Assembly: GCA_000092065.1 (NCBI GenBank)
Contig: CP000599.1
DNA from: Ostreococcus lucimarinus
Taxonomy: Eukaryota
Length of the DNA: 64,000 nt
Strand: one strand, 5' to 3'
Shown here: positions 1-64,000 of the stretch, piece by piece
How the letters are laid out: every line of letters begins with the position of its first letter
Position numbering within the stretch: the first letter of the stretch is position 1
Made by a program: the position numbers and the translations under genes
Notes under the pieces: generated by a model
Database searches by the model: none
The model's input: the letters and a program-made list of their open reading frames with translations, nothing else
What the model was told of the DNA's origin: nothing

Positions 1-2220
1 CTTTCGGAAGACATCAACGATGAGTTACAGGCGTTGACGACGACGATGGATCGCGTGGATAACTTGCGGGACGTTCTTGGTAAACTTCTCCGAGTCTTGA
101 CCGAGGAAGACGAAGACGTCGCCGGCGCCGGGACGGCTGAAGACTTGGCTTCGGCGGAGCCGTCGTACGATTTAGCCGCCACGGCTCCGAGTCACGAAGA
201 GGTGATGAAAAAGTGGAACAACGTCGCCAAAGAGTGGGTGAAACCGAACGGGGAGTTGAACACGGGCCGTGACAGCGGCGTGGCGCACGTTAGCGCGAGA
301 AATCGTAGCGGCGACGAAAAGTTTGACGATGCGCTGGACGAATCAGACGACGCGGCGCAAGTCCCAGATTGGGTGAGCAAGACGCGAGCGAACGTTGAGA
401 AAGTTACCACGGGCGCAATCAGCGATGCGGTGAGCGCGAAAGACGCGCCGGGTGGGGACGCGCCGTGGGTGCACTCGCGGGCGCGACTCGGATCGTCCAT
501 GGAATTTTCGGCGCCGGCACACTTGGGCGTAAACGTCCTTCCGAGCGATACCTTGGCAGACGTGCTCACACAAATCGTTGATCTCGTCCTGAACGTCACC
601 GAAGCTTTGGACGGCACGCGCTTTGATTTCAACGGCACGCGCTTGAACATCACCGTCGACGTGAACGAAACCGCCGCCGAAACAGCCCTCGGCCCGGACG
701 CCGCGGCGCTCGGAGAGATGCTCCAATCTGAAGTCGCCGACGCCGTGACGGCGCAACTCCGCGATAAGCGTCTCGCGTACGAGGCTTCGCTCGGGGAAAA
801 ACCAACGACGACGAAGACACCGACGCGATTCGCCGCGCTCGGTTCGAGCTGGGGATCAAACGAATGGACGGGCACCGACGCCGCCGACGCGTCTTGGGAT
901 CCGATTCGTGGCGAAGACGACGGCGTGTACGTCGACGATGCGAGCACGCGGCTCGATTGGACGATTCCTCCGGGAGGAGATTCGCGCCTGTCCTCGTCCC
1001 AACCGAACGGTGACGGGGAAGACGAAGAGCTCGCGCCAACGCCGACGCCCGCGGATGAGCACTTCCAATCCAAGAGCAAGAAGAAGATTGTCGAAGAGTT
1101 TGCCAAGGCGGAGCACAAATCCGCCGAGGCGTGGCGACAAGAAGCACTCAAGGCGCAACAAAAGCTCGAGGAAGTGGCGGCAAAGGGTATGGAAAACGAC
1201 GCGGATTTGCAAAAGAGCGCCGGCGCCGTGGAAAAGCTCAAAGGTTTAGTCAAGGAATTCAAAAAGGCTTTGCTGAAGGAGTCCACGGCGCGCGCTAAGG
1301 CCGAGCGATTACTCGAAGAAGAGACCACACGCGCGGCAGAGGAGCAAGAGGACACGGAAAAACGCGTCGTCGAGCAAGCGAAGTTGCAAATTTTAGCCGC
1401 GCGCACCGAGGCGCGCGACGCCTCCTTGGCTCGCATCAAAGCCGAGGAGGAGGCAGAGAAGGCCATTAAAGAGAAAATCGCTCTCGCCAAAGCCGCGGCC
1501 AAGGTGCAACGAAGCGCCGACGAGGCTTTGCGCAGTGTTTTGGCGGATAAGGAAGACGCTGTGGCGCAGAAAAAGTCAAAGATTGAAGAAACCGCGCCGC
1601 GGCCCGACGGGACCGTCGACGCGGTTTCCGACGACGTCCTCGACGCCGCAACTGAAGCGGCGCACGTCGATACCGACGCGACGATCACGCCGCCTGCGAA
1701 ACGTAAGCCCAAAGTCACGACTTGGGACTCGGCGTTGAAGGACATCGCGCGCGACGCGTCGGACGACGAAGACGAAGACGACGAAGAAGCGTCCGCCGGA
1801 GCGCCGAAATCGAAACCGAGCGCGCGTTCAGCCAAGAACGACGACGACGACGACGACGCGAAATCGTCGTCATCATCATCCGCGACGAAACCCGTCTTTA
1901 CCGCCACCATCGCCGTCAAATCCTACGACGTCTCCAAAAAAGACATGAAACTCCTCCGCGGAGCCTTTCTCAGCCTCTTGCGCGCCAAGGCGCCCGGCGC
2001 GTGCGACGACGCCGAACTCACCCTCACCAAACGCGTCGTCTACGACGGCTCCGTAAAAGTCGACGTTCGGTGCGCCAACGTACCGTCCGTCGACCACCTC
2101 ACCGAGGCCAACGACGCGATGAATTGGGCCTTCGTCGCCAGTCGTAAATTCCCCGACAACTTGGTCAAAATCGGTTTTCGCTCCGCGAGCGCCGACGACG
2201 TCACGTTGGATAGTCACTGA
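1..2220 (+). CDS. Hypothetical acidic coiled-coil protein, probably 5'-truncated by the window edge
   Basis: ORF 34..2220 begins at a TTG. The frame stays open upstream to base 1 (LSEDINDELQAL...). The first ATG is at 46. The middle is Glu/Lys/Ala-rich and heptad-like. The stop is at 2218-2220. No family recognised. Confidence 0.6.
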   Translation, partial: LSEDINDELQALTTTMDRVDNLRDVLGKLLRVLTEEDEDVAGAGTAEDLASAEPSYDLAATAPSHEEVMKKWNNVAKEWVKPNGELNTGRDSGVAHVSARNRSGDEKFDDALDESDDAAQVPDWVSKTRANVEKVTTGAISDAVSAKDAPGGDAPWVHSRARLGSSMEFSAPAHLGVNVLPSDTLADVLTQIVDLVLNVTEALDGTRFDFNGTRLNITVDVNETAAETALGPDAAALGEMLQSEVADAVTAQLRDKRLAYEASLGEKPTTTKTPTRFAALGSSWGSNEWTGTDAADASWDPIRGEDDGVYVDDASTRLDWTIPPGGDSRLSSSQPNGDGEDEELAPTPTPADEHFQSKSKKKIVEEFAKAEHKSAEAWRQEALKAQQKLEEVAAKGMENDADLQKSAGAVEKLKGLVKEFKKALLKESTARAKAERLLEEETTRAAEEQEDTEKRVVEQAKLQILAARTEARDASLARIKAEEEAEKAIKEKIALAKAAAKVQRSADEALRSVLADKEDAVAQKKSKIEETAPRPDGTVDAVSDDVLDAATEAAHVDTDATITPPAKRKPKVTTWDSALKDIARDASDDEDEDDEEASAGAPKSKPSARSAKNDDDDDDAKSSSSSSATKPVFTATIAVKSYDVSKKDMKLLRGAFLSLLRAKAPGACDDAELTLTKRVVYDGSVKVDVRCANVPSVDHLTEANDAMNWAFVASRKFPDNLVKIGFRSASADDVTLDSH

Positions 2221-2658
2221 AGGATCATCACCGAATGCATGGGATGATCGCCGAGTGTGAAACACGTTAGTCGTTTGTTAGATAGAGACAAACCACATCA
2301 CGCGAAACCGCGTCGCGCGCGACCGACGCGCGAGCCTCGAGTCGAATTCAAATTCCTTCGGTCCCCTCGTCAGCTCGTGACTTGAAACGACCGTTGTCGA
2401 CCGCGAGTCAACGCGCGTGAATGTAAACACGCAAACAGTCTCACATACACATACACAAGGTGCCGACCCGTATCACAGACTAAAAACCCACACAGTATGT
2501 GTATTTATACGTATAATAAAAATTAGATGGCATTTGCCAGCGCATCGCCAGCGCATCACGCCGAATGTCCGAACCTTCCATTTTATCGCGCCACACTGGT
2601 TATCTGGTAACAGGTTATAATTTCTTTGAATACGAGGCGTGTCGACCCGGTCGACGCA

Positions 2659-2698
2659 GACACGTCGTTTCGCGACACGTCGTTTCGCATGACGTGTC
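2659..2698. promoter_or_regulatory. Three GACACGTC (ACGT-core) elements upstream of AMT: a 15-nt direct duplication plus one inverted copy
   Basis: gacacgtcgtttcgc occurs at 2659 and again at 2674, followed by gacgtgtc (the reverse complement of gacacgtc) at 2691-2698. Confidence 0.3.
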
Positions 2699-2810
2699 GC
2701 GCGCGCACCCGGAGACGCGCCGCATTCCTCGACGCCGAGCTCGTCGGTTTCGCGCGCGCACGCTCGAACCGCGACCGCGAAACGAAAGAATATATAATCT
2801 CTCATCATGG

Positions 2811-3173
2811 GTGCGTGCGCGATGCGCGATAGCGACGTCGTCGGTGCCGCGAACGAGGCGACGATCAGAGACGATTCGACGACGCATTCGAATGCGCGCG
2901 AAGCGACGCGGCGCGAAGCGACGCGGCGCGCGGTCGCGCGCGACGATCGGCGACGGCGAGTGATGGTTGGAAAAGTTTTACATCGTTTGTGGCGCGCGCG
3001 GGGGGCGTCGCGTCGTCGCGGGCGCGGAGAGGACGGACGCGGTCGAGGGGGACGACGCGACCCGCAATTCGACGAGCTGGGGCGGGTCGGTTGATTGAGG
3101 GTTGAAGTGGGATTACACTGTTTACGCATACGCGCTCGGGTGACTGACGAAGACGCGAATCGCGCGCGCGCAG
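2811..3173 (+). other. Putative spliceosomal intron immediately after the AMT start codon
   Basis: ATGG|GTGCGTGCGC donor at 2811, GTGACTGACGA branch at 3141-3150, GCGCGCAG acceptor ending at 3173. The phase is compatible (G+CT=Ala) and gives MAVGDDVDINFMLTNTF... Confidence 0.4.
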
Positions 3174-4471
3174 CTGTTGGTGATGACGTCGATATCAACT
3201 TTATGCTGACGAACACCTTCTTGGTGTTCTTCATGCAAGCCGGCTTCGCGATGTTGTGCGCCGGATCCGTGCGAAGCAAGAACACGAAGAACATTTTGAT
3301 TAAAAACGTGCTCGACGCGTGCGTCGGCGCCATCGCGTGGTTCTTGTTTGGCTACGGTTTCGCGTTCGGGGCGACGACCGGAAAGAAGGAAAACGCGTTC
3401 ATCGGTTCCGGTAACTTCGCGATGAAGGACGTCACCACTGCGAGCGAATTGGCGATGTACTTGTTCCAGTGGTCGTTCTCCGCTGCGGCGACGACGATCG
3501 TGTCTGGCTCTGTCGCCGAACGCACCAAGTTCGAGGCGTACCTCGGCTACTCTTTCTTCCTCACCGCCTTCGTGTACCCGGTCGTCGTGCACTGGACCTG
3601 GAGTGGTGGCGCGGGCTGGTTGGGCACTGGCTACACTTTGGGCGACAAGGTCGCTGACGTTGGCATGCACGACTTCGCCGGCTCTGGCGTCGTCCACATG
3701 GTTGGTGGTTTCGCTGGTTTGATGGGCGCCATGATCGTCGGTCCGCGCACCGGTCGCTTTGCTTCCGATGGTCGCGTGAACCCGATGCCGGGCCACTCCG
3801 CCCCGCTCGTCGTTCTCGGCACCTTCGTCCTCTGGCTCGGCTGGTACGGCTTCAACCCGGGCTCCGCGGGCGGCGTCGTCGACAACGCTGAAACTGTGGC
3901 CCGCTGTGCCATCACCACGACGCTCTCCGCCGCCGCTGGTGGTGTGACAGCCATGCTCTTGAACTACAAGTTGTACCACGTCTGGGACTTGATCGCCGTG
4001 TGCAACGGTGTTCTCGCGGGTCTCGTCTCCATCACCGCCGGTTGCGCCGTCACGGAACCGTGGGCCGCCCTCGTCTGCGGTTCGCTCGGCGCCCTCGTCA
4101 TTCACTTCTCCTCCAAGCTCTTGCTCAAGTTCCAAATCGACGATCCGCTCGAAGCGGCGCCGATGCACGGCTTCTGCGGCGCCTTCGGCGTTCTCTGGGT
4201 CGGTTTCATGGCCAAGAAGGAATACGCCGAGGCTCAGGGTGCCAGAGCTGGTGCGTTTTACGAAGGTGGCGGCAAGCAACTCGGCGCGCAAATCGTCGGT
4301 ATCCTCGTCATCATCGCGTGGACGTGCGGCACCATTGGTCCCTTCTTCATGTTGATGAAGAAGTTCAACTTGCTCCGCACCACCGTCGAAGAAGAGACGC
4401 TCGGCTTGGACGAATCCAAGCACGGCGGCAAGGCGTACGCGCTGGAACTCGTCGCTCCGGAACCAGCGTAA
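3174..4471 (+). CDS. AMT1: Ammonium transporter (Amt/MEP/Rh family, AMT1-like), main coding exon
   Basis: Hallmark motifs FLVFFMQAGFAMLCAGSVRSKNTKNILIKNVLD, DFAGSGVVHMVGG and GFNPGS, with multiple TM helices. The ORF-track start at 3095 is a TTG. The first in-frame ATG is at 3203. A probable 4-nt first exon ATGG (2807-2810) is spliced to 3174 (see findings). Confidence 0.92.
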
Positions 4472-4627
4472 ACGTGCGCTCCACGGGTTGAACGAACGTA
4501 TCGTCGGTCAGAAATTTTCTGAGCACGTACATCCCGCTCGTTTCTGCGAAGAAGGCGCTCGTACGCACGCGTTCGCGCGTCTCTTTTTCACTCTTAACCA
4601 TCACAAAACAGATTCACCTTCCTCTTT

Positions 4628-4632
4628 TGTAA
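4628..4632 (+). terminator. TGTAA candidate poly(A) signal for AMT
   Basis: ttttgtaaaacc lies in the AT-rich convergent gap between AMT and the HAD gene. Confidence 0.35.
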
Positions 4633-4670
4633 AACCGATGATTACTATACCTATTATTATTACACCTCGA

Positions 4671-5798
4671 TCACCACGCGAAACGTTCGATCACGTGCGT
4701 CGGCGTCGCATCGGGATGCTCTCGCAGAACGTCCTCGAGCGCTCGAAGCTTCAACTCCGCGGCGTGAACGCCCACTCCTCGCACGAACACCGTGTCCACG
4801 CCCGCGCGCGCGCCGCCGGCGACGTCGTGCGCCAACGAGTCTCCGACGGCGACGACGCGCGATTTATCCAAATCGCCGCCGGCGGCTTTGATTTCCCACA
4901 GCAACTCTTCGTAAATGATGGACGACGGCTTCCCCATCAAACACACGTACGCCTCGCCGTCCTCGCCCGCGTGCGTGGCGTTGAATTTATCGACGTAATA
5001 TCTCGCGAGCGTCCCCGGCATGGCGACGAGCGTCTCGCCCGAAACCGTCACGAAATCCGGATTCGCGACGCACAGAGGCACCTTGGCCGCCGCCGCCCGT
5101 TCGACGAGCGCCCGCATCGTCTCCTCGTCCACGGTCTCGCACGGCTTCCCATCGCCGCGCCCGATCGCCTCCGTCCCGTGCGCCAACACGAAATCCACGC
5201 GTTCGATCGCGTTCGCGTCGCCAGCGTCGTCGGCCGACGAAACGTCCACGATTTCGATTCGCGCGTTCGTCTCCTCGCCCAGCGTAATCGCGCCGCGAGC
5301 GCTCCACGTCAAATGCGCCGCTCTCGCTCTCCTCCCCTCCGATCTCGCCCCATCGATCGCGCGTCGCAAGCGACGAAAATTATCTCCCATCGCCGTCGTC
5401 TTTTCCGTTCTCCAATCGTCCGCGTCGCGCGTCGCGAACCGCCGCGCGACTTCGCCGCTCGTCATCGCGCCGCGAAACGCCGTCGCCGAGAACCCCATCG
5501 ACGCCAACCGCGCGATCGTGCCCTCTCGACCGCGCGAGGAGTTCGACACGATGTATATCCGCTTCCCCATCGCGGCGAGCGCGTCGACGCACTCGACGGC
5601 GCCGTCGTACGGCGTCGAACCGTCGTGCAGTAGACCAAACTGGTCCAGCAGCCAAACGTCGTAGTCGTCCGCGAATCGCGACACGCGCGTCGCGCGCGTC
5701 GACGTCATCGCCGCGGAATCGCGCGAGCGACGCCGTCGCGAGCGCGCGGACGACGCGCGCGCGGTGGCGACGCGAGAGAGATTCGACGCCGTCGCCAT
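4671..5798 (-). CDS. HAD-superfamily hydrolase, subfamily IIA (TIGR01459-like)
   Basis: LLDQFGLLHDGSTPYDGAVECVDALAAMGKRIYIVSNSSR, a C-terminal AVGDSLAHDVAGGARAGVDTVFV motif, and an Arg/Ser-rich N-terminal presequence. ATG at 5798. Confidence 0.8.
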   Translation of the reverse strand: MATASNLSRVATARASSARSRRRRSRDSAAMTSTRATRVSRFADDYDVWLLDQFGLLHDGSTPYDGAVECVDALAAMGKRIYIVSNSSRGREGTIARLASMGFSATAFRGAMTSGEVARRFATRDADDWRTEKTTAMGDNFRRLRRAIDGARSEGRRARAAHLTWSARGAITLGEETNARIEIVDVSSADDAGDANAIERVDFVLAHGTEAIGRGDGKPCETVDEETMRALVERAAAAKVPLCVANPDFVTVSGETLVAMPGTLARYYVDKFNATHAGEDGEAYVCLMGKPSSIIYEELLWEIKAAGGDLDKSRVVAVGDSLAHDVAGGARAGVDTVFVRGVGVHAAELKLRALEDVLREHPDATPTHVIERFAW

Positions 5799-6031
5799 GC
5801 GCGACGAAGAGTGACGCGGCGCGACGCGCGCTCGCGGATCGCGGACGCGCGCATCACGGTATTACAGCGCGCCTAACGTGAGATTTAAACGATTTTCGCG
5901 TCGCGCGGCGCGCGGCGCGCGCGACGACCGATCGACCGATCGACGCCGCGCTCGACGCCTCGGTCGACTCGACGACTCGACGACTCGACGTCCCGACGTC
6001 CCGACCGCCGAACGCCCTTTCGCGCGCGCGC

Positions 6032-6487
6032 CTAATCCCTCAACAACTCGTCGTTTTCAGCGTCCACGATGCACGCCTCGACCTCGTCGACGTCGCCTCG
6101 CATCACCGCCGTCATGCAGTCCTCGAAGACGCGCTCGGCGCTCAGCTCCTTGAGCTTCGCCGTCCAAAACGCGTCGCCCTTCACCTCCGGTCGTCGTCGC
6201 AGCGTCTCGATCGTCGCCGTCGCGCTGACGCCGTGTTCATCGAAACCGTCCTCGCACTCGAGCAGGCACCGCTCGAGCTCGGCTTCGTCGCCGGACGCCA
6301 CCGCGTCGAGGCACGAGCGCAGCACGCGCTCGCTCGCGCGCGCCTCGGTCTCCGTCTCCGCGTCGCGATTCGCGGCGTCCGACGACGCGGCGCGGCGCGA
6401 CGCGCGGTCGCGCGTGTCGCGTTTCGCCCGCGCGGCGCGCGCGCGAATCGACGGCGCGAGCGCGACGCGAGCGCTTCGGGACATCAT
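6032..6487 (-). CDS. Small hypothetical protein with presequence and an internally duplicated Cys-containing acidic motif
   Basis: 150-aa ORF with ATG at 6487. Two related segments are CLDAVASGDEAELERCLLECE and CMTAVMRGDVDEVEACIVDAE. The codon bias looks like real coding. Confidence 0.55.
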   Translation of the reverse strand: MMSRSARVALAPSIRARAARAKRDTRDRASRRAASSDAANRDAETETEARASERVLRSCLDAVASGDEAELERCLLECEDGFDEHGVSATATIETLRRRPEVKGDAFWTAKLKELSAERVFEDCMTAVMRGDVDEVEACIVDAENDELLRD

Positions 6488-6726
6488 CGCGATCGCCGCG
6501 CGGTCGCGCGATCGGCGGGTTTCGCGGCGTCGATTCCGCGCGCGGCGTCGCGATGCGGGACGTCGCGCGCGCGGCGTGCGTCGATGCGTTTAAACCGCGA
6601 GCGGACGCGCGCGAGCGGGGCGAATCGGCGCGAGGCGAAGAGTGCGGCGAAGAGAGACGAAGGGAGACGCGATCGGGGCGCATCGTGCTGAGTCATCCAA
6701 CTGTCGATTAAATTATTCGCGGCGAG

Positions 6727-9700
6727 CTACCGCGCGCGTAATTCGTTAATTTTAAGCGTGAGATAGGCGGTGACGTCGTCGGAGGCCGGTGGCATGGACT
6801 CGGCGATGTAGACCAAGGTGGCGATCTCGCGCGCGGTGGCGCCGGCGCCGTCTAAGACGGCGTCGAAGACGCGCTCGGCGGCGGCCAAGGATACGGCGCC
6901 GGATTTCTTCACCGAGGCGTCCGCGATCGAGAGAGCCTTGTCGTCGTATTTCGCGCCGTCGATGACGCGGTATTGCTTTGAGGCGGATTTTGTGAGACCT
7001 GATTCGATCTCTTCGCGTCTGGCGTCGATTCGCGGTTGTAAATACGTCGCCGCGGCGTCGCTGAGGACGTAGGCGTATCGACCGCCGCCGCCGGCGAGCA
7101 CCAGCGCCAAAGTCTCGAGCTCGATCTTCGTGATTCCGGCGCCGTCGAAGACGCTTTCGTAAATTTTTTCCGCGCCGGCGCGATCGATTTCGCCTCTTTC
7201 CGCCATGAAAGTGTCCGCGAGGCACAGAGCGGCGTTGTCGTACCTGACGCCGCCGACGGTGCGATAGAATCCTTGAGGCGCTTTACGCTTTTGCGCGCGC
7301 TGTTGCTGCGTCAAAGCGTTCTTTTCCGTCAAACGTGCGTCGCGCAGTCGGGAACGGAGCTCCGCAGCGAGACCCGTGGCGTCGAGACCGCGCGCTGCGC
7401 ACTCGGCGATGAGTTCGTCGCGCTTCATTTTGCTCAACGCGGTGAGCGAGGACGGTTCGAAGACGATCGCCGGGCGTTCCTCACTCGCGGCGTCAACACC
7501 CGGCGAGGAGGTTTCAGTGCTGACGATTACGGGCGTCGGCGTCGATGGTGCCGGCACCTGCGCTCCGCTCGCGCGTTCAGCCGCGGTTTCGGCTTTCGCC
7601 GCGCGTTTGGCCAGAGCCTCCGTCTTGGCTTCGGCTTCCTTGATCGCAAGCGTCGCCGATGAAAGCTTGGCTTCGAGCTCTTCCAACTGCGTCGCGAATC
7701 GAGACTCGGCTTCCGCTAAATCGCTCGCCGCACGCTCAGCGATCGTCTGCGCCTCGACCGCAAATTCTTCTTGGGCTCGCTCGCGCGCAACATCGGCGTC
7801 GTCCTCGGCAGCGGCGAGCCGCGCCTCCATGCGTGCCAAATCTGCTCGCAATTCTCGCTCGACGTCGTCATTCAACGCGCTACTCGATGCCTCAACCTTT
7901 GCTCGCGCTTCCGTTAAGTTGCGCGTCAACTCGTCGCGCTCGGCGGCGATTGCCGCGAGCGCCGCCGCAGCCGCTTCCTGTTCGCTTCTGAGCTCGCGCG
8001 CCAGTTCGCTCGCGCGATCGTCTGCTTCGGCTAGCTTTCGCTCCAACTCATCGCTCATCGAACGCAGGCGCGTCGCCTCGGAAGCTTCAGCCCTGGTGCG
8101 CTCGATTTCATCTCTCAACTCCTCCTGCTCGAGTTCAGCGATTCGAAGTTTCTCTCGCCATGCGTTTTCTGCGCGTCGCGCGTCGTCGCGCGCGGCTTCG
8201 AGTTCAGAAGCCTCGACGAGACTCGCCGTCTTCGCTTTGAGGGCTTCAAAGCGCGCGTTGGCTTCGCTCGCACGGCGCTCGGCGTCGGTGAGTTGACCTT
8301 TTAAGCTCTCGAATGCCTCCGCCGCAGACGCGGCGGAGAGTTCGCGCGCTGATCCTTCTTCGACGAGGCGCTCTATGTCGCTCACAAGGCCGTCAGATTT
8401 GCTCGTTTCCTCGACCAATCGCGCGTCGACTCGGGACTTTTCTGCACGTAAGCGCTTGATTTCGACTTCTAGTGCGGTGAAGCGCTCCTCCACTTGCGCG
8501 ACGGCTGTTCTCGCCGCCGCTACGTTTTGTTCGCTCTGCGACATGGCGTCGTCGATGGATTTCTTGGACTCGGCGTACGCACGATCGACCTCGGACTTTT
8601 CGGCAACTAATTCATCGTACTTTGCTCGAATTTCGGCAATTCGCGCTTCAGATGAATCCACCGCCGTCGCAAGCTTTGCTTCGCTCACGCGTAAAGCCTC
8701 CGCAATGCGCTCGCGTTCTTTTTCAGACGCAACGGCGTTTTCTGCCGCCTTTGCTTCCAATTCGGCGAGAGCATTACGCACGTCATTTCGCTCTTCAACC
8801 AGGCGGTCGATCTCACCTTGTCGACGCAATGCTTCGTTTGCCGCGGCGGCGTTGATAGCGTCCTTTTCAGCGCTAGAAGCCGATTTCAAACTCGAGATTT
8901 CACTCGCATACGTGCGTGCACTCTCGGAAGCGGCTTTCTCCGCCTTGTTGAGCTCGTCGGTTTTAGCTTGCAATTGCCCGCGCAAAGTTTCGCACTCGGC
9001 TCGCGATGCATCCAGCGCCGTAGAATCTACCGCATTTGCGAGTTCACGCTCAAACGCACTCTTTTCCTCAGTCAATCTCGCGACGGTTTCTTGTAACTTT
9101 GCCATATCGCTTAACCGCGCGTTTTGCTCGCCGTCGAGTCGCGACTGTGCCGCCGCCTTTTCTTCTTGAACTCGCGCGAGCGCTTGACGCAATTCGAGCG
9201 CTTGCGATTCCGCGCGAGCTTCGGCACTCTTGAGCGTCTCCAGCGCAGATTCCTTCTCTGCGCGAAGTCGCTCAATCTCGCTCTTCATTTGCTCCTTCTC
9301 CGCTCGGCTCGACTCGTTGAGCGAACGCTCCATCTGAGCAACGGAGTCTCGCATCTCTTGCAGTTGTGCTTGCGCTTGTTTAGTTTCCGCGGAAGCGGCG
9401 TCAAGGGCTCGCGACATTTTGAGCGTCGCGTACGATTGCTCGTTCGCGCTTCTCGTTTCGAGTTTCGCCTCCACCTTGGCGAGTGCCGCGCGCGCGGTCG
9501 CGGCGTCTTCCATCGCTACTTCGGCTTCGCGCTTGGCGTCGTAGAGCTCTCGCGCAGTTTTGTCTTCATCGAGCAAAGTCGCAAATTGCTTCTCCAATCT
9601 TGCTGAATTTTCAATAGCCTTCTTCGCGTCAGCTTCGAGATTCTTGATCCGCCGCTCTTCGTTGGCGTATTGATGCTCGAGTTCGCGACGACGTTGATCC

Positions 9701-12276
9701 GCGGCGAGGGTCACTTTCCTCAATTCGAACGCGGCGTCCCGCTCCACGATTTCGGCGGCGCGTTCAGCCTCGCGAAGCATGCGCGTCAAGTCGGAAACTT
9801 GCGTCTTCAATTCGGCGTTTTCCGTCATCAACGCCTTGACACGCCCTTCGAGTGCGCCGGCACGCATATCATCGCGCTCAAGCGCCTTGTTGGCCGTGCG
9901 AAGTTCGCTGACTGCGCGCTCGAGTTCGCTGACCTTCGCTTTGAGTTGCTTTACGCGCGCGATGGCTTCGTCCTTGGCGATTTCTTCCGAGCGAACGCGG
10001 TCTTTGAGTTTTGCCACCTCATCGACAGTCATCCCAGATACACCTTCGAGCTCGGAGACGCGCGCATCCGTCTTGCGTTCGACTTGAGTGCGTTGGTACG
10101 TGTACTCCAACTGCACTTTTTCCAGACGCGAAGTCACCTCGCGGCACTCTTCGCTCAATTCATCGTTCCTCGCGTTGGACGCCTTCAGTTCGTCTTCCAA
10201 ATTACGCACGCGTTCGCCCAAGTTGCGCGCTTTTTCGTCGCTCTGCGAAGCAGACGTCATGGATTTTGCGACAAGCACTTGCAACTCTTCTTCCATTTCC
10301 TTTACCTTGAGCTGCTCCGCTTCGAGTTTTTGCGTGAGAGAGAACTCAACTGCCATTTGCTTCCCGAGCTCTGCTTTGGCGGTTTCCAAGCTCTGAAGCG
10401 CTTCGTCGACATCTGTTTCACTGGTGGTGCGCTTGCTCATGAAAACGTTGATATTTTCGATCCAAGCGGCGACGGGCATGCCGACTGAGGTTTCAATAGA
10501 CGGAATTTCCGGCGATGACTCCGGCTGCGTTGGCTCTTCCTTCGTCTCCGTCGCTTGAGCTTCGATCTTGGCTTGTTCGCGCTCGCGTTCTTCCTGCGCC
10601 GCCTTGGCCTTAGCCTCGCGTTCCTCCTGCGCCGCCTTGGCCTTAGCCGCGCGTTCCTCCTGCGCCGCCTTGGCCTTAGCCGCGCGTTCCTCCTGCGCCG
10701 CCTTGGCCTTAGCCGCGCGTTCCTCCTGCGCCGCCTTGGCCTTAGCCGCGCGTTCCTCCTGCGCCGCCTTAGCCTTGGCCTTGGCCTCGCGTTGTTGGCG
10801 CTCGCGTTCTTCCTGCGCCGCCTTGGCTTTGGCTTCGCGCTCTCTTTGAGACGCTTGGGCTTTCAAATCGCGCTCGCGCTGTTCGCGTTCACGTTTCTCT
10901 ACGAGTGCCTTTGCTTTGGCTTCGCGCTCGCGCTGCTGACGCTCGCGCGTCTCCTCTTGCTCGCGTTTGCGCTTCAAGCGGTCGAGCTCCGCCGCCTTGG
11001 CTTTCGCCTCGCGCGCTTGCACGGCGCGAATCTCCTCCTGCTCGCGCAAGAAGACGGCATTCTTCATCGCTGCCTTTTCAGTGTCTCGGGCTTTATAATA
11101 GACGTCGATCGCCGCGAGCACAGACGCCGGAATCTTGTTGCGAGGCGTCTGTTCTTCCATATCGGCGATAGTCTTGCAAACGGCGGCGTCAAGCTCGTCG
11201 CTCGAAGCCGCGAGCTTAGCCGCGAGCTCTGGCGCGCCCGAGATTTGCGAAAAAGCCTCCGCGAAGTCCAAACGAAGCGCTTGTCGACCTTCGGTCGTGG
11301 TGAGCAAACGCCTGTACACGGTGCCGTAATACGCCGTGACGACGAAACCGACGAGCTGTTCGAGCGCCGCGAGCGGCGGGTTGGATTCTAAACTCGACAA
11401 AACGGCGTCAATGGAAACCGTGGACAACACCGCCGTGACCGCGATCCCGGTCACGGCGCTGTACGCCACGCCCTGACGCAACGCGCGCTCGCGCGTGCGC
11501 TCGTACTCTTCCCAACTCGAATTCGCCTCGGCGTCGAATTCGCCATCCTTGTACTTTTTCAAATCCTCCAACAAGCTCGTCGTCTCTTTCGCCGTCTTCG
11601 CCGTCAGCGCCTTCACCGTCGCCTCCGCCTCGCTCTCATCTTTCGCCGCGAGCAAACTCGCGATCTTAGAGCTTATAAACGCCGCCTTCTTCGCCGCGTC
11701 CGCGAGCTCCGCCGGAATCGCTTCGTCTTCGTTCGCCCGCGCCTCCCGCGTCGATCGATCCAGCACTCGCCTTCCCGCGTCTCGCGCCCTCGACACCACC
11801 GCCGACGACGTCTCCGACTCTTCCTCTTCGTTTCCCGTCTCTCCCGTCGCTTTCACGATCGCGATTCGCTTCGATTCGCGTCGTCGTCGCGCCTTCGCCG
11901 CGCCTCGCGCGCCTCGTCGCGCCCCGCCGTCGATCCTTCCCGCCACCGTCGCCGCGATCGCCATCGCGACGCCCCCGGACGACGCGAGCGGTCGCGTCGC
12001 GTCGACGCGCGCGCGCGCGGTCGCGCTCGGTGCGCGCGCGCGACGAGCGCCGCGCGCGGGATCGGCAGACGGCGCTGCGATTTCAAACTTCGCGCGTCGA
12101 TTTCGTCGCGAAACCGCGTCCGCGGCGCGCGAGATTCGCGCGAGGCGCTCGCGTTCGCGCGCGCTCGCGTTCGGCGCGCGCTCGCGTCGCGCGTCGCGCG
12201 CGCGTGTGCGGTCGGCGAGGCGCGCGTTCGACGACGGTCGACCGCGCGGGTGGGTAAACAGTGCGGTACATTTCAT
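6727..12276 (-). CDS. Giant coiled-coil protein with N-terminal hydrophobic segments, a SAP domain and a duplicated C-terminal domain
   Basis: 1849-aa ORF with more than 1000 aa of heptad-rich Glu/Ala/Lys/Arg sequence. SAP-like LTALSKMKRDELIAECAARGLDATGLAAELRSRL. Two C-terminal repeats (YRTVGGVRYDNAAL... and YRVIDGAKYDDKAL...). The start may really be Met at 11964, because the CBS gene stop lies only 39 nt upstream of 12276. Confidence 0.75.
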   Translation of the reverse strand: MKCTALFTHPRGRPSSNARLADRTRARDARRERAPNASARERERLARISRAADAVSRRNRRAKFEIAAPSADPARGARRARAPSATARARVDATRPLASSGGVAMAIAATVAGRIDGGARRGARGAAKARRRRESKRIAIVKATGETGNEEEESETSSAVVSRARDAGRRVLDRSTREARANEDEAIPAELADAAKKAAFISSKIASLLAAKDESEAEATVKALTAKTAKETTSLLEDLKKYKDGEFDAEANSSWEEYERTRERALRQGVAYSAVTGIAVTAVLSTVSIDAVLSSLESNPPLAALEQLVGFVVTAYYGTVYRRLLTTTEGRQALRLDFAEAFSQISGAPELAAKLAASSDELDAAVCKTIADMEEQTPRNKIPASVLAAIDVYYKARDTEKAAMKNAVFLREQEEIRAVQAREAKAKAAELDRLKRKREQEETRERQQREREAKAKALVEKREREQRERDLKAQASQREREAKAKAAQEERERQQREAKAKAKAAQEERAAKAKAAQEERAAKAKAAQEERAAKAKAAQEERAAKAKAAQEEREAKAKAAQEEREREQAKIEAQATETKEEPTQPESSPEIPSIETSVGMPVAAWIENINVFMSKRTTSETDVDEALQSLETAKAELGKQMAVEFSLTQKLEAEQLKVKEMEEELQVLVAKSMTSASQSDEKARNLGERVRNLEDELKASNARNDELSEECREVTSRLEKVQLEYTYQRTQVERKTDARVSELEGVSGMTVDEVAKLKDRVRSEEIAKDEAIARVKQLKAKVSELERAVSELRTANKALERDDMRAGALEGRVKALMTENAELKTQVSDLTRMLREAERAAEIVERDAAFELRKVTLAADQRRRELEHQYANEERRIKNLEADAKKAIENSARLEKQFATLLDEDKTARELYDAKREAEVAMEDAATARAALAKVEAKLETRSANEQSYATLKMSRALDAASAETKQAQAQLQEMRDSVAQMERSLNESSRAEKEQMKSEIERLRAEKESALETLKSAEARAESQALELRQALARVQEEKAAAQSRLDGEQNARLSDMAKLQETVARLTEEKSAFERELANAVDSTALDASRAECETLRGQLQAKTDELNKAEKAASESARTYASEISSLKSASSAEKDAINAAAANEALRRQGEIDRLVEERNDVRNALAELEAKAAENAVASEKERERIAEALRVSEAKLATAVDSSEARIAEIRAKYDELVAEKSEVDRAYAESKKSIDDAMSQSEQNVAAARTAVAQVEERFTALEVEIKRLRAEKSRVDARLVEETSKSDGLVSDIERLVEEGSARELSAASAAEAFESLKGQLTDAERRASEANARFEALKAKTASLVEASELEAARDDARRAENAWREKLRIAELEQEELRDEIERTRAEASEATRLRSMSDELERKLAEADDRASELARELRSEQEAAAAALAAIAAERDELTRNLTEARAKVEASSSALNDDVERELRADLARMEARLAAAEDDADVARERAQEEFAVEAQTIAERAASDLAEAESRFATQLEELEAKLSSATLAIKEAEAKTEALAKRAAKAETAAERASGAQVPAPSTPTPVIVSTETSSPGVDAASEERPAIVFEPSSLTALSKMKRDELIAECAARGLDATGLAAELRSRLRDARLTEKNALTQQQRAQKRKAPQGFYRTVGGVRYDNAALCLADTFMAERGEIDRAGAEKIYESVFDGAGITKIELETLALVLAGGGGRYAYVLSDAAATYLQPRIDARREEIESGLTKSASKQYRVIDGAKYDDKALSIADASVKKSGAVSLAAAERVFDAVLDGAGATAREIATLVYIAESMPPASDDVTAYLTLKINELRAR
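10585..10840 (-). repeat. 33-bp in-frame tandem repeat (about 7 copies, 4 of them identical) encoding AKAKAAQEERA units
   Basis: The unit gcgttcctcctgcgccgccttggccttagccgc is repeated back-to-back at 10618, 10651, 10684 and 10717, with degenerate copies on both sides. Confidence 0.9.
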
Positions 12277-12315
12277 CGGTCGGTCGGACGCTCGACGGCA
12301 TCGATCGAGTCGCGC

Positions 12316-12901
12316 TCACGCGGCGGGCGCGCTCGATCGCGTCGGACGCGAGCCTCGTAAGCGCGGCTGTCGGACGCGCTCGAAGAATTCTTGCCAAAAC
12401 GGGAGCTCGTACGCGCGACCGACCTCGCGAGCGATGTCCCACGCCGAGACGAGGCCGACGAAGACGCCGTCTCGGTCGGTGACGGCGACGTGGTGCACGC
12501 GATTGCGCATCAGCACGGCGCTCACCTCATCGCGCGTCATCCACGGACTCGCCTGAATCACCGCCTTGTTCGCCACCGCGCCGCACGCGCAGTCCATGGG
12601 AAGCTTTTCGAGCCACCACTCCAGCGCGTCCGCCTTGGTGACGACGCCGACCGGTTTCCCGGCGTCGAGCACGCACACGCACCCGACGCCGTCGTAGGCC
12701 AGCGCGTGTACGACGCTCTCGATCGTATCGTCCGTCGTCGCCGTGATGCACCTGCGCGAGCGAAACGCGCGCGCGCGGTTCAGTCGAACGTCCTCGCGCG
12801 CGCCGTCGCCTCGTCGTCTCGCGCGTCGCCGCGTCGCGCGTCGTCGCCTCGCGCACGCACGCGCGCGCGGGGGTCATGAAATCTCGGCACGTCGGCACCA
12901 T
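12316..12901 (-). CDS. CBS-domain pair protein, two exons (12861..12901 and 12316..12751)
   Basis: Exon 1 is MVPTCRDFMTPARA. Exon 2 is CITATTDDTIESVVHALAYDGVGCVCVLDAGKPVGVVTKAD ... VHHVAVTDRDGVFVGLVSAWDI. The two ORF-track fragments (12527..12901 and 12316..12678) are joined in phase. Total length 477 nt. Confidence 0.7.
12752..12860 (-). other. Spliceosomal intron (109 nt) in the CBS gene
   Basis: On the minus strand: GTGCGTGCGC donor, TTCGACTGAACC branch, CTCGCGCAG acceptor. Confidence 0.6.
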
Positions 12902-13020
12902 CGTCGGCGAGTCGCGCGTTCGGTCGGTCGGTCGGTCCGTCGGTCGCGCGTTCGTTCGTTCGGTCGCGCGTCGAGCTTTGCGAACTCCCCCCCCCGTCGG
13001 TTCGAGGCGCTTTGATGCGT

Positions 13021-13108
13021 CGTCTAAATATCTAATTATATGGCCCTATACCATTCTTAGTACGGTCTCGTACTCGTATTTAAGTATACATACCATCTGT
13101 ATACATAG
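13021..13108. promoter_or_regulatory. AT island between divergent CBS (-) and ARM-like (+) genes
   Basis: tctaaatatctaattatatggccctataccattcttagtacggtctcgtactcgtatttaagtatacataccatctgtatacatagg. It has two GTAC cores and one CGTAT. Confidence 0.4.
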
Positions 13109-13308
13109 GAGAGCCGTTGCGACGCCCGCGCGGCACACGTCCACGCGCGCCCGCGTCCTCGCGCGGCGCCGGCGCGCGCGCGCGCGGCGCGACCCGATCG
13201 TGTTCGCCCCCGCGCGCGCCCGCATGCGCGCTCGCGCGCTCGAACGCGCCGCGGACGAAGGATTCGACGAATAATCTTTAGAATTTCACATTCGCACTCG
13301 CGCGCGCG

Positions 13309-15375
13309 ATGTCGCGCGACGCGCTCGGAGAACGCTCGACGCGGACGTTGACGGCGTACGGACGTCCGTCGACGTCGCCGCTGGCGGAGAGCGCGAGAGA
13401 ACTGGCGAGGACGACGATGGCGGGACGACTTCGGGACGCGGCGACGACGACGCGACGAGGACGGCGAGACGACGAGGGCGAGGACGAGTACGAGAGCGCG
13501 ACGACGACGAGCGAGACGACGAGCGCGACGGCGAGTTTGATTGGGTCGTCGGTGATCGAATTCGGGCGCGAGCGGGAGGGCGCGAGGAGACTGCGGGGGA
13601 GGGATCGGTTCGGAACGGCGGCGCGGCGCGAACGATTCGAAGAGTCGAAGCGAACGGCGAAGACGCGAGGGACGTTTGACGTGGCGGAGAACGCGAGATT
13701 GGCGCTCGAGGCGAAGGAGGCGCAGTTGCAGAAGATGGCGGCGCGATTGCGAGCGTTGGAGCGCGAGCGGGAGCGGGAGCGCGGGCGTGAGATGGACGAG
13801 GAGCGGGAGACGTTTGCCGACGCGGCGAACGATTTAGAGGGGGAGATGGCGGCGGCGATGGCGAGGTTACGAGGCGACGCTGGCGGCGCGACGACGTCGC
13901 GTCAGCAGACGACGAAGTCGTCGCGCGCGCGCGAGGACGCGGGCACGTTTGCGTTCGCCCCGGATGCTTTCGCGAGTCGCGACGGCGACGACCCCGCGAC
14001 GCCCGAGCTGCCGCGCGGGCGAGGCAAAGCGGAGGAACACGGCGATGACGTCGAGATGACGAAGACGCCGGAGATAAAGCCGATGCACCCACCGCGCGCG
14101 CCACCGTCAGAGCGCTCGGACGCCGAGATTTCGGAGTCGAAGACGCCTGAACCGATCAAACCAGGCGTACGCGTGGACGGCGGATACCTCACGCCGAGCG
14201 GTCGAGTCGTCGGGAGCGCGTTGAAATCGGGTTCGTCGAAGCCGAAGACGCCGAACGAATCCAAGTCCGTCGTATTCACACCCGGAGAGATCGCGCAGTA
14301 CTCGGACGCGGGAACGCCGTTCGACGCGGCCGATGTAGAAGAGTTGCGCGCCGAGCTCCGCGAAGTCAGGGCGGCGCTCAAGAGCGCGTTCAGCGTGAGT
14401 GAAAAACTCGTCGCGCAGTGCGAAAAGAAGAATAGGGAGATCAAGGAAAAGAATACGAGCGTCATGCTCGCGCGCGAGGAGCTGGAGAACGCGCGCGCAG
14501 CGCTCGAGCGAGCGCAAAAAGAAGCGCTAGAGGCGAAGAAGTCCGTCGCCGGCGTCCCGGCGGGCGATCTCGCCGAGGCGTACGAAAAGAGCAAACGTTT
14601 GAATAGCGAACTCTTGCGCGTGATGCGCGCGTCGATCGGGGTGAATGTCGAATTAAGTCCGGACGTTGTGTTCGCAATTCTACCCACGCTCGCGAGCTTA
14701 GCCGTGCGGGGAGACGTCGCCGAGGCCATGGCGCAGGGCGGCGCCTTGGACGCCCTCGCGGGAGCGTTGGATTTGTTCGCGCACGACCCCGCGGTTTGTC
14801 GCAAAGCCATCGCCGCGATCGAATCTATTTGTCGCGCCGGATCTCCCGACGCTAGCGGGGCGACTCAAGACGAAGAGATCATCGCCATTCGCTCGAGATT
14901 GACGAACGAAGCCGTGGACGCGTGCGGCGCCGCCGTGGCGCGATGCGCGTACGATCACGTCGCCGACGCGCGATTGAGCGAAGCCATTTGCGCGCTCGCG
15001 CACGCGTTCGCCGAGATCGGCGATTATGATCGCGTTCAGTTCTTGATTGGACGTGAATGCGCGCTGGTGCAAGCGATTTGCAAGATCTCTAAGACGCACG
15101 AGCACGACGAGCGAACGCAGCGCGCGTCTTCGTTGGCGCTCGCCGCGTTCGCCGCGTGCGACGAGAACACCAAGCGCGTCGTCGAAAGTCTCGGTGGCAT
15201 CGCGCTCATCAAGCGGTGCGTGCAGGAACTCGGAATAGATGACGCGCAGCGCGCGTTTCCGCACGTCAAGCGATGGATTTCCGGGAAGAAGACGCGCGAG
15301 GACAGAGAACGCGGCGCCCGCGGTTTCGACTCGGACGACGGCGAAGCCGACGTCGACGTCACGGGAAATCTATGA
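13309..15375 (+). CDS. Hypothetical protein with coiled-coil middle and armadillo/HEAT-like C-terminal region
   Basis: 688-aa ORF from ATG 13309. The N-terminus is Arg/Asp/Glu-rich. The central segment ELRAELREVRAALKS...LENARAALERAQKEALEAKK is coiled-coil-like. The C-terminal helical repeats include LASLAVRGDVAEAMAQGGALDALAGALDLF. Confidence 0.65.
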   Translation: MSRDALGERSTRTLTAYGRPSTSPLAESARELARTTMAGRLRDAATTTRRGRRDDEGEDEYESATTTSETTSATASLIGSSVIEFGREREGARRLRGRDRFGTAARRERFEESKRTAKTRGTFDVAENARLALEAKEAQLQKMAARLRALERERERERGREMDEERETFADAANDLEGEMAAAMARLRGDAGGATTSRQQTTKSSRAREDAGTFAFAPDAFASRDGDDPATPELPRGRGKAEEHGDDVEMTKTPEIKPMHPPRAPPSERSDAEISESKTPEPIKPGVRVDGGYLTPSGRVVGSALKSGSSKPKTPNESKSVVFTPGEIAQYSDAGTPFDAADVEELRAELREVRAALKSAFSVSEKLVAQCEKKNREIKEKNTSVMLAREELENARAALERAQKEALEAKKSVAGVPAGDLAEAYEKSKRLNSELLRVMRASIGVNVELSPDVVFAILPTLASLAVRGDVAEAMAQGGALDALAGALDLFAHDPAVCRKAIAAIESICRAGSPDASGATQDEEIIAIRSRLTNEAVDACGAAVARCAYDHVADARLSEAICALAHAFAEIGDYDRVQFLIGRECALVQAICKISKTHEHDERTQRASSLALAAFAACDENTKRVVESLGGIALIKRCVQELGIDDAQRAFPHVKRWISGKKTREDRERGARGFDSDDGEADVDVTGNL

Positions 15376-15459
15376 TGAATCTTAGTGTTGGCTATTTATA
15401 ATCTAATTTCTACTAGCAGCGATCGAACGAGCGTTTCGCCCGACTCGGCCGCGCCCGCG

Positions 15460-16602
15460 CTAACTCGACGCGTCGTCCGAACGTTTCTCTCGCGCGCCGA
15501 TGAACGCCGACATTTCCACCGCCGCCGTTCGAGTCGGCGACGCGTACGCGTCGTCGTCGTCGTCGTCGTCGTCGTCCATCGTCGCGCGCGTGAGCACGAC
15601 GAACCCATCGCCCGCGGCTCGAGCCCCGCCCTCGTCGTCGCCCTCGTCGTCGTCGCTCGCGAAATCGACGTCGTCCGCGAGATCTCCCAACCCCGTCTGC
15701 GCGTCCTCCGCGCCGACCCCCCGCGCTCGCGCCGAGAGCCGCGCGCACCCGAACGCCGTCGCCAACTCCACCGCCATCTCCCCTCGCGCCGGGTGCGCCA
15801 ACACGAACACGATCGCGTGCACCGCCCCCTGCGACGTCTTACACGCGACGTGCGCGCACGCGAGCCACAGCGCCGGCTTCGCTCGCCCCGCCAGCGTCGA
15901 CGCCCGCAGCGCCGTCCCCGGCACGTTCGTCACCACCTGCGCGATCGGGTACCACGCCAACCGTCGCACGTACGTCCGCAATCGCGCGTGCGCTCGCCGC
16001 GCCGTCGCGTCGTCGCGCCCCAACGTCGCCTCGAGCGCCGCCGCGCTCGCCATCCCGCGACGAATCGCGCGCCAGCAGCGCGCGTTGTAACAAAACGCCG
16101 CCCAAATCGGGACGTAATAAAAAACCAACCGGATTGTCGCCGCGCGCCTCCCCTCCGATTTCACGTGACACCGCCCCAGCCTCGAATCGCCGTACGCGTT
16201 CGCGAGCATCGGCGCGAGCGCCGACGCCGCGCACGCCGTCCACGCGAATCCGTCCTCGCGTCGCGCGTCGCCCCTCGCGCGTCCCGCGCGCAGGCTCTCC
16301 ATCAGCGCCCGCGACACGAGCGCCGCCCACACCGCGCCGGCGACGCCGAACGTCTGTATCAACGCGCCCTGCAAAGCGCAGATCGCGCCGCCGCGCGCGC
16401 CGCGATCGCCGAGCGCGCACGCCGTCGAAAACATCAAATCGCTCAGCGCCAATCGTTTCACGTACGCGTACGTCCTGCCGCGCGTACTGCGCGTCGCGAT
16501 CGCGCCCGCGAGGAGCACGAACGACGCGCCGGCGATCGACGCCGCTGAAGCGACGCGGTTCGTCGCGCGCACGATCGCGCGTTCGTCGGGCGTCCACGAC
16601 AT
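15460..16602 (-). CDS. 7TM receptor-like protein (cAMP-receptor/GCR1-type GPCR family, tentative)
   Basis: Starts MSWTPDE at 16602 and has seven hydrophobic segments. Family-like landmarks are CALQGALIQTFGVAGAVWAA, RLVFYYVPIWAAF, LAWYPIAQVV and SQGAVHAIVFVL. The tail is acidic and poly-Asp. The upstream part of ORF 15460..17727 is non-coding. Confidence 0.6.
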   Translation of the reverse strand: MSWTPDERAIVRATNRVASAASIAGASFVLLAGAIATRSTRGRTYAYVKRLALSDLMFSTACALGDRGARGGAICALQGALIQTFGVAGAVWAALVSRALMESLRAGRARGDARREDGFAWTACAASALAPMLANAYGDSRLGRCHVKSEGRRAATIRLVFYYVPIWAAFCYNARCWRAIRRGMASAAALEATLGRDDATARRAHARLRTYVRRLAWYPIAQVVTNVPGTALRASTLAGRAKPALWLACAHVACKTSQGAVHAIVFVLAHPARGEMAVELATAFGCARLSARARGVGAEDAQTGLGDLADDVDFASDDDEGDDEGGARAAGDGFVVLTRATMDDDDDDDDDAYASPTRTAAVEMSAFIGAREKRSDDASS

Positions 16603-16827
16603 TGTGGATTGAAAATTCGCGATCCGATGATTCGCGTCGCGATCGCGCGGCGTTCGGTTCGACGCGCGTCTCGATCGTCTCGGAACGTGTTCGCGATCGT
16701 TTACGACGCGTCGACGCGTCGACGCGCGGCGCGCGCGCGGCGCGATCGCGCGATTCGACGCGGGGGCGATCGATCGACGGCGGTGATTCGCGGACGCGAA
16801 CGCGAACCGTCGCGATCGGACACTCGG

Positions 16828-16905
16828 GTATAGGTATTGTGTTTCATATGATAAATATAATGTATAGAACGTGATAGTAATAAAAGGTAGTCGTATATAT
16901 AGGAT
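16828..16905. promoter_or_regulatory. AT island between divergent 7TM (-) and USP (+) genes
   Basis: ggtataggtattgtgtttcatatgataaatataatgtatagaacgtgatagtaataaaaggtagtcgtatatatagg. Confidence 0.4.
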
Positions 16906-16956
16906 GCACGTCGTGCGCGACGGCCGGCCGCGACGGTTCGCGCGACACGACGACGC

Positions 16957-17767
16957 ATGGCGAACGCGACGGACGCGTCGGCGATCGTCGACGACCGCGC
17001 GACGACGGCCGACGACGACGACGACGTGACGAGCTCGATGCGCGCGCTGCGCGTCGGCGACGACGGCGAGGACGAGGACGCGCCTCGACGCGCGCGAACG
17101 ATACTGTGCCCGGTGACGGAGCGCGACGACGACGCGAACGCGGTGAAGTGGGCGCGCGATAATCTCGTCGACGCGAAGCGCGGCGATTGCGTGCACTTGC
17201 TTCACATTCTGCCGCGGCGAACGGAGGCGGTGGCGGGGTACGCGTACCCGATGATGGGGGCGCCGACGCGGCGAGGTGGGCGCGTCTCGTCTCGCGCGCG
17301 CGCTCTCGTCTCGCGCGCGCGCTCTCGTCCCGGCGGCGGCGGCGAAGGCGCGAGACGACTGACGGTTCGGTTCGCGAACGCGAGCGCGCGCAGCGTGCGA
17401 AGAGCTCGAAGACGCCGAGCGCGAGCGCAAGCGATTGGATCGCGTCAGGGCGAAACACTGGATCAACGCAAAGTTTGGACGAATGTTGCGCGAGAGCGAG
17501 ACGCCGTACCTCGTCGATTTGACGTGCGGATCGCAGGGGAACGTGGCCGTCGGCGAACTCATCACGGCCGTCGCGGAGGCGATCGACGCGGACGTGATCG
17601 TGATGGCGACGCACAATCGAGGCGCGCTCGCTCGATTCTTCGTCGGATCGGTGGCGAATTTTTGTTTGCGAAACGCCACGATGCCCGTCGTGCTGTTACG
17701 TCCGGGCGAGTACGCGCTCGATCGCAAGCGCAGTCATCACCGCGTGTTGATCGACAGACACGATTAG
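16957..17767 (+). CDS. Universal stress protein (USP-A family), two exons (16957..17275 and 17394..17767)
   Basis: ILCPVTERDDDANAVKWARDNLV...CVHLLHILP at the N-terminus, and GELITAVAEAIDADVIVMATHNRGALARFFVGSVANFCLRNATMPVVLL at the C-terminus. The two frames join in phase across a 118-nt intron. Total 693 nt. Confidence 0.7.
17276..17393 (+). other. Spliceosomal intron (118 nt) in the USP gene
   Basis: G|GTGGGC donor, ACGACTGACGG branch at 17355-17365, GCGCGCAG acceptor ending at 17393. It contains an internal direct repeat of gtctcgcgcgcgcgctctc. Confidence 0.55.
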
Positions 17768-17833
17768 ACGAGTCGCGCGCGCGGGCGCGAATCGATGAAA
17801 ACGACGATCGATTTCTTTACAAACACCGTCAAA

Positions 17834-18920
17834 TCACGTGAGATCGTCCTCCTCGGCTTCCACGGCGGCGACGATGCGCTTCTTAGCCTTTAATAGCATC
17901 GTCGTCTTCCAACCGTCGAGCCTGGACATGGAGTCGAATTCCGCCACCGCGCTCGAAAACGCGTCTTGATCGCCCGCCTCGAACGCCTTGGCGCAATTCA
18001 CCAACAAATCGCGCTCGCGCGACGACGCGAACGCCGGGTCGCTCTCCTCGTATCGCTCGCACGCGTTCAGCACCCCGACGGCGTCGTTCCAGCACAATCG
18101 ACAGATCCCCGCCTGTAAAAAGTACCCCTTCACCGAGAACCGCAGTAAATTGTTATTCAACGACGCGCGTCCGACGTCCTCAAAAATCTCCGTCGCCTCT
18201 TCGAATCGATCGAGCTTGCTCGCCAGCAGCGTCGCCGCCTTCAGTTTACAATTATTCCCCGTCGTCCGTCCCGAGTCGCCCTCGCCGTCGTACAGATCCG
18301 CCGCGCTCGAGAACGCCTCCACCGCGCGTTCATCCCCCTCCGCCGTCCCCAGGCTCTCGTACGTCTCGCCGATCTCCTTCAAATGTTTCGCCGCCTGCGC
18401 CAGTCGTCCCAATCGCGCGTACGCGTTCGACGCTTCCCTGTAGTGTCCGATCGCCTCCTCGTTCGCCCCGCACTTCTTCAGCATCTGCGCGCAGTCCACG
18501 TGCGCCGACGCCGCGTCGTGCGTCTCCTTCGTCGTCGCTCTGCACGTCGCCAGCGCCTCGTACGCGTCCGCCGCTCTTCGCCAGCTCTTCGCCAGCTTAA
18601 ACGACGTCGCCGCGCGCTCGTACAGCTCCGCCGCCTCCTCGTGCCTGTTCGCGCCCGTGATCGCGCTGAAGAATCCAACGCTCTGTCGTCGTCGTTCAGT
18701 CGGTCGCGCCGTCGTCAGTCGTCCTTCGTTCCTTCGTTCGTTCGTTCGTTCGTTCGCATTCATTCATTCATTCATTCGCGTCGATCGTTCGCGTCGAGCG
18801 CGCGCGTTCGCGCCGCTCGAGCGCGTCCGATCGCGCGCTCGCGCGCGCGCGTCGCACCCTGAGTTTCTTGGCCGCCGCGGCGCAGAGCGCGTCGCCGCGC
18901 GCGAGATCGTCGTCGCCCAT
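17834..18920 (-). CDS. ASNAP: Alpha-soluble NSF attachment protein (alpha-SNAP), two exons (18858..18920 and 17834..18682)
   Basis: Exon 1 is MGDDDLARGDALCAAAAKKLR. Exon 2 is SVGFFSAITGANRHEEAAELYERAATSFKLAKSW... This matches the canonical SNAP N-terminus (MGD...KKL..F......AA.L...AAN.FKLAKSW). TPR-like repeats run throughout. Confidence 0.88.
18683..18857 (-). other. Spliceosomal intron (175 nt) in alpha-SNAP
   Basis: AGG|GTGCGA donor, two CGACTGA(C/A) branch candidates, GACGACAG acceptor. It contains (GAAT)n(GAAC)n microsatellites. Confidence 0.8.
18722..18776. repeat. Compound tetranucleotide microsatellite (CGTT)n(CATT)n inside the SNAP intron
   Basis: ccttcgttccttcgttcgttcgttcgttcgttcgcattcattcattcattcattc. 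Confidence 0.9.
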
Positions 18921-18985
18921 CGATCGATCGATGCGTCGCGCAGTGCCGCACACGACGACGCGACGCGCCGACGCGTCGACGTCGA

Positions 18986-19771
18986 ATGCGCGCCGCGACG
19001 CGCGTCGCGACGTCGCGCCCCGTCCCTCGCGCGTCGCGCTCGAGCGCGTCGCGCGTCGCGGCGACGCGAAGATTCGACGCGCGACCGAGCGACGACGTCG
19101 ATTCGGCGCAAAGATTCGACGCGCGTATGGCGCTCGTGGCGCTCGCGACGGTCGCGGCGACGCGATGCGAACTTCTAAAGCCGCCGGCGTGCGAGGCGGC
19201 GTTCATGGAGGCGGTCGAGGGGTCGGCGTCGGTGGTGACGCCGGCGGCGCCGTCGAGGCTGAAGCCGCGCGCGCGCGACGTCGTGCTGGAATCGAAATCC
19301 GAACACGCGGGCGAGGATCTGCGGCGAGAGGACCTGCGAGGGGCGATCTACGCCGAGGCGGATTTGCGACGGAGCGATCTGCGGGAGAGCGACGCGCGAG
19401 GGGCGGTGTTCAGTCGAGCGGTGATGCCGGGGGTGGACGCGCGAGACGCCGATTTTTCAGACGCGATGTTCGATTACGCGCTGCTGCGAGGGAGCGATTT
19501 CACGAATAGCGTGTTCGTGGGGGCGAATTTCGTGCGGGCGGATCTGGGGGAGGTGGTGGCGACGAACGCGGACTTCACGGAGGCGGTGATCGATCGGTAT
19601 CAGACGCTGTCGCTGTGCGAACGGGCGTCGGGGACGAATCCGTACACGGGGGCGAACACGCGGGATTCGTTGCTGTGCGACTTGGTGAAGCCGTACGCGG
19701 GCTCGGGCGAGGGAGGGAAGGTGGTGGCGACGAAGACGTCGGGGACGTGGGGTGGGGGGGGGCGCGAGTGA
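18986..19771 (+). CDS. Thylakoid-lumen-type pentapeptide-repeat protein (TL15/TL17-like)
   Basis: Tandem A(D/N)LxX pentapeptides: EDLRREDLRGAIYAEADLRRSDLRESDARGAVFSRAVMPGVDARDADFSDAMFDYALLRGSDFTNSVFVGANFVRADL. The N-terminus looks bipartite, with an RR-containing presequence and then the hydrophobic MALVALATVAA. Confidence 0.8.
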   Translation: MRAATRVATSRPVPRASRSSASRVAATRRFDARPSDDVDSAQRFDARMALVALATVAATRCELLKPPACEAAFMEAVEGSASVVTPAAPSRLKPRARDVVLESKSEHAGEDLRREDLRGAIYAEADLRRSDLRESDARGAVFSRAVMPGVDARDADFSDAMFDYALLRGSDFTNSVFVGANFVRADLGEVVATNADFTEAVIDRYQTLSLCERASGTNPYTGANTRDSLLCDLVKPYAGSGEGGKVVATKTSGTWGGGGRE

Positions 19772-19781
19772 GCGCGGCGCG

Positions 19782-19786
19782 TGTAA
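19782..19786 (+). terminator. TGTAA candidate poly(A) signal for the pentapeptide-repeat gene
   Basis: gcgtgtaattacc, 11 nt after the stop. Confidence 0.35.
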
Positions 19787-19851
19787 TTACCTACGTAGCT
19801 ATCCACTAAATCGACGCTAAGCGTCCTAATAAGACTACGTCGCGTCGCCGT

Positions 19852-22800
19852 CTACAGCGTCACGTGCGCGACGCGCTGCGGGAAGCGATACACCGTTCCG
19901 TCGCCGCTCAGACAGCTCGCCAAGTACGCCCCCAAAGACGCCGAACTCGACATCATGGTGTCTAAACTCAACGCGTCGTCCATGGCGACGCCGTGCAAGT
20001 AAGGCTCCAAGTTTTCGACGGCGACGGCGGTGACGTGAGACTTCACCTCGACGTTGTACGACGCGCCGAGCGCGCTCAGCGCGTCGCAAATTTGTTCGGC
20101 GCACGTCAAGAAGACGTCGTCGGCGGGCGCGGTGTCGTGGGACCGTCGTTCACCGCGGCGTTTCTTCTCGGCGTGGTACATGGCGAAAAATTTGGCGTCG
20201 TGACTTTGTTCCGTCGCCGCGGCGATGAACCCCAAACCGCCGGGTCGAAGCGACTTGCGGAAATTTCGCAGCGCGGAGTGTAATTTCCCGCGAGGCGTCG
20301 TCGCGAATCCGTGCGCGGTGTACACGATGTCGTAGCCGATCGAAGGGTCAGCGGCACCGCCGCCGTCGCGAGTGTCGTCCTGCGTCAGCGCGTCCGCGTA
20401 ATCCTGCGGAGGCACGAACGTCGTCGTCGATCCGCGATGGAGCGTGCCGACTCTAAACGGCGGCACGAGCGACGTCGCCGCCGTGTGCAACGCCACCGCG
20501 GAGACATCCAGTAGATCGACGCTGACGTATAAGCGTTCCATCGCGGGATCGATCAACGGTGACATCATCGCCTCGCGCGTGGCGTCCGCGATATGGCGGC
20601 ACAACGCCGCAGAAAACGTGCCGACGCCGCACGCCATTTCGAGCGCCGTGAGCGCGTCGGATGGGATCGACTGACGCACCGTCGTGTTGGCGTACACTGA
20701 AGACGTCACGGATGCCACGTCGCTCGCGTCGACGTCACTTTCGCCGCGCGCCCAAGCTTTCTCAATATCGCCGTCCTCCCCGTCGTCGACGTGTTCGCGG
20801 ATGCGTTCGCGCTGAAGCGACGCGAACGTCTTCCACCAGTCGTGCGATTCAGTGATGGATTGCACGTCTGAAAACGTCGCCATGCAATACCCGGGCGTAC
20901 GACGAAGTCGCTCGTGTTTTGCGGTGTCGTGCTCTTGCTCCAACATTTCGGCGATGCGTTCGGGCGCGTTCGACCCGTCGTCCACGGACGTCGCCGTGGT
21001 GGCGGTGACGTCGCCGCCGTAGTCGCTGTAAAATTCGTCGTCGACGATGGATTGAATGTCGGATTCATCGTCGTTTTCGAACCCGTCGTCTTCGGAATCC
21101 GATAATAACGGACGTCGCTCGATTATCGTCTCTTCTTCGTCGTACGCTTTTGCACGAAGGGGTGTCGGTGTCGCGCGCGCGCCGCTCGAAACGTTCGGAG
21201 ACGTAGACGTCTTCGGAGCCGCGCGATCCACCGCACGAGATATCCGAGCGCACTCCCCAGCGCTCACGACGCCCACGTTTTCCATCCAACCGGCGCGCAA
21301 CAACGCGCGATACGTCAATGTTTTCACAAAGTCTTGCAGCGCGAACGAGCACAAGGCGAAGACAAACACAAACGCGATGCGCGCCCACGAAATCGACGCC
21401 AACGCCATGAAGGGCCAATTCGCGCTCAACAAGCAACTCATCGTCAATGACGTGGCGAACGCAGCCAAAACTAGCCCCCCTGGGCGTCGCTCGAGGAACG
21501 ACTTGTGCGCACGAGCGCTGAAAACCGTCATCGCGTCCGTGAGCGTGAGCTTGAGAAACACACAGGTTTGCACCTCGCCGTACGGTAATCGAGCGCTCAG
21601 CGCCACGCGCAGTAACGCCAGAGTCGTGAAACACGCCGTGAAGCCGCTCGCCGCGCTGACGAAGACGTGCGGAAGTAAATTCCAACGCTCTGGTAAACGG
21701 CTCGGTGAGGTGTGGTCGTACGCGGTGCCGATGACGACAACGTCATTGAGCGCGGCGTTGACGCACAACGCGATGACTGGGAGCGTAAACGTATCCGGCG
21801 CGGAGACGTCGAAAGATTTTGGACTCACCACGAGGGCGCCAAATACAAAAAATCCCAAGACGTGCGCCGTGCACGTCGCACGAAATACAATGTATTCACG
21901 CACGCGCGCGAACATCACTCGGGCAGAGAGAACCGCGTGCGCCAAGGCTGCGAGCGACGGCGCGGCTAATATGATGTCGGACGCGCATCGCGCGGCGTCG
22001 CTAGCGTTATTCATCGACACTCCCACATGTGCGAGCTGAAGCGCCGCGCTATCGCTCGCGCCATCACTCACTAAACCGACGATGTCACCCTTAGCGCGAT
22101 GGGCCTTCACCAGCGCGTGCTTGTCCTCGGGTAGCATTTCGGCGTAAGCCTTCATGCGATCGAGCTTGTCGCAGTGCGCCGGGCTCAGCACGCTCGCGCG
22201 AAGAGGCACGTACGGTACATCGCTCGGAGTGTGGATGATTCCGTCAGAATTCTCGCTCAGATCGAAACCAATCTTATCGCACGCCACGCGCGCGACCCGA
22301 GCGACATCACTAGTGACGATTTTTACGTCGACGCCGAGCGATTGCATCGCGTGCAGCATCTCGTGCGCGTCCTTGCGACGCACGTCGTCGTACATAATCA
22401 AACCCAGACCGACGTACGAATCGTCGTGGGTTTTCGAACAAGCCACCAAGAGTGCGCGAGAAATCACTCCCGCCGCCGCGCGAGATTGCAACTGCTCGAG
22501 CGCGTCGTCGACGATGGCTTGCGCGCTCTCGCGGTTGACACACTTTTCTAGCGCGACGTCGATCGGGCCCTTCATCACGCGAAACGTCGATCCGTCGTTC
22601 GCTCGACGGATGATGCTTTCACTGAATTTTCTCTTTGCCGAGACATCGAAAGGTCGATGCTCTACGAGTTCGAACTTCCCTTCCAAGTGTCGCGCGACGT
22701 CAAAGGCGTCTAAAATCATCGCGTCCACGGCGTTTGTCGGCGGCTCCTTCCATCGCGTTCCCATCGCCGCCGCCGTCATGACGTCGTTTTCGCTGACACC

Positions 22801-24228
22801 CTCGAGTAAAGGCACCGTGGGAACGATCGAGCTCAGTTTTGCGGCATCTTTAGTCAACGTTCCGGTTTTATCGACGCACAAGACGTTCATGAGAGCCAAA
22901 TCTTCGATGACGCGCGCGCGCGCGACGATGCACGATTTTTTCGCCAACGCGCGAACGCCCAAAGAGGTCGTCGTGTGCACGATCGTTCGAATCGCCAAAG
23001 GTGTGCTGATGATCAAAAGAATGACCGCAAACGATAGCGAGCGGAAGAAGTCCTTCCCCCCCACGATGAGGTACAAGAATACGCTCAGCGAGGACGCGCA
23101 TCCGACCACCGCGAACGAGCGCGTGACGATGGACACGTTCGCGTCGAACGCGGACATTTCCTTGCGAGATGAATCTCTGGCTCGCATCACGCGCGCCGCG
23201 CGCCCAGCGAATGTGTGTTTTCCGGTGCGCACCACCATCGCTCTCGCGGAGCCGCGCTTGACGACGCCTCGCGTGAACAACGGTTCGCCCTTCGCGACGT
23301 CGACGGTGTGCCTGTCGCCCGTGATCAAAGAATTATCCAAAACCAACGTCTGCGGTCCGCACGACACGCAATCCGCGGGCACCGCACACCCGGGCGTGAG
23401 CGTGACGATGTCTCCCGGCACGAGAAAACGCGCGTCGACGACGCGCGACGTCCCCGATCTCGTCACCGTCGCTCGAGCGTCCACGAGCTCCGCCAACTCC
23501 CGACTCGCCCGCACCGCGTCCTCCCTCTCGACGTGCGACACCCACGCGTTACCGAAAACCAACCCCAACAAAATCATCGCGTTGAACGTCGGATCGTCGT
23601 GCACGCGCGCGTTAAAACTCTGCGCCAATTCCAACGCCGCCCCCGTCGCCAACACCCGCGCCGTCGGATTCCTAATCTCCGCGCGCAGAAACCGCGCGAA
23701 CCGCGCGCGCGCGCGTCCCGCGTCCCCCCCCCCCGCGCTCGCCTTCCGCGCCCGCGCGCCGTCGTCCCCATCCTCGCCCGTCGCCCAATCGTTCGCGCCG
23801 TACTTTTCCAACCGCCGCGCCGCCTCGCGTTCTCGCAAGCCGCCGTCGACGTCCGCGTCCAAATCCTCCTCGTCCACCGCCGTCTCCTGCACCCCGTGGT
23901 CTCGCGCGCGCGACATCTCGTCCATCATTTTCCGCGCGTCCATCGCCGCCGCCGTCGTCGCGCTCGAGTCGTTCGCGCGCGCGCGTCGTCCGTCGTCGCC
24001 GTCGTCGCCCGCGGCGCCGTCGTCGCCCGCGGCGCCGAGCGCGCGCACCCATCGTTCAATCTTTTTCGTCACCGGCGCCTCGTCGCGCGCCGTCGCGCGT
24101 CCCAGATCATCGCTCAGCATGCGTTCGTAATCGTCGCCGATCGGTGACGTCGGGTCGTCGTCGCGCGCGTCGCGCGTCGTCGAATTCGTCGCCGCGTCGT
24201 CGCAATCATCGCGTTCGCGTCGTCGCAT
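19852..24228 (-). CDS. Divergent P-type (P3A H+-ATPase-like) ATPase fused to a C-terminal class-I SAM-dependent methyltransferase domain
   Basis: One uninterrupted frame. Pump motifs are LEKYGAN, VPGD, PAD, ITGDRHTV (in place of TGES), CVDKTGTLT, KGPID, KIVTSD and SDGASDSAAL, with 10 TM-like helices. After about 125 aa of acidic linker come the MTase motifs LEMACGVGT (motif I), VDLLDVS, YDIVYTAHGF and LRPGG. The ORF-track start at 24498 runs through an AT island. The first plausible ATG is at 24228. Confidence 0.75.
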   Translation of the reverse strand: MRRRERDDCDDAATNSTTRDARDDDPTSPIGDDYERMLSDDLGRATARDEAPVTKKIERWVRALGAAGDDGAAGDDGDDGRRARANDSSATTAAAMDARKMMDEMSRARDHGVQETAVDEEDLDADVDGGLREREAARRLEKYGANDWATGEDGDDGARARKASAGGGDAGRARARFARFLRAEIRNPTARVLATGAALELAQSFNARVHDDPTFNAMILLGLVFGNAWVSHVEREDAVRASRELAELVDARATVTRSGTSRVVDARFLVPGDIVTLTPGCAVPADCVSCGPQTLVLDNSLITGDRHTVDVAKGEPLFTRGVVKRGSARAMVVRTGKHTFAGRAARVMRARDSSRKEMSAFDANVSIVTRSFAVVGCASSLSVFLYLIVGGKDFFRSLSFAVILLIISTPLAIRTIVHTTTSLGVRALAKKSCIVARARVIEDLALMNVLCVDKTGTLTKDAAKLSSIVPTVPLLEGVSENDVMTAAAMGTRWKEPPTNAVDAMILDAFDVARHLEGKFELVEHRPFDVSAKRKFSESIIRRANDGSTFRVMKGPIDVALEKCVNRESAQAIVDDALEQLQSRAAAGVISRALLVACSKTHDDSYVGLGLIMYDDVRRKDAHEMLHAMQSLGVDVKIVTSDVARVARVACDKIGFDLSENSDGIIHTPSDVPYVPLRASVLSPAHCDKLDRMKAYAEMLPEDKHALVKAHRAKGDIVGLVSDGASDSAALQLAHVGVSMNNASDAARCASDIILAAPSLAALAHAVLSARVMFARVREYIVFRATCTAHVLGFFVFGALVVSPKSFDVSAPDTFTLPVIALCVNAALNDVVVIGTAYDHTSPSRLPERWNLLPHVFVSAASGFTACFTTLALLRVALSARLPYGEVQTCVFLKLTLTDAMTVFSARAHKSFLERRPGGLVLAAFATSLTMSCLLSANWPFMALASISWARIAFVFVFALCSFALQDFVKTLTYRALLRAGWMENVGVVSAGECARISRAVDRAAPKTSTSPNVSSGARATPTPLRAKAYDEEETIIERRPLLSDSEDDGFENDDESDIQSIVDDEFYSDYGGDVTATTATSVDDGSNAPERIAEMLEQEHDTAKHERLRRTPGYCMATFSDVQSITESHDWWKTFASLQRERIREHVDDGEDGDIEKAWARGESDVDASDVASVTSSVYANTTVRQSIPSDALTALEMACGVGTFSAALCRHIADATREAMMSPLIDPAMERLYVSVDLLDVSAVALHTAATSLVPPFRVGTLHRGSTTTFVPPQDYADALTQDDTRDGGGAADPSIGYDIVYTAHGFATTPRGKLHSALRNFRKSLRPGGLGFIAAATEQSHDAKFFAMYHAEKKRRGERRSHDTAPADDVFLTCAEQICDALSALGASYNVEVKSHVTAVAVENLEPYLHGVAMDDALSLDTMMSSSASLGAYLASCLSGDGTVYRFPQRVAHVTL

Positions 24229-24396
24229 TTCGTCGTCTCGCGTCGTCGCGACGCGGTTCGAGACGCCCGCGCGCGAGTATTTTTCGCGTGCGATCGCGTT
24301 CGACGCGATTCGCGATCGCGATTCGCGATCGCGCAAAGCGCGGCGTCGCGAGCCGTCGCGCTCTGACGCGAATCGCGTCGCGTCGGGCCGTCGTGA

Positions 24397-24462
24397 TGTA
24401 TCATAAACCCTATATTTACGTATTGTACACTTTTTAGTACTATGTAGATGTAGATTTTGGGT
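24397..24462. promoter_or_regulatory. AT island between divergent ATPase-MTase (-) and uL3 (+) genes
   Basis: tatcataaaccctatatttacgtattgtacactttttagtactatgtagatgtagattttgggtaaaac. It has two GTAC cores, a TACGTAT and an AAACCCTA telo-box. Confidence 0.4.
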
Positions 24463-24527
24463 AAAACGAGCGCCCCGATCGCGCGCGCGCGTCCGCACAC
24501 GACGCCGAGACGCGCGCGCGCGCCGTC

Positions 24528-25610
24528 ATGCTTCGTCGCGCCTGCGCGCGCGCGGCGACGCGCGTCGCCGCGCTCGTCGCGCCGAGCCGCGCGATCGGCG
24601 CGCCGCTCGCGTCGCCGCGCGCGCGATTTCCGTCGCCGCCGCAACTCGTCGCGTCGGCGAATCATCGCCTCGCGAGCGCGCGCGCGGCGGCGCCTCGACC
24701 GTCGAGCGCGGGAATCGCGCGCGATCGACGCTCGGCGCGATCGAACGCGGTCGAGCGCGCGACGTACGCGACGTCGGCGCGCGCGGTGGACGCGGCGCAC
24801 CGAAGGGCGAACGCGACGCGCGCGGCGACGCGAGAGGCGCGCCGAAGGACCGGCGCGGTGGCGATCAAGACCGGGATGACGTGCGATTGGGACGCGCGAG
24901 GGACGAGGATCCCGCTCACGGTGCTGTGGATCGACGATTGCGAGGTGGTGGCGGCGAAGACGTCGAGCGGGGCGGACGGGTACGACGCGGTGCAGGTGGG
25001 ATACGGAAGCCGAAAGCCGAAGCAGGTGACCAAGGCGGAGCTGGGGTACTTTGTGCGAAGGAAAACGAACATTAAGAGAGCGCTGTGCGAGTTTCGGACG
25101 AGCGCGGACGGGGTGCTGGCGCCGGGGACGGCGATCACGGCGGCGCACTTCGCGGCGGGGCAGTACGTGGACGTGCAGGGCGTGACCAAGGGGAAAGGGT
25201 TTCAGGGACCGATGAAGCGGTGGGGGTTCTCGGGACAGCCCGCGAGTCACGGGAACACGAAGAAGCATCGCGCGCACGGGAGCATCGGGCAGTGCCAGGA
25301 CCCGGGGCGAGTTTTTAAGGGGAAGAAGATGGCGGGTCGGATGGGCGGCAGGACGCGCACGGTGCAGAGCGCGTACGTGTACAAGGTGGACACGGAGAAG
25401 AATTTGGTGTACGTCAAGGGACAAGTCCCGGGGAACGCCGGAATGGCGGTGAAGATCAGAGACAGCCTGCGGAAACCGCCGGCGCTGGACGGGAGCGAGG
25501 TGCCGTTTCCGACGGCGGTGGCTGGCGAGCACCCGACGGGGGTCTTCGTCGCGCCGCCGCAGGGCGCGGATCCGTTCGGTAACCCCGAACCGGTGAAGCA
25601 GCGCGCGTGA
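24528..25610 (+). CDS. MRPL3: Organellar (mitochondrial-type) ribosomal protein uL3
   Basis: KGKGFQGPMKRWGFSGQPASHGNTKKHRAHGSIG...GRVFKGKKMAGRMGGRTRTVQSAYVYKVDTEKNLVYVKGQVPGN, preceded by an Arg/Ala-rich presequence. Confidence 0.9.
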   Translation: MLRRACARAATRVAALVAPSRAIGAPLASPRARFPSPPQLVASANHRLASARAAAPRPSSAGIARDRRSARSNAVERATYATSARAVDAAHRRANATRAATREARRRTGAVAIKTGMTCDWDARGTRIPLTVLWIDDCEVVAAKTSSGADGYDAVQVGYGSRKPKQVTKAELGYFVRRKTNIKRALCEFRTSADGVLAPGTAITAAHFAAGQYVDVQGVTKGKGFQGPMKRWGFSGQPASHGNTKKHRAHGSIGQCQDPGRVFKGKKMAGRMGGRTRTVQSAYVYKVDTEKNLVYVKGQVPGNAGMAVKIRDSLRKPPALDGSEVPFPTAVAGEHPTGVFVAPPQGADPFGNPEPVKQRA

Positions 25611-25890
25611 GCGCGAGCGCGAGACGCGGACTATCTAGCTACTTAGACGACGGCGAGACGTTCGTTCGGTGTGATTGAATAGAAGTCGTAGTAACGACGG
25701 AACCCCGTGCGAATGAATATTAAATGAAACGCGCGCGCGCGCGTTCGCCTATTGATACCGACTAGAATGCATGCATGCACGCGCGAACGAACGAACGATC
25801 GATCGAACGAGCGAGCGAACGAACCCCCGTTCGCCCGCCCGCGAGCGCGCCTCGCGCTCGCGCGACCGCGTCCGCTCGCGCGCGCCCCCC

Positions 25891-26553
25891 TCACCGCTCT
25901 CGCGGCGCCTCCAACAACAACGGCTTGAGTATGTCCCAAGTCTTCGCCAACACCGCCGTCTTATAGCACAAAAACCCACAAAACGTCGCCCCGTACGAGA
26001 AATCAAACGGCAAATCCAACCGATTCCAGCACGCCGTGAACACGACGAGCGCCGTCGGCACCAACAGTCGTCTCTGCAGCAGCGCCCTCGAGTACACGCC
26101 GCCGACTTTGCCGAACGCGCCGCTCAGCATCGCGCCCACGTCCGTCACCGGTTCGTACACCAAATTTCGCGTGTAATCCGCCTCGCTGACGTTCCCATTT
26201 TCTAAGCTCTCGCTGACGCCGTCGACGTAGTCTTGGAGCAATCTGAGGTAGCCGAGCGCGCCCGCCGAGCCGAGCGCCGCGCTCAGCCCCGGCGCGACGC
26301 CGTACCCCAGCAGGCAGTACGCCGACAGCGCCGCGCCGTGCGCGAGCGTCGTCGAGCTCAGCTCCCGCTTCAACGCGACGTACTCCTCGTCGCTCATTCG
26401 CTTCTCATCGAGCGCGTCCGCGGGCGTCGCGCGACGCGGCGTCGCGATGTTTCCGCGCCGAGGGTTTCGTCGATTCGCATTCGGCGCCCGCGCGGCGCGT
26501 CCGAGCGCGCGCGCGTCCGTGCGCGTCGATCGCGACGTCGACGACGATCGCAT
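25891..26553 (-). CDS. Four-TM membrane protein, CGL160/ATP-synthase-protein-I-like (tentative)
   Basis: EYVALKRELSSTTLAHGAALSAYCLLGYG...LGYLRLLQDYVDG...RRLLVPTALVVFTACWNRL...FCGFLCYKTAVL. I chose the start at Met 26553 because ORF start 26844 would overlap the PIS gene. The family call comes from memory of CGL160-type sequences. Confidence 0.55.
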   Translation of the reverse strand: MRSSSTSRSTRTDARALGRAARAPNANRRNPRRGNIATPRRATPADALDEKRMSDEEYVALKRELSSTTLAHGAALSAYCLLGYGVAPGLSAALGSAGALGYLRLLQDYVDGVSESLENGNVSEADYTRNLVYEPVTDVGAMLSGAFGKVGGVYSRALLQRRLLVPTALVVFTACWNRLDLPFDFSYGATFCGFLCYKTAVLAKTWDILKPLLLEAPRER

Positions 26554-26694
26554 CTCCGCCGCGACCGCGCTCGGGCGCGTCCAGACGGCGTCCAGCGCGC
26601 GCGACAGTGCGGATTGCGAAATTGCACTTTTTGGGGACGCGCCGAACGCGCGCGCGTTCGCACTCCTCGACGCGCCCCGGACGCGCCGCGCGTC

Positions 26695-27474
26695 ATGCCT
26701 CCGCGCAAAAAAGCATCTTCGACCGACGCGCGCGGCTCGCGCGCGCGCGCGCCGGCGAAATCGGCGTCCAAGGGCGACGACGCGACGCGAACGCGACCGC
26801 GCGGTCGAATCGACGCGCCGCGCGCATCCTTCTTCTCGCGCCACGCCAACGTGTACGCGTACGCGCCGAATCTCGTCGGGTACGCCCGCATCGCGCTCGC
26901 GATCTGCGCCCTGAGGACCGCGTTCGCGGACGTGCGGACGTGTCTGCTGTGTTACTTCGCGTCGTTCGCGTGCGACGAGCTCGACGGCCGCCTCGCGCGG
27001 CGATACGATCAGTGCTCCGAGTTCGGTCGAGCGCTGGACATGATCACCGATAGGCTGGCGACGTCGGGATTATTGGTCGTGCTCGCGATGGAGCATCGAG
27101 AGTGGTACGCGACGTGCGTGGGATTGCTGGCGCTGGACGTGGCGTCGCACTGGACGCACGCGTACGTCCAGCTCATGATCGGCGCCGACGGTCACAAATC
27201 CATCGGCGACGAGTCCTTCTTTCTGTTGCGGTGGTACTACGGGAATCGGATATTTATGGGCGCGTGCTGCGTCAGCGTGGAGGTGCTGTATCTGTGTTTG
27301 CACGCGATGCGCGCGGATCCCGCGTTCGTCGGTTTTCGCGCGCTCGGGCCGCTGACGTTTTCGGCGCTCGCGCGTCTCGCGATTCCCGGGTTCGTCGTCA
27401 AGCAGATGGCCAACTGCGCGCAGTTGTTCGAGGCGTGCGAAACGTTGGTGAGGATCGATCGCATGGCGATTTAG
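26695..27474 (+). CDS. PIS1: CDP-diacylglycerol--inositol 3-phosphatidyltransferase (phosphatidylinositol synthase)
   Basis: CDP-alcohol phosphatidyltransferase motif DELDGRLARRYDQCSEFGRALDMITDR, preceded by YAPNLVGYARIALAI. The start MPPRKK at 26695 is in frame with ORF 26233..27474. Confidence 0.88.
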   Translation: MPPRKKASSTDARGSRARAPAKSASKGDDATRTRPRGRIDAPRASFFSRHANVYAYAPNLVGYARIALAICALRTAFADVRTCLLCYFASFACDELDGRLARRYDQCSEFGRALDMITDRLATSGLLVVLAMEHREWYATCVGLLALDVASHWTHAYVQLMIGADGHKSIGDESFFLLRWYYGNRIFMGACCVSVEVLYLCLHAMRADPAFVGFRALGPLTFSALARLAIPGFVVKQMANCAQLFEACETLVRIDRMAI

Positions 27475-27495
27475 CGCGGCCGCGACGCGTCCGGA

Positions 27496-27500
27496 TGTAA
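27496..27500 (+). terminator. TGTAA candidate poly(A) signal for PIS
   Basis: ccggatgtaaaacg, 22 nt after the stop. Confidence 0.35.
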
Positions 27501-27648
27501 AACGAATGAAATCCGTCTTCGACGCGCGTCGCTTCGCGTCGTCCCGCGGCGCGCTGGGTGTTACCCCGCACACCGTCGCGCGGACGCGCGCGTCGCGCGA
27601 TATTTCGACGCCGAGTCGACGAACGCGTCGTCGACAAAGCTCGGCGTC

Positions 27649-29019
27649 ATGCAGAGCGCCGAAAAACGCCCGCGGTACGCCCTGATCGACTGCGAAGACG
27701 ACGCGAGGTGGCACGGCTTGGCCCAGTGCATCGTCAAACTTTTCGGCCGCGACGACGAAATCTGGCACCACTACCGCGCGTGCGACGGCGAGTTGCCGTC
27801 GAAAGAGATGTTCGCGACGTACGACGGCGTGGTGGTGTCGGGGAGCTCGCACAAGGCGGAGTGGGACACGAACGGGACGCCGCGGTGGACGCGAGCGCTG
27901 GGCGAGTGGCTGCGACGCGCGACGGACGATCGACATCCCGAGTACACGCGCGACGCCGACGGAGGAAAGAAAAAGGTGAAAATATTAGCGATGACGTTCG
28001 CGGGGTACCTGTGCGCGATGGCGAACGGGGGGGCGGTGGGGATGATTCCGAACGGCGGACACGTCGTCGGGGCGACGGCGATGAAGACGACGGAGGCGTG
28101 GCGACGATCGAAAGCGTTCGTCAAGGCGCGGGAGACGTACGGTGAACCGATGGATGGTAAGGGAGAGACGCTGGTGGTGCATCAAAATCGCGCGCAGAGG
28201 ATTGAGCGATTGCCCGAGGGCGCGACGGCGACGACGACGAGCGGAGACGGGGAGATTGAAATGTGGACGACGCGCGATGGACGCTGTTTAGCGTGGCAGC
28301 ACTCGTTCAGCGATGGCGTCGCGAGCGTGTTGTCGCACAAAGTCGAGAGCGGGCTCGAGGCGAGGCGGTCCGAGAAGAGCGCGGCGGCGGCGGGGGACGT
28401 AAAGCCGGATGATTTGCCAAACAACGACGCCGGGTTTCTCATCGGCGTCGCGCGCGCGTTTTTGCGCGACGGCGCGCTCGCGAGCGACGAAGACGAAGAA
28501 TATTTACGCACTCGCCGCCGCGAGGCGCGCGAGACTTTGTCGTGGGCGGCGCGACGGAGAGAGGAAATCATGGCGGCGCGCGCGGCGCGCGGCGCGCGGC
28601 CCGGCGCGGCCAACGCCAAACGCGACGCCGCGAACGATGGTTCGACCGCGCCAGCGATCGTCGAGCGAGAAGAATCCGCGCGCACGCAAGCCATGGCCGC
28701 GCGCGCGTTCACCAAAATCGCCGACACCGTCAACGCCGAGCTCTCGCTCGCCGCGAGCGAGGTTCGATTTCTCCAAAACGCCAACGAAACCGCCGCTCGC
28801 GAGTACGACGCCGTCGGCGAATCCATCGCCGACTTGCACGTCTTCATCGGCGCATTAAAAGCCAAGGACGAGGCGATGAAACCAAAGTTAGACGCGATCT
28901 TAGCCATCGAAGGCGAGGTGGACGCGTTGGAGACGCTCGCGCGCGCCGTCGACAAGCGCGTCTCCGCGCTCGAGCTTCGTCTCAAATCCATCAAGTCCAA
29001 GCGCGCGAGCGCGACGTGA
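27649..29019 (+). CDS. BLOC1S2: Fusion protein: degenerate class-I glutamine-amidotransferase-like domain + BLOC-1/BORC subunit 2 (BLOS2) domain
   Basis: The N-terminal half follows the GATase1 layout (YALIDCEDD...YDGVVVSGSSH...KILAMTFAGYLCAMANGGAV...LAWQHSFS), but the nucleophile Cys and the His of HPE are substituted. The C-terminal roughly 95 aa align without gaps to my recollection of human BLOC1S2 (ELS/TxxxSExxxxLxNxN...Y...L.P.LD.I..IE..V.ALE..A...D....LE..K). Confidence 0.7.
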   Translation: MQSAEKRPRYALIDCEDDARWHGLAQCIVKLFGRDDEIWHHYRACDGELPSKEMFATYDGVVVSGSSHKAEWDTNGTPRWTRALGEWLRRATDDRHPEYTRDADGGKKKVKILAMTFAGYLCAMANGGAVGMIPNGGHVVGATAMKTTEAWRRSKAFVKARETYGEPMDGKGETLVVHQNRAQRIERLPEGATATTTSGDGEIEMWTTRDGRCLAWQHSFSDGVASVLSHKVESGLEARRSEKSAAAAGDVKPDDLPNNDAGFLIGVARAFLRDGALASDEDEEYLRTRRREARETLSWAARRREEIMAARAARGARPGAANAKRDAANDGSTAPAIVEREESARTQAMAARAFTKIADTVNAELSLAASEVRFLQNANETAAREYDAVGESIADLHVFIGALKAKDEAMKPKLDAILAIEGEVDALETLARAVDKRVSALELRLKSIKSKRASAT

Positions 29020-29043
29020 GCGCCGCGCCCGCGCGCGTGCCAT

Positions 29044-29048
29044 TGTAA
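29044..29048 (+). terminator. TGTAA candidate poly(A) signal for the GATase-BLOS2 gene
   Basis: gccattgtaaattatt, 25 nt after the stop. Confidence 0.35.
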
Positions 29049-29160
29049 ATTATTATTTTAAACCAGCGCTCGCTCGCGCGTTAGACGCGTTCCAATCGCC
29101 GCTCGCCTCGTCGAACGCTCGCCTCGCGTCCGCACACCGCGACGCCGCCCATCCCTCGCG

Positions 29161-29526
29161 ATGTCCGATCGCGTCCCCGACGCCCTCGACGCCGTCACGA
29201 ACGAAGATCGTTTCACCGTCGAGCTCGAGTTCGTGCAATCGCTCGCCAATCCGCGCTACGTCCACTTCTTAGCCTCAAAGGGCGTCCTCAGGGATGACAG
29301 ATTCATCGCGTATCTCCGCTATCTGCGCTACTGGGAGCGCCCGGAGTACGCGAAATTCATCCTCTACCCCCACTGCCTGCGGTTTCGAAGGCTCCTGCTC
29401 GACGACGCCTTCCGCGTCGCGATGGAGAACCCGCGAAACGCCGAGCGCGCGTTCAAGGCGCAGTTTGAACGCTGGAGCGCGCGCGGCGCGGCGCCGAGCC
29501 GCGCCGACGCGGACGCGAACGCGTGA
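29161..29526 (+). CDS. MED31: Mediator complex subunit 31 (SOH1)
   Basis: RFTVELEFVQSLANPRYVHFLASKGVLRDDRFIAYLRYLRYWERPEYAKFILYPHCLRFRRLL is the canonical MED31 core. Confidence 0.92.
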   Translation: MSDRVPDALDAVTNEDRFTVELEFVQSLANPRYVHFLASKGVLRDDRFIAYLRYLRYWERPEYAKFILYPHCLRFRRLLLDDAFRVAMENPRNAERAFKAQFERWSARGAAPSRADADANA

Positions 29527-29650
29527 CGGTTCGCGCGATGCGAGCGCGAAAAAGAGGGATTCGCGTCGCCGCGCGTCGACGACGACCCTCGCGCGTCGGC
29601 GCCGCTCGGCGCCGCGTCGCGCGTTGAAATTACACCGCGCGCGGCGCTGA

Positions 29651-29673
29651 TTTAGGGTTTAGGGTTTAGGGTT
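29651..29673 (+). repeat. Interstitial plant-type telomere repeat (TTTAGGG)x3 / tandem telo-boxes
   Basis: tttagggtttagggtttagggtt. It lies 125 nt after the MED31 stop and 38 nt before the ATG at 29711. Confidence 0.95.
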
Positions 29674-29710
29674 CGCCGCGCGTCGACGCCGCACACGCCG
29701 ACGCGGCGCC

Positions 29711-30430
29711 ATGGCGTCCGCGGACGACCCCTCGCGCGCGCGCTTCGGCGCCGCCATGCTCGACGGCTTCGCCGTCGACGTCTCGCACCAGGAGATCGAG
29801 CGCGTCGTCGTCGAGCTCGAGGAACTGTACCGAAGCCAACCGGGCGAGTGGCTGCCGATCGCCGGCATCGGCGACTACCTCGCGCGCGAGCTCGGATACG
29901 AGGACCTGGACGAGTTCGAGGACGCGCTGAAGAGCGATTTCGCCGCCTTCGTCGGGAAACTGCCGCACGTGGTGATCTCGCGCGTGGAGAGCGAACTGAC
30001 GCCGGGGACGTTTCGGGACGTCTTCAAGGTGACGACGCCGGCGGCGACGGGAAAAGCGGCGAAACCGCGCGTCATGCGATTGCGGGTGCGAAACAGAGAG
30101 GATCTGTGGCGAGTGTTCATGAAATCGCCGAACACGGCGCTGGAGATTCCGGAGATTGATTTTTACGTCGGCGGCGACGCGAAGCGCGCGGTGGACTCGG
30201 TGTACAACCACGTCGCGGCGTGCGTGTTCAATCTCGAGACGCACGTCGCGCACATGGCGACGAGCGCGGAAACCGAGGATGAGCGTCGAGGGATCTTGGA
30301 GACGTGCGAGGCGCTGCGAGGGATGTTGGATTTAGAGCGGGAGTTTACGCTCGTCGCGCGAGACGCCGACGGCGCGTGCGCGTTCAAACCGGACGACGGC
30401 GTCGAGATCGAGTACGTCGACGACGCGTGA
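29711..30430 (+). CDS. Hypothetical conserved-looking acidic protein
   Basis: 239-aa ORF with ATG at 29711 and coding-like composition (GEWLPIAGIGDYLARELGYEDLDEFEDALKSDF...). No family recognised. Confidence 0.6.
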   Translation: MASADDPSRARFGAAMLDGFAVDVSHQEIERVVVELEELYRSQPGEWLPIAGIGDYLARELGYEDLDEFEDALKSDFAAFVGKLPHVVISRVESELTPGTFRDVFKVTTPAATGKAAKPRVMRLRVRNREDLWRVFMKSPNTALEIPEIDFYVGGDAKRAVDSVYNHVAACVFNLETHVAHMATSAETEDERRGILETCEALRGMLDLEREFTLVARDADGACAFKPDDGVEIEYVDDA

Positions 30431-30672
30431 TCGAGCGCCGTCCATCGTAAAAAATGTATTAGCGCGCTTGTAACGCCGGCGCACGCTAGCTCGAACCGCG
30501 CGCTTCGATCGCGCGTCCCGTCCCGCGTCCCGAGCGCGTCCCGAGCGCGTCCCCGTCCCGCACACCTCGACGTCTCGCGACGCCGCCGCGACGCGTCGCG
30601 CCGCGACGACGCCGACGTCGACGACGCGCGCGCCGAGCGTCGCGAGACGCGCGAACCGCGCGATCGCGCGCG

Positions 30673-31646
30673 ATGCGTCCGAGCGGTCGACTTTTGCGCG
30701 CCTTCAAGGGGTGGTTGGACACGCGCGCCGTCGTGCGCGTCGCCGGCGCGGACGCCGCGGCGTTTCTGCAGGTGCGCTCGATGTTTACGTATCGCCATCG
30801 TTTCAAAACTGACGCGACGACCAGGGCGCGGTGACGAACGACGTGCGCGCGCTGCGCGAGGGCGGCGACGCGGCGTACTGCGCGACGCTCACGCCGAAGG
30901 GAAAAATCTTCGCCGACGCGTTCGTTCGACTCGCCGGGAGCGAATCGGATGAATTTTTATTGGACGTCGATCGAGAAAAGTCGAGCGAATTTTTGCGCGC
31001 GCTCAGGATGCTGAGCCTGAGGAAACGGGTGACGATCGAGGACGCGAACGAGCATCGCGTCGTCGTCGCGAGCGCGGACGCGGACGTCGGGGATTCGAGC
31101 GCGCGCGCGGTGCGGAGGGACGAGCGATTGGAACAATTAGGGTTTAGGGGTATAGTGCCCGCGTCCGACGCGGCGTGGCGCGACGCGGTGGCGGACGCGC
31201 ACGCGCGAACGCGAATCGCGCTCGGCGTCGCCGAGGGCGCGAGCGAGCTCGCGAACGCGTTACCGCTCGAGTGCAATTTCGACGCTTTGAACGGCGTGAG
31301 TTTCACCAAAGGGTGCTACGTCGGGCAAGAGAACACGGCGAGGCAGCGGTTTCGAGGGGTCGTGCGCAAGCGCATCGCGCCTTTCGTTGCGATCGAACCC
31401 GGCGCGCGCGCGCCGAGCGTCGGGGGAAAAATCGTAAACGAACGCGGCGACGTCGTGGGTGATGTCATCGCGGCGATCGAAGACGAGGACGCGGTCTTGG
31501 GTTTGGTGCGCGCGCGCATGAGTTTCATTCGCGCGCACGTTGCGGGCGAACCAGGGTCGGCGTTTCGAATCGCCGACGGCGCGCGCGTCGGCGTCGAGCC
31601 CCCGAGTTGGTGGCCGACCGAGTGGCTCGACGCCGCCGAGGAGTGA
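30673..31646 (+). CDS. IBA57: Folate-binding YgfZ/IBA57 (CAF17) family Fe-S cluster assembly factor, two exons (30673..30771 and 30825..31646)
   Basis: Exon 1 is MRPSGRLLRAFKGWLDTRAVVRVAGADAAAFLQ. Exon 2 is GAVTNDVRAL...ATLTPKGKI... with the signature FTKGCYVGQENTARQRFRGVVRKR. The joined length is 921 nt. Confidence 0.8.
30772..30824 (+). other. Spliceosomal intron (53 nt) in IBA57-like gene
   Basis: CAG|GTGCGC donor, AAACTGACG branch at 30806-30814, GACCAG acceptor ending at 30824. Confidence 0.75.
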
Positions 31647-31728
31647 AGCGCCGAGGAGGAAAGAGTAGCTGCGTTTATAGAATCGTGCGTGCGCACGAGC
31701 TTTAGGTTTTATCACAAATCATTCGTTC

Positions 31729-32835
31729 TCATTCGTCCTCCTCGTCGTCCACGACCAACGCGCGTTTCTTTCGCTCCTTGGGCGCGCCGACGGCTTCGTC
31801 TTCGTCTTCGTCCAACGAGCCCGCGGCGACGTCCTGTTCCATCGCGCCCGCACCATCGCTACCGGCCGCACCATCGTTCTCCTCGGCCTCTAAGAAATCG
31901 GCGTCCATCCGCGCCGCGCCCCCTTCCGCGTCGACGTCGCCGCCGGCGTCGTCGCGTCGTTCGTAATACGACTCCGTGTACCCGCGATCGTTTCTCCCCC
32001 CCGCCGACCACATCCCCGTCCGCTCGCGGTCTTCCCGCATCATCTTCGCCTGTTTCCTCTCCAACGCCGCGCTCTCCCTCGCCGCGCGCTCTAGCTCCGC
32101 GTCCAACGCCTCCTTCTCTCGCTCCGGATCGACGCGCGACACGTACGCCATCGTCCGCGTCGCCCTCGATCCGTGCTTCTTATCGATCGCCGCCGTCAAC
32201 CTCTTGTGCGTCCGCGAGTCCAACGTCGCGGGATTAAACGTCATCTTTGTCGTCAACCGTCGCTGCGCCTTCATCAACCCTTGTTTCCGCACGTACAAGA
32301 ACGAATCCGCGTCCGCCACCGCCCGTTCGTCGCATCGCAGGTACTCGTCGCCGACGACCAAATGCGTCGTTCCATCGTCCCATCGCACGTAATACGCGTT
32401 ACTCTCCGCCTCACCCGTGCTTTCATTCATCCTCCATCGCACCGTGTTCTCGTTCGAGGTCCTGATGCGCGTGACGCCGTCGACGTCGACGAATTCCTCG
32501 CGTTCGCCGTCGTCTCGATGCGTCGCCGCGTCGAAGGGTTTGGGCTCGGCGCCGAAGATGTTGCTCAATTTCGCAATCTTCGTCTCGTCCTCGATCGTCT
32601 CGCGCCCCGCTTCGGCGCTCGGCAGCTCTAATCGCAACGGTTCGCCCTTCGCTCGCGTCGCCGGGTCGTCCTCGTCGTTTTCCGCGTCGTCCGGGAGCTC
32701 TAAAGACGATTTAAACGTGGATTCGCGCCCGCGATCGTCGCGGTTTTCGAGCGATTCCGTCGCGACGCGGTCTCCGTCGTCGTCGTCTTCGCTGTCGGAA
32801 CCAAAAATGTTCTTCACCAAATCCACGTCCGCCAT
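31729..32835 (-). CDS. LEO1: RNA polymerase II-associated factor LEO1 (Paf1 complex)
   Basis: Leo1 core NTVRWRMNESTGEAESNAYYVRWDDGTTHLVVGDEYL...LTTKMTFNPATLDSRTHKRL, with acidic termini. The start is MADVDLVKNIFGSDSEDDDD at 32835. Upstream ORF sequence overlaps the GNAT gene and is not coding. Confidence 0.85.
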   Translation of the reverse strand: MADVDLVKNIFGSDSEDDDDGDRVATESLENRDDRGRESTFKSSLELPDDAENDEDDPATRAKGEPLRLELPSAEAGRETIEDETKIAKLSNIFGAEPKPFDAATHRDDGEREEFVDVDGVTRIRTSNENTVRWRMNESTGEAESNAYYVRWDDGTTHLVVGDEYLRCDERAVADADSFLYVRKQGLMKAQRRLTTKMTFNPATLDSRTHKRLTAAIDKKHGSRATRTMAYVSRVDPEREKEALDAELERAARESAALERKQAKMMREDRERTGMWSAGGRNDRGYTESYYERRDDAGGDVDAEGGAARMDADFLEAEENDGAAGSDGAGAMEQDVAAGSLDEDEDEAVGAPKERKKRALVVDDEEDE

Positions 32836-33005
32836 GACGACGAGCGAAACCGCGCGAGCGACGCTCCGAGGCGCGATCTGGGGCGATTCCGGGGACGCCG
32901 CGCGGCGACGCGGCGACGCCGCCGCGCGGCGCGCGGCGCGAGCGACGATCTCGCGTCGCAAAACGCGGTTTCGACGTCCGAATAAATGAATAAATTTAAA
33001 TGACG

Positions 33006-33581
33006 CTATTTTACACCGCGCGGCGGCGCTTCGTCTTCGTCGCGATGCCGCGCGCACTCGAACCACGCGTCGCGGCCGTGCGTCACGCTTGACTCGCCCA
33101 AACACCGAAACCCACCGCGACGCTCGTAAAACTCGATCAGCGCGCGCTTGCACAGCAACCTGATCGTCAGCACTTGATCGCGCGCGTCGCCGAAGACGCG
33201 CGCGTCGCGTCGGTCGTCGGCGAAGCCGATCCAGTCGTCGACGTAGCGCCGCAGCGCGGCGCCGCCGAAGCCGCGGCGTCTCGCGCTCGGCGACGCGCAC
33301 ACGCTGTGCACGCACAGCGTCCGCCCGAGCGGGTCGTGATTGGTCATCGTCGCGGCGTCCAGGGCGTCGCGCGCGGTGAGCGTGCCGCAGACGTACGCGA
33401 CGACGGCGCCGTCGAGCGCGGCGACCATGAAGAATTCGCGCGCGTCGGTCGCGCGGGCGCGAAGCGTCGCGGCGGACGCGGCCTCGTCCGCGGGGTAGCT
33501 CGCGGCCTCCATCGCGGCGATGGCGTCGAGATCGGCGTCGTCGACGGCGCGGAACGTCAGGCGGTCGACGTCGGCCGACAT
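33006..33581 (-). CDS. GNAT-family N-acetyltransferase (arylalkylamine N-acetyltransferase-like)
   Basis: EAASYPADEAAS..., LCVHSVCASPSARRRGFGGAALRRYV (acetyl-CoA-binding R/Q-x-x-G-x-G/A) and LIEFYERRGGF. Confidence 0.8.
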   Translation of the reverse strand: MSADVDRLTFRAVDDADLDAIAAMEAASYPADEAASAATLRARATDAREFFMVAALDGAVVAYVCGTLTARDALDAATMTNHDPLGRTLCVHSVCASPSARRRGFGGAALRRYVDDWIGFADDRRDARVFGDARDQVLTIRLLCKRALIEFYERRGGFRCLGESSVTHGRDAWFECARHRDEDEAPPRGVK

Positions 33582-33869
33582 CGCGCGTCGGCGCGTGCGG
33601 CGACTCTTAAGGGTGGGTGTTGTGTCGAGAGGAAAATATCTCGCGCGGCGGCGTCGCGACGGCGCGCGCGGCGACGCGCGCGCGGCGCGGACGGCGTTTT
33701 CGCGTCGCCGCGCGGCCTCGTCCGCGGTTCGGCGTCGTCCGCGTCGCGGAAGGCGCGCTCGGGACGCGCGTCGTCAACATTCGACAAAATTCGACGCGAC
33801 AAACGTCGTTTGGTGTCCCGAGGACGCGCGACGCGCCGACGCGGACGCGAAAGCGCGCCGCGGATCGAC

Positions 33870-34589
33870 ATGCGCGTGTCGACGCGATTTCGAAACTTTG
33901 GCGTCGGCGTGCGCGTGCGCGCGGGACGCGGGCGGGCGTCGGTGCGACGCGCGCGGACGGTGCTGCCGGAGCCGGTTCGCGAGGACGAGGACGAGGACGC
34001 GACGCCGCGAGCGACGAGGACGTCGGCGCGTTCCGAACGCGCGATCGCGTCGATCGAGGACGAGGATTTGGAGCGCGTTGAGTTGGCGTACGAGGTGACG
34101 GTGCCCGCGCGGCGGGTCGACGCGCGGCGCGCGTTTGAAGTCGTGCTGCCGCTGATTTGTCCGCGAGACGCGCGTCAAGCCGAGGAGTGCGTGCGAAGGA
34201 TGTCGTCGATAATCGATTGCGCCGTCGTCGACGACGGCGACGAAGAAACGATCGTGCGACAGACGAGTAAGTGGCGACACTCGGCGCTGATCGCGGGGAA
34301 GTCGGTGACGACGACTAGAATTCGTCGCGACGACGAGACGCTGTCGGTGACGTTCGACGTCGATACGCGCGGATGCGATAATAATTCGTCGACACTGCGG
34401 AAATACGTCGGTTTCACGGACGTGCGCGAGGTATCCGACGACGCGTTGGCGATTCGCATGCACGGCGTGGCGCAAATCGATCGCGCGACGAGCTTCGCGT
34501 CGCGCATGATTCGAGAAGTCATGCTCGGCGCGATGCACAGCCAGATGCGCGCCAGTCTCGTGGATTTGGGACGCGCGCTCAAGGAATGA
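33870..34589 (+). CDS. Hypothetical protein (possible SRPBCC/START-like fold)
   Basis: Start MRVSTRF at 33870 within ORF 33174..34589. The earlier part of that ORF is antisense to the GNAT gene. The body is beta-rich and ends in a terminal helix. No motif-level identification. Confidence 0.5.
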   Translation: MRVSTRFRNFGVGVRVRAGRGRASVRRARTVLPEPVREDEDEDATPRATRTSARSERAIASIEDEDLERVELAYEVTVPARRVDARRAFEVVLPLICPRDARQAEECVRRMSSIIDCAVVDDGDEETIVRQTSKWRHSALIAGKSVTTTRIRRDDETLSVTFDVDTRGCDNNSSTLRKYVGFTDVREVSDDALAIRMHGVAQIDRATSFASRMIREVMLGAMHSQMRASLVDLGRALKE

Positions 34590-34614
34590 GTGCGCTTTCG
34601 CCCGTCTATTACGT

Positions 34615-34619
34615 TTACA
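34615..34619 (-). terminator. TGTAA candidate poly(A) signal for the coiled-coil gene 34638..35765
   Basis: On the minus strand, cattgtaaacg lies 19 nt after the stop. Confidence 0.35.
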
Positions 34620-34637
34620 ATGTTGCCGGCTAATCTT

Positions 34638-35765
34638 CTATTTTTGTGACTTTTTCGAGAGGAAGTCGGCGTAGAGCGCGTTCTTCTCCTTCTCCATCGC
34701 CGCGAGCGCGGCGACCGCTCGCGTCTCGCGCGCCTCGGCGAGTTCCAGCTCCGCGCGCGCGTGCTCTGACGCCGCTTTGAACTCAAACTTAGCCTTGGAC
34801 TCTGAAATCAGCGCGCTCTGACTCTTTTGCAAATCATCCAACGCGCGCTCGACGCGAGACTTCAACGCGCGCTCCGCCTTGAAGCCGTCGTCGCGCGCGT
34901 CCTCCGCGCGCCGCTCCAAATCGACGACGCGCTGCGACAGCTCGCCGTTCCGACGCAACTCCTCGCGATGACTCGCGCGCGCCCGCTCCGCCATCGATTT
35001 CATCTGCGCGTTCGCGTCGTACAACGCGCGCACTTTTCCCCGCAGCTCGCCGTTCTCGCGCTCCAACCGCGTCGTCCGCTCCCGCTCCACCTTCAACGCG
35101 TCGTCGAGTCGAGCGTTCGCTCGCGACGTCTCCGCCTCATCATTCGCCTCCTCGGACCTCTTCTCGCGCGTCCTCATTCGCTCGCGTTCCATCGCCAGCT
35201 CCGTCGTCTCCAACGCCTCGATCAACTCCGACACCCGCGCCTCGCATCGCGCCTCGACCGCCTTCTTTTCCTTCGCCCGCGCCGACGCCGTCGCGCGTTC
35301 GAATTCCATTCGCATTCGTCGTTCCTCGCGATATTTCAGCGCCCACGTCTCGCTCTTCGCGCGCCACGCGTCCTCGCCCGCGGCGACGCTCCGCAGCGCC
35401 TCGCACGCGTCCGCCGCGGCGTCCCGCTCGGCGTTCGCGCGCGTCTCCGCTTCGTCGCGCCGTCGCGTCGCGTCGTCCCGCTCGAGCGCGGCGTCGCGTG
35501 ACTCGGACAGCGCCGCATCGCGCTCGTCTTCGGCGCGTCGGAGCGCCTCGCGCAGCGCCGCGACCTCGCGCTCGCGGCGCGCGAGCGAGAGGGACAAGGT
35601 GTTGGCGTCGTTTTCGCGCGCGCTCGCGTCGACGAACGCGCGGAGGGGGGCGTCGAGGTCGACGACCGGTTTCTGGGCGCGCGTGGGCGCGACGTCGCGG
35701 TCGACGGCGTCGAGGACGTCGAGGAGACCTCGCGCGCGAAGGGCGAGGTCGCGCGCGCGAGACAT
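34638..35765 (-). CDS. Hypothetical coiled-coil protein
   Basis: 375-aa ORF with ATG at 35765. It is continuously heptad-like Glu/Arg/Ala/Leu sequence. A TGTAA lies 19 nt past the stop. Confidence 0.6.
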   Translation of the reverse strand: MSRARDLALRARGLLDVLDAVDRDVAPTRAQKPVVDLDAPLRAFVDASARENDANTLSLSLARREREVAALREALRRAEDERDAALSESRDAALERDDATRRRDEAETRANAERDAAADACEALRSVAAGEDAWRAKSETWALKYREERRMRMEFERATASARAKEKKAVEARCEARVSELIEALETTELAMERERMRTREKRSEEANDEAETSRANARLDDALKVERERTTRLERENGELRGKVRALYDANAQMKSMAERARASHREELRRNGELSQRVVDLERRAEDARDDGFKAERALKSRVERALDDLQKSQSALISESKAKFEFKAASEHARAELELAEARETRAVAALAAMEKEKNALYADFLSKKSQK

Positions 35766-35890
35766 GGCGACCGCGCGCGAGGCGCGATGTGACGTCGACG
35801 AATCGATGGATTGATACGATGTTGATGTGAAAAAGAGCTATGCCGTCGAGGCGGCGGATTGATTTTAATGTACTCGAGGGCGGCGTCGGA

Positions 35891-38800
35891 CTAGTACGGG
35901 ACGCATCCCGGCGACGCGCAGTAGCCCCAGCTGAGGACGTCCATGGTTTGGTGCACCTCGGCGGCTTGGTAGCCAACCTTTGCGAAGCCCTTGCTGCCCG
36001 TGGACGCGGTGAGACCGATGTAGGCGTTGCCGTCCGTGTCCAAAATCTTCGCCATGTCTCTGTCTTCCACGGCGACTTGGAAGACGTAGCGGTCCATGTC
36101 GTCGATGAAGACTTGAATCTCCCCGGGGAACTCCTTGATGATGTTGTAATTGATGTTCGAATCTTGCTTGGGATCGAACGCCGGTTGTTGAATGTCGAAG
36201 AAGCTTTGTCTGTCGGGAGACGTCGCCGTGCCCGTGTTTTCGAGTTGCGCTTCGGTGTCAGAGGTGATGCTGATGACGCGCGTCGCTTCGCCGTCGTCGG
36301 CGAAACCCGCCGTGCCGCTGACGACGGCTTGTCGCGAGCTGTCGAGAGTTTTGTCCCGGTTAATCTTCACCTTGACGTTCGCCTTGACGCGGCCGCCATA
36401 ACCGAATTCAAAACCGGTTCGCAGCTCGGTTTTGAACTTGGTGCTCGAGCCAACCAATTTACGTCTGTCGGTCGAGCCGTCGGTGTGCGTCGTCGTGATT
36501 TGCCCAGTGCCCGCCTTCTCCGTGGTGAACCCGCGAGTGTATCTAATCTTCACCGTGTGCGCTAAACCATCCGCCATCGTCGGCACGCTCGGCGTGCTTC
36601 CGAAGTGCATGCCTTCGCTGTCATCGCTGTGATCGGCTTTCAAGTCGGTCACCGAGCTCCCCCACGGTTGGTTGTCGTAAAACGGCGCCGTCGTCATGAA
36701 GACGCCCAGGTGATTGTCGTTATAGGACACGTACTCGGTGGCGTTAATCCACCAGTGTTGCTTTCCTTGCTTCGGATCACGACGCTCGACGTTGTAGAAG
36801 GTGTCGAATTCCACCGCGAGCGACTTCTTCAAGCCGTTGGTGCACATGTCGGGCGTGCCGTCGTAATCCGCCGAGTCCACTTGCGTGGATTCTCCGTATC
36901 CCAAACCGTCGCCCGGGCACCCGACGAAACCGCCACCGTCGGTCAAGGACCCGCTCGCACCGCACAACTTGTACCTTGTGCCGGAAATCGGTTGCGGATT
37001 GGACGCGTCGTCGAACGTGCACGCCCAGCCTGTGTTGCCGTGCACGCTGTCCACCGTTTCTTGACGATCGTCGTTAGAGATGACGAACGCAAAGCCGTCG
37101 GCGCCGTCGCAAATTTGATCCGCGCCGCCGCATTGCGTGGGGTTGGTGATTTGGAACTCAAAGTTGGTCTCGAAACCATCCCAGATGTGTACTTTGCGGT
37201 GCCACCACACGGCGCCGACGCGCTGCGAGGTGCGGAAATCGGCGCTCGACTTCCACGGAGATCCGAGGGCGGAGTTACCGTTCGTTCTCGCGAACGCTTC
37301 GGTCAGTCGCACGACGTACTTGGGCGACGCATCGTTATTTTTCACCACCGACGCATCGCCCGCAAAACGCAGGTTGTGCTGAATGCAGTTGTTGATCCAC
37401 GTCTTGTTCCCACCCCACGCCGAGCCCTCACGCGTTCCGGTAGGGTTGGAGTCGTCGACGAAGGAATCGTCGCACGCGAAGTTTGGAAAGTCAAACTCCA
37501 TGTAAAATCTCGCGCTGTATTCGCTCGCACCGACGGTTTGCGGGTAGCGGTTATCGCCCATGATACCGATCGTGAGTTGATCGCAATTCGGCGACGCGTC
37601 GTTGTGGATGTAGTGTCCGAGCGCTCGCGCGTACGCAAACGCTGACTTCGAGCTGTCGGTGGTGTACCCGCCGAGAACGGCTTGCTTCAATTCCCCGCTG
37701 CTCGCTTCACCCTCGTCCGGGCCGGCGCAGAGCACCAAGGATTCGCCGACTGAAAGCGCCCAGGGCACGGATTCGCGCACCGACGTGTGACCGTAAGACC
37801 CAGTCGTGGGTCGCGTCGTACCGACGGTGGTGTACAAATCGAGGTTGTCGTTCACGGTGTGCACGGCGATGCGGAAGTCGTAGTCGCCCATGTCCGGCTT
37901 CAAATAGTAGTACGCGTACTGTTGAGGATCGACGACGGAGGAGACACGGAAACCGCAGCACCCCGGATCGATTTCGCAATACTTGTGCGACCAAGTTTGG
38001 TAAAAGGTTTGCAGAGGGTGGCGCAAGTACGCCCCGGCGTTGTCGTCCGCGACGATGGTAGTAGTGTCGTCGTGGACCCCCGAGCCCCCGCCCCCGCCAT
38101 CGCCGAATCGCCCGCCCGCACACTTGAGCACCTTGACGTCAGTGCCGGAGTAAGCGTTGGCAAAAGTGTCGATCGAAACCACCGTCGCAGTGGTATCATC
38201 AGTGATGGCGGTCACGCGAGCGTCGACCGGCCCGTTGGCGTTGGCGTCGCGCACGATGTCTCCGAGTTGAAGCTCGGTCAAAAACTTGCTGCCGACCCCA
38301 GCGAGTGTGCCGGCGGAGTGGGTGAGGGTAAAGCCACCCGTTTGCGTGAGCGCCTTTGCGGGCCGATGGGAGTCACCCACGTTCGCCGGAACGCACTTGC
38401 CGTGGTTGTAGCAAATCGGCGGGTTCGCGTTGTCGTCCGTCATGTACCGCTCGCCTTCGGTGGAGATGTAATACCGACAGTTTTCAATGTCGGCGACGTG
38501 GAGTCGCCACTCGGAACCGACGTCGACGGTCTTATCATCCCACTTGACGTAGACGCCGATACCGGAACTCACGCCTGAATCTTGCAGTTCAACCCACGCG
38601 GTGTGGTAGGCGCCCGCGGCGCCGCCAGAGTTGGCGAAGTTTTTCCAGTACGTGGTGTACGAGTAGGTGTGGGGGGAAGCCGTGTTCGCGCCCGACGTGT
38701 GCACGAGTTGCACCGTCACGCCTCGAGGCCAGAGCGGAAGAAGTCGCGTCAAACCGCGGACGTGCAGCGTCGTGATCGTTGCCGTGCCGCTCCCATTCTC

Positions 38801-40228
38801 CTTCTTGACGAACTCGCGGTTCCCGAGCGTGAAGGGACGATCGATGGTGAGCTCGACGTCGGACTGAATCGAGTTGACCATTCTCGTCTGCCCGCACGCG
38901 GTGATGGTGTATCCCGTGCGCAACTGCGTCAAAAAACGCGTGTCGCCGTACGTGCCTTGGGAAGAGAGCGAACCGGGCGCGCTTGGTGCGGTACCGTCGA
39001 TGTCTTCGAAGAGTTCCTTGTTGTCCCAAGAGTTGGAGACGACGCGCTTGCCGTACGAACGAACGGTGCCGTAGCCCTTGGTGAGCATGGGGAACCATTC
39101 CCAGTGCGTCGCCTTGAGAAGAGGCTCGGAGAACGAGTTGTGTAACACCATGATGTACTCGGCGAACGTCGTCGTCGTGCCGATTTCTTTCACTCGAACC
39201 GTTTCCCAGTCGCCGTTGATTTGAACGCTCATCCAAGGCCCGGATGTGTGATACTTGGCGGCCCACGTGCTCGAGGCGCCCATCTGCGACTCGAAACGCG
39301 TACCGCGACCGTGAATGCGATGAGAACTCATCGTCGCACTTCCACTGGCGTCCGACAAGTGACCCGCGTCCTCGTACGGCGTTTCCGACGCGAGTTTGGT
39401 GTTTTCGGCGATGACGGCGGTACCGTGCACCGCGTTCAAGGTGTCTTGACTGTGGTACGTTTCAATCGTCCCCAGACCGACGTTTCGCTTACCGATGCGC
39501 GGCGGGCACGAGACGTAGCCCCAAGAACCCAAACCGGTGAGGAATCCGGTGATATTGTAATCGACGGTGAGCGACGTTTCGCTGGCGATGGCTGTGATGA
39601 CGCGGTAATCGACGACGTCGTTCGCCTTGTATACGACGATCCAGTAGCCAACCTTCAGCTCTTGCAAAAACTCCGTGTTGGTACCATCGATTGTCAACGC
39701 TTCTGTCGTCGCACTGTTCGGTCGCGCCGTCGTCGTGGAGCTCGCGGCGAGCGTGCCCGTGCCCGTTCGCGCGGCGACGCCGAACGCCACCTCCGAGCCC
39801 GCCGACACCGCCGCCGGCGACGGCGACGGCGCCAGCGTCATCGACGTATCGCTGTGCACCGCCAACACCTCATGCACAGCCGTGTTCGCGATGTCGTAAA
39901 ACTTCGCCCCCGATTTCGTCCCGCCGTGAAACTGCTGCGTGAATCGCGTGTTCACCCCCGTCACCGCCGCGCCCGAGGTCGAGTACCGCCCCTCCCCTCC
40001 CACGAGCGTCGGCACCCCGCTCACGAGCCCGCTCACGTGATCGCCCGCGTTCACGTCTCCGTACCCTCCCTGCGAGTGCGGATCGTGTCCGCACCATCCG
40101 CACGACGTGTCCGCGACGCACGCGCCGCAATTCGTGTAGTACTCGCACCCCGCGATCGCGCCCCGCGTCGCCGCCGCGATCGCCGCGATCGCCAGCGCGC
40201 CCGCGAGCGCTCGCGACGCGCGAACCAT
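35891..40228 (-). CDS. Giant secreted protein: signal peptide + PSI-like Cys knot + PPC-like module + C-terminal legume (L-type) lectin / ConA-like domain
   Basis: Signal peptide MVRASRALAGALAIAAIAAATRG. PSI-like CEYYTNCGACVADTSCGWCG. PPC-like DYDFRIAVHTVNDNLDLYT. L-lectin landmarks DGFAFVISN, GDGLGYGE, LAVEFDTFYN, NHLGVF and YIGLTASTG. No C-terminal TM seen. Confidence 0.75.
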   Translation of the reverse strand: MVRASRALAGALAIAAIAAATRGAIAGCEYYTNCGACVADTSCGWCGHDPHSQGGYGDVNAGDHVSGLVSGVPTLVGGEGRYSTSGAAVTGVNTRFTQQFHGGTKSGAKFYDIANTAVHEVLAVHSDTSMTLAPSPSPAAVSAGSEVAFGVAARTGTGTLAASSTTTARPNSATTEALTIDGTNTEFLQELKVGYWIVVYKANDVVDYRVITAIASETSLTVDYNITGFLTGLGSWGYVSCPPRIGKRNVGLGTIETYHSQDTLNAVHGTAVIAENTKLASETPYEDAGHLSDASGSATMSSHRIHGRGTRFESQMGASSTWAAKYHTSGPWMSVQINGDWETVRVKEIGTTTTFAEYIMVLHNSFSEPLLKATHWEWFPMLTKGYGTVRSYGKRVVSNSWDNKELFEDIDGTAPSAPGSLSSQGTYGDTRFLTQLRTGYTITACGQTRMVNSIQSDVELTIDRPFTLGNREFVKKENGSGTATITTLHVRGLTRLLPLWPRGVTVQLVHTSGANTASPHTYSYTTYWKNFANSGGAAGAYHTAWVELQDSGVSSGIGVYVKWDDKTVDVGSEWRLHVADIENCRYYISTEGERYMTDDNANPPICYNHGKCVPANVGDSHRPAKALTQTGGFTLTHSAGTLAGVGSKFLTELQLGDIVRDANANGPVDARVTAITDDTTATVVSIDTFANAYSGTDVKVLKCAGGRFGDGGGGGSGVHDDTTTIVADDNAGAYLRHPLQTFYQTWSHKYCEIDPGCCGFRVSSVVDPQQYAYYYLKPDMGDYDFRIAVHTVNDNLDLYTTVGTTRPTTGSYGHTSVRESVPWALSVGESLVLCAGPDEGEASSGELKQAVLGGYTTDSSKSAFAYARALGHYIHNDASPNCDQLTIGIMGDNRYPQTVGASEYSARFYMEFDFPNFACDDSFVDDSNPTGTREGSAWGGNKTWINNCIQHNLRFAGDASVVKNNDASPKYVVRLTEAFARTNGNSALGSPWKSSADFRTSQRVGAVWWHRKVHIWDGFETNFEFQITNPTQCGGADQICDGADGFAFVISNDDRQETVDSVHGNTGWACTFDDASNPQPISGTRYKLCGASGSLTDGGGFVGCPGDGLGYGESTQVDSADYDGTPDMCTNGLKKSLAVEFDTFYNVERRDPKQGKQHWWINATEYVSYNDNHLGVFMTTAPFYDNQPWGSSVTDLKADHSDDSEGMHFGSTPSVPTMADGLAHTVKIRYTRGFTTEKAGTGQITTTHTDGSTDRRKLVGSSTKFKTELRTGFEFGYGGRVKANVKVKINRDKTLDSSRQAVVSGTAGFADDGEATRVISITSDTEAQLENTGTATSPDRQSFFDIQQPAFDPKQDSNINYNIIKEFPGEIQVFIDDMDRYVFQVAVEDRDMAKILDTDGNAYIGLTASTGSKGFAKVGYQAAEVHQTMDVLSWGYCASPGCVPY

Positions 40229-40603
40229 CTTTAATCGACGTCCGCGCGCGCGTTCGATCGCCGCCCGCGCGCGCGCCGACGCCGCGAGCGCGGTCGAGAG
40301 ATTTGAAATTCAAAACGATGCGATGATCGGAATTCGGCGCCGAAGGATCGCGTGTCTTCGTCGTTTCTTCGCGTCGTTCGCGCGCGCGAGCGGCGTCGGG
40401 CGTCGAGTGAGGGCGCGCGCGTCGGTCGCGCTCGGTCGCGGGTCGCGAGAGGGCGGCGCGCGCGCGCGTGTGCGGCGAACGCGTCGACGGGCCGCGGGCG
40501 CGGTTCGAACGGCGCGAAAACGTGTTGGTGATTTTGGGTGTGATTGTATGGTGCTTGAGTACGCATTGTAGTGGTGTTTGAAGCTATGAGAGTGGTTGTT
40601 GTG

Positions 40604-40608
40604 TTACA
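40604..40608 (-). terminator. TGTAA candidate poly(A) signal for NDUFV2
   Basis: On the minus strand, ctttgtaacac opens a CA-rich 3' region. Confidence 0.35.
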
Positions 40609-40671
40609 AAGACGCGCGTCCGGAGCCGCGGCGACGCGAATCGCGGACGGCGGGTCGAGACGACGCGCGCG

Positions 40672-41739
<1,068 letters not shown>

Positions 41740-41810
41740 TCACGAGGCGTGATTTATCGATATTTGCGCGCGCGCGATGGACGCGCGCGAGGCGAAGGCG
41801 CTCGCGGCGC

Positions 41811-42743
41811 TCACGCGGAGGGCGCCAACGCGAGGACGCCGCACGCCAAGCGCTGCGCTCGCGTAAACCGAAGCGATCGATCGTCCGTCAGTCGAAAGCC
41901 GCGTGCGCGAAAAACGAAACCCTAAACGCGCGTCGAAATCGCGTCGCGTCGAGTCGCGATCGTGGAAATCGCGTCGAAATCGCGTCGTCGACGCACCGCT
42001 CCGGCGTTGCCCGTCGTCTTCGACGTCTTGCCCTGGGTGCCGATCTCAGAGCTATCGCCCTTGCCGAGATCGTCCTCGAGCTCGTGAATCACGAACGCGC
42101 GTCCGATGATCGAGTTCGCCCCGCTCAGCGGAATCTGCGAGTCCTCGATGACGAAGTCGCACCCGCCCGCGGTGGCCTCGACGTTGCCGAGGTCGCCCGC
42201 GTGTCGCGTCGCGTCCGTCGGCGCGCCGTGATCCATCTTGTTCGGGTTAAAGTGCGGTCCCGTGGACATGCACCCGTTCGTCGTATCGCCGAACTCGTGA
42301 ATGTGCAGGCCGTGCTTGCCCGGCGCGAGTCCGGTGATGGAGCCGACGACCTTCGTCGGCGCGTCGCCGCTCTGGCTCAGCTTGAGCACGCCCGACACCC
42401 CCGCGGTGCCCGTGAGCACGCACACCGCCTGCTTTTGCTCCGCCGTCACCGCGACCGCGCGAGGGCGATGCGCGGACGTCTTCGTCGACCTGCGATCGCG
42501 CGCGCCGGCGTTCGCGCGCGCGTCAGTCGTCGCGTTCGTCGCGGGTTTAGGTTCGTCGCGTCGTCGCGCGTCGTCGCGCAGCGCGTCGCTCGAGCGCACC
42601 GCGCGCACGCGCACTTGGCGCCGCAGAGGTGGGTCTTGGAGGCGAGCGTCGCCGATCGGGAGAGCGTCTGCATGGCGCGGCGTCGGGCGTCGTGTGTCGG
42701 CGATGACGTGGCGAGGGCGCGAACGCGCCCTCGTCGCCATCAT
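41811..42743 (-). CDS. CSD: Cu/Zn superoxide dismutase with long N-terminal presequence, two exons (41997..42743 and 41811..41852)
   Basis: [23 protein letters not shown]...HAGDLGNV...[16 protein letters not shown]...TTGNAGA in exon 1. Exon 2 supplies the canonical end [13 protein letters not shown]. Start MMATRA at 42743. The rest of ORF 41922..43901 is antisense to CCS. Confidence 0.9.
41853..41996 (-). other. Spliceosomal intron (144 nt) near the 3' end of Cu/Zn-SOD
   Basis: GCG|GTGCGT donor, TTCGACTGACGG branch, GAGCGCAG acceptor. The intron carries TTTAGGGTTT, whose TAG ends the unspliced frame at 41922. Confidence 0.85.
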
Positions 42744-42751
42744 TCGAGGGC

Positions 42752-42897
42752 CTTTATATACGTATATTTCGTAGAAATATACTTTATATTCGGAAACATG
42801 TCGTATGGGTATTGTGTCTGTGGTTATAATTGGTAGTATCCGAATATTCGGACACACGGCGTATGCGTATTGTGTATATACACATAATTGGTAAAAG
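42752..42897. promoter_or_regulatory. AT-rich island in the SOD/CCS divergent intergenic region (putative bidirectional core promoter)
   Basis: About 145 bp of TA/TG/CA-rich sequence in an otherwise CG-saturated context. It contains TATACGTATA (42757-42766), four CGTAT motifs and the palindrome TCCGAATATTCGGA. Confidence 0.4.
42839..42852. promoter_or_regulatory. 14-nt perfect palindrome TCCGAATATTCGGA, with an extra direct half-site ATATTCGGA at 42786-42794
   Basis: Read directly. It is self-complementary across all 14 positions, and the half-site recurs 50 nt away. Confidence 0.35.
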
Positions 42898-43070
42898 TCC
42901 GAGCGCGCCGACCGTCGGCCGCGCGCCGCACGTCGCGACGCGCGATCGCGCGACGCCCGATCGCGTCCCGCGCGACGCCCGCGGACCTTCTCGACGCCTC
43001 GACCCGATCTTAACCGCCCGCGACCCGCGCGCGCGACACCCGAGGCGTCACGTCGACGACGACGCGCGTC

Positions 43071-44033
43071 ATGATTCCGTCGACGCCGCGCCTTCGCGCC
43101 GCCGCGCCGCGTCGCGTCGTCGACCGCGCGTCGCGATCGCGAACGCGGTCGCGATGCCGACGCGCGCTCGAACGCGCCGACGCGCGGACGAAAGACCTCG
43201 AGCGGGCGTTGGAATTCATGGTGGAGATGCGGTGCGGAGGGTGCGCGGCTAAGGTGACGACGGCGTGCGAGGCGCTCGCGGGCACGACGCGCGTCGACGC
43301 GTCGCTCGGGACGAACACGGTGACGGTGATCACGCGCGATGCGGAGCGAACGGTCAGGGAGGCGATCGAGAGCGCCGGGTATAAGGCGCGATTGATCGGG
43401 CAGGGGCGCGCGGAGCGAAGCGCCGAAGACGACGACGATTTCGGCGAGGCGCTGGCGGAGGCGCTGGGCACGGACGTGCGGACGCTGCGACAGAGCCTGG
43501 CGGCGGTGGCGGAGTTTAAGGGGAAGGCGTACGGGCACGGTGAGGCGCGAGGGACGGTGCGGCTGGTGCAGGTGAGCGAGGAGACGATATTGGCGGAGGC
43601 GGCGCTGGACGGGTTGAGTCCGGGGGCGCACGCGATTCGCGTGCACGAATACGGGGATTTGACGCGCGGGATGGATTCGATCGGGGACGTGTACGGGGGG
43701 GAGGGAGGGGCGGGGATGATCGGGATCGTCGTCGCGGACGAGAATGGGTCGGCGACGATGCCGTCGACGATGTTGAGCTCGGAGCTCAAGGCGTGGGACG
43801 TCATCGGTCGAAGCGTCGCCGTGTACGCCGCCGCGGACGGCGATACGACCGGCGCGGTGTGCGCCGTGCTCGCTCGAAGCGCGGGCGTGGGGGCGAATCA
43901 TAAAAAGTTGTGCCAGTGCGATGGGACGATCATCTGGGAGGCGGGCGAAGATTTCTTGCCCCGCGCGGTGGACGAATGCGACGCCGCGAGACCGCTGCTC
44001 GGCAAAGGAATCACCACCGCTCGGCGCGGGTGA
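43071..44033 (+). CDS. CCS: Copper chaperone for superoxide dismutase (CCS)
   Basis: HMA domain with MRCGGC metal site ([21 protein letters not shown]), a central SOD-like domain (GTVRLVQV...[12 protein letters not shown]...IGRSVAVY), and a C-terminal CxC motif ([12 protein letters not shown]). Confidence 0.88.
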
Positions 44034-44045
44034 GAATAGCGCGCG

Positions 44046-44050
44046 TGTAA
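44046..44050 (+). terminator. TGTAA candidate poly(A) signal for CCS
   Basis: gcgtgtaatgatg, 13 nt after the stop. Confidence 0.35.
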
Positions 44051-44121
44051 TGATGATTGCGATGATTGATTGATTGATGAATTGATGCTTAAAAAGGACG
44101 TTATCGTTGAGATTGTTATAT

Positions 44122-46803
44122 TCACTTGATCTTGATGAGCGAAGGGAGCTTGACGCCGTCGATGGCGCGTTTCGCCTCGGCCCACGTCTTCGTCGTTCGC
44201 GGCGGCGGAGTCGGCGGCGGCGGCGGCGCGAAAGGTCTCGGCCGCGGTATCACCATCGTCGACTTCTTCGGCGGCGCCGCGGGCACGCTGGACGATGGCT
44301 GGTTTTCTTCGTGCGTCTTGCTCGACGGCGGCGCCGCGAGCGCCGGCGAATCGTTCGTCTTCAACGCCGGGAATTCCTTCAATCGCGACTCTCGATCGAC
44401 GGCGCTTTCGGCGTCGCTCGAGGGGGTCGCGGACTCGGACGTCGATTGCGATGCGACTTTCGGCTTGGGTGGAAAATCCGGTAGCGCGGACAGCCCCGTC
44501 GGCGGCGGAGGCGGAGGCGGAGGCGGAGGCGGCGCGGCGGCGGCGACGGCGGTCGATCTCGGCGCCGGGATGCGCGCCGGCGGCTTTCCACTCGGCAACG
44601 GCGGCGGATTCGGTGGCAGCGGCGGTGGATTCGGCATCGTCGCGACGGTTGGTCTTCGAGGCGCATCCATTTCCTTCGCGAACGTCGGTCGCGGCGGCGT
44701 GTTGGGCTTCCTTCGCGATCGCGCCGCCGTCCACTCGCCGCCCGAATCCGAATTCGCCGCGTCTTCGAGCGTCGGTTCGGGGGTCTTCGATCGCGGCGTC
44801 GTCGGCGCTTCGGGTTCGTCCTCGGCGTCGTCAGCGACGGTGATTTCATCGCGCTCGACGTCGCGCGCGACTTTCGTCAGCGCTCGCTTCGCCTTGGACG
44901 ACGAAGATTTCCGTTTCTTCTTCGAAGACGCGCCGCCGGCGGATCTCTTAGAGTTGGCGTCGCCGCCGCGGAGAACATCGTCGTCATCTTCGAACGCCTT
45001 GAGCGCAGCTTCCAAACGCGCGTCGTCCAGTGCTTTAACGTGCTCTTTGACCGCACCGCTCACGACTTTCACGAACGTCGCGCACTTTGCGAGTTCGATG
45101 CCGTACGCCAAGTGCGCGCCCTCAAGATTGAGCGCTCGAACGACGCGGTCGACGACGCCGTCGAGGGCGGTGGATTTGTACCTGTCCATCACGGGTTGGA
45201 TTCTTCGATGCAAACCTTCGACATCGTAATTTGTCGACGTCGCGCCGGCGTTCGTGGAGGAAGCGCCGCCGCTCGCGGCGGAAGTGATGGCTCGAAACGA
45301 GCGCTTTAAATCCCGCATGACGTCTCGCAGGATGACTTTGACGTCGAGCGCACGATCGGCGTACGCCTTGTCGACAACGCGCGACGAATCACCGTCACAC
45401 GAGTTCAACGCTCGCGTCGCCAGCACGCATTCTTTGGCGTGGCGCTCGATCTCTTTCGCGCTCGGTGCCGCGACGGCGAAAGAATTCCTCGCGTGATCCA
45501 AATGCTTATTCAGCACGATTTCCAGCGCCTTGGAATCCCCGGGCGGCGTCACGTGCTTGTAACACATTTCGTTCTCGCGAAGATAAAACCGCGTGCGCTT
45601 CTCGGCCAGACGGAATTCTTCCACACCCAGCTCGAGCGCCGCGGTGACGTCGCGAAATTCGCACCAGGCGCCGAGCGCGCGCGTCAAGAGCTCACGTCGC
45701 TGAATCGCGAGCAAATCCGCGTTGTCGTCGCGCACGAGCTCGGCTAGCTCAAGCATCGCTCGTTCGGCGTCGCGCTGCTCGGCGAGCCAAGACTTGACGA
45801 GGTTATGAACGCTTTCAGAAGTTTCGTCGTCCATGCGCCTGACGACGTCGAGATCGTGCGCTTGTTTAGCTTCATCCAATCCGCCCGAGGCGTCGACGAG
45901 CGGCGGCGCGGGCGCGTCGACGCTCGTGTCGAACTCGCGATCACCGAGCGTCGCCCGCGAATCGCGACGTTTGCTTCGAATCGTCGCGAATCGATGTAAA
46001 CACTCGAATCCTCGGCGCACCCAACGCTCGACGTCGACGTCGTCGCGTAAACCGATGGAATCCTCGCCGCGACGCGCGTAATCGCGCGCGTCTTCGTCTT
46101 TGACCAAATCCTCGTTCGCGCGACGCGGACGTCGCGCGTCGTCGTCGTCGTCGTCGCCACCGCCGACCGCGTCGACGACCGCACCGCCGCTTTCATCGAC
46201 CGCGAGCGCGCGCAACGTCTCCATCGCCGCCGCGAGCGCGTCCGAAGCGTCCGTCCCGCGTCGCCCCGTCGCCGTCGTCTGCGCGCCTCGACGCCCCCCC
46301 GACCCCGACCCCGACCGTCCCATCGTCCCCATCGACGCCTCCGCGCCCACCGCGCGTTCGATCGCGCGTTCGATCGCGCGCACCGACGCCGCCGCGCGTC
46401 TCCCGCGCGCGCCCACCCGTCTCGCCACCGCGCGCGCGTCCTCCTCCGCGTCTCCCTCCCCGTCCACCAGCATCGCCGCGAACGCCCCCCGCGCCGCGTC
46501 ATCGTCCCGCAGCATCGCTCGCAGCGTTCGATCGAGCGCGCGTCGCGCCCTCGATCGCGCGTCGTCGTCGTCGCGCGCCGTCGCGCGCGCCATCGCGGAA
46601 GACGAACCGTCCCTTCGATCGCCGTCCCTTCGCGCGCGTTCGTTCGACGCGCGTCGTCCGTCCTCGCGCGGTCGACGCGCGCCGCGCGCGCGTCCGTCGT
46701 CGTCGTCGCGCGCCGCGTCCGTCGCGCGCCCTCGATCGCGCGTCGCGCGTCGCGATGTCGCGCGTCGTCGTCGCGCGTTGACCCGCGCGTTGACCGTCGC
46801 CAT
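44122..46803 (-). CDS. Large hypothetical protein with Pro-rich C-terminal region
   Basis: 893-aa ORF with ATG at 46803. The N-terminus is Arg/Asp-rich, the middle is a structured helical region, and the C-terminus has [10 protein letters not shown] tracts. No family recognised. Confidence 0.6.
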
Positions 46804-46815
46804 CGTCGACGTCGC

Positions 46816-46985
46816 CCTATATATAATACGACGCGAAACCTCATATAATCCTCATCACGACACCCAACAGTCACACACACGTATGTCTCTCATCATTACT
46901 AAGTACCTTACGACTATATATACATATACCGTATGTCCGATATATGTTTATAGGTATCCGTGTACGTATATTAGTAAAATAACGT
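46816..46985. promoter_or_regulatory. AT island between divergent 893-aa gene (-) and AGPase (+)
   Basis: ctatatataatacg...cacgtatgtctctcatcattactaagtaccttacgactatatatacatataccgtatgtccgatatatgtttataggtatccgtgtacgtatattagtaaaataacg. It contains the 14-mer ACCGTATGTCCGAT at 46928-46941. Confidence 0.4.
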
Positions 46986-47415
46986 CGAGCATTCGACCGA
47001 CGTTCCTGAGCCAGTCGTTACGCGCGCCATTTTCCGCCGCGTCGCGAATCGCCGATGCGCGCCGCGTCCCTCGCGCAGCGCGCCGCGCTCGCGCCTCGCC
47101 GCGTCGACGCCGAGCAAAGGTGCGCGCGCGACGCCCGCGCGACCGCGACGCCCGATCGACCGCGAACGCGAACGCGCGAGACGATCGCGTCGCGACGGAC
47201 GGATCTCGACGAGACGCGCGACGGATCGACGCGAACAGCGCGCGACGACGCGCGCGAGCCGCGAGAGACGCCGGATTCAAACGCGTCTCGCGCGTCGTCG
47301 GCGTCGCGCGACGGATCGACGCGCGCGCGGCGCGAGGGCGGCTCGGGACGCGCGACGCGGGACGGAGGATAAGACGAGACGCGAGAGAGACGACGAGCGG
47401 ACGCGAGACTGACGG

Positions 47416-48852
47416 ATGCGCGCGATGGGACGAAACGATAGGCGAACGGGAAGTGGGAAACGATGCGCGAAGCGCGCGACGCGATGCGATGTGGCGCAAT
47501 CGCCGGAACGGTCGACGACGGCGATCGCGAACTCGAAGACGGTGGCGGCGGTGATCCTCGGAGGCGGGGCGGGGACGCGATTGTACCCGCTCACGAAGAG
47601 CCGAGCGAAACCGGCGGTGCCGATCGGTGGGGCGTATCGATTGATCGACGTCCCGATGTCGAACTGCCTGAACAGCGGGATCTCGAAGGTTTACATTTTG
47701 ACGCAATTCAACAGCGCGTCGTTGAACCGACACTTGGCGCGCACGTACAACTTTGGTAACGGGATCATGTACGGTGGGAATGGTTTCGTGGAGGTGCTGG
47801 CGGCGACGCAAACGCCGGGTCAAGGCGGGAAGGAGTGGTTCCAAGGCACCGCCGACGCCGTGCGACAGTACTCTTGGTTGTTCAACGACGTCAAGAACAA
47901 GGACGTCGAGGACATCGTCATCTTGGCGGGCGATCACTTGTACCGCATGGACTACATGAAGTTCGTCGAGGCGCACAGAGAAAGCAACGCCGACATTACC
48001 GTCGGTACGTTGCCGATCGACGAAGAGCGCGCGAGCGATTTTGGTTTGATGAAGATTGACTCGTCGGGACGCATCGTCGAATTCACCGAAAAGCCCAAGG
48101 GCGACGCCCTGCAAGCGATGAAGGTGGACACCACCATTCTCGGTTTGACCGCGGCCGAGGCCGAGGCGAAGCCTTTCATCGCTTCCATGGGGATTTACGT
48201 CTTCAAGAAGTCGATGTTGGTCAAGTTTTTGGACGACGACTACCCCGAAGACAACGACTTTGGCGGCGAAATCATCCCGAAGGCGAGCGCCGACGGCGCC
48301 AGAGTGCAAGCGTACTTGTTCAACGATTACTGGGAGGACATTGGAACCATGAAGAGCTTCTTCGAGGCTAACTTGGCCTTGGCCAAGGACCCGCCGAACT
48401 TTGAGTTTTACAACGCCGAAGCGCCGATTTACACTTCGCCGCGCTTCTTGCCGCCGGCCAAGATTGAACGGTGCCACGTCAAGGACTCCATCATCTCTCA
48501 CGGTGCCGCTCTCGCGGATTGCTCCGTCGAAGAATCCATCGTCGGTTTGCGCTCGCGCGTCGAAGCGGGGACGAAGATCAAGCGCACCATGATCATCGGC
48601 GCCGACTTTTACGAGAGCGAGGAGAAGCGTAAAGCCATCTTAGCCGCCGGCGGCGTCCCGGTCGGGATCGGCGAGAACACCATCATCGAGAACGCCATCA
48701 TCGACAAGAACGCGCGCGTCGGGAAGAACTGCGTCATCACCAACAAGGACAACATCGAAGACTTGGCCGACGAAGAGCGCGGCGTCTTCATCCGCAACGG
48801 CATCGTCACCATTCTCAGAAACTGCACCATCCCCGACGGGACGGTCATCTGA
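47416..48852 (+). CDS. Glucose-1-phosphate adenylyltransferase (ADP-glucose pyrophosphorylase)
   Basis: [64 protein letters not shown]..., and a left-handed beta-helix C-terminus. An extra 5' exon (47055..47119) may supply a longer transit peptide (see findings). Confidence 0.92.
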
Positions 48853-48924
48853 TCGATCGATCCCTTCCGGACGCCGCGCCGAGCAAATCACGCAAGCGAT
48901 AATCACAAAAGACCTAGTTCAGCA

Positions 48925-48929
48925 TGTAA
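48925..48929 (+). terminator. TGTAA candidate poly(A) signal for AGPase
   Basis: agcatgtaaatcg, 73 nt after the stop. Confidence 0.35.
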
Positions 48930-49052
48930 ATCGACCTATCTCTTGATTGAGCGTCTCGCGCGCCGCTCCGCTCGCCGTCTCGCGCGCGTCCCGCGTCCGC
49001 ACTTTGCCGCGTCGCTCGCGCTCCGTCGCGCGCGCGCGCGTCGTCGGGTCCG

Positions 49053-50867
49053 ATGCACGCGAATGGCTACGCGCGCAACGCCTCGGTCGAGCTGTACTGC
49101 TTCTGCGTCGTCGCTCTGGGTCTGATCCTGTACGGCTACCCGGTGGGTGTTACGAACGTCATGCTCACCTCGCCCGCGCAATTCCAGCGCGACGCCGGAT
49201 TCGAGGGCGACGTCGAGACGCTGGGAATGCTGGTCAGCGCCAACAGCGCCGGCGCGCTGATCGGGTGCGCGCTGACGCTGGTGCCGACGCGCGGCGTCGC
49301 GGCGGCGGACGCGCTGGGACGAGTGGCGCTCGTCAAACTCGGCGCGGGATGTTACGCCGCGGCGTCGCTCGCCATGGCGCTCACGCCGATGAAATTGAAC
49401 GAAATATTCGGCAGTCGCGCGGTGATACGTTGGTTCGCGGCGTGCCGGTTGTTGTACGGGATCGGGATGACGCTGACGTACGGCGGCGCGGCGGTGTACG
49501 TGGCGGAGTTGATGTCGCAGCAAACGCGCGGGTATTACTTGCCGATGATGAGCGTGATGACGATGACGGGGGATTTGCTCGGGAATTTCGTGGGGATGCC
49601 GTTGGAGCGCGCGGCGGGAGGATGGCGCGTGCTCGCGGCGTTGCCGGTGCCGGTGGCGTTGGGGTTTTACGCGTACGCGCGCAAGCTGCCGGATTCGCCG
49701 CGGTGGGAAGTGTTGAACGCGACGAACGCGGCGCAGCGCGAGGGAGAGGCGAGAAGGAGGGCGGCGGCGGAGAAGAAACGCGGAAAGCGTGGGTTGTTTG
49801 GACGCGGCCGCGATTCGAACGCGCCGTCGGATTCGGAGAGCGAGAACGAACCGTCGTGGACCGCGCGAGACGTCGACTTGACGGCGGCGCGGCGGTCGCT
49901 GGGGATTTTACGAAATGAATCCGCCAAGGCGTCTTTTTCCGTCACCGACGCGTGCGTACGTCGATCGAGATCCGGCGGCGCGGGAGGTTTGCTCGCGCCG
50001 CCCAACCCCGACGCGCAGAGTAAACAAATGAAGAAGGAGATTGAACAGGAGCTCGCGGAAATCATCGACGTCGTAAAAACTGGTTCGAAGAACGGGCGCG
50101 ATTGCGCTTCGGCGGTGAACACCGACGCGAGTAAGCGCGCGATGACCGTGGCGTTTGGTTTATCCATCATGTCGATGTTGAGCGGCGTTCCGGCGATGAG
50201 TTACTTCACCAAACACATCTTCGAGATGACGGGGCACACGCCCACGGCGGCGAGCGGGATGACGACGGCGCTTGCCTTGTGCAAGCTCATCGTCACAATC
50301 TTCGTCGCGATGTCCCTTGAAACTTTTGGACGACGACGAATGCTACTCATCGGTATATCCATTCAGGGCGTCGCGATGACGCTCTTGGCGTTTCTCTTCG
50401 ACGGCGTCACGTGGATCGAGGACCCGCGACACGCCGTGTCGTTTCAGCTCTTGAACGGATCCATCGCACAAGTCGCCGACGTCGCGATTTTCGTCAACGC
50501 CGTCGGGTTTCATCTCAGTTTTTGGGCACTCGCGTGGACGGTGGCGAACGAATTGAGCCCGCTGCGCACGCGAGCCACCATCATGGCCATCAACTCGATG
50601 TTTTCCTGGACGCTCAGCACGGTGACGGTTCGCTTCCTCCCGGTGATGATGAAATCTCCGGGAATTTCCGCCACCTTTGGCTTTTGCGCCGTCAACCTCT
50701 ATGCGACGATCATTTTCGTCTACTTGTACGTCCCGGAAACCAAAGGACGGACGCTCGAAGAGCTGGAAATCGTCATGACCAAGTCTTCGAGCCTTCGCGA
50801 CGTCGTGCGTCGCTTGAATCGACCCGACGAAGACGACGATTTGAAACCGCTCGCCGGCGCGCTTTGA
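49053..50867 (+). CDS. MFS transporter, sugar-porter-like, with an unusually long central cytosolic loop
   Basis: 12 TM-like segments. RLLYGIGMTLTYGGAAVYVAELMSQQTRG, WTVANELSPLRTRA and YVPETKGRTLEELE are sugar-porter signatures. About 170 aa of Arg/Glu/Ser-rich loop lie between the two halves. Confidence 0.8.
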   Translation: MHANGYARNASVELYCFCVVALGLILYGYPVGVTNVMLTSPAQFQRDAGFEGDVETLGMLVSANSAGALIGCALTLVPTRGVAAADALGRVALVKLGAGCYAAASLAMALTPMKLNEIFGSRAVIRWFAACRLLYGIGMTLTYGGAAVYVAELMSQQTRGYYLPMMSVMTMTGDLLGNFVGMPLERAAGGWRVLAALPVPVALGFYAYARKLPDSPRWEVLNATNAAQREGEARRRAAAEKKRGKRGLFGRGRDSNAPSDSESENEPSWTARDVDLTAARRSLGILRNESAKASFSVTDACVRRSRSGGAGGLLAPPNPDAQSKQMKKEIEQELAEIIDVVKTGSKNGRDCASAVNTDASKRAMTVAFGLSIMSMLSGVPAMSYFTKHIFEMTGHTPTAASGMTTALALCKLIVTIFVAMSLETFGRRRMLLIGISIQGVAMTLLAFLFDGVTWIEDPRHAVSFQLLNGSIAQVADVAIFVNAVGFHLSFWALAWTVANELSPLRTRATIMAINSMFSWTLSTVTVRFLPVMMKSPGISATFGFCAVNLYATIIFVYLYVPETKGRTLEELEIVMTKSSSLRDVVRRLNRPDEDDDLKPLAGAL

Positions 50868-51283
50868 GCCGCCATAGCACTAGCATAATATTAGATTTGT
50901 ATTGACCAGCGCGCTTAGCACGACTTCGGCGCCGTGCGTCCCCGCGCGCTTTCGCTCGCCGCCGCGCCGGCGCTCGACCGTCCCGCTCGACCGTCCCTCA
51001 CATCCAAGCGCGCGGTCGAATGCCCATCGGCGCGCGCGCGTTCGCCGTCTCGGCATCGCGTGCGCCCGTGCGATCGCAACTCCGCGCTCGCGCGCGCCGC
51101 GAGCGCGCCGACGGCGTCGCGAGACGACGATTTATCTCGCACAAAGGGGACACCCTCAAGCCTTGTGAATCAGTTCTACCGCGCGCACGCGCGCGCGCGA
51201 GCGATCTCGCGCCTCGCGACGGCGTAAACTTGCAGACCATCATTTTGAGCAAGCTCCCGAGCGCTCGCGCGGACGTGGCGACG

Positions 51284-52630
51284 ATGACGTCGGGAGATGC
51301 GACGAAGATTTTTTTCACCGCGCTCGCGGCGCTCGCGCTCGTCGCGGCGCGCGCGGCGGCGCGCGCGCTGACGACGCGCGAGGCGAAGAAACGCGTGGTG
51401 ATCATCGGTGGTGGATTCGCTGGGATGCAAGCGGCGCTGGATCTGCGGAAAACGTGCGAGGTGACGCTGATTGATAAGAAGCGGTATTTCGAATACGTCC
51501 CGGGGACGCCGGCGGCGCTCGCGGGCGCGGCGCCGTTGAGTCCGGCGTCGCGCGGAGACTCGGCGAAGAAACGCGAAAAGACGCTGACGGTGCCGTATAG
51601 CAAGGCGCTCGGAAAGAGCGTGGCGTTCGAATGCGCGGCGGGACGAGACGTGCGGGTGATGAGCGCGTACGTGGACGTCGGCGGCGACCGCTTTGAATAC
51701 GACGAATTGATACTCGCCACCGGGAGTCATTATCCGGGCGTGTTGAAAGCGGAGTGCGACGGTGAGGCAGGAGAAGACAGAGATGCGAGAATGCGAGAGA
51801 TCGCCGAGGCGCGAGAGGACGTGACGAAGGGGAAATCGGTCGTCGTCATCGGAGGCGGCGTCGTCGGCGTCGAGGTCGCGGGCGAACTCGCGGCGAGAAA
51901 CGCCAAGATGAAATCGGGTGCGCGCGTGATTCTCGTGCACAGCGGCCCAAGGTTGCTCGATACGTTGCCCAAGTTTGTCAGTGAGTATGTGTCGAAAACG
52001 CTCGTGAGATTTGGGGTGGAGGTGTACGTCGGGCAAACGTACGACCGCGTCGGCGACTCGTTCGTCGGGCGAATGAACGAAAACGTCATCGAGGGCGATA
52101 GGGTCATGATGTGCGTCGGCGCCAAGCCCGCGACTGAGTTCTTGGATCGGGAGAGCGTGAACTTCAGCGAAGATGACGATGACTCGCCGCTAAATTTTCC
52201 GCTCGACATGATTGGGCGCGTTCGAGTGGACGAGGCGACGCGTCAAGTCATCGGCTACGACAACGTCTACGCCGTCGGCGACTGCGCGTGTAAATTACCG
52301 GACCAGATGCTCGCTTCGTACGCGCACTGGGAGGCCGAATACGTGTCAAAGCGAATCATGTGCGACGGCGACGCTCGCGCGCTCGGGAAACTCGGCAGAT
52401 ATCGTCTTCCGCCGCGGTTGATGGCGATTTCTCTGGGCCCGTTCGCGGGCGTCGTCGTCTGGGGCGACAGAATTTTATGCCGCGGATGGTGCGCCGCCGT
52501 GTTCAAGGCGTTGATCCAGTTTTGGTTCATTCGCTTCCTTCCCGCGCCGTATTCCATCATGAAGAGATTCCCTCGCATGCGCGTGAAACCGCCCGCGAGT
52601 GTGATTTTGCGCAAACCGCTCGCGAATTAA
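51284..52630 (+). CDS. FAD/NAD(P)H-dependent pyridine-nucleotide-disulfide-family oxidoreductase (AIF/FSP1- or NDH-2-like) with N-terminal membrane anchor
   Basis: KRVVIIGGGFAGMQAALDL (dinucleotide fold 1), SVVVIGGGVVGVEVAGELA (fold 2) and VYAVGDCA. The alternative upstream in-frame ATG at 51020 cannot be excluded. Confidence 0.8.
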   Translation: MTSGDATKIFFTALAALALVAARAAARALTTREAKKRVVIIGGGFAGMQAALDLRKTCEVTLIDKKRYFEYVPGTPAALAGAAPLSPASRGDSAKKREKTLTVPYSKALGKSVAFECAAGRDVRVMSAYVDVGGDRFEYDELILATGSHYPGVLKAECDGEAGEDRDARMREIAEAREDVTKGKSVVVIGGGVVGVEVAGELAARNAKMKSGARVILVHSGPRLLDTLPKFVSEYVSKTLVRFGVEVYVGQTYDRVGDSFVGRMNENVIEGDRVMMCVGAKPATEFLDRESVNFSEDDDDSPLNFPLDMIGRVRVDEATRQVIGYDNVYAVGDCACKLPDQMLASYAHWEAEYVSKRIMCDGDARALGKLGRYRLPPRLMAISLGPFAGVVVWGDRILCRGWCAAVFKALIQFWFIRFLPAPYSIMKRFPRMRVKPPASVILRKPLAN

Positions 52631-52766
52631 AGGGAGACCAAGAGACACGGGGACACCAAAAAAAAACGCACGTTGGTTCTCGACGACCGCCGCACACGCG
52701 GTCACCGCGCCGTGTCGGCGCGTGAAAAACGCGCTCGCGGCGCGCGCGCGCGCTCGCGGCGCGCTC

Positions 52767-53582
52767 ATGGTCAAGTTGTGCGTCGACAGCCCCGCGCTCG
52801 ACGTGGACGCGGCGACGCTCTGGCGAGCGCGCACGACGTCGCTCTTCATGACGTGCGAACGCGCGGTATTTGGTGATTTAGAGAGATCCGTCGTGTTATA
52901 CGAACGGTGTAGACACGATGAAAACCGCGCGCGGTGCGTGATACGAACGAAACTCGACGCGAAGCTGCCGTACATGGCGAGACGGGCGCTCGGGGTGAAG
53001 TCGTCGCGAGACGCCGTGGTGATGTACGACGACGTCACCCTCGAAGAGACGCAGAGCACGGGGCCGTATCTGTTCGAAGCGTCGTCGCGGACGTACGGGA
53101 CGTTTTTAAATCCCGAAAATAGCGTGTTGAAAGGGACGGTGCTGTGTAAATCAGTCGACGACGGTTCTATGTTGAGCGTGCGGTTGGAGTGCGCGGTGAA
53201 AATGACGGGCATCGGGAGCGCGATCGAGCGAACGATCGTCAGCGGCATGAAGACGAAGTTTGCGCTGTATCCGAAAGTCATCGAGCTTTACAAGGCTAAA
53301 CTGCGAGAGAATGAGGCCAAACGGCGAGAGAGAGACGAAGAGAGAGCGGCGAAGGCGAGCATCGACGCGTGCGCCGACGCGTGCGAATTTCACTCCGCGC
53401 GCGATTCGGATAGCGAACGGGACGACGTCGCGCCATCACTCGCTGACGATAGAGTCGCCGACGCGAAAAAAGGCGACGCGACGAGTCCAATCGCGACGGG
53501 ATGTTGCGTCCCCGCGTCGCGTCGCCGCTCGCGCTCGTCAAATTCAAACTCAAACGCCGCTCCCGTCAAAAGAATCCCATAG
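52767..53582 (+). CDS. Hypothetical protein (possible SRPBCC/lipid-binding-like fold, acidic tail)
   Basis: The first ATG (MVKLCVDSP) is at 52767, because the ORF-track start 52722 is GTG. The composition is coding-like. The 3' end overlaps the convergent neighbour by 17 nt. Confidence 0.55.
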   Translation: MVKLCVDSPALDVDAATLWRARTTSLFMTCERAVFGDLERSVVLYERCRHDENRARCVIRTKLDAKLPYMARRALGVKSSRDAVVMYDDVTLEETQSTGPYLFEASSRTYGTFLNPENSVLKGTVLCKSVDDGSMLSVRLECAVKMTGIGSAIERTIVSGMKTKFALYPKVIELYKAKLRENEAKRRERDEERAAKASIDACADACEFHSARDSDSERDDVAPSLADDRVADAKKGDATSPIATGCCVPASRRRSRSSNSNSNAAPVKRIP

Positions 53583-54318
53583 CCGCCACTTTTGATTTCA
53601 CCCTGCCAAACTTTTTAAGCTTGAACGGCTCTTTATCGACGACTTTCGCGATTTTCGCGTCGTTCGACGACGCCGGCCGCGCTTCATCGCGACTCGTCGC
53701 CGCGCTCGCTCGCGCCGCGGCGCGTTCGGCCACTTTTGCCCGGACCCAATCCTGCGAGTAATCCCCTCGAATCAACGCCGCGATCGACTGCGATCGCGGC
53801 GCGTAGCCTTCAGCGTAACGTATTTCCTCGGCGTAACGCGTTTCGGACGGTCGCCCGTACGTCGCGTTCGCGTCCACGCGCGGAGGTTCCGCGCGCACCT
53901 CGCCCGACTTGAGCAAAATAGGTTCGGCGAGCGTCCTGAACCGCCGCACCTCCGCCGAGTTCACGCACTTGTTCTGCGTCGCTTTCTTATTCATCGCCAT
54001 TAAATCCAATCCGCCCTTGTAAGAGACTTTGTTCGTCGACGACGACGCGCTGAATTCGCGCCACGCGAGCGCGTCTCGCGCGCTCAAAGTCTCGCGCGCC
54101 GGTCCGCCGCCGAACGTCGCATCGCGCGCGCGCGCCGGCGCGAATATCAGGTGCTCGCGCGCGCGCCCGACTTCTTTATTGGTGTTTATCAACGCGTTCG
54201 TCGCGATCGACGCGCGGTCGAAGCCGATGCGAGCGTCCATCGCGCGCTGCGCGATGTGAAGACTCGCCAAAAATAGTCTCTCGCCGCGCGTCGTCGATCG
54301 ATCCATCGATCCATCCAT
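53566..54318 (-). CDS. Hypothetical protein, CFAP77-like ciliary/flagellar protein (tentative)
   Basis: ATYGRPSE...IAALIRGDYSQDWV and the C-terminal EPFKLKKFGRVKSKV resemble what I recall of CFAP77 (F..RPSTP...LL...Y...W and ...W.MP.FKKV). This is a low-certainty family call. Confidence 0.5.
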   Translation of the reverse strand: MDGSMDRSTTRGERLFLASLHIAQRAMDARIGFDRASIATNALINTNKEVGRAREHLIFAPARARDATFGGGPARETLSARDALAWREFSASSSTNKVSYKGGLDLMAMNKKATQNKCVNSAEVRRFRTLAEPILLKSGEVRAEPPRVDANATYGRPSETRYAEEIRYAEGYAPRSQSIAALIRGDYSQDWVRAKVAERAAARASAATSRDEARPASSNDAKIAKVVDKEPFKLKKFGRVKSKVAAMGFF

Positions 54319-54415
54319 CGAATCGCGCGACGACGCGCGAGCGGCGCGAAAGTAACACCACGCGTCGCGACGCGAATTCTGAATTCCACGCGCGAACGCG
54401 ATCGCGTTTCACCGA

Positions 54416-54793
54416 TCACCGCGACGCGTCGCCGTCGCCGTCCGTCTTCGCCGCGCGTTCCGCCGCGCGTCCTCGCGCGCGAGCGAGCCACGCCGAATCC
54501 TTCCTCTCGTCCCCCCGCGCGCCCCTCGCGTCGCGCGCGCGCGCCGTCGGCGCCGTCGCCGTCGCCGTCGTCGCGCCCGCGCCCGCGCTCGCCGCCAATC
54601 TCTCCCCGCTTCCGCGCGTCGTCGTCGACGCGTCGATGAAAACGCCTCGCCCCGCCGTCGCCGCGTCAATCTCCCCCCCCCGCGAGCGCTGCGCCGCCCG
54701 CGCCCCCTCGAACCGCACCCGCATCGCCGCCAGCGCCTCCCGCGTCGCCGCGTCCGCGATCATCGTCGTCCCGCCGTCGTCGTCGTCGTCGTC

Positions 54794-54829
<36 letters not shown>

Positions 54830-55381
54830 GCGTTCAAACCTCGCCACGTCCGCCGCGCTCGCGACCGCGCGACACGTCGGACACGTCGGACGCGTCACCG
54901 CGCTCCCCCCCTCCCCCCCCCCTTTCGCCCACTTCAAAAAGCACGCGCCGTGAAACGCGTGCCAACACGCGTCCAACCGCGCGCGCGTCTCGCGCGTCGC
55001 CGCCTCGCGACAAATCGCGCACCGCCTCGCCGCGCGTCCCATCGCCCGCGCGCGCGCTCGAGCCGCGCCCAGCACCGCCACGAGATATCCCTCCGTCCGT
55101 TCGAACGCCTCGGCGTCGCGCGCGATCGCCGCCGCGAGCGCGCTCGCCGCGTCGTCGTCGTCCGCGCCTCTGGTGTGTGTAATCATAATCGTCGTCTCAC
55201 TGTTTGGCCATAGGTGTGGATTCGCAATCGTCACGACGACGTCGCACGACGCGTCGGCGTCGTCCCGGTCGTCGGCGCTCGTCGCGCGGTGCGCGACGAC
55301 GACGCGGTCGGTCGTTCGCGACACCGACGGCGCGACGCCGAGGTAGACGCGCGCGGCGTCGAGCTCGGCGTCGAGCGCCAT
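54416..55381 (-). CDS. RING-H2 zinc-finger protein (probable E3 ubiquitin ligase)
   Basis: C3H2C3 pattern CAIC-x14-CWHAFHGAC-x24-CPTC. The first ATG (MALDAELD) is at 55381, because the ORF-track start 55435 is GTG. Confidence 0.7.
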
Positions 55382-55435
55382 GGTGTGCGGCGTCGGCGGC
55401 GCGCGCGGGTGACATAGAGTGTTAGGGGTGCGCAC

Positions 55436-55478
55436 TACGACGTTTGGTATCGTATATTGATCGATATTCGTCCTTCGA
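55436..55478. promoter_or_regulatory. Small AT island (GGTATCGTATATTGATCGATATTCG) between divergent RING and DUF285 genes
   Basis: It has the same CGTATATT signature as the islands at 42752 and 46816. Confidence 0.3.
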
Positions 55479-55580
55479 CGCGCGTTCGCGCGCGCGTATC
55501 TGCGCTCGACTCGGCGTCGCGCAACACCTTCCCCCCGCGCGCGCGCGCGCGCGACGGCGCGACGCGACCGACGACGCGCG

Positions 55581-55612
<32 letters not shown>

Positions 55613-55656
55613 CGACGGGGCGCGACGGTCGCGGGACGCGCGCGATCGAGCGCGCG

Positions 55657-56940
55657 ATGGCGACGCGCGAAGGCGGCGCGAAGAAGAATCGCGGCGCGAG
55701 AATCGCGAAACCCTCGATCGACGCGACGATCGTCGGTGGCGCGTGCGTCGTCGCGCTCGCGGGACGCGCGCGCGCGGTGCTCGCGGGAGACGTCCCGTCG
55801 GGGGGCGGCTCGGCCGTGGACGGGTACTTCAACTCCGAGAGCACGCTGAAGAGCGCGGTGGACGCGTGCTGGAGCTCGTCGACGACGGTGAACGCGGCGT
55901 GCGCGGACGGCGCGGTCGGCATCGCGGATTGGAACGTCGGCGACGTGACGAGCATGCGTGACATGTTCTCCGAAAAGGAGGGCTTTAACGCCGACTTGAG
56001 TCGTTGGAACACGAAGTCGGTGACGACCATGAGTGCCATGTTCAACGGCGCGACGAGCTTCAACGGCGACATGCCGAACTGGAACGTCGAGAAGGTGACG
56101 CACATGACTCACATGTTCCGAGACGCGACGAGCTTCAACGGCGACATGCCGAACTGGAACGTCGAGGCGGTGACGAACATGGCTCAAGTGTTCTCCGGCG
56201 CGACGAGCTTCAACGGCGACATCTCGAACTGGAACCCGAAGGCGGTGACGGGCATGTATCGCACGTTCTACGGCGCGACGAGCTTCAACGGCGACATCTC
56301 GAACTGGAACGTCGAGGCGGTGAAGGACATGAGTCAAGTGTTCAACGGCGCGACGAGCTTCAACGGCGACATCTCGAACTGGAACGTCGAGGCGGTGACG
56401 AGCATGCGTGACATGTTCTACGGCGCGACGAACTTCAACGGCGACATCTCAAACTGGAACCCGAAGGCGGTGAAGGACATGAATCAAATGTTCCGAGACG
56501 CGACGAGCTTCAACGGCGACATCTCCGCGTGGAACATCCAAGCCGTTACGGACATGTCTAACATGTTCAACAACGCGCGGGCTTTCGCGCGAGACATCAC
56601 GGGCTGGAACGCGGCGGCGATCGCCGCCGCGCGCGACGCCACCAAAGTTTCCGGCATGTTCAAGAACGCCACGGCGTGGCGCGCGATCTACACCAACACG
56701 CAGACGTCTTACTTTTCGGCGAACGACGGCCCGCCGCATTTGTGGACCGCCGGCGCCGCCGCTCCCGGCGCCGGCGCCGCCGCTCCCGGCGCCTCCGTCG
56801 CAGACTTCCCCGAGTGGGGCGTCGCCCTCGTCGCCCTCTCGCTCGCGCTCTCCACGATCACGTCCATCGTCGTCATCGCGCGCGCGCTGTGCGCGCCCAA
56901 GATTCTCGTTCCCGCCGCGCGGTGGTCCGCGCGCGTCTGA
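55657..56940 (+). CDS. BspA-type / DUF285 leucine-rich-repeat surface protein with C-terminal TM anchor
   Basis: About nine 25-aa repeats F.GATSFNGDISNWNV.AVT.M..M. The C-terminus has an Ala/Pro linker followed by the TM segment WGVALVALSLALSTITSIVVIA. Start MATREGG at 55657. Confidence 0.8.
   Translation: MATREGGAKKNRGARIAKPSIDATIVGGACVVALAGRARAVLAGDVPSGGGSAVDGYFNSESTLKSAVDACWSSSTTVNAACADGAVGIADWNVGDVTSMRDMFSEKEGFNADLSRWNTKSVTTMSAMFNGATSFNGDMPNWNVEKVTHMTHMFRDATSFNGDMPNWNVEAVTNMAQVFSGATSFNGDISNWNPKAVTGMYRTFYGATSFNGDISNWNVEAVKDMSQVFNGATSFNGDISNWNVEAVTSMRDMFYGATNFNGDISNWNPKAVKDMNQMFRDATSFNGDISAWNIQAVTDMSNMFNNARAFARDITGWNAAAIAAARDATKVSGMFKNATAWRAIYTNTQTSYFSANDGPPHLWTAGAAAPGAGAAAPGASVADFPEWGVALVALSLALSTITSIVVIARALCAPKILVPAARWSARV
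55921..56680 (+). repeat. 75-bp coding tandem repeats (DUF285 modules)
   Basis: The DNA-level periodicity is visible: ...acgagcttcaacggcgacatctcgaactggaacgtcgaggcggtga... recurs every 75 bp. Confidence 0.85.
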
Positions 56941-57131
56941 GCGCGCCGTCGGCGCGACTTCGACGTCGACGCAACTTTTTATCCACGCAATCAACATCCA
57001 TGCACCGCATTAAACCGTCTTCGAACGCCGCGCGCTCGACGAACCGCGATCGCGGCGCCGACCCTCGACGCGGCGTTCGATACCGACGCCGCGTTCACGG
57101 AGCGCGCCAACGCGCACCTCTGGAACCTATG

Positions 57132-57369
57132 AATGACGCGAATCGCGCATCAGATACCGCATTCACGCGCTCTAACGCGTACATCTCAACCCTGATCCGC
57201 GCGATAAATGACGCGAATCGCGCATCAGATACCGCATTCACGCGCTCTAACGCGTACATCTCAACCCTGATCCGCGCGATAAATGACGCGAATCGCGCAT
57301 CAGATACCGCATTCACGCGCTCTAACGCGTACATCTCAACCCTGATCCGCGCGATAAATGACGCGAATC
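57132..57369. repeat. Perfect 75-bp tandem repeat, 3 full copies plus 13 nt (intergenic minisatellite)
   Basis: The unit aatgacgcgaatcgcgcatcagataccgcattcacgcgctctaacgcgtacatctcaaccctgatccgcgcgata occurs at 57132, 57207 and 57282 with no mismatch. A fourth copy is truncated at 57369. Confidence 0.97.
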
Positions 57370-57498
57370 CCTCGCGCCGCGCGCGGCCGCGGCGTCGGCG
57401 CGACGTCGCACTCGCGCGCGCGCTCGACGCCCGACCGCCGCTCTCGCGCGCGCGCGCCGAATCCGCGCCCTCGCCGAATCCGCGCGCGCTCGCGAGCG

Positions 57499-59328
57499 AT
57501 GGCGACGCCGCGCGCGGCGGCGGCGGCGGTGGCGGCGCGACCGTCGACGCCGCGCCGACGCGCGCGCGCGCGCGCGGGCGACGGGCGACACCTCGACGCG
57601 ACGGCGGACGCGGTGCGCGCGGCGGGCGTCGCGGCGCGGCGCGCGGCGCCGCGAACGGGACGCGCGGAGGACGGGGAGGAGGACGCGCGGGGGCGACGCG
57701 CGGTGTACGTGGAGACGTACGGGTGCCAGATGAACGTGAACGACTCGGAGGTGATGATGGCGGTGCTCGAGGGCGCGGGGTACGACGAGACGAAGGAGGT
57801 GAACGACGCGGACGTGATTCTGATCAACACGTGCGCGATTCGGGATAAGGCGGAGGCGAAAATTTGGCAGCGGTTGGCGTACTTTCGATCGCTGGGGAAC
57901 GGGAAGAAACGGAGCGAAAAGCCGGTGGTGGGCGTGCTGGGATGCATGGCGGAGAGGATCAAGGAGAAGTTGTTGGAGGCGGATAGGCTGGCGGACATCG
58001 TGGCGGGACCGGACGCGTATAGGGATTTGCCGAATCTCATCGACGCCGTCGTCGGGAATCCGGGAGGGAAGGCGATGAACGTGCAGTTGAGCGTGGAGGA
58101 GACGTACGCGGACATCATTCCCGTGCGCGAGGCGGGGTCGCACTCGGCTTTTGTCACCATCATGCGCGGGTGCGACAACGCGTGCGCGTTTTGCATCGTG
58201 CCGTACACGCGCGGACGCGAGCGCTCGCGCGATTTGGCGAGCATCATGTACGAGATTCGTCTTTTGAGCGAACAAGGGGTGAAAGAGGTCACTTTGCTCG
58301 GGCAAAACGTGAACTCGTACGCGGGAGAGCCCGCGAGCGCGACGACGACGGATTTCTTGAGCTCACTGCGAGGCGAATCCAAAGACCCGATCGCCGAGCT
58401 CGCGAACGCGTCGACGGAACGTTTGGCGAGCGCGAGCGGTAGCGCGTTCGTCGGCTACGCCGATGGCTTCGCGAGTCGGTACGATCCCGAGCGCAAGCGA
58501 GCGGGGACGATTCAATTCGCCGAGTTGCTCGATAAAGTCGCGAGCGTGGATCCCGAGATGCGCATTCGTTTCACGTCGCCGCACCCGAAGGATTTCCCCG
58601 ACGACGTCTTGCGAGTGATTCGCGATCGACCCAACGTGTCGAAGTGCTTGCACATGCCCGCGCAGAGCGGGTCGTCGGCTACCTTGGAGCGCATGGCGCG
58701 TGGGTACACGCGCGAGTCTTACTTTGCCCTCATCGATCGCGTCAAGGCGATGATTCCGGGGTGCGCCATCACCACGGATATCATCAGCGGCTTTTGCGGC
58801 GAGACCGAGGACGATCACGAGGACACCGTGAGTTTGATGAGCGCGATCGGATACGAACAAGCGTTCATGTTCGCTTACAGCGAACGCGAGGGCACGGCGG
58901 GGCAAAGACACCAAATCGACGACGTCCCCGAAGACGTGAAGCAGCGGCGTCTGCAGGAAGTCATCGACGCCTTTCGAGCGCGCGCGGCGGAGAAGCAACA
59001 GATGGAGATCGGTTCCACGCATTGCGTGTTGGTGGAGGGTCCGAGTAAGAAAAACTCCGACGAGTGGACGGGGAAGACGGACACATCGAAGTGGGTGGTG
59101 TTCGAAAAGAATGATGCCATCGGCAAGTACGCCGGCGACGAAGACGCGCCGACGAGCGGGTCGTACGGCGTCAAGCCTGGAGATTACGTCGCCGTTCGCG
59201 TCACTGGGTGCAGTACGGGGACGTTATTTGGTCAAGTTCTCGGTAAGACGAGTTTGGTAGAGTTTCAAAACTTGCACGGCGCGCAGTGGACGACGCCAAA
59301 GTCGAGCAACGGCGCGAGCGCGCGTTGA
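57499..59328 (+). CDS. CDK5RAP1: Radical-SAM tRNA methylthiotransferase (MiaB / CDK5RAP1-like)
   Basis: UPF0004 domain VYVETYGCQMNVNDSE...ILINTCAIRDKAE, radical-SAM cluster GCDNACAFCIVPYTRGRERSR, and a C-terminal TRAM-like domain. Start MATPRAA at 57499. Confidence 0.9.
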   Translation: MATPRAAAAAVAARPSTPRRRARARAGDGRHLDATADAVRAAGVAARRAAPRTGRAEDGEEDARGRRAVYVETYGCQMNVNDSEVMMAVLEGAGYDETKEVNDADVILINTCAIRDKAEAKIWQRLAYFRSLGNGKKRSEKPVVGVLGCMAERIKEKLLEADRLADIVAGPDAYRDLPNLIDAVVGNPGGKAMNVQLSVEETYADIIPVREAGSHSAFVTIMRGCDNACAFCIVPYTRGRERSRDLASIMYEIRLLSEQGVKEVTLLGQNVNSYAGEPASATTTDFLSSLRGESKDPIAELANASTERLASASGSAFVGYADGFASRYDPERKRAGTIQFAELLDKVASVDPEMRIRFTSPHPKDFPDDVLRVIRDRPNVSKCLHMPAQSGSSATLERMARGYTRESYFALIDRVKAMIPGCAITTDIISGFCGETEDDHEDTVSLMSAIGYEQAFMFAYSEREGTAGQRHQIDDVPEDVKQRRLQEVIDAFRARAAEKQQMEIGSTHCVLVEGPSKKNSDEWTGKTDTSKWVVFEKNDAIGKYAGDEDAPTSGSYGVKPGDYVAVRVTGCSTGTLFGQVLGKTSLVEFQNLHGAQWTTPKSSNGASAR

Positions 59329-59337
59329 CGCGAGCGA

Positions 59338-59342
59338 TGTAA
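59338..59342 (+). terminator. TGTAA candidate poly(A) signal for the MiaB-like gene
   Basis: cgatgtaaaatt, 10 nt after the stop. Confidence 0.35.
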
Positions 59343-59366
59343 AATTACACACAATCTAATCATTAT

Positions 59367-61283
59367 TCATCTTTCGTCGACGACCGATTCTTCTTCCGCT
59401 TCATCCTTCGCCCGCACGTATCGTCTCTTCAAGCCGAGCGCCAACGCGACGTCTTCCGCGACGTCTTCTGCTCGAGTGTCCACGACGCACGTGACGTAAA
59501 ACGGTCCCTCCTGCCCCGTGCGCGCCGTGCGTCCGCATCGGTGCACGTGCATCTCCATGGACGGCGCCGCGCCGTACTGCACGACGTGATGTAATTGCGG
59601 AAAATCGATTCCACGCGCCGCGAGATCGGTGCACACGCACGTGGTGAGCTCACCGGAGATGAAATCGTCGAGGACGACGCCGCGCTCCTTCGCCTTGCCG
59701 TGAAACGCGAGCGCGACGACGTCGCGCTCGTCGAGTTTTTGCACGACTTCATCCGCCTCTTCGGGAGAGTTGACGAAGATGAGCGTTTTGTACTGTTTGT
59801 GCCGTTCGAGCGCGTCGGCCAAGGCGGCGAATTTCGCCTCGGCACCGTCGACGTCGTCCACGCGCGTCTTGAGCTGCGGATGCACGCGACCGAATTGCGC
59901 CGTCGAGATCCACTCGAATTCGTCCGCCGCTTCCGCCGGAAATGCGTCGAGCAGAGGCTGCGCCTCGCGCATCGTAGCCGCGGCGAAAACGTACTGCACG
60001 CGCGCGTCGAATCGATTGACCCCACCCTCGCCGTACGTCGCGGCGATGATACCGCCGACGTCGCGAGCGAAACCGCTCGACAACATTTCATCCGCCTCGT
60101 CCACGACGACGTGACGCAAACGACCGAGCAACACCCACTCGTCTTTGATGAGTTTCAGCAAGCGCGCGGGCGTGCACACGAGGATATCGGCGTTGCGAAA
60201 TTCCGGAATCGCCTCCTCGTCTCCCGCGAGCTTCGACTTGTCCGCCGACGTGGATTTCGTCTTTTTCGCTTTGCCCGTCTTGGCGCCGCCCTTGGATTTC
60301 GGTCTCACCAACTTCTTCTCCTTCCCGAGCAGCGCGAACACGCTCGGCGTCGGCACGTCCGCGCTCGCGCTGCTCCAATACGCCGCGAGTTCGGCGGCGT
60401 GCGCGACCTGTCTCCCCAGCTCCACGCTCGGCGTCAACGCGACGCACGCGGGACAACATCGTCCGCTTCGCTTCGTCCCTTTCCTCCCCGGCGTCGTCAT
60501 CGACGCCAATATCGGCAGCAGGTACGCGAACGTCTTCCCCGACCCCGTCTCCGCGAGCAACACCGCGGACTTCCCCCGAACGAGCTCCGGAATCGCCAAT
60601 CGCTGAATCTCCGTCGTCCGCCGCAACCCGGCGTCTCGCGCGTTCGCCGCCAATCCCGCCGGCAATCCCGCCCTCTCGAGCGCGTTCGCCCCCCCCGAAT
60701 CCCCATTCGCGCCCTCTCGCGCCTCTCTCTCCGCGCGCCGCGCGTCCCTCGCCCTTCTCGCCGCCTCCCACGGCCGTTCCGTCCCTCGCTTATACGCCGT
60801 CGCCGCCTTTCCCGAATCCGCCCTCGTCGTCTCCGACCCCCCGTCTCGCCGTCGAATCCTCCCATCCACCGCCCGCGCGTCGACGTCCTCCCCCATCATT
60901 CGCGCCCATCCGCTCAGGCCCTCGTCCTCGCCCCAGTACGCGTCTCGCGCGCGCGTCGCGTCGCCTCTTCTCGTCGCGTCGCGTCGTCGCGTCGCCCTCG
61001 CGAGCGCCGCCGCGCTCGCCGCGCGAAATCCCGCCTCGTCGTCGTCGTCGTCGCTTCGGCGCGCGTTTGAGTCGCGCGTCAATCGCGCGTATTTCGCGTC
61101 GTTCGTCGACGCCCACGAGCGCGCGCGCGGCCGTCGCGCGTCGAGGGCGTCGTCGCCGTCGCGCGTCGAGCCGGCGGCGGCGACGACTCGTCGCGTCGTG
61201 TTCGCGTCCGCGCGCCGCGACGCGACGGGAAAACGACGCGACGACGCGACGGGCGTCGCGCGCGGCGCGAATCGCGCGGGCAT
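59367..61283 (-). CDS. DEAD-box ATP-dependent RNA helicase with organelle-type presequence
   Basis: Q motif TEIQRLAIP, motif I AETGSGKT, motif II VVDEAD, motif III AAT (SAT variant), motif VI HRCGRTAR. Confidence 0.9.
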   Translation of the reverse strand: MPARFAPRATPVASSRRFPVASRRADANTTRRVVAAAGSTRDGDDALDARRPRARSWASTNDAKYARLTRDSNARRSDDDDDEAGFRAASAAALARATRRRDATRRGDATRARDAYWGEDEGLSGWARMMGEDVDARAVDGRIRRRDGGSETTRADSGKAATAYKRGTERPWEAARRARDARRAEREAREGANGDSGGANALERAGLPAGLAANARDAGLRRTTEIQRLAIPELVRGKSAVLLAETGSGKTFAYLLPILASMTTPGRKGTKRSGRCCPACVALTPSVELGRQVAHAAELAAYWSSASADVPTPSVFALLGKEKKLVRPKSKGGAKTGKAKKTKSTSADKSKLAGDEEAIPEFRNADILVCTPARLLKLIKDEWVLLGRLRHVVVDEADEMLSSGFARDVGGIIAATYGEGGVNRFDARVQYVFAAATMREAQPLLDAFPAEAADEFEWISTAQFGRVHPQLKTRVDDVDGAEAKFAALADALERHKQYKTLIFVNSPEEADEVVQKLDERDVVALAFHGKAKERGVVLDDFISGELTTCVCTDLAARGIDFPQLHHVVQYGAAPSMEMHVHRCGRTARTGQEGPFYVTCVVDTRAEDVAEDVALALGLKRRYVRAKDEAEEESVVDER

Positions 61284-61351
61284 CGCGCGCTCGACGCGCG
61301 CGCGGGAGCGCGGTCGCGAGGTCGGCGCGGCGCGCGACCGATTCGATGCGA

Positions 61352-61452
61352 TACTCCATCATGGGGTTAAAATATATTTATATATGTACTGGTTCGTCTA
61401 TGGGTTTGTGTGTATTTATATATGTACCGTATGTCCGATGTGTATATTTATG
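61352..61452. promoter_or_regulatory. AT island between divergent DEAD-helicase and bL19 genes
   Basis: ggggttaaaatatatttatatatgtactggttcgtctatgggtttgtgtgtatttatatatgtaccgtatgtccgatgtgtatatttatgtatag. It contains two TGTAC cores and the 14-mer ACCGTATGTCCGAT (61416-61429). Confidence 0.4.
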
Positions 61453-61630
61453 TATAGACGCACACACGACGCCATTCGAGGGTTTCGCGCTGTGCGACGC
61501 GCGACCGCACCTCGCGACGCGACGCGCGACGACGAACGACGCGTCGCGAAACGCGCGCGCACGTTTATTTACCGCCGCTCGACGCGACCGCCGAAGCTCG
61601 CTCGACGCGACCGCGACGCACACGCGGACG

Positions 61631-62542
61631 ATGATGACGACGACGACGACGACGCCGGCGCGCGCGACGGCGACGCGGGCGACGCTCGCCGCGCGACGCG
61701 CGACGTCGATTCGCGGCGCGCGATGCGCGCGACCGACGCACACTGCGACGCTTCAACGCTCAACGCGTCGAGCGCGCGTCGAGATCGCGTGCAGCGCGAC
61801 GAAGACGGCGCACTCGTACAGCCACACGAACAAGAAGGGTTTGTCGGCGTACGTCGAGCGCGCGAGCGCGCGACAGACGAAGCGCGATCTGATCCCGTTC
61901 CGAGTCGGGATGACGCTGAGGGTGGGCGTGACGGTGAAAGAAGGGAATAAGACGCGGGTGCAACCCTTCGAGGGGGTGGTGATCGGGATTCACCGCGCGG
62001 GCGTGGCGACGACGGTGACGGTGCGGAAAACCTTGCAGGGGTTCGGCGTGGAGCGAGTGTTTCCGGTGCACTCGCCGTTGTGCACGTTCGAGGAGGTTCG
62101 CGGCGCGGGTAAACCGGTGGTACGTATTTTATTGAGCGTCGACGCGGGCGCGACGGCGCGACGGCGCGACGCGGGACGCGCGAGGACGCGAGACGCGACG
62201 CGCGCGGATAACCCTCGAGCCGCGCGACGCGGACGACTGACCTCGAGCGATCTCTTCTTCATTTTCTCCGCGCAGGTTCGTCGCGCGAAATTATTCTACC
62301 TCCGCCGATTGGTGGGCAAACAAGCGCGCCTGAAGACGCGCTTCGTGTCCAAGCGCGAGGGCAAGACGAGACACGAGATCAAGATGGAAGCCATGCGCGC
62401 CGAGGACGCGCGTCTGCAAGCCGTCGCCGACGCCGAAGCCGCCGCCGCCGCCGCCGCCGCCGAGGCCGCCGCCGCCGCCGAGGCCGCCGCCGCCGAGGCC
62501 GCCGCCGCCGAGGCCGCGTCTTCGGAGGAACCCGCGGAGTAG
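61631..62542 (+). CDS. RPL19: Organellar ribosomal protein bL19, two exons (61631..62119 and 62276..62542)
   Basis: FRVGMTLRVGVTVKEGNKTRVQPFEGVVIGIHRAGVATTVTVRKTLQGFGVERVFPVHSPL...GAGKPV|VRRAKLFYLRRLVGKQARLK. It has a Thr/Arg/Ala presequence (MMTTTTTT...) and an Ala/Glu-rich tail. Confidence 0.9.
   Translation: MMTTTTTTPARATATRATLAARRATSIRGARCARPTHTATLQRSTRRARVEIACSATKTAHSYSHTNKKGLSAYVERASARQTKRDLIPFRVGMTLRVGVTVKEGNKTRVQPFEGVVIGIHRAGVATTVTVRKTLQGFGVERVFPVHSPLCTFEEVRGAGKPVVRILLSVDAGATARRRDAGRARTRDATRADNPRAARRGRLTSSDLFFIFSAQVRRAKLFYLRRLVGKQARLKTRFVSKREGKTRHEIKMEAMRAEDARLQAVADAEAAAAAAAAEAAAAAEAAAAEAAAAEAASSEEPAE
62120..62275 (+). other. Spliceosomal intron (156 nt, in-frame and stop-free) in bL19
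   Basis: GTG|GTACGT donor, GACGACTGACC branch at 62231-62241, a pyrimidine-rich stretch, then CCGCGCAG acceptor ending at 62275. Confidence 0.85.
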
Positions 62543-62753
62543 AGCTTTTAACGCATCGATTCATCACCACGAACGCGTCTTCGCCTCGACGCCCGGCGCC
62601 CGGCGCCGCGCCCCCCCCGGTCACCCTCGCGTCGTCGCGATATCCCTCTTTCACCACCCCGAATACGTACTCAAACCTCATATTTTACCCAACTGTAAAC
62701 CTAACGAATCCCACTCGCCGCGCCATCGCGCCGCACTCCGCGACGCGCGCGCC

Positions 62754-63355
62754 ATGGCCGCCACGATCACGCTCCGCTCGTCCGACGACGAGACCTTCGA
62801 GGTCGACGAGGACGTCGCTTTGTGCGTGCCCGCGCGTGTCGCGACGCGCGAATCGCGACGCGCGAATCGCGACGAAGGAATCGCGTCGAACGATTCGAAA
62901 CCTCGACGACCGACGACCGACGACCGAGGACTGACGAGACGCGACGACGACGCGCGCGCGACGACAGCCTGTCGGAGACGATTAAATCCATCATCGAGGA
63001 CACGGAGAACGACGCGCCGGTGCCGCTGCCGAACGTGAACTCGAAGATTTTGACCAAGGTGATCGAGTACTGCAAGTATCACGTCAAGGCGAAGAAGGAG
63101 AACGAATCCGAGGCGAACGTGAAGGCGTTCAACAACGATTTCGTCAAGGTGGACCAGGCGACGCTGTTTGAAATCATTCTGGCGGCGAATTACTTGAACA
63201 TGAAGGGGCTGCTGGACTTGACGTGCATGACGGTGGCGAACATGATGAAGGGGAAGACGCCGGAGGAGATTCGTAAGACGTTTAACATCAAGAATGATTT
63301 CACGCCCGAGGAGGAAGAGGAGGTTAGGAAGGAAAATCAATGGGCGTTCGATTAA
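62754..63355 (+). CDS. SKP1: SCF ubiquitin-ligase subunit SKP1, two exons (62754..62821 and 62968..63355)
   Basis: [23 protein letters not shown]|[38 protein letters not shown]...[44 protein letters not shown]. The joined length is 456 nt. Confidence 0.93.
62822..62967 (+). other. Spliceosomal intron (146 nt) in SKP1
   Basis: TT|GTGCGTGCCC donor, GAGGACTGACGAG branch at 62926-62938, CGACGACAG acceptor ending at 62967. Confidence 0.85.
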
Positions 63356-63512
63356 TCGACGGTGACGACGAGACGAGACGAGACGACGAACGACGAACGA
63401 CGAGACGAGACGACGAGACTCGAAAAATTTACTGTATCATGAACAACACGATTAGCTAGCGATGACGATGAGAATACGACGACGAAAGAAAACGCATCTT
63501 CAAAACGCCGCG

Positions 63513-64000
63513 TCACAAGTACTCGTTCGCCTTCATCTCCGCGAGCTCGGGTAAGGACACTTCGATCTCGATTTCTTCCTCCTCGCCCTTGGCCGCGAAC
63601 GACGACGTCTTGATCGTCCACGGTCCGCGGGGCTTGCGAACCTCGGTCAAGTCACCGTTTTCGCCCGCGGGCGCGCATTCGAATCCTTCGTCGCGTCGCG
63701 CCAATTGCGCGACGGCTTTCATCGCGAGTTCGAACGCCTGAAGCTCGATGATCGCCGGTCGGGAAATCTCGAGATTGTCGCCGGATTCCTCGTCTAGGGC
63801 GATTTTAAAGAATAGCGGCCACAACACGCCGCCGACTTCACCCTCCGCCGCGACTAACGGCCAATCGTGCGCGTCGCGCGCGTCTAAATCCTCGAAAGGC
63901 GTCTCCACAGCGCTCGAAAACATGCACGTCTGCCCCTCCAAGCTCGGCTCGACGTCCTCGTTCCCGTGCTCGACCTCAAACGCCACCTGCGCATCCTTCA
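63513..64000 (-). CDS. Hypothetical acidic protein, 5' end outside the window
   Basis: The frame stays open to the right edge, and the ORF-track start 63986 is GTG. The composition is coding-like (WPLFFKIALDEESGDNLEISRPAIIELQAFELAMK...). Stop at 63513. Confidence 0.55.
   Translation of the reverse strand, partial: KDAQVAFEVEHGNEDVEPSLEGQTCMFSSAVETPFEDLDARDAHDWPLVAAEGEVGGVLWPLFFKIALDEESGDNLEISRPAIIELQAFELAMKAVAQLARRDEGFECAPAGENGDLTEVRKPRGPWTIKTSSFAAKGEEEEIEIEVSLPELAEMKANEYL

Follow-up and report, generated by a model that had tools for sequence, protein, structure and literature searches.

The placement of perfect tandem repeats in front of a gene raises two questions, namely how the repeats arose and whether they serve the gene beside them. 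Such an array of 75-bp units lies upstream of a MiaB/CDK5RAP1-like gene in Ostreococcus lucimarinus. The window analysed here is the whole stretch of 64,000 nucleotides from contig CP000599.1 (assembly GCA_000092065.1). It has a G+C content of 64%, and its genes are eukaryotic, with a RING-finger gene, a DEAD-box helicase gene, and a MiaB gene of organelle type whose product has a presequence. The array can be regarded, with a probability of about 0.8, as a genuine population-polymorphic minisatellite (VNTR). Elements of this kind are ordinary; the instability of the locus is notable.

A perfect 75-bp array in front of MiaB

Tandem Repeats Finder delimits the array at 57132-57369 (no strand assigned), with a period of 75, 3.2 copies, 100% matches, 0 indels, and a score of 476. 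Exact 75-mer matches with 0 mismatches start at 57133, 57208, and 57283, giving full identical units at 57133-57207, 57208-57282, and 57283-57357 followed by a partial unit of 12-13 nt. No further match occurs in the 64-kb window at up to 3 mismatches, and the chance expectation for the 75-mer in the window, taken from shuffles, is 0. Both searches agree with the sequence-only reading, which had described three base-identical copies and a fourth truncated to 13 nt; the latter ends after AATGACGCGAATC. The position it had given, about 130 bp before the start codon in an intergenic gap of 558 bp, is also confirmed by measurement. The gap runs for 558 nt from the stop of the upstream ORF at 56940 to the MiaB ATG at 57499, and 129 nt separate the array from this ATG. 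Judged from the sequence, the array would thus be placed in the promoter region of MiaB. This gene, at 57499..59328 (+), encodes a radical-SAM methylthiotransferase of 609 aa with UPF0004, Radical_SAM, and TRAM domains. The GC content of the array is 0.54, compared with 0.65 in its left flank and 0.84 in its right flank. Every unit contains one CGCGAATCGCG, the near-palindromic motif noticed earlier, together with one ACGCGT, as had been stated. Within the 64 kb, 57132-57369 is the sole long-period non-coding array, and the other high-scoring arrays lie within ORFs. A coding minisatellite of six copies of a 33-nt repeat (97% identical) is present at 10584-10780 within the ORF 6727-12276 (-).

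Directly left of the array, 57079..57132 (no strand assigned) probably holds an old diverged copy of the unit, of the form GATACCG...CGTTCACGG..CCAACGCGCACCTCTGGAACCTATGA. This assignment is tentative, with a local alignment score of 26 against the unit that is reached by 12 of 650 genomic windows. In one allele (L066), a hybrid unit contains variant sequence of this diverged copy. The units also bring short signals of their own. An upstream ATG opens a 20-codon ORF (MTRIAHQIPHSRALTRTSQP followed by a stop) in the MiaB frame at 57133..57195 (+), with equivalents at 57208 and 57283. For such an ORF to count as a uORF, the array DNA would have to be transcribed into the MiaB mRNA. The ATG of the partial unit at 57358..57360 (+) is likewise in frame and open to MiaB, giving the 656-aa gene call of some metagenome annotations. 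Moreover, a TATA-like GATAAAT stands at each unit junction, at 57203..57209 (+) and again at 57278 and 57353. The whole window holds 4 copies of GATAAAT, 3 of them at these junctions, and a core-promoter role for them is conjectural.

Both strands were said to remain open through the array, and this was matched by the ORFs 56676..57848 (+) and 57095..57334 (-), which correspond to frame +0 and one minus-strand frame. The array could accordingly be pictured as expressed, whether as a translated repetitive exon, as functional uORFs, or as a tandem small-RNA gene. Two open frames speak for such a reading, as do the ORFs predicted on the array by metagenome gene callers and a unit length of 75 nt, which is tRNA- or snoRNA-sized. 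Nevertheless, it is exceedingly improbable. The Pfam search returns no family above threshold for the two open-frame peptides, and its matches to the translated unit do not include DUF285, the family of the upstream gene. GC by codon position is 0.75/0.69/0.65 in the ORF spanning the array, a non-coding pattern, against about 0.62/0.51/0.81 in real genes here. Furthermore, common variants found in other alleles are non-synonymous or stop-creating in the uORF, and the common C-to-T variant places a stop at codon 7 of the 20-codon ORF. Owing to these three lines of evidence, the idea that the array is part of a translated exon, raised earlier as a possible refutation, is not borne out. Identity of the unit with a tRNA, a snoRNA, or another RNA family was ruled out by ARAGORN and Rfam. 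ARAGORN finds no tRNA in the array, and the Rfam search of the array peaks at 14-20 bits (E above 1), well short of the gathering scores. The C/D-box-like strings of the unit are broken by common variants. Elsewhere in the window, ARAGORN predicts a tRNA-Phe(GAA) at 16575-16672 (98 nt) and a tRNA-Pro(CGG) at 30489-30570 (82 nt). Both probably contain introns, since both are longer than a standard tRNA. Also rejected was an origin of the unit in the coding repeat (75 nt) of the DUF285 gene next to it. The periods are equal, but the local alignment score is 20 against a background of 18 ± 2.8.

Copy number and unit types in wild populations

Searches for the exact protein and a single DNA-pattern scan yielded about 40 contigs of the same species from independent metagenome assemblies, with flanks that match the window at 97-99.9% identity. 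The check for copy-number polymorphism proposed by the sequence-only reading gave a clear answer. On independent contigs, wild arrays span 1.2 to 6.2 copies of the 75-bp unit, as counted mostly in short-read metagenome assemblies, which are able to collapse identical repeats, and in about five cases on long contigs of presumed long-read origin. The long contigs come from the samples JGI 3300050343, 3300047157, and 3300046167 and ENA ERZ10646592, ERZ10646601, and ERZ10646630. The tally comprises gap-free arrays with both flanks, leaving out L036, L060, L062, and L063, which have N-gaps inside the array. There are 1.2 copies in L001, L064, L067, and L068, 2.2 copies in L006, L008, L061, L065, and L066, and about 2.2-2.4 copies in L032 and L059. 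The window shares its 3.2 copies with L005 and L021, whereas 4.2 copies are found in L025 and L029, 5.3 in L031, 6.2 in L030, and at least 5.7 in L003, a contig that begins inside the array. The contigs L029, L031, and L030, with 4.2, 5.3, and 6.2 copies, respectively, are 154-158 kb long. Even among 10 contigs encoding a MiaB protein 100% identical to that of the window, arrays of 1.2, 2.2, 3.2, and at least 5.7 copies occur, along with transition variants. A metagenome scan with a 22-nt core of the unit returned 8 loci, one of them a 4.2-copy allele of the C/G type seen in the window, and 10 further contigs carry 1.2-2.4 copies.

All contigs agree on the right edge of the array, which falls between ATGACGCGAATC and CCTCGCGCC, while the left edge is variable. 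Units differ at few positions, nearly all by transitions, and 12 unit types are distinguished. The two commonest variable sites are CAT[C/T]AG and CCT[G/A]AT. Arrays of uniform C/G units are found in the window (all three units), L025, and L030; others are uniformly T/G or uniformly T/A. Mixed arrays are represented by L021 (T,T,C) and L031 (T,C,C,C,C), and the units of L066 differ from one another by more than 10%. Since the remaining alleles have T/G units throughout, T/A units throughout, or a mixture, the base-for-base agreement of the three window copies belongs to this particular haplotype. The window array fits a recent expansion or homogenisation of one unit type. The earlier proposal of a very recent expansion or ongoing homogenisation is therefore in keeping with both the range of 1.2-6.2 copies and the contrast between the all-C/G window and the remaining alleles. 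The unit core is almost invariant over about 60 copies, which could reflect constraint rather than youth.

Perfect repeat identity can also be produced by mis-assembly or over-polishing. In that case a single copy would have been expanded, or a longer array collapsed, in the assembly of the window. This explanation deserves next to no credence. The array is carried by about 40 independent contigs from different samples and assemblers, and contigs of 46-158 kb carry 2 to 6 units in a row. Runs of identical C/G units, too, are found in L025, L030, and L031. The assembly artefact that the sequence-only reading had named as a possible refutation thus fails on these long contigs. At the other end of the range, a 1.2-copy array (87 nt) is shorter than the 141-nt assembly word (k=141) of its contig, so its junction should exist in the reads and would not result from collapse.

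The array is a real, variable MINISATELLITE. It shows what defines a minisatellite, namely a head-to-tail unit within 10-100 bp, varying copy number, shuffled variant order, and a non-coding nature. Like eukaryotic intergenic minisatellites, it consists of head-to-tail units, here of 75 bp, with copy-number differences between individuals and interspersed variant units, and it has one stable and one variable edge with a probable older diverged copy at the edge. Unlike them, it is found in a very compact picoalgal genome, in which long non-coding arrays are scarce (one in 64 kb), its unit is a quasi-palindrome, and it abuts a gene that is gained and lost.

The DUF285 cassette and its second locus

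The gene upstream of the array, at 55657..56940 (+), is a DUF285/PARCEL repeat gene of 427 aa with a C-terminal hydrophobic segment. It matches PF03382 (DUF285) with an E value of 2.2e-98, and its tandem 25-residue (25-aa) repeat corresponds to a 75-nt coding period at 56018-56568. Alleles of this gene are up to about 8% different (compared with L026, L024, and L001), whereas the flanking genes are 97-99.5% identical. The DUF285 protein of L066 is longer (543 aa), and the DUF285 gene of L029 is 5'-truncated. From its sequence, it looks like a hypervariable, membrane-anchored repeat-protein gene exchanging between two loci.

The RING-finger gene at 54416..55381 (-) lies on the other side of DUF285 and is, in related species, the direct divergent neighbour of MiaB. 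The order in four related lineages is sugar transporter, pyridine-nucleotide oxidoreductase, DUF2505, CFAP77, RING (-), MiaB (+), DEAD (-), ribosomal protein L19, and Skp1. There, RING and MiaB are directly adjacent, spaced by 255-330 nt, with no DUF285 gene between them. A metagenome protein matches the MiaB protein of the window at 100% identity. Identity falls to 83% with the representative of a cluster (built at 90% identity) that includes Ostreococcus tauri proteins, the closest named relatives, and to 72% with a Micromonas commoda protein. A reading of the window as Micromonas DNA with introner elements was accordingly set aside. Upstream of the MiaB conserved domain, no DNA similarity was found in the four lineages (MiaB 78-88% identical), which makes phylogenetic footprinting impossible. 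Downstream, MiaB (+) and the DEAD-box helicase (-) are convergent with 38 nt between their stops (59329-59366), so that their 3' ends must overlap or be extremely short.

Presence and absence of DUF285 also segregate within the species. Among 27 alleles of the MiaB locus, 18 have DUF285 between RING and the array as in the window, one of these in a 5'-truncated form. The other 9, including contigs of 46, 157, and 158 kb, lack it, and their RING-side sequence runs straight into the array. The segment absent from them, about 1.6 kb at 55491..57132 (+), comprises the DUF285 gene, its 5' region, and its 3' spacer; its limits can be placed only approximately, given a micro-inversion of the window at the left junction. 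The DUF285-less alleles display at least 7 different deletion junctions, all leading into the array at different unit phases. Most of these junctions share a left end just after TCGAGCGCAGAT, a 12-mer that stands behind a palindrome with an 8-bp stem, TCGACGCG-CGTT-CGCGTCGA. This order of palindrome and 12-mer is what other alleles show in the left breakpoint region, 55475..55514 (no strand assigned). In the window, a micro-inversion of about 20 nt turns the TCGAGCGCAGAT of L026, L031, and L023 into ATCTGCGCTCGA at 55498-55509. A 23-nt deletion is found at the same spot in L022, L025, and L036 instead. The junction of L020 contains an inverted part-unit, and the DUF285-less allele L032 retains a cassette remnant, CGCGCCAACG.

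Occurrence of the unit at other loci had been put forward as a point to be checked. No other copy is present in the window, but in some strains one unit stands with a DUF285 tail upstream of a COP1-like gene. This second locus is represented by L024 (JGI) and the independent 61-kb ENA contig L038, which are 99.4% identical over 3 kb across the DUF285-unit-COP1 junction. In each, a DUF285 gene is followed by the same 3' spacer, the diverged copy, and exactly one unit, ahead of the COP1-like RING/WD40 gene. Six other contigs of the same species have no cassette at the COP1 locus; one of them, 957 kb long, shares its sample of origin with a MiaB-locus contig. In L038, 71 nt have given way to about 2.08 kb, and the right breakpoint falls exactly at the unit end, between GATCCGCGCGA and GCGTGCG. 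The cassette thereby replaces 71 nt of the empty site and is not a clean insertion. At the left end of this cassette (L038, 2804-2870), two perfect palindromes are seen, CGCGTACCGGCGTGCTGA-G-TCAGCACGCCGGTACGCG and GTCAGCA-C-TGCTGAC.

The 5' parts of the cassettes at the MiaB and COP1 loci are unrelated, and similarity begins inside the coding repeats. The 3' part at the COP1 locus is 98% identical to the MiaB-locus allele L026 and about 92% identical to other alleles, which points to exchange between the two loci. At both, the unit is the last piece of the DUF285 3' flank, and throughout the metagenome collection its 22-nt core has only two genomic contexts. The cassette may have carried the unit to the MiaB locus or acquired it there; the boundary at the COP1 locus and the remnant CGCGCCAACG in L032 favour the former.

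The DUF285 family is the PARCEL family, and PARCEL/DUF285 ORFs have been reported as non-syntenic between Ostreococcus species and described as mobilised within and between genomes, those of Ostreococcus included (PMC2996958). The neighbour of the array agrees with the PARCEL ORFs of that study in its strong DUF285 match and in its absence from the syntenic site in relatives, as well as in its presence or absence within a species and at two loci. In contrast, that study compared species and coding repeats, while the 3' flank ending in a 75-bp unit and the amplification of this unit lie outside it. DUF285/PARCEL mobility, inferred earlier from species comparison, is met here within one species with a shared 3' flank.

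Several other origins of the unit were considered. The features of a transposon or MITE are lacking, as neither terminal inverted repeats nor a target-site duplication was found at the MiaB or COP1 locus, and two genomic contexts are not the many dispersed copies of such an element. Unit-like direct repeats flanking the cassette were sought in the left flanks and the empty COP1 site, and the alignments remained at background level. DUF285 genes have been reported in giant viruses of algae. A viral origin of the unit was nevertheless dismissed, as its 22-nt core is absent from viral contigs. Giant-virus contigs carry only distant DUF285 relatives, at most 48% identical; in L047-L058 (IMG/VR, including giant-virus MAGs), the DUF285 proteins are 25-48% identical to that of the window. 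Two distant DUF285 genes found via the C-terminal domain, L045 and L046, were rejected as unit carriers, with no unit downstream of either. Behind the DUF285 3' flank of L046 (a 923-nt contig), positions 846-904 are an 84% identical copy of the AT-richer RING-DUF285 block at 55402-55461 of the window. This suggests a different arrangement, or perhaps tandem cassettes, in that strain. The 3' flank of the distant DUF285-like gene of L045, from another lineage, has short tandem duplications of its own at 4373-4560, one with a period of about 57 nt (GCGCCGCGCCGGCGCGCGACTCTGAATAACAATCGCGCC) and one repeating TTTATTTACGCACG.

Palindromes, instability, and possible effects on MiaB

Each unit forms a quasi-palindrome, located in the first unit at 57142..57205 (no strand assigned), with an outer stem of ATCGCGCATCAG / CTGAT(CC)GCGCGAT and an inner stem of ACGCG / CGCGT. 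Folded as RNA, a single unit has a z-score of -2.2; for the whole array folded as DNA the value is -3.3. The two sites at which polymorphism is commonest pair with each other (C-G, U-G, U-A, and once C-A), and the CC bulge of the stem comes next in variability. By eye, this is suggestive of compensatory evolution of a hairpin, to which comparison with shuffles lends no significance. Pairing is kept in 98.5% of cells against 98.4% in shuffles, 6 of the 9 variable sites lie in stems, and the pairing count gives no significant covariation in the unit stem. The paired changes could result from mutational bias, since both share an ATCAG context on opposite strands. The palindrome is taken as a physical property relevant to instability, and not as evidence of a conserved functional hairpin.

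This evidence bears on a different view of the unit, in which it is a functional end-module of the DUF285 cassette. It would then act as a hairpin (3'-end, terminator, or insulator) that blocks read-through into the following gene, or as a structured site of recombination by which the cassette enters and leaves. At both loci, the cassette is co-oriented with the downstream gene and ends in the unit, with the COP1-locus boundary exactly at the unit end. The unit is, moreover, an imperfect palindrome with a 2-nt bulge whose two commonest polymorphisms pair, and the deletion junctions are clustered. Such a role is nonetheless quite unlikely. The covariation is not significant, and mutational bias could explain the paired changes. 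Neither target-site duplications and terminal inverted repeats nor unit-like flank sequence are found, and the cassette 5' parts differ between the two loci. Additionally, the more distant DUF285 genes L045 and L046 have no downstream unit, and only two loci were found. Bacterial integron cassettes carry folded attC sites at their 3' end. By analogy with these structured sites for cassette insertion and loss, the 75-bp palindrome might mark the end of a mobile DUF285/PARCEL cassette as a site that forms hairpins and at which recombination or breakage takes place, with the array upstream of MiaB as the amplified scar of this process. The two loci ending in the unit, the clustered left breakpoint, the at least 7 junction types, and the junction palindromes are compatible with this proposal, which is very doubtful.

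Palindromes and quasi-palindromes are known to drive instability through hairpin or cruciform breakage and template switching. The locus resembles such cases in the palindromes at the left breakpoint and in every unit, in its many independent deletion junctions, and in the micro-inversion of the window and the inverted part-unit of L020; it differs in that the mechanism is deduced here from sequence patterns only. Units would be gained and lost by replication slippage and unequal exchange, and the same process would homogenise the array, which would explain the three identical copies in the window. The palindromes of the units and of the left breakpoint probably make the region break-prone and supply microhomology for deletions. 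With many unit copies available as repair partners, deletions starting from the left palindrome would end somewhere in the array.

A direct effect of the array on MiaB was proposed in the sequence-only reading in the form of a multimerised enhancer built from ACGCGT. This hexamer is the MluI cell-cycle box, an enhancer element of fungi bound by MBF/SBF. The proposal is unsupported, for ACGCGT occurs 83 times in the window against 89.2 ± 9.8 expected, that is, at chance frequency, which leaves it uninformative. There are three sites in the array because the unit holding one is repeated. The likeness to the fungal box consists in the hexamer being present once per unit. Points of difference are the chance frequency of ACGCGT, a green alga as host, and a target, MiaB, outside the cell-cycle genes.

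The motif CGCGAATCGCG behaves differently, with 16 copies in the window against 3.6 expected (about 4-fold enriched). Of its 13 copies outside the array, 8 fall in the roughly 18% of the window outside long ORFs. As a regulatory lead this enrichment is weak, because the intergenic DNA here is CGCG-rich and of low complexity. Copies of CGCGAATCGCG, often in the form of GACGCGAATCGCG, are found for example at 3154, 6364, 24304, 24317, 24367, 40635, 62847, and 62861, mostly between long ORFs, and several stand in divergent-promoter gaps. It could act in the promoters of this genome or could follow from the CGCG-rich make-up of the intergenic DNA.

More broadly, the array might be a multimerised cis-regulatory module for MiaB, with ACGCGT, CGCGAATCGCG, or GATAAAT as the active element of each unit and copy number tuning transcription. 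The 129-nt distance to the MiaB ATG, the enrichment and intergenic bias of CGCGAATCGCG, and the concentration of GATAAAT at the unit junctions are consistent with such a module. So is the fact that the deletions removing DUF285 always spare some of the array and the 129-nt leader. Tandem repeats in yeast promoters adjust both expression and the positioning of nucleosomes (Vinces et al. 2009, as cited in PMC3887541). These yeast repeats may be the nearest functional analogue of the array, sharing with it a variable length, a position directly upstream of a gene, and a GC content lower than that of the surroundings. They differ in being mostly short AT-rich units with measured expression effects, compared with a unit of 75 bp here. 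The weight of the evidence makes a cis-regulatory module unlikely. ACGCGT is at chance frequency and the MCB/MBF system is fungal, related species have no such sequence upstream of MiaB, and alleles with 1 to 6 copies coexist. A single unit, forming the tail of a DUF285 cassette, also precedes an unrelated gene, and the CGCG-rich low-complexity intergenic DNA weakens the motif enrichment.

As a minisatellite, the array probably has no dedicated function, and its likely consequences would be side effects on MiaB. Changes in copy number would shift the distance between MiaB and its upstream neighbour in 75-bp steps. Each unit would bring a TATA-like GATAAAT and an upstream ATG, and the array would insert DNA of 0.54 GC beside a leader of 84% GC. 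A regulatory effect on MiaB, or a role in the 3'-end formation of DUF285, is possible.

The array is usable as a strain marker, with copy number and unit order readable from long-read metagenomes of an abundant coastal picoalga. It also marks a small hotspot in an ordinary syntenic chromosome region, in which gain, diversification, and deletion of a DUF285 surface-protein gene have recurred. The outlier chromosomes have been the main focus of published studies of structural variation in Ostreococcus. Furthermore, the wild alleles form a natural series of 1 to 6 copies, with and without the upstream gene. With this series, the influence of spacing, upstream ATGs, and inserts of lower GC on a promoter could be studied in an extremely compact, GC-rich genome.
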